In this document: piece after piece, positions 1 to 40,938 of the stretch
How the letters are laid out: each line of letters starts with the position of its first letter
Position numbering within the stretch: the first letter of the stretch is position 1
IMG/VR virus record: IMGVR_UViG_2879742664_000009
Length of the DNA: 40,938 nt
Reading direction: 5' to 3' (one strand)
Source of the DNA: a virus
Taxonomy: Duplodnaviria > Heunggongvirae > Uroviricota > Caudoviricetes
The notes under the pieces: model-generated
What the model was told of the DNA's origin: nothing
Database searches by the model: none
Seen by the model: the letters and a program-made list of their open reading frames with translations, nothing else
Position numbers and translations under genes: made by a program

Positions 1-789
1 TCATGCCTGCACCTCCTGCGTCAATTGCCAGAGCGCATCAAGGAAATGTGGAACAAAACTGCCTGGCCCCTCGCTTCTGGCGACTGCGCGTTCTCCGGCT
101 TGTTTCATCCAGTGACAGGCAGATGCGACATTTTCCAGCGTATCGCCTGGTAACGCACAGCAGGCAGCGACAACCGCCGATAATGCACAGCCAGTTCCTA
201 CCACTTTGGTCATTAACGGATCGCCACCGTGAATACCAATGATACGATGTCCATCGGTAACATAATCCATCTCGCCAGTGACCACGACGATTGCGCCAGT
301 TTCCCGTGCCAGTGTTTGTGCAGCGGGTATCGCGTTAGCTGCGGCGTCAGTGGTATCCACTCCCCGTCCACCATTAGCAATGCCAGCTAATGCCATGATT
401 TCCGAAGCATTACCACGTATAGCGGTTGGCTTATGAGGCAGAAGTTCCAGACAAAAACGGCGGCGATAATCGAGTGCACCAACCGCTACTGGATCAAGCG
501 TCCAGGGTGTTTGAGAGCTTTTTGCTTGCTCAACGGCGGCACACATCGACTGTGCGCGTAGCTGCGTCAGCGTGCCAACGTTAATCAGCAACGCACTAGC
601 AATAGCCGCAAACTGACTGGCCTCTTCGGTTTCGATAACCATCGCTGGCGATGCACCGAGCGCCAGCAAGGTATTGGCAGTAAAGGTTTGCACCACATCG
701 TTGGTCATGCAGTGCACAAGAGGGGAATGTTGGTGAAAAAGGTGTAACGCGTGCGCAGATTGCGCTGAACTCTGCAGGTCGACTTGCAT
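1..789 (-). CDS. thiM: hydroxyethylthiazole kinase ThiM (complete; stop at window edge)
   Basis: 262-aa ORF matching E. coli ThiM end to end by recall (MQVDL...QLTQEVQA). Stop TGA at 1-3 overlaps an ATG that would start thiD off-window. Confidence 0.93.
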
Positions 790-794
790 AGTTT

Positions 795-925
795 GCTCCT
801 GCCATAACGTGAAGAAGCAATGACCTGGTGGTCCGTGACTTCCCTACGCTGGCATTATCCAGATCAGGTAATACGGGTATTTCTCAGCCTTCACAAAGAA
901 GGGCACCCCGAGTCATTTAAAACAA
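795..925 (-). ncRNA. TPP (THI-box) riboswitch in thiM leader
   Basis: Reverse complement reads GACTCGGGGTGCCCTTCTTTGTGAAGGCTGAGAAATACCCGTATTACCTGATCTGGATAATGCCAGCGTAGGGAAGTCACGGACCACCAGGTCATTGCTTCTTCACGTTATGGCAGGAGCAAACTATG, the classic thiM aptamer plus expression platform ending at the start codon. Confidence 0.85.
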
Positions 926-1063
926 AATCAAAAGATTGCGATTAACGTCCCGTTAATCCCTGTTCTGGATCATGCCAGCGGAAAGCCAAAGACTCAACCC
1001 TAAAAAATCCTCTGTGTCCCAGTTTGTGTCTCACGTTGTGGCCCACAGATAAATGGCAGGCAC

Positions 1064-1086
1064 AAAAAAACCGCCCATAAGGCGGC
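1064..1086 (-). terminator. putative Rho-independent terminator (minus strand)
   Basis: Minus strand reads GCCGCC-TTATG-GGCGG followed by a T7 run. Confidence 0.45.
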
Positions 1087-2364
1087 TTAAGTAAATTATT
1101 CAGTCGTGAAGATTTAAATGAAATCTATTTTCTGCATACGCTTTCTTCATGCAGTCGAAGTGCTTTTGCCAATTCCAATTGGAATGCAAAGGAAAGACGG
1201 GAACGGCTGATCTTGATACCGTCAATAATGATGTATGTAGGGTAAACAGTGACCATGCGGCCCAAGTATTGGAAGTGTTTAGGGTGGTTTACTTTATCGT
1301 TATTCATTGTGTGCCATCCGTCTGGGTGGGGGTAATCCCGGCAACGGATGATTGATCTAAAATCGATCAAAATCAATAACTTAACAGATCACCAAATCCA
1401 GGGGGGTGTACATTGGCGAGCCTCCCTCAGCCTAACCTATACACGACCATAAAATAGGGGCGGATTCCTTCCAGTTGGGTGGGAAAATATCTGGGAGTTT
1501 GGATACAGTAGCCAGGCAGGGTAACCAGACCCATAGATGAGAATGTTTATTATTCCCAAATATCCAGGCGAGGGGCCTGCTGTGGCTCTCTTTACGCGCC
1601 GCTGTGGCGTCTTCTCTCCTCTTTCTATACAATCCCATAGCTAACCCATTGCGAGGCTTACAGAGCGTTACAGAGCGTCCGTGTGAATATTGCATAAATG
1701 AAAGTGGTGAAAGGTCCGATTTGGTCAACTTTTAGACAACTATTTAACATATGCGCAACAGGTTAGACCTGTACCCTTTCAATAGGTCCGCCTCCTGGGC
1801 GCTGTGTACGCCCCATAACTGTGGCTCTTCTGTACCCATCCGGGAGCCATTCCACAGAGTAAACTGTAAAACTGATCTGCCTGTGAGTAACGCCCTTTTC
1901 CTGTGGATAACTTCCACGCACTAACCCCATAAACTCCCCTTTTGAGGCGTCCGCCTCTTCAGGCCCTTTCTTGTGGCAAAAACACAAAAAGGGTTTAGGG
2001 CGGTGGCTACCGCCCCTGTAGATGGGAATGAGTCGCACTCGAAAGAGGGATTGAGAACCAATTCTCAAGTGATAATCGATCTCATTTGTGTTCGAAGTTT
2101 TCCCCAGAAAAATAATTTTGGGGTTAAGCATGTAAAATGCTACACACTTGCACTTTGTAATGATAATTAATTGACCATAAAAACAAATAGTTAGAAGCGC
2201 TGGGGGAGTCCCACTAGTTACACAATTGATTGCTTTTTGAGCTAAAACTGATTCTTTTACCGGGTATACAATCCATTTGATCGCCCTTTACCACATATTT
2301 AAACGGATTTAAAGCCATTTATTTAGGGGGTTAGCAAAGTGTTGATTCCATGGTTACAGATAAC

Positions 2365-2396
2365 AAAAAAGCCCGCCGGGGGTTAGCCGGGGGCCT
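2365..2396 (-). terminator. putative Rho-independent terminator downstream of tape-measure remnant
   Basis: GC-rich imperfect hairpin (GCCCCCGGC...CCGGCGGGC) followed by T6 on the minus strand. Confidence 0.35.
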
Positions 2397-2500
2397 GTGG
2401 TTGGGGGTGTCAAACGTGGTTAGTTCGGCCCGCCCTGCATTAGCATGTTGAAAGCCTGCTGATTATTGCTCTCAACTTCAGAGCGTACCAGATCCTTAAC

Positions 2501-4019
2501 CTATCCATCCTGCACTTTCACATTAACGTTCACGTTTAGCGGCTGGTTTAGCCACGCTGGCGGCGTCATCAGTGGATTACCTGCCATATCAACTTTAAGC
2601 TGTGGCGCTGTAATCGTCGGCGTAGGAGGTACATAAGTTGGATTGGAGTAAGAGCTTACCCACCCTGTTTTATCTGCTGGTTTGGCAAAGTCTGGATTAG
2701 TCGGAAGGTCTGGACTATGGAGGAAATCCCACAGTTTACCCAGCGGGCTATCTTTTTTCAGATTGCCCCCGGCGGTGGTGTCCTGTCCATACATGGCGTC
2801 GTTAGCGTCATGACCTTATCCCAGGCATAATCCCCACCTACCGAACCGACCGCAATGCTCCAGCCAACAGGACCGCCAGAGAGAGCCGCCGCGCCGCCTA
2901 CCTTGCCAACTTTCGGACCCCGACCCGGTTTGTTTGGCTTGTCTTTACCTTCCCCACCAGATCCGCCAGTAGTAGCGGCTTCAATGCCACCAATAGCGGC
3001 GATCCCTTTCATGACCCCCAGTAATTTGGTTAGTGGGTTAAGCATGGTCAACAACCATTTAAAGGCTACGCCCAACTTCCAGATAGACCCGGCGAACATA
3101 GCCACCCCGGCGGCGTATGCTGCCATTTCGCCCCAGGCTTTAAGCTGCTCACCAGTGATCCCCATCTTGCTGGCGTAATACTCAATAATGCGGAAGGTCA
3201 GGATCACAGTGTCATGCAACTCTGTAAACGCATCTGTGGCACCCTCAACGATTTTCCCGGCAATATGCCCGAACATCTCAAAGGCCCCACCAGAGCCGTT
3301 AACAGCGGCGCTGATAGCGTCGAAAGCGCTGGTTAATTCGTTGCCGAAGCCAGAAGCAAAGAAGATGTTCATCGCGTTCTGCATACTGGTTTGCAGGCGC
3401 TGCCAGCTTGCCCGGTTGGACTTCATAGCCTTATCCAGAGCGCCGCCGTTACGAGCTGCGGCTTTCATCTGTTTAGCCACTTCCGGGAGGATGTCCTTAG
3501 AGAACAGCTTCCCTTGTTGCATCAGGTCAAACAGATCCTTTTCTGTAAGGTTGGTTGTCCCTTTCATCTGGTTGAGAGCCTTAACGAACAGACCCACAGC
3601 CCCCGGGAGAGCTTCGGACAACTGGCCTTTGAGTTCTTCACTCATTACCGTTCCTTTAGACATCATCTGATTCAAACTTTTCAAAGCGCGGCTGGCTTCA
3701 TCGGCTGAAGCACCTGTAACAAGGCCCCATTCACTGGCACCCTCAAAGATGGATCGCATCTGGTCTTTAGGGAGCTTGTCACCAACAGCGGCGGCAAACT
3801 GAGTGTAATCACGGGAAGTCTTGAGGAGATCCAGCCCCAAACGGTTGGATTGATCACGGAGATAATCAAACTCTTTAGCGGCCTTATCTGTGGAACCGGT
3901 GATCGCTGTCAGACCAGAAAGCGCGGATTCAAAATCCTGTCCGGTGGTCATGATCTTGCCGCTCAGCGCCACAGTTGCGGCAATGGTGATCGCCCCGCCT
4001 GCACCCTCGATCATGGAGG
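2501..4019 (-). pseudogene. phage tail tape measure protein, C-terminal remnant (5' truncated by IS629, internal frameshift)
   Basis: ORFs 2758-4014 and 2501-2794 are two frames of one gene, with the frame change near 2812-2822. Tape-measure-type motif (KGTVMSEELKGQLSEALPGAVGLF) and Gly-rich C-terminus. The 5' end abuts the IS629 end at 4020. Confidence 0.7.
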
Positions 4020-4061
4020 TGAACCGCCCCGGGTTTCCTGGAGAGTGTTTTATCTGTGAAC

Positions 4062-4952
4062 TCAGGCTGCCAGATCATCGTTTCCGATGGAAGCATAATA
4101 AGCTTTTTCTGCTTCTGCCGGAGGGATGTGGCCCAGCCTTTCCAGCAATCGTCGATTATTATACCAGTCCACCCACGTGAGTGTGGCCAGTTCCACTTCT
4201 GCACGGTTTTTCCAGCTCTTACGGTGTATTACCTCCGCTTTGTAAAGACCATTGATGCTCTCCGCCATCGCGTTGTCATACGAGTCGCCTGTACTTCCTG
4301 TTGATGCCAGTAATCCGGCTTCCTTAAGCCGCTGTGTGTAGGCCAGCGATACATACTGAGAACCTTTATCACTGTGATGGACCGTGCCGGACGGTCGACG
4401 GGCCCATAACGCCTGCTCCAGTGCATCCAGCACGAATGTCGTCTCCATGGACGATGAGACCCGCCACCCCACAATGTATCCGGCAAACACATCAATGATG
4501 AACGCCACATAGACGAAGCCCTGCCATGTGCTGACGTAAGTAAAATCAGCTACCCACAGCTGGTCAGGTCGTTCTGCCACGAACTGACGGTTTACGCGGT
4601 CGCCTGCGGCAACGGCTTTCCGGCTGATGGTCGTACGGACCTTTTTACCCCGGAGAACACCGGCAAGTCCCATAACCGCCATGAGACGTGCCACAGTGCA
4701 TCTGGCCACTCTGATACCTTCCCGTAACAACTGACGCCAGACTTTACGCACACCGTATACCTGATGATTCCCATCGTATACGCGCAGTATCTCTTTCTTC
4801 AGCCAGTCATCGCGCTGCGCACGGGCACTGCGTTTATCCGGATGATGTCGCTGTTGCTGACAGTGGTAATACGTTGACGGGGCAATATGCAGTTCGCTGC
4901 ATAGCGGTCCGACCCCGTACTGCTCACGCAGCTTATCCAGCAGTGGCATCAT
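4062..4952 (-). CDS. IS629 transposase OrfB
   Basis: 296 aa, MMPLLDKL..., DDE transposase of IS3 family by recall. Confidence 0.9.
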
Positions 4953-5275
4953 TTTTTCCAGAGGCGGTCGAACTCCGCCTTCGCAAAATAAGCGGAAGCC
5001 TGGCGAAGGATATCGTTACTGCGGCGCAGTTCACGATTTTCACGCTCCAGCTCTTTCAGACGCTGACGTTCAGCGGTGGTGAGCCCGCCATCACCGCCCC
5101 CGGTATCCCGCTCATGCTGGCGAACCCAGACACGCAGAGTCTCCGGCGTACAGCCAATCTTTGGAGCAATGGAACAAATTGTCGCCCATTGTGAGTCATA
5201 TTCGCCCTGACTTTCCAGAACCATACGGACTGCCCGTTGACGGACTTCGGGGGAAAAACGAGTATTTTTAGTCAT
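4949..5275 (-). CDS. IS629 transposase OrfA
   Basis: 108 aa, [15 protein letters not shown]..., HTH OrfA of IS629. Confidence 0.9.
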
Positions 5276-5488
5276 CCTGTTTACCTCTTTCTCAGGAAGT
5301 TTAGTCTCCAGGATTCCCGGGGCGGTTCATTGCCTGTATGATCAATCGACTTTGTAGAGTTTCGGACGAAGGTCCGCAGAATATTCGCAGTATTAAATAA
5401 GTGTTCATTAATGCGGCAAAAACTAATACACCGCATCAATGTAACATCTCTGCGGTGTATGAAGAATAACCAGAATGGTTAATAGGCG

Positions 5489-6598
5489 TTAGACCGCGCG
5501 GAAGGAAATCTCGCCTGGAATGACTTCACCCTGCCAGTAGAGCTGAGCTGCAACGCGGTCAGCCAGCTGGCGGTAGATAGCGGTAAATTCGCTCTCCGGA
5601 CGGCTGATAACCGTTGGCGTGCCTTTATCGAGATCCTCACGTAAGGAGATGTGTAACGGCATCTGCCCCAGCAGCTGTGTGTGGTATTTTTCAGCCAGTT
5701 TCTCTGCACCACCGGTACCGAAAATCGGTTCATGGTGACCACAGTTACTGCAAATATGCACACTCATGTTCTCGACAATACCAAGCACCGGAACCTCGAC
5801 TTTCTCGAACATCACAATGCCTTTTTTCGCATCGATCAACGCGATGTCCTGCGGGGTGGTGACCACGACTGCACCAGTTACTGGAATGTTTTGCGCCAGC
5901 GTCAATTGAATGTCACCGGTGCCTGGCGGCATATCAAGCACCAGATAGTCGAGATCCGGCCACAAGGTTTCCTGCAACATCTGCATTAACGCCTTGCTCG
6001 CCATCGGTCCACGCCACACCATCGCATTGTCGTCAGTGACCAGATAACCAATTGAATTGGTTGCCAGGCAATGAGACATAATCGGTGCCATATGGGTACC
6101 GTCCGGCGAAGTTGGACGCTGATTTTCTGCGCCCAGCATGGTGGGAATTGATGGGCCGTAGATATCGGCGTCCAGAATGCCGACTTTCGCCCCTTCCGCC
6201 GCCAGTGCCAGCGCCAGGTTTACCGCCGTGGAGGATTTACCCACGCCGCCTTTACCGGAACTGACCGCAATGATGTTCTTCACACCATTAATACCCGGCT
6301 GATTCTTCACGCGTTTTAAGGTGGCGATATTGTGCGACAGTTTCCAGTCGATAGCTTTCGCCCCGGTGATACGCAGCAGTTCGGCGCTACATTGCTCTTT
6401 TAACTCTTCAAACGCGCTATGCCAGACGAATGGCATAACCAGTTCCACATGCAACGTGTCGTCCATCCAGGCGACATGGTGCAACGCTTTCAGCGTGGTG
6501 AGGTTATGCTTCAGGGTTGGGTGCTGAAAATTGGCCAGTGTCCCGGCGACCATTGCGCGCAAGGCTTCTGGTGATTTGGCCTGGGATTGTTCGTTCAT
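5489..6598 (-). CDS. apbC: iron-sulfur cluster carrier ATPase ApbC/Mrp
   Basis: Matches E. coli Mrp by recall from MNEQSQAKSPEALRAM; P-loop GKGGVGKS. The track ORF begins 10 codons upstream; start set at the MNEQ Met. Confidence 0.9.
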   Translation of the reverse strand: MNEQSQAKSPEALRAMVAGTLANFQHPTLKHNLTTLKALHHVAWMDDTLHVELVMPFVWHSAFEELKEQCSAELLRITGAKAIDWKLSHNIATLKRVKNQPGINGVKNIIAVSSGKGGVGKSSTAVNLALALAAEGAKVGILDADIYGPSIPTMLGAENQRPTSPDGTHMAPIMSHCLATNSIGYLVTDDNAMVWRGPMASKALMQMLQETLWPDLDYLVLDMPPGTGDIQLTLAQNIPVTGAVVVTTPQDIALIDAKKGIVMFEKVEVPVLGIVENMSVHICSNCGHHEPIFGTGGAEKLAEKYHTQLLGQMPLHISLREDLDKGTPTVISRPESEFTAIYRQLADRVAAQLYWQGEVIPGEISFRAV

Positions 6599-6729
6599 CC
6601 CGACTCCTTTTTTGTATAGATAAACCATCAGCTGATAGTTTACCTGAAGAATATAGAGAAGTACTTACTTAACATTTTCCCATTTGGTACTATCTAACCC
6701 CTTTTCACTATTAAGAAGTAATGCCTACT

Positions 6730-8763
6730 ATGACTCAAGTCGCGAAGAAAATTCTGGTGACGTGCGCACTGCCGTACGCTAACGGCTCAATCCACCTCGG
6801 CCATATGCTGGAGCACATCCAGGCTGATGTCTGGGTCCGTTACCAGCGAATGCGCGGCCACGAGGTCAACTTCATCTGCGCCGACGATGCCCACGGTACA
6901 CCGATCATGCTGAAAGCTCAGCAGCTTGGTATCACCCCGGAGCAGATGATTGGCGAAATGAGTCAGGAGCATCAGACTGATTTCGCAGGCTTTAACATCA
7001 GCTATGACAACTATCACTCGACACACAGCGAAGAGAACCGCCAGTTGTCAGAACTTATCTACTCTCGCCTGAAAGAAAACGGTTTTATTAAAAACCGCAC
7101 CATCTCTCAGCTGTACGATCCGGAAAAAGGCATGTTCCTGCCGGACCGTTTTGTGAAAGGCACCTGCCCGAAATGTAAATCCCCGGATCAATACGGCGAT
7201 AACTGCGAAGTCTGCGGCGCGACCTACAGCCCGACTGAACTGATCGAGCCGAAATCGGTGGTTTCTGGCGCTACCCCGGTAATGCGTGATTCTGAACACT
7301 TCTTCTTTGATCTGCCCTCTTTCAGCGAAATGTTGCAGGCATGGACCCGCAGCGGTGCGTTGCAGGAGCAGGTGGCAAACAAAATGCAGGAGTGGTTTGA
7401 ATCTGGCCTGCAACAGTGGGATATCTCCCGCGACGCACCTTACTTCGGTTTTGAAATTCCGAACGCGCCGGGCAAATATTTCTACGTCTGGCTGGACGCA
7501 CCGATTGGCTACATGGGTTCTTTCAAGAATCTGTGCGACAAGCGCGGCGACAGCGTAAGCTTCGATGAATACTGGAAGAAAGACTCCACCGCCGAGCTGT
7601 ACCACTTCATCGGTAAAGATATCGTTTACTTCCACAGCCTGTTCTGGCCTGCCATGCTGGAAGGCAGCAACTTCCGCAAGCCGACCAACCTGTTTGTTCA
7701 TGGCTATGTGACGGTGAACGGCGCGAAGATGTCCAAGTCTCGCGGCACCTTTATTAAAGCCAGCACCTGGCTGAATCATTTTGACGCAGACAGCCTGCGT
7801 TACTACTACACTGCGAAACTCTCTTCGCGCATCGATGATATCGATCTCAACCTGGAAGATTTCGTTCAGCGTGTGAATGCCGATATCGTTAACAAAGTGG
7901 TTAACCTGGCCTCCCGTAATGCGGGCTTTATCAACAAGCGTTTTGACGGCGTGCTGGCAAGCGAACTGGCTGACCCGCAGTTGTACAAAACCTTCACTGA
8001 TGCCGCTGAAGTGATTGGTGAAGCGTGGGAAAGCCGTGAATTTGGTAAAGCCGTGCGCGAAATCATGGCGCTGGCTGATCTGGCTAACCGCTATGTCGAT
8101 GAACAGGCTCCGTGGGTGGTGGCGAAACAGGAAAGCCGCGATGCCGACCTGCAGGCAATTTGCTCAATGGGCATCAACCTGTTCCGCGTGCTGATGACTT
8201 ACCTGAAGCCGGTACTGCCGAAACTGACCGAGCGTGCAGAAGCATTCCTCAATACGGAACTGACCTGGGATGGTATCCAGCAACCGCTGCTGGGCCACAA
8301 AGTGAATCCGTTCAAGGCGCTGTATAACCGCATCGATATGAGGCAGGTTGAAGCACTGGTGGAAGCCTCTAAAGAAGAAGTAAAAGCCGCTGCCGCGCCG
8401 GTAACTGGCCCGCTGGCAGATGATCCGATTCAGGAAACCATCACCTTTGACGACTTCGCTAAAGTTGACCTGCGCGTGGCGCTGATTGAAAACGCAGAGT
8501 TTGTTGAAGGTTCTGACAAACTGCTGCGCCTGACGCTGGATCTCGGCGGTGAAAAACGCAATGTCTTCTCCGGTATTCGTTCTGCTTACCCGGATCCGCA
8601 GGCACTGATTGGTCGTCACACCATTATGGTGGCTAACCTAGCACCACGTAAAATGCGCTTCGGTATCTCTGAAGGCATGGTGATGGCTGCCGGTCCTGGC
8701 GGGAAAGATATTTTCCTGCTAAGCCCGGATGCCGGTGCTAAACCGGGTCATCAGGTGAAATAA
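6730..8763 (+). CDS. metG: methionine--tRNA ligase
   Basis: 677 aa from [35 protein letters not shown]-type and KMSKS motifs present; divergent from apbC as in E. coli. Confidence 0.95.
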
Positions 8764-8773
8764 TCCCCCTTCA

Positions 8774-8803
8774 AGGCGCTGCATCGACAGCGCCTTTTCT
8801 TTA
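8774..8803 (+). terminator. Rho-independent terminator after metG
   Basis: AAGGCGCTG-CATCGA-CAGCGCCTT hairpin followed by a T-rich run. Confidence 0.6.
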
Positions 8804-8903
8804 TAAATTCCTAAAGTTGTTTTCTTGCGATTTTGTCTCTCTCTAACCCGCATAAATACTGGTAGCATCTGCATTCAACTGGATAAAATTACAGGGATGC
8901 AGA

Positions 8904-9115
8904 ATGAGACACTTTATCTATCAGGACGAAAAATCACATAAATTCTGGGCAGTTGAGCAACAGGGAAACGAGTTGCATATCAGTTGGGGAAAAGTTGGCA
9001 CCAAAGGGCAAAGCCAGATAAAAAGTTTTTCAGATGCTGCGGCAGCGGCAAAAGCGGAGCTTAAGCTGATTGCGGAGAAGGTGAAGAAGGGGTATGTGGA
9101 GCAAGCGAAGGATAA
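8904..9115 (+). pseudogene. molR: molR fragment 1 (WGR-domain N-terminus), truncated by IS600
   Basis: MRHFIYQDEKSHKFWAVEQQGNELHISWGKVG is a WGR-type N-terminus as in E. coli molR/yehH downstream of metG. Reading frame runs into the IS600 end. Confidence 0.7.
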
Positions 9116-9158
9116 TGAGGTGTACTGGCAATAGCGGACACTACCATTTGTTCTTTTT

Positions 9159-9977
9159 TTAAGCAGCCATCTGATGATATTTTTCCCTGAAGGCTGCCGG
9201 GGAGATATTCCCCAGACGAGAGTGACGACGCTGACGATTGTAGAAAATCTCAATGTATTCCCGTATTACTGAGATGGCTTCATCCCGGTTATTAAAACGA
9301 TAGTGGCTCAGGCTCTCATTTTTCAGCGTTCCCCAGAAGCTTTCCATCGGAGCGTTGTCGTAACAGTGACCTTTACGCGACATTGATGTTTTCAGACCAG
9401 ACTGCTCCTGTATGACCCGGTAATCGTATGCGCAGTACTGTGAACCTCGATCAGAGTGGTGGATTAGCCCGGCAGGTGGGCGCTGGCTCCTGAGCGCCAT
9501 AAACAGGGCTTTACCTGTCAGCTCTTTTGTCATGCGCTCTCCCATGGCGTAGCCGACAATTTCGCACGTATAAACATCTTTGATGCCAGCGAGGTACAAC
9601 CATCCCTCCTGTGTGGCAACATACGTCAGGTCCGCCACCCAGACCTGATTTGGTGCTGTAGGAGCGAACGTCTGGTTCAGCAGATTTGGCGCAACTGGCA
9701 GATTGTGGTTCGGGTTCGTAGTCGCTCTGAACTTGCGTTTCTGCTTACAGCGTAGCCTTAGCTCCTTACGAAGACGTGCCAGTCGGTCACGACCAACGAT
9801 GATGCCATTCTCTGCCAGCTCCGTCTGGAGCCGCCGGGTTCCATATGTTTCGCGAGTGCGGATATGTGCCACCTTAATCTCCAGTTTTAGCCGCTCATCA
9901 CTTTGTTTTCTGTCTGAGGGTTCATGCTGTACCCAGTTGTAATAACCGCTCCTGGATACACCAAATACCTGACACAT
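9159..9977 (-). CDS. IS600 transposase OrfB
   Basis: 272 aa, MCQVFGVSRSGYYNWVQHEPSDRKQ... Confidence 0.9.
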   Translation of the reverse strand: MCQVFGVSRSGYYNWVQHEPSDRKQSDERLKLEIKVAHIRTRETYGTRRLQTELAENGIIVGRDRLARLRKELRLRCKQKRKFRATTNPNHNLPVAPNLLNQTFAPTAPNQVWVADLTYVATQEGWLYLAGIKDVYTCEIVGYAMGERMTKELTGKALFMALRSQRPPAGLIHHSDRGSQYCAYDYRVIQEQSGLKTSMSRKGHCYDNAPMESFWGTLKNESLSHYRFNNRDEAISVIREYIEIFYNRQRRHSRLGNISPAAFREKYHQMAA

Positions 9978-10012
9978 CGCTTCAATGGGAAATTGTTGTC
10001 GCCATTGTTCGA

Positions 10013-10315
10013 TTAACGCGTATTTTTCAGCGACTCCTGTGCAAAATACGCTGTTGCTTTTTTTAATATATCTCGCTCAAGGCGAGCTTCATTTAACGCC
10101 TTACGCAGTTGCAGAATTTCAGATTCCAGTTCAGCCACCGTGCGGGAACCAGGAGTACCGAGCCCTTTTCTGGCGGCGGTAACCCATTGTCCTAAAGTGC
10201 CTTCAGGAAGGGATAATCGGGAAGCGCCTTCACTGATCGAAAGTTGATTTTCAAGAACCGTTCTGACAGCTTCGGCTTTGAACTCTTTAGAGTAACGTTG
10301 GTTTTTTCTGCTCAT
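10013..10315 (-). CDS. IS600 transposase OrfA
   Basis: 100 aa, MSRKNQRYSKEFKAEAVRTV... Confidence 0.9.
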   Translation of the reverse strand: MSRKNQRYSKEFKAEAVRTVLENQLSISEGASRLSLPEGTLGQWVTAARKGLGTPGSRTVAELESEILQLRKALNEARLERDILKKATAYFAQESLKNTR

Positions 10316-10379
10316 TATTAGCTCCTTCTGATGCCATTCTATTTCAGGAAGGAGTGTCCGTTAAACTCAGGCTACCTCA

Positions 10380-10961
10380 ATGTGTTGCGTCATATCAATC
10401 ATCCGTTCGCATTGACACTGCTTATACGTGTAGCCGGGCAAACTAAACGCTGTCACGATCGGATGACGAAAGCCATTGCTGCGTTCCCACATGCAGCAAT
10501 GGCGGCACTGACGGAACTTCTTGGGCAAAAAGAAGAGAACAGTTGGCGCATTATGCTAATGACAATGCTTATCTCACAACCAGCACTGGCAGAACAGGTC
10601 CTTCCCTGGCTCTCGACACCCGCAGTTGCCGTACTGAAATCATACCAGCAACAACTGACACAGCCCTCAAACCATGCCTGCGCCGATCTACTGCCTGCCG
10701 TATTAGTCTCACCGCCCTGGCTTTCGAAAAAGAAAAAATCTGTAATGCCGGTATTGGATTTAACGCCATTACCGTTGGAGTCATGCTGTACATTGACTGA
10801 GACGGCAGAAAAAGAGATTCATACAAGGCATCGCTGGCACGCACATCAAATAGACATCGGCCAAAAAGAGGATATTCAGAACTACCTGGCACGTCTGGGT
10901 TTCAATCGCTGGAATAATGGCCAGTATATGAAAGCGTCTGATGCTGTTGTAGAACTCTGGC
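10380..10961 (+). pseudogene. molR: molR fragment 2
   Basis: Open frame continues after IS600 (NVLRHINHPFALTLL...), then shifts frame and ends at IS911. Confidence 0.55.
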
Positions 10962-10969
10962 TGAAGTGG

Positions 10970-12138
<1,169 letters not shown>

Positions 12139-12210
12139 TGGAGCACCTGTGTTGTTCTGAGGTGAGCATATCACCTCTGTTCAGGTGGCCAAATTCAGTG
12201 TGCCACTTCA

Positions 12211-40938: not shown

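What the first reader, a model, noticed from the sequence alone, without database searches (positions are those of the whole stretch)
1091..2500. Unassigned 1.4 kb between the thiM leader and the tape-measure remnant
This stretch has no convincing coding frame; the track ORFs are short, mutually overlapping and low-complexity. It contains a tandem direct repeat TTACAGAGCG x2 (about 1666-1685), an inverted repeat TTGATC-N7-GATCAA (about 1352-1370) and two minus-strand terminator-like hairpins (1064-1086, 2365-2396). It replaces the rcnR/rcnA region expected next to thiM. It could be decayed gene remnants, a structured RNA, or the regulatory end of a lost mobile element.
Basis: seen in the sequence. 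Interest (0 to 1): 0.45.

Follow-up and report, generated by a model that had tools for sequence, protein, structure and literature searches.

The report
Decayed end of a phage-satellite-like island
The 1.4 kb next to thiM is the mostly non-coding end of a broken ~13.5 kb phage-satellite-like island inserted in the thiM riboswitch; intact relatives carry a chromosome-dif-like XerC/XerD recombination site here, which this copy has lost through a 29-bp deletion.

Summary
The stretch is neither decayed rcnR/rcnA/yeh DNA nor a known RNA. K-12 homology stops at window 918, inside the thiM TPP riboswitch. From 919 to 4017 the window holds the attL-proximal end of a ~13.5 kb integrative element found across Enterobacteriaceae. 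That element encodes an integrase, lambda D/E-like capsid proteins, an O-like replication initiator and a TMP_3 tape-measure-like protein. An IS3-family element cuts it at 4018 and mrp/metG follow, so rcnR to yehE are deleted.

The finding contains:
- a conserved 60-aa gene (1125-1307, minus strand) with its terminator (1064-1088) and an invariant palindrome upstream (1352-1370);
- a ~930-bp conserved non-coding module (about 1418-2350);
- the terminator of the tape-measure operon (2365-2396).

All 10 independent relatives of this module carry a dif-like site, for example GGTGCGCATAA-CAACCA-TTATGTTAAAT, with rigidly spaced conserved elements on the XerC-arm side. Sister elements lack this site and instead encode a small Xer-like recombinase at the same position. 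I read the module as a cer/psi-like resolution site. In the window it is inactivated by a 29-bp deletion. The rest of the module has no assigned function. Interest is moderate.

The parts
824..920 (-). TPP riboswitch aptamer of the thiMD leader (context, outside the finding)
   Evidence: Rfam RF00059, 75.3 bits
844..918 (.). attL. This 75-bp block is repeated at the rcnR side (attR) of the same island in E. coli. Bases from about 870 onward are of the element type, so the crossover lay in 844-869.
   Evidence: BLAST of the window and K-12 against L001/L003; attL/attB/attR alignment A7
919..1063 (.). Element DNA directly upstream of the riboswitch. It must now carry the thiMD promoter (inferred; no convincing sigma-70 match found).
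   Evidence: K-12 homology ends at 918; conserved in thiM-type islands; promoter scan negative
1064..1088 (-). Intrinsic terminator ending the 60-aa gene and insulating thiMD from island transcription
   Evidence: Terminator scan; fold z = -3.1 with U7 tail
1125..1307 (-). Conserved 60-aa gene (MNNDKVNHPKHF...), function unknown; predicted as four beta-strands plus one helix
   Evidence: Open and conserved in L001, L003, L009, L010, L011 and L019, with 3-periodic substitutions; 29 homologues, all hypothetical; AF2 pLDDT 82, no PDB fold match; no Pfam/PHROG family
1352..1370 (.). Invariant palindrome TTGATC-N7-GATCAA within a cluster of three GATC sites (1340-1390), 45-63 nt upstream of the 60-aa gene's ATG; likely operator/promoter region (inferred)
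   Evidence: Sequence; near-invariant in 7 relatives
1418..2350 (.). Conserved non-coding module ('module B') shared with thiM-type and tRNA-Gly-type islands
   Evidence: Colinear homology to L004, L005, L012, L014 and L016-L023; 87-88% identical to L018/L019, against 82-88% for flanking genes
1658..1677 (+).
1742..1751 (-). Remnant of the XerD-binding arm of the dif-like site. The XerC arm and 6-bp central region were removed by a 29-bp deletion between TTTAACATA direct repeats.
   Evidence: Alignment A3 columns 430-470; fuzzy dif scan hits every module-B locus except window/L007; XerD arm to DnaA box is 160 bp here versus 189 elsewhere
1758..1772 (.). Conserved palindrome ACAGGT-TAG-ACCTGT, 17-31 bp from the XerC arm in intact copies
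1880..1912 (+). Two direct repeats CCTGTGAGTAACG / CCTGTGGATAACT about 20 bp apart. The second holds an invariant perfect DnaA-box 9-mer (TGTGGATAA, 1902-1910).
1944..2015 (.). Conserved hairpin GAGGCGTCCGCCTC (1944-1957) and near-invariant palindrome GGGCGGT-GGCT-ACCGCCC (1998-2015), always 97 bp from the DnaA box
2090..2330 (.). AT-rich stretch with a conserved GGGAGT motif (~2207) and three ATTTA(A/T) repeats of about 10-11-bp period (2296-2327); function unknown
   Evidence: GC 0.40-0.42
2365..2396 (-). Intrinsic terminator of the tape-measure operon
   Evidence: Fold plus U6; different stem with the same U-run in L019
2420..4017 (-). TMP_3 tape-measure-like pseudogene: frame broken near 2758-2794, premature stop at 2501, N-terminus cut by an IS (context)
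   Evidence: ORFs; 94.5% identical to the intact 711-aa gene of L003, Pfam TMP_3
4018..5340 (-). IS3-family insertion sequence (IS1203/IS629-like) that truncates the island; mrp and metG follow

Best explanation
Window 919-4017 is the attL-proximal remnant of a ~13.5 kb integrative, phage-satellite-like element that inserts into the thiM TPP-riboswitch leader.

The finding (1091-2500) is that element's end arm. It consists of a small conserved gene with its terminator and operator-like palindrome, a ~930-bp conserved cis-acting non-coding module, and the terminator of the tape-measure operon.

In intact relatives the centre of the module is a dif-like XerC/XerD core site with a 6-bp central region. 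About 260 bp of rigidly spaced conserved elements sit on its XerC-arm side. This matches the architecture of the plasmid multimer-resolution sites cer and psi.

I infer that host XerCD, with accessory factors, recombines directly repeated copies of this site to turn multimers or packaged concatemers of the element into monomer circles. Sister elements do the same job with their own small Xer-like recombinase, encoded at the same position.

In this window the site is dead. A 29-bp slippage deletion removed the XerC arm and central region, the tape-measure gene is a pseudogene, and the rest of the element is gone. The stretch is a relic. Its only likely remaining role is to supply the upstream context (promoter, terminator) of thiMD.

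Shown: island identity and boundaries, the small gene, the dif-like site in relatives and its loss here, the fixed spacing, and the mutual exclusivity with the recombinase cassette.

Inferred: Xer dependence, the resolution function, and what the flanking ~600 bp of the module does.
For: Island and boundaries:
- K-12 homology stops at 918.
- The same left end lies between thiM and rcnR in 35 of 5426 E. coli genomes, with a 75-bp att repeat and an integrase at the far end.
- Complete copies of 13.4-13.8 kb carry int, Phage_cap_E, an HDPD-like 123-aa protein, an O-like initiator and TMP_3.
- Their tape-measure homologues are 74-97% identical across about 10 genera.

The non-coding module is under constraint:
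- It is 87-88% identical between the window and L018/L019, while thiM and the tape-measure gene are 82-88%.
- It lies between convergent genes in the tRNA-Gly islands.

The dif-like site:
- A fuzzy scan for XerC arm + 6-8 bp + XerD arm over all loci and the whole window hit once per module-B locus, always at the same alignment position, and nowhere else.
- The XerD arm matches 11/11 in 12 of 14 hits. Both arms of L016 are identical to E. coli dif, whose sequence I verified in K-12.
- The same scanner finds psi exactly once in pSC101.

Geometry, although the intervening sequence is only ~50% identical between groups:
- XerD arm to DnaA-box repeat: 189 bp.
- Palindrome to DnaA box: 144 bp.
- DnaA box to the GGCGGTGGCTACC palindrome: 97 bp.
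- All within +-1 bp in 10 of 10 intact copies.

Alternative cassette:
- The five loci without the site (L001, L003, L009, L010, L011) are exactly the five that encode a 188-aa tyrosine recombinase at that position.
- Its best family matches are Xer catalytic domains.

Loss in the window: 29-bp gap between TTTAACATA repeats; spacing of 160 instead of 189 bp.

Architecture and role of cer/psi: bioRxiv 10.64898/2026.02.23.706985. Gram-negative PICIs are packaged as phage-length concatemers: PMC10111431.
Against: - No ArcA or ArgR box was found in the putative accessory region. It has no sequence similarity to psi.
- That accessory sequences lie on the XerC side of cer/psi rests on my own knowledge, not on a tool result.
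- The rigidly spaced region is larger than a cer/psi site needs: about 560 bp from the GGGAAAATATC motif to the palindrome. At least one further function must sit here.
- The perfect, invariant DnaA box suggests a replication or regulatory role that the resolution model does not explain.
- The element has its own integrase, and its replication as a free circle has not been shown.
- The 188-aa recombinase could be an invertase. It has weak hits to FimB/E-type invertases, and its module is full of palindromes.
- Nothing here shows XerCD binding or recombination.
Confidence: 0.6

Rival explanations
1. The module is, or also contains, the element's replication origin. Host DnaA binds the invariant TGTGGATAA box and its degenerate neighbour, and the AT-rich stretch and short AT repeats serve as the unwinding region.
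For: - The perfect DnaA 9-mer is invariant in all 13 copies. It is the only one in each element.
- A second similar box lies about 20 bp away in direct orientation.
- An AT-rich region (GC about 0.40) and three ATTTA(A/T) repeats of about 10-11-bp period lie downstream.
- Three GATC sites cluster at 1340-1390.
- The element encodes an O-like initiator but no helicase or loader that I could recognise.
Against: - O-like initiators normally act on iterons inside or next to their own gene. Iteron-like GTAAGCCGTTTAC repeats are present at the start of the O-like gene in L009, 3.5 kb away.
- There is only one perfect box.
- The AT-rich part lies 190-400 bp from the box.
- No similarity to any plasmid in PLSDB.
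- Module-A elements lack the TGTGGATAA box altogether yet share the same initiator.
Confidence: 0.15
2. The conserved core is the packaging (cos/pac) site through which a helper phage's terminase recognises the satellite. The two direct repeats would be terminase small-subunit sites and the palindrome the cutting site.
For: - The element has capsid genes but no terminase or portal, so it needs a helper's packaging machinery.
- The layout (two direct repeats, about 90 bp, then a near-invariant 18-bp palindrome) resembles cosB plus cosN.
- It sits after the last structural gene.
Against: - No phage among 50,697 records shares even a ~20-nt stretch of the core, at E <= 10.
- No lambda-type cosN or P2 cos is conserved anywhere in the elements.
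- Module-A elements lack this core.
Confidence: 0.1
3. The module is a gene for one or more structured non-coding RNAs, for example an immunity or regulatory RNA as in satellite P4.
For: - About 930 bp without a conserved ORF, constrained in length, with several conserved hairpins.
- It lies between convergent genes, so it is not a leader.
- The module-A counterpart folds far better than shuffles, z = -8.1.
Against: - No Rfam family at E <= 10.
- The alifold scan gives consensus structure only in about 200 columns, equally on both strands.
- The covariation term there is +0.05 kcal/mol.
- The stems are perfect palindromes that fold equally on either strand, as DNA sites do.
- Only one weak promoter match was found, fewer than in shuffles.
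Confidence: 0.08
4. The dif-like site makes the element an IMEX-type hitchhiker that can integrate at the chromosomal dif site by XerCD, as an alternative to its own integrase.
For: Both arms of L016 are identical to E. coli dif, and other copies have a perfect XerD arm.
Against: - All copies with flanks sit at thiM or tRNA-Gly, with their own integrase and att repeats.
- There is only one site per element.
- The central regions (CAACCA, CGGTCA, GAGTCA) do not match dif's TGTATA.
Confidence: 0.04
5. The stretch is pseudogenised rcnR/rcnA/yeh or other decayed host genes.
For: The region is adjacent to thiM, where rcnR normally lies. ORFs are short and overlapping.
Against: - BLASTN of the K-12 thiM-yehD region against the whole window matches only 1-918.
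- The same sequence is part of intact mobile elements in other genera.
Confidence: 0.01

Closest known systems
psi (pSC101) and cer (ColE1) plasmid multimer-resolution sites
   Same: - A dif-like core: 11-bp XerC arm, short central region, 11-bp XerD arm.
- The core is flanked on one side by a few hundred bp of non-coding DNA of fixed length.
- The 6-bp central region matches psi and dif.
- The arms are closer to dif than those of psi are.
   Different: - It sits in an integrase-bearing, capsid-encoding chromosomal island rather than a plasmid.
- No ArcA/ArgR box and no sequence similarity in the flank.
- The constrained region is about twice as long.
- Activity is untested, and the window copy lacks the core.
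Gram-negative phage-inducible chromosomal islands (GN-PICIs such as EcCICFT073) and capsid-forming PICIs
   Same: - A 10-20 kb island with an integrase and att repeats, its own replication initiator and a lambda-E-type capsid gene.
- Variable defence-like cargo next to int (PtuA-like ATPase, Abi_alpha).
- PMC10111431 for GN-PICI features.
   Different: - O-like initiator instead of primase/rep.
- No alpA, terminase small subunit, portal or helper-type cos recognised.
- Carries a 700-aa TMP_3 protein.
- About 20% of the element is two large non-coding blocks.
- Targets a riboswitch leader.
P1 Cre/loxP and other replicon-encoded tyrosine-recombinase resolution systems
   Same: The sister 'module A' elements encode a dedicated small tyrosine recombinase next to a palindrome-rich non-coding block, at the position where module B has the host-Xer site. 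P1 uses Cre/lox to cyclise injected DNA and resolve dimers (own knowledge).
   Different: The recombinase is only 188 aa (catalytic domain only), and its target site is not identified. It could be an invertase.
IMEX elements (CTX-phi, VGJ-phi, TLC, gonococcal genetic island)
   Same: A mobile element carrying a dif-like site for host XerCD.
   Different: These elements have their own integrase, sit at thiM or tRNA-Gly rather than dif, and carry a single site with a non-dif central region.

Membership tests
cer/psi-type Xer resolution site | dif-like core: XerC arm, 6-8 bp central region, XerD arm (in relatives of the module) | tested here: met
   One hit per module-B locus, all at the same alignment position. 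The XerD arm is 11/11 in 12 of 14 hits and the XerC arm has 0-4 mismatches. Reference sequences were verified in K-12 and pSC101.
cer/psi-type Xer resolution site | dif-like core present in the window copy itself | tested here: not met
   No hit in the window. A 29-bp deletion leaves only ATTTAACATA at 1742-1751.
cer/psi-type Xer resolution site | Accessory sequences of defined length beside the XerC arm, binding PepA plus ArgR or ArcA | tested here: inconclusive
   Conserved elements at fixed distances (+-1 bp) lie on the XerC side only. No ArcA/ArgR consensus was found, and PepA has no usable consensus.
cer/psi-type Xer resolution site | XerC/XerD-dependent, resolution-selective recombination between direct repeats | not testable with these tools
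   Needs genetics or biochemistry.
Gram-negative PICI-like phage satellite | 10-20 kb island with integrase and flanking att repeats | tested here: met
   13.4-15 kb between thiM and rcnR, with a 71-75 bp repeat and an integrase.
Gram-negative PICI-like phage satellite | Own replication module (primase/rep plus adjacent ori) and AlpA-type regulator | tested here: inconclusive
   An O-like initiator is present. No primase and no AlpA hit among the proteins scanned.
Gram-negative PICI-like phage satellite | Helper-dependent induction and packaging through a helper-type cos/pac | not testable with these tools
   No conserved lambda or P2 cos and no phage match. The helper is unknown.
IMEX | Integrated at chromosomal dif by XerCD, without its own integrase | tested here: not met
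   Copies sit at thiM or tRNA-Gly and encode integrases.
Any Rfam RNA family | Covariance-model match | tested here: not met
   Only the TPP riboswitch; nothing else reaches a gathering score and the remaining hits have E >= 0.16.
DnaA-dependent origin (oriC or plasmid type) | Cluster of DnaA boxes next to an AT-rich unwinding element and initiator iterons | tested here: inconclusive
   One perfect box plus one degenerate box. The AT-rich DNA is 190-400 bp away. Iteron-like repeats are found instead inside the O-like gene.

The most novel reading that the evidence does not exclude
The relatives of this remnant may form an undescribed family of capsid-encoding phage satellites of Enterobacteriaceae. 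They integrate into the 5' half of the thiM TPP riboswitch, bringing a replacement copy of it, or into tRNA-Gly. They would rely on the host XerCD machinery at a psi-like site, or on an interchangeable cassette with their own mini-Xer recombinase, to cut packaged or replicated concatemers into monomer circles. About 20% of the genome is two large, rigidly spaced non-coding blocks whose other functions are unknown.
Probability: 0.3. Interest if true: 0.65.

Novelty: new variant of a known kind. Interest (0 to 1): 0.42.

Why it matters
For this genome the result is housekeeping. An 'unassigned' 1.4 kb is explained as the dead end of a mobile element, and the missing rcnR-yeh genes as an IS-associated deletion.

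Three points have wider interest.

First, a riboswitch leader serves as an attachment site, and at least two unrelated integrase-bearing elements use it (this family and the P4-type island in L007). The element rebuilds the 5' half of the aptamer and must replace the promoter of a vitamin-salvage operon.

Second, a chromosomal, integrase-bearing satellite-like element carries a plasmid-style Xer site. Sister elements swap it for their own recombinase. This is a natural 'either/or' experiment that points to a monomerisation step in the life cycle of such elements.

Third, these elements devote about 20% of a 13.5 kb genome to conserved non-coding DNA, which is unusual for phage-derived elements and unexplained.

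All three points can be tested directly with intact copies from Klebsiella aerogenes, Enterobacter or Cronobacter.

Tried and rejected
- **Rfam.** Gathering threshold on the whole window and E <= 10 on 800-2600, plus three complete relatives. Only the TPP riboswitch matched.
- **RNA structure.** Column-shuffled alifold scan on both strands, RNAalifold of the core and single-sequence folds. There is no covariation, and the palindromes fold equally on both strands.
- **BLASTN against public collections.** The stretch and its 165-nt core found nothing meaningful in 50,697 phages or 72,556 plasmids.
- **Known cos sites.** I looked for lambda cosN and P2 cos in the elements. One look-alike in the other non-coding gap of L009 is not conserved.
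- **Shared motifs.** The element's two non-coding gaps share none.
- **ArcA and ArgR boxes near the Xer core.** None found.
- **Comparison with psi.** Only the core aligns.
- **The 60-aa protein.** No hit in Pfam, PHROGs or NCBIfam. AlphaFold2 gave a confident small beta-meander plus helix, but Foldseek against the PDB found nothing with E < 1.
- **Genome-contig scan, used badly.** My 19-base exact pattern was too strict and returned a single chance hit in an Armatimonadota MAG (L008), so that collection could not be used again.
- **The 163-aa neighbour gene of the tRNA-Gly islands.** It has only two protein clusters in the big database.
- **The 122-aa ORF at 1763-2131.** Rejected as a gene because it is not open in L019.
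- **The TTACAGAGCG x2 repeat.** Rejected as an iteron because it is subgroup-specific.
- **Literature.** Searches found no description of this element family or of a Xer site in a phage satellite. This is a limited library, so absence is weak evidence.
Full report
**1. What is in the sequence**

thiM occupies window 1-789 on the minus strand. Its TPP riboswitch lies at 824-920 (Rfam RF00059, 75 bits).

- The palindrome TTGATC-N7-GATCAA is exactly at 1352-1370.
- The tandem TTACAGAGCG x2 is at 1658-1677, eight bases left of where it was placed.
- The minus-strand hairpin plus T-run at 1064-1088 is called by the terminator scan and folds with z = -3.1.
- The hairpin at 2365-2396 folds and is followed by U6. 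Its orthologue in L019 has a different stem followed by the same U-run, which is good evidence that it is a working terminator.

There is no long conserved ORF between about 1400 and 2400. Relatives differ by indels that are not multiples of three, and the 122-aa ORF at 1763-2131 is closed in L019.

**2. Where the stretch comes from**

A BLASTN of the K-12 thiD-yehD region against the whole window matches only 1-918. So rcnR, rcnA, rcnB and yehA-E are absent, and nothing in the window is a decayed copy of them.

Window 1000-1518 occurs in only 35 of 5426 complete E. coli genomes, always next to thiM. In those genomes (L001, L003) an 8-15 kb island separates thiM from rcnR. Its far end carries an integrase and a second copy of 71-75 bp of the thiM leader, corresponding to window 844-918.

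The attL/attB/attR alignment shows that the thiM-side copy carries island-type bases from about position 870. The crossover therefore lay in 844-869. The island brings its own 5' half of the aptamer and everything upstream of it. The thiMD promoter in lysogens must then be island DNA. This is an inference, since I found no convincing sigma-70 match.

In the window the island runs from 919 to 4017. There an IS3-family element (IS1203/IS629-like, 4018-5340) cuts the tape-measure gene, and mrp and metG follow. The deletion thus took the remaining ~10 kb of the island together with rcnR to yehE.

The many IS copies in the window suggest a Shigella-type genome. That is an inference only.

**3. The element**

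Homologues of the 711-aa TMP_3 protein are 74-97% identical across these genera:
- Klebsiella aerogenes, Enterobacter, Cronobacter and Citrobacter;
- Kluyvera, Kosakonia, Yokenella and Pantoea;
- Pectobacterium and E. coli.

Many lie on 13.2-14.4 kb contigs. These are probably assembly breaks at the att repeat.

Complete copies (L009, L010) have this gene order:
- integrase;
- a PtuA/MAD3-like ATPase, replaced by Abi_alpha or other genes in other copies;
- a lambda E-type capsid gene and a D-like 123-aa gene;
- a 1.5-1.9 kb block without ORFs;
- an operon of small proteins that includes a lambda O-like initiator and a DNA-binding protein;
- a Phage_phiTE_211 protein and the TMP_3 protein.

After these comes the arm that the finding covers.

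No terminase, portal, primase or helicase was recognised. In size and content the element is closest to Gram-negative PICIs, which often carry an E-type capsid gene (PMC10111431). The fit is partial.

A related lineage sits at tRNA-Gly next to ygeQ in E. coli EC24 and LR-29-1.

**4. Anatomy of the finding**

*(a) 1064-1088, terminator.*

*(b) 1125-1307, minus strand: a 60-aa gene.*
- It is open in all thiM-type relatives.
- At 80-87% protein identity its substitutions fall 13/3/7 and 24/5/10 by codon position.
- It has 29 homologues, all 'hypothetical' and all from this element family.
- AlphaFold2 predicts four strands and a helix (pLDDT 82), but nothing in the PDB resembles it.
- It has no family assignment, so its function stays unknown.
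- In the excised circle it would lie just upstream of attP and int, so a role in excision is possible but untested.

*(c) 1308-1417, upstream region.* It holds the invariant palindrome and three GATC sites. It is probably the gene's promoter/operator.

*(d) About 1418-2350, a non-coding module.* It is shared, colinearly, with the tRNA-Gly islands and with metagenomic copies.

*(e) 2365-2396, terminator of the tape-measure operon.*

**5. The module is constrained**

It is 87-88% identical between the window and L018/L019. In the same comparisons thiM and the tape-measure gene are 82-88% identical.

Between the main groups identity is only 51-57%, yet landmark distances are fixed. These are the distances in ten intact copies:

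| Landmarks | Distance |
|---|---|
| XerD arm to DnaA-box repeat | 189 bp (188 once) |
| Palindrome ACAGGTTAGACCTGT to DnaA box | 144 bp (143 once) |
| DnaA box to palindrome GGCGGTGGCTACC | 97 bp (96 once) |
| GGGAAAATATC motif to DnaA box | 446-450 bp |

In the tRNA-Gly islands the module lies between convergent genes. It is therefore not a leader or a promoter region for its neighbours.

**6. The dif-like site**

Reading the nearly invariant block ATTTAACATAATGAC.GTTACACGCACC on the other strand gives GGTGCGTGTAA-CNGTCA-TTATGTTAAAT. This is an XerC arm, a 6-bp central region and a perfect XerD arm.

I ran a fuzzy scan over all fetched loci and the whole window, allowing up to 4 mismatches in the XerC arm, a 6-8 bp spacer and up to 2 mismatches in the XerD arm. 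It hit once per module-B locus, always at this position, and nowhere else. In L016 both arms are identical to E. coli dif.

I checked my remembered reference sequences against real records:
- dif is at NC_000913.3 1590750-1590777.
- psi is GGTGCGCGCAA-GATCCA-TTATGTTAAAC in pSC101, found once by the same scanner.

By my own rough estimate, the chance of such a site in 1 kb is about 2e-6, and it recurs in ten independent copies.

The conserved, fixed-distance elements all lie on the XerC-arm side. The XerD side is variable and rich in indels.

Plasmid Xer sites such as cer and psi are a dif-like core beside accessory DNA. PepA plus ArgR or ArcA wrap that DNA so that only directly repeated sites on one molecule recombine, which resolves multimers (bioRxiv 10.64898/2026.02.23.706985). 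That the accessory DNA adjoins the XerC arm is from my own knowledge.

**7. The alternative cassette**

thiM-type islands come in two versions that share the left 600 bp and the tape-measure gene:
- One has module B (window, L007, L018, L019).
- The other has 'module A' (L001, L003, L009, L010, L011): a different, very palindromic non-coding block (z = -8.1) plus a 188-aa tyrosine recombinase, with or without a 92-aa ORF.

The recombinase's best family hits are Xer catalytic domains, far below family cut-offs. It also has weaker hits to FimB/E-type invertases.

The five loci with the recombinase are exactly the five without a dif-like site. A host-Xer site and a private recombinase occupying the same slot is what one expects if the slot's job is site-specific recombination of the element with itself.

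**8. State of the window copy**

The window, and the identical IMG/VR contig L007, lack the core. Relative to L018/L019, 29 bp between two TTTAACATA repeats are missing, and the XerD-arm-to-DnaA-box distance is 160 instead of 189 bp. What remains is ATTTAACATA at 1742-1751.

The tape-measure gene is frameshifted and truncated, and everything else in the element is lost. So this copy is a relic.

**9. Mechanism proposed**

The following is shown:
- the site in relatives and its loss in the window;
- the fixed geometry;
- the mutually exclusive cassettes.

The following is inferred. After replication from the O-like initiator, or after injection of a phage-length concatemer (as reported for a Gram-negative PICI; PMC10111431), XerCD acts at directly repeated sites and releases monomer circles that can integrate or segregate.

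I put 0.6 on the module being a Xer recombination module. I put somewhat less on the concatemer or multimer purpose.

About 600 bp of the module is not explained by this:
- the GGGAAAATATC motifs;
- the two CGTTAYYCACAGG repeats, one of which holds the invariant perfect DnaA box;
- the two conserved hairpins;
- the AT-rich part;
- the ATTTA(A/T) repeats.

An origin or a packaging site may overlap here.

Against an origin:
- Iteron-like repeats sit inside the O-like gene.
- Module-A elements lack the DnaA box.

Against cos/pac:
- No phage shares the core.
- No lambda or P2 cos is conserved.

Against an RNA:
- Rfam has no match.
- There is no covariation.
- The palindromes are strand-symmetric.

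**10. Verdict**

The 'mobile element end' reading is right, and the other two readings are wrong.

The region itself is an ordinary relic. Its intact relatives show a new variant of a known device, a psi/cer-style Xer site in an integrase-bearing, capsid-encoding satellite-like island that targets a riboswitch. I could not find a description of it in the literature available to me.

Interest 0.42.

Noticed in passing
L007 1-6263, joined to window 870: In an otherwise identical strain (IMG/VR contig), a different island abuts the remnant exactly at window 870, inside the att block. It has a P4-type integrase (Arm-DNA-bind_3), a D5-type primase-helicase, DUF4222 and DUF6387. The thiM riboswitch leader is therefore used by at least two unrelated integrase-bearing elements.
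   Followed up: partly
L009 4050-5910; L010 4782-6556; L015 1440-3154; L012 3034-4567: Complete elements have a second large block of 1.5-1.9 kb without ORFs, between the capsid operon and the initiator operon. It has a hairpin after an invariant GGGTGAGG whose stem sequence differs between lineages, and a promoter-like TTGACT-16-TATTAG about 0.9 kb upstream of the first ORF. It may be a long leader. It shares no motifs with the module studied here.
   Followed up: partly
L003 ~18846-18861 and the same place in L001, L009, L010, L011: The central dinucleotide of the perfect palindrome GGAGGCG-NN-CGCCTCC is GA in three close relatives and TC (its reverse complement) in two. This flip-flop is of the kind produced by hairpin or template-switch events. 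Module B has the TC form.
   Followed up: no
L009 6792-6805, 6846-6859, 6909-6924: Three copies of GTAAGCCGTTTAC (one inverted) lie at the 5' end of the lambda O-like initiator gene. They are a candidate origin inside the initiator gene, as in lambda.
   Followed up: partly
L012 6663-9072 and L013: One lineage lacks the tape-measure-like gene altogether. In its place it has an EcsC-family gene and small ORFs, so that slot is variable cargo. The slot next to the integrase is also variable (PtuA/MAD3-like ATPase, Abi_alpha, unknown genes), like a defence hotspot.
   Followed up: partly
window 940-958 (minus strand): A hairpin GATTAACG-GGA-CGTTAATC followed by a T-rich run lies in island DNA just upstream of the TPP aptamer. 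It is conserved in all thiM-type islands. Its role is unknown (second insulator, or part of the replacement promoter).
   Followed up: no
window 34558-35889 (minus strand): A second TMP_3-domain ORF (443 aa) is flanked by an IS copy. It is not related at the DNA level to the island's tape-measure gene, so it is probably a fragment of another prophage.
   Followed up: partly
window 15080-26578 and 32519-33583: An Acyl_transf_3 gene lies beside a Mu/P2-type tail and baseplate cluster: tail-fibre assembly protein, Baseplate_J, GpP-like hub, DNA circularisation protein, PhageMin_Tail tape measure and sheath. A dinB-like polymerase gene lies further on. The genome context is rearranged relative to K-12.
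   Followed up: no
window 4878-4994, 13284-13400, 30214-30330, 36963-37079, 40065-40181: There are five copies of an IS3-family element with the ALIL frameshift pseudoknot within 41 kb, plus IS911-like copies. This IS load fits a Shigella-type genome and explains the deletion between the island and mrp.
   Followed up: partly
L018 10032-10154: In this metagenomic copy, homology to the thiM-type left arm stops inside the 60-aa gene (at codon 32) and unrelated sequence follows. It is either a different attachment context or a rearrangement.
   Followed up: no

What the first reader, a model, noticed from the sequence alone, without database searches (positions are those of the whole stretch)
2501..4019. 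Second, unrelated tape-measure remnant next to thiM
A GC-rich tape-measure C-terminal fragment, frameshifted near 2812-2822 and cut by IS629 at 4020, has no other tail genes around it. With the Mu-like tape measure (22963-24798) and the low-GC one (34558-35863), the window holds three distinct tape-measure-type genes, implying at least three phage-derived acquisitions.
Basis: partly seen in the sequence, partly recalled or inferred. Interest (0 to 1): 0.35.

Follow-up and report, generated by a model that had tools for sequence, protein, structure and literature searches.

The report
Tape-measure relic of satellite-like island
The sequence next to thiM is a dead, IS-truncated tape-measure gene in Shigella flexneri. 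It is what remains of a compact 13-kb mobile island that inserts into the thiM riboswitch, not of a whole prophage, and intact copies of that island look like an undescribed satellite of rV5/phiTE-type phages.

Summary
Window 2418-4019 (minus strand) is a tape-measure (Pfam TMP_3) pseudogene. An IS629/IS1203 copy (4020-5329) removed its first ~178 codons. One base is missing at ~2810, and a CAG>TAG stop lies at 2501-2503.

It has no nucleotide or protein similarity to the Mu-like tape measure at 22963-24798. It is a remote homolog (28% identity) of the low-GC one at 34558-35889.

The parent is not a decayed prophage. Intact copies (94.6% nucleotide identity in E. coli H2; also Klebsiella aerogenes, Cronobacter, Enterobacter, Pectobacterium, Pantoea) lie in a conserved ~10-kb core within 13-14-kb islands that never carry other tail genes. 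The island has an integrase, a capsid and decoration-like gene pair, DNA-binding proteins, a small protein copying the N-terminus of phage phiTE gp211, the 703-718-aa tape measure, and variable cargo. It sits between direct repeats of the thiM TPP riboswitch.

The closest phage tape measures belong to virulent Vequintavirinae. A phage-satellite lifestyle is inferred, not shown.

The Shigella copy is an inert scar. The deletion next to the IS also removed rcnRAB and yehABCDE.

The parts
824..920 (-). thiM TPP riboswitch. This is the attL-side copy of the island's attachment repeat.
   Evidence: Rfam RF00059 at 75.3 bits. In E. coli H2 the same 50-75 nt are repeated 13,261 bp away at the other end of the island. 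The second copy is deleted in the window.
921..1517 (-). Left end of the island, retained. It includes an intact 60-codon ORF (p60, about 1128-1307, minus strand) followed by a terminator-like hairpin at 1088-1068.
   Evidence: Window 790-1517 is 97% identical to island-bearing E. coli and to Logan contig L013. p60 is 100% identical in tblastn. Terminator-like site.
1518..2417 (-). ORF-free variant module downstream of the tape-measure gene. It replaces the 188-aa tyrosine recombinase found in H2-type islands. The conserved core is about 1737-2214, with a perfect DnaA box at 1902-1910.
   Evidence: No megablast match in 5,426 E. coli genomes. It is 73-74% identical and collinear with DNA in the same position in two other island variants, L016 and L024. 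Conserved hairpins. It holds the only TTATCCACA in the window. No Rfam match.
2418..4019 (-). Tape-measure pseudogene, corresponding to codons ~179-711 of a 711-codon gene. Lesions: 5' truncation at 4019/4020, a 1-nt deletion at ~2810, and a CAG>TAG change at 2501-2503.
   Evidence: Pfam TMP_3. Alignment to the H2 gene. tblastn 95% identity to the K. aerogenes-type protein. Public name 'tape measure protein, partial [Shigella flexneri]'.
4020..5329 (-). IS629/IS1203-type IS3-family element, 1310 bp. The flanking bases are ..GAGG on the left and TTGC.. on the right, so there is no target-site duplication.
   Evidence: Pfam HTH_Tnp_1 and rve. ALIL pseudoknot. Ends read directly from the sequence. 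Four more copies at ~98% identity in the window.
5330..5488 (.). Deletion junction. The sequence resumes in the yehE-apbC intergenic region.
   Evidence: Window 5328-6700 matches L001 38742-40114 at 99.6%. About 17 kb present in E. coli H2 is therefore absent: the 5' quarter of the tape-measure gene, the rest of the island, rcnR, rcnA, rcnB and yehA-E.

Best explanation
Window 2418-4019 is a non-functional relic of a tape-measure gene. The gene belonged to a ~13-kb integrative island that inserts into the TPP riboswitch upstream of thiMD.

In the Shigella flexneri lineage an IS629/IS1203 copy entered the gene. A deletion or IS-IS recombination next to it removed about 17 kb: the first ~178 codons, the rest of the island, and the chromosomal rcnRAB and yehABCDE genes. 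A 1-nt deletion and a nonsense mutation followed. What remains is the riboswitch-side end of the island, an ORF-free module and three quarters of the gene. These steps are shown by the sequence comparisons.

The next part is inferred. Intact islands of this family are probably phage satellites that exploit virulent rV5/phiTE-like (Vequintavirinae) myophages. They would integrate and excise with their own integrase and build or remodel a small head with their own lambda-E-type capsid protein and D-like protein. They carry a 124-aa protein that copies the N-terminus of the helper's gp211, which sits in the scaffold/protease position of the helper's head module. Their ~711-aa tape measure has N- and C-terminal ends matching the helper's, so it could enter helper-made tails. 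All other virion parts would come from the helper.

In the window nothing of this machinery is left, so the fragment does nothing.
For: Remnant and lesions.

IS element and deletion:
- IS ends lack a target-site duplication, and the junction maps to the yehE-apbC spacer.

The same locus holds an intact island elsewhere:
- E. coli H2 has thiM, a riboswitch repeat, 13,261 bp, a second riboswitch repeat, then rcnR.
- K. aerogenes and Cronobacter have the island next to thiM as well.

Gene order is conserved in about a dozen loci from at least seven genera, with swapped integrases and variable cargo. The cargo includes an OLD-family nuclease at E 8e-46.

The tape-measure gene is under purifying selection, with dN/dS of 0.11-0.27. 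Its length stays at 703-718 aa. A variant shares only the two termini and the exact length of 711 aa.

Links to the candidate helper phages:
- The closest phage tape measures are from Certrevirus phages phiTE, CR3, CR8, CR9 and KaOmega, at 36-40% identity.
- The best solved structure is the phiTE tape measure, 9cuy_W, at E 3.7e-84, with conserved termini.
- p124 residues 63-95 are 79% identical to phiTE gp211 residues 7-39.
- That segment matches the same protein in 226 phage records, dominated by rV5-like and related enterobacterial phages.
- The island capsid protein matches Phage_cap_E, and a weak HDPD-like protein lies upstream, in the same order as phiTE gp212-gp213.

No portal, terminase, tube, sheath, baseplate or lysis gene was detected.

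The exact 418-aa ORF occurs on 284 contigs named Shigella flexneri or Shigella.
Against: - No experiment or virion-derived sequence shows that the island is induced, packaged or transferred.
- An attP-type junction was absent from IMG/VR. The single metagenome contig that has it is low coverage and could equally be a tandem-island junction.
- The 13-14-kb stand-alone contigs are assembly breaks at the att repeat, not episomes.
- The replication function rests on weak HTH and replication-initiator matches at E ~1e-5.
- The capsid protein is only ~21% identical to phiTE's.
- Several small ORFs have no annotation and could hide functions.
- The island tape measure is 100 aa shorter than phiTE's, and why a satellite would need its own is unexplained.
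- The order of events (IS insertion followed by deletion, versus recombination between two IS copies) cannot be resolved from one genome.
Confidence: 0.8

Rival explanations
1. The fragment is the last surviving piece of a complete prophage that once sat next to thiM, and its other tail genes were lost by decay.
For: The gene is a true tape-measure homolog. Shigella genomes are full of IS-eroded prophages, and this window has five IS629-type copies. About 17 kb was indeed deleted beside it.
Against: Wherever the gene is intact, it lies in a 13-14-kb element bounded by att repeats or by host genes, with the same ~10 core genes and no other tail, portal, terminase or lysis gene. This holds in E. 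coli, K. aerogenes, Cronobacter, Pectobacterium, Pantoea and metagenomes. The missing 17 kb is accounted for by the rest of that island plus rcnRAB-yehABCDE. No phage record has nucleotide similarity beyond 92 bp.
Confidence: 0.05
2. The fragment is a displaced or duplicated part of one of the other two tape-measure genes in the window, moved by IS-mediated rearrangement.
For: IS629 copies flank or abut all three regions. The fragment and the low-GC gene both belong to Pfam TMP_3.
Against: There is no nucleotide similarity between any pair (best E 0.075). Protein similarity to the Mu-like gene is nil (E 0.09). Similarity to the low-GC gene is only 28% identity. Each has its own intact parent elsewhere, at 94.6% (H2 island) and ~95% (yecE island) identity.
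Confidence: 0.01
3. The parent island is mobile but is not a satellite. It could be a defence or 'interference' island whose tape-measure-like, capsid-like and gp211-mimic proteins act as decoys that poison assembly of incoming rV5/phiTE-like phages. Or it could be an integrative element that simply carries fossil phage genes.
For: The island carries known defence cargo (an OLD nuclease). A tape measure with matching termini but a different length (711 against 811 aa), and a 33-aa copy of the gp211 N-terminus, would both be plausible dominant-negative inhibitors. There is no evidence of packaging.
Against: A full-length capsid protein with its decoration-like partner is conserved in every intact copy, and the tape-measure length is tightly conserved under purifying selection. 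These fit building particles better than blocking them. The island is 95-97% identical across genera, which needs an efficient transfer vehicle, and no conjugation genes were seen. Interference and satellite transfer are not mutually exclusive: known satellites do both (established for P4, SaPIs and PLE, from my own knowledge).
Confidence: 0.15
4. The truncated 418-aa ORF is still expressed, by read-through from the co-oriented IS629 transposase genes, and has a residual function such as a membrane-active or anti-phage role.
For: The IS genes and the fragment are on the same strand, with the ORF's ATG 6 nt from the IS end. The exact ORF is conserved on 284 contigs.
Against: The sequence before the ATG is CCTCC, which is not a Shine-Dalgarno sequence. 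The ORF runs into a frameshift, and other Shigella strains carry further-shortened versions of 269-381 aa. This is the pattern of neutral decay. Conservation across strains is explained by clonal descent.
Confidence: 0.03

Closest known systems
Tape measure protein of Pectobacterium phage phiTE (gp228; PDB 9cuy chain W) and its Certrevirus/Vequintavirinae homologs (CR3, CR8, CR9, KaOmega)
   Same: It is the best phage and best solved-structure match to the intact relatives (E 3.7e-84; 36-40% identity). The central TMP_3 domain is shared. The N-terminal ~45 residues and the extreme C-terminus (..FNML.QGGPN) are conserved. In phiTE these termini lie at the neck and the baseplate hub (PMC11972413).
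   Different: The island protein is 711 aa, not 811. It is encoded in a 13-kb island without chaperone, tube, sheath or baseplate genes. The window copy lacks the N-terminal 178 residues and is frameshifted.
Capsid-forming PICIs (cf-PICIs)
   Same: Both are compact integrative islands that spread across genera and encode their own major capsid protein while taking tails from a helper (concept from PMC10085698 and the commentary PMC12772148).
   Different: No portal, protease, terminase small subunit or head-tail connector was detected here. This family does carry a tape measure, which cf-PICIs do not. The putative helpers are virulent 140-150-kb myophages, not temperate ~40-kb phages.
PLE of Vibrio cholerae (satellite of the virulent myophage ICP1) and P4-like satellites
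   Same: PLE is a small island parasitising a large virulent myophage, P4 carries a capsid-decoration protein (Psu), and P4-like satellites have a hotspot for defence cargo. This is from my own knowledge and from PMC12772148.
   Different: No homologs of the P4 psu, sid, delta or alpha genes or of PLE genes were found by PHROGs or Pfam. Those satellites use the helper's coat protein and encode no tape measure.
thiM-rcnR island of E. coli H2 (NZ_CP028733, 1783300-1796560) and its eroded copy in E. coli 13TMH22
   Same: It has the same insertion site, 94.6% nucleotide identity over the fragment, and the same left end. In 13TMH22 the gene is likewise cut by IS1203.
   Different: H2 keeps the complete tape-measure gene and the rest of the island. 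The window carries a different, ORF-free module where H2 has a 188-aa recombinase.

Membership tests
Tape measure protein, Pfam TMP_3 (PF20155) | Profile match above the curated threshold | tested here: met
   91.6 bits against a cut-off of 41 for the 418-aa ORF. PHROG 5255 'tail length tape measure protein' at E 1e-110 for the intact H2 homolog.
Tape measure protein, Pfam TMP_3 (PF20155) | Complete, uninterrupted reading frame with both termini | tested here: not met
   Codons 1-178 are missing, there is a 1-nt deletion at ~2810, and a TAG stop lies at 2501-2503. It is a pseudogene.
Tape measure protein, Pfam TMP_3 (PF20155) | Encoded within a tail-gene cluster (chaperones upstream, tube or sheath and baseplate around it) | tested here: not met
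   No such genes occur in the window or in about a dozen intact or near-intact relatives.
IS629/IS1203 (IS3 family) | About 1.3 kb with terminal inverted repeats, orfA and orfB, and a programmed -1 frameshift signal | tested here: met
   The element is 1310 bp with TGAACCGCCCCGGG.. ends. HTH_Tnp_1 and rve domains. ALIL pseudoknot at 120 bits. RefSeq names the equivalent copies 'IS3-like element IS1203 family'.
IS629/IS1203 (IS3 family) | Short target-site duplication flanking a simple insertion | tested here: not met
   The flanks are GAGG and TTGC. This fits an adjacent deletion or IS-IS recombination, not a simple insertion.
Phage satellite (generic) | Compact integrative element with an integrase and att repeats | tested here: met
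   This applies to intact relatives only. There are 13,261 bp between riboswitch repeats, a 451-aa tyrosine integrase, and alternative integrases at other sites.
Phage satellite (generic) | Incomplete virion gene set, with some genes related to those of a candidate helper | tested here: met
   Only the capsid protein, a D-like protein, the gp211 N-terminal mimic and the tape measure are present. The relatives are Vequintavirinae.
Phage satellite (generic) | Helper-dependent induction, packaging and transfer | not testable with these tools
   Only indirect evidence exists. There was no attP junction in IMG/VR and one ambiguous metagenome junction.
Capsid-forming PICI | Own portal, prohead protease, terminase small subunit and head-tail connectors in addition to the capsid protein | tested here: not met
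   No such Pfam or PHROG hits were found for any core ORF. Several small ORFs remain unannotated.
P4-like satellite | Core genes psu, sid, delta and alpha (primase) | tested here: not met
   No matches in PHROGs or Pfam.
Copy of the window's Mu-like tape measure (22963-24798) | High nucleotide or protein identity | tested here: not met
   BLASTP E 0.09. blastn best E 1.3. The Pfam families differ, PF10145 against PF20155.

The most novel reading that the evidence does not exclude
The relic points to an undescribed family of phage satellites in Enterobacterales.

- They are 13-14-kb islands that integrate into the thiM TPP riboswitch, or elsewhere with swapped integrases.
- They encode their own capsid protein, a decoration-like protein, a mimic of the N-terminus of the helper's gp211 (scaffold/protease position), and, uniquely among described satellites, their own tape measure.
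- They would parasitise virulent rV5/phiTE-type (Vequintavirinae) myophages.
- After integration, the integrase gene sits directly behind a chimeric TPP-riboswitch copy, so thiamine status might influence excision.
- The window's third tape measure comes from a second kind of small tape-measure-bearing island, which suggests that tape-measure-encoding hitchers may be a wider class.
Probability: 0.4. Interest if true: 0.7.

Novelty: new variant of a known kind. Interest (0 to 1): 0.42.

Why it matters
The fragment in the window is an ordinary pseudogene and is already labelled 'tape measure protein, partial' in public Shigella records. On its own it matters only in two ways. It marks an IS629-linked deletion that removed the nickel/cobalt efflux genes rcnRAB and the yeh fimbrial operon. 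It also adds to the count of independent mobile-element acquisitions in this region.

The useful result is what it points to. A lone tape-measure gene need not be the last piece of a decayed prophage. Here it comes from a conserved, cross-genus, 13-kb island whose gene set fits none of the described satellite families and whose phage-like genes point to virulent Vequintavirinae.

If these islands are satellites, they would be a tractable enterobacterial counterpart of the ICP1-PLE system. They would also be the first satellites known to bring their own tape measure. This bears on how tails are matched to heads and on the use of rV5/phiTE-like phages in therapy and biocontrol.

Tried and rejected
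- Nucleotide search of 50,697 phage records found only a 92-bp, 76% identity match, so there is no parent phage.
- Rfam and tRNA scans of window 1-6000 and of intact islands found only the TPP riboswitch and the IS pseudoknot. No tRNA attachment site was found.
- I first read the many 13-14-kb stand-alone contigs carrying the gene as possible episomes or packaged genomes. Their ends lie in the riboswitch repeat or thiM and have no terminal overlap, so they are assembly breaks.
- An attP-junction pattern found nothing in IMG/VR. It found one 2.9-kb, ~2x-coverage metagenome contig whose far side matches nothing else. This is ambiguous between an excised circle and tandem islands, and I do not use it as evidence.
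- Other island genes were compared with 26 kb of phiTE. Only the tape measure, the gp211 N-terminus and, weakly, the capsid protein match.
- phiTE gp211 is not among solved structures, so its role as scaffold or protease rests on gene position and one record's annotation.
- Literature searches for satellites of Vequintavirinae or Certrevirus, for satellite-encoded tape measures and for thiM-site satellites found no description. The library is incomplete, so this is absence of evidence only.
- A simple promoter scan did not locate the thiM promoter in the island-derived DNA.
- PADLOC recognised only the OLD nuclease among the cargo genes.

Full report
**What is in the window.** The left end of the window reads as follows:
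- thiM (1-789, minus strand)
- its TPP riboswitch (824-920, Rfam 75 bits)
- about 1.5 kb without convincing genes
- two overlapping minus-strand ORFs (2501-2794 and 2758-4014)
- an IS3-family element (4020-5329)
- apbC/mrp (5489-6628) and metG

The 418-aa ORF matches Pfam TMP_3 well above threshold. Exact-sequence look-ups place it on 284 contigs named Shigella flexneri or Shigella, including 4.6-4.7-Mb chromosomes. There it is already called 'tape measure protein, partial'. The window is therefore S. flexneri. Its five ~98%-identical IS629/IS1203 copies fit that.

**Checking the observation.** Only 23 of 5,426 complete E. coli genomes have any match to the fragment, and six have most of it. 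The best is E. coli H2, with an intact 711-codon gene at 94.6% identity. Alignment shows three things:
- The window copy starts at codon ~179, exactly at the IS end (4019/4020).
- It lacks one base at ~2810.
- It carries CAG>TAG at 2501-2503, and homology continues to the ancestral stop at ~2418-2420.

The remnant is longer than stated (2418-4019, about 75% of the gene) and has an extra nonsense mutation. 'GC-rich' is not distinctive: 53.1% against 51.3% for the window and 54.1% for thiM.

**The IS and the deletion.** The IS has proper inverted repeats but no target-site duplication. Immediately to its right the sequence resumes in the yehE-apbC spacer. Relative to H2, about 17 kb is missing: the 5' quarter of the gene, the rest of the island, and rcnR, rcnA, rcnB and yehA-E.

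**The three tape measures.**
- The fragment shows no protein similarity (E 0.09) and no nucleotide similarity to the Mu-like gene 22963-24798. That gene belongs to PF10145 and is flanked by sheath and DNA-circularisation genes.
- Against the low-GC gene 34558-35889 the fragment shows 28% identity over 237 aa (E 5e-23). They are remote homologs in the same Pfam family, with no nucleotide similarity.
- The low-GC gene is itself truncated at the N-terminus next to an IS629 copy. Its intact 682-aa parent lies with a Dit-like gene in an ~11-kb serine-recombinase island inserted in yecE of E. coli S171-1.

Three independent acquisitions are supported.

**What the parent is.** In H2 the gene sits in an island between thiM and rcnR. 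The island is bounded by a direct repeat of 50-75 nt of the TPP riboswitch, 13,261 bp apart, with a second riboswitch-like hit of 53 bits at the far end. Its content is:
- a 60-aa ORF
- a 188-aa tyrosine recombinase
- the tape-measure gene
- a 124-aa ORF, a 190-aa DNA-binding-like protein and a ~220-aa HTH protein weakly resembling replication initiators
- three small ORFs
- a conserved, ORF-free gap of ~1.9 kb
- a 123-aa protein weakly like lambda D, followed by a 339-aa lambda-E-type capsid protein
- cargo, which in H2 is an OLD-family nuclease
- a 451-aa integrase

The same core in the same order occurs in Pectobacterium odoriferum, Kosakonia, Enterobacter, K. aerogenes, Cronobacter sakazakii, Pantoea ananatis and several metagenome and IMG/VR contigs. 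In K. aerogenes and Cronobacter it is again next to thiM. In Pantoea and Pectobacterium other integrases place it elsewhere.

None of these loci has tube, sheath, baseplate, portal, terminase or lysis genes. The tape-measure gene is under purifying selection (dN/dS 0.11-0.27). Its length is held at 703-718 aa in 120 listed homologs spread over many genera at up to 97% identity. This is a compact, functional, mobile element, not a decayed prophage.

**Link to a phage group.**
- No phage has meaningful nucleotide similarity.
- The closest phage tape measures are those of virulent 140-155-kb Certrevirus/Vequintavirinae myophages of Pectobacterium, Cronobacter, Enterobacter and K. aerogenes, at 36-40% identity. 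These are the same host genera that carry the island.
- The best solved structure is the phiTE tape measure, 9cuy_W (E 3.7e-84), with the N-terminal ~45 residues and the extreme C-terminus conserved. A paper on phiTE places those ends at the neck and the baseplate hub (PMC11972413).
- A second island lineage in E. coli EC24 has a 711-aa protein that shares only these two termini with the H2 protein.
- The 124-aa ORF upstream of the tape-measure gene carries the precomputed Pfam label Phage_phiTE_211. Its residues 63-95 are 79% identical to residues 7-39 of phiTE gp211. That segment matches the same protein in 226 phage records, 112 of them Escherichia phages of 137-145 kb.
- gp211 lies between the portal gene and the decoration and capsid genes. 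It is absent from solved virion structures. One record calls it a 'prohead core protein protease'. Its role as scaffold or protease is my inference.
- The island's D-like and capsid genes stand in the same order as phiTE gp212-gp213, and the capsid proteins are ~21% identical over their full length.

**Most likely mechanism.** I infer that intact islands are phage satellites of rV5/phiTE-like phages. They would bring their own integrase, regulators, capsid shell proteins, a scaffold-mimicking peptide and a tape measure compatible with the helper's tail, and would take everything else from the helper. This is inference from gene content, conservation and homology. No step of induction, packaging or transfer is shown.

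A decoy or interference island is the main rival, and the two are not exclusive. I found no description of such elements in the searchable literature.

**The Shigella copy.** It retains only three pieces:
- the riboswitch-side end, 790-1517 (97% identical to other islands, with an intact 60-aa ORF)
- an ORF-free 900-bp module, 1518-2417
- the damaged gene

No other island part exists elsewhere in the window. The module replaces the 188-aa recombinase of H2-type islands. It is conserved at 73-74% identity in the same position in two other island variants. It contains conserved hairpins and the window's only perfect DnaA box, at 1902-1910. Its function is unknown.

Independent erosion of the same island by IS1203 and IS4 is seen in E. 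coli 13TMH22. Shorter versions of the ORF occur in other Shigella strains. Both are consistent with neutral decay.

**Verdict.** The window feature is an ordinary, already-annotated pseudogene. The interest lies in the island family it reveals.

Noticed in passing
window 33630-35889; L023 12454-23609: The low-GC tape measure (34558-35889, N-terminus cut by IS629 at 36104) and its Dit-like neighbour (33630-34421) also derive from a small island. In E. coli S171-1 an ~11-kb element with a serine recombinase, an intact 682-aa tape measure, a Dit-like protein and an adenine methyltransferase splits yecE. This is a second kind of small island carrying a tape measure.
   Followed up: partly
window 1737-2214 (DnaA box at 1902-1910, minus strand): An ORF-free segment downstream of the tape-measure gene is conserved at 73-74% identity in two other island variants (L016 7001-7297 and L024 12191-12677). 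It has several conserved hairpins and the only perfect TTATCCACA in the 41-kb window. It could be an origin, a packaging site or an RNA. There is no Rfam match, and three sequences are too few to test covariation.
   Followed up: partly
L001 31179-31275; L021 7-103; L022 2-98; L028 10612-10708: Integration into the thiM TPP riboswitch leaves a second, chimeric riboswitch copy (52-53 bits, just under the 54.3 threshold). It lies directly upstream of the island integrase and in the same orientation, in both E. coli and Cronobacter. Conversely, thiMD is then preceded by island-derived upstream DNA. Thiamine-dependent control of the integrase is conceivable but untested.
   Followed up: partly
L013 5324-7289 (equivalent to L001 24861-26881): Every intact island has a gap of ~1.9 kb with no conserved ORF between the capsid operon and the divergently transcribed regulatory and tape-measure operon. 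Its first ~950 columns are 80-97% conserved across genera. It contains a 25-nt direct repeat with a palindromic core (AGGCAAAATCTGCCT) at L013 6691 and 6724. No Rfam or tRNA hit was found.
   Followed up: partly
window 4020-5329, 12949-14259, 29879-31188, 36104-37420, 39207-40516: The window holds five copies of the same 1310-bp IS629/IS1203 element at ~98% mutual identity, plus other IS3-family copies (for example 9159-10315 and 10970-11809). At least two of the three tape-measure genes are cut by this IS.
   Followed up: partly
window 5329/5330 junction: This S. flexneri lineage lacks rcnR, rcnA and rcnB (nickel/cobalt efflux) and the yehABCDE fimbrial operon, because of the ~17-kb deletion beside the IS.
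   Followed up: yes
L016 8399-10534: A sister island lineage at ygeQ in E. coli EC24 encodes a protein of exactly 711 aa. It shares only the first ~55 and last ~65 residues with the thiM-island tape measure (42-43% identity) and has an unrelated middle. The termini and the length appear to be what is conserved.
   Followed up: partly
L029 (ERZ772877 NODE_6105) 1-891: A low-coverage metagenome contig joins the integrase end of the island to its opposite end through the att repeat. That is the junction expected for an excised circle or for tandem islands. The remaining 2 kb (an EAL-like ORF and others) matches none of the loci fetched.
   Followed up: partly
L006 (CP099865.1) 9333-13257: In one S. 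flexneri chromosome the DNA on the thiM side of the remnant is replaced by an integrase, a DUF6387 gene, an AlpA gene and others. This points to a further rearrangement or another island at this spot.
   Followed up: no
window 15080-16228: A low-GC (29-35%) acyltransferase-3 family gene lies just before the Mu-like tail genes. It is possibly an O-antigen-modifying acetylase carried by a prophage.
   Followed up: no
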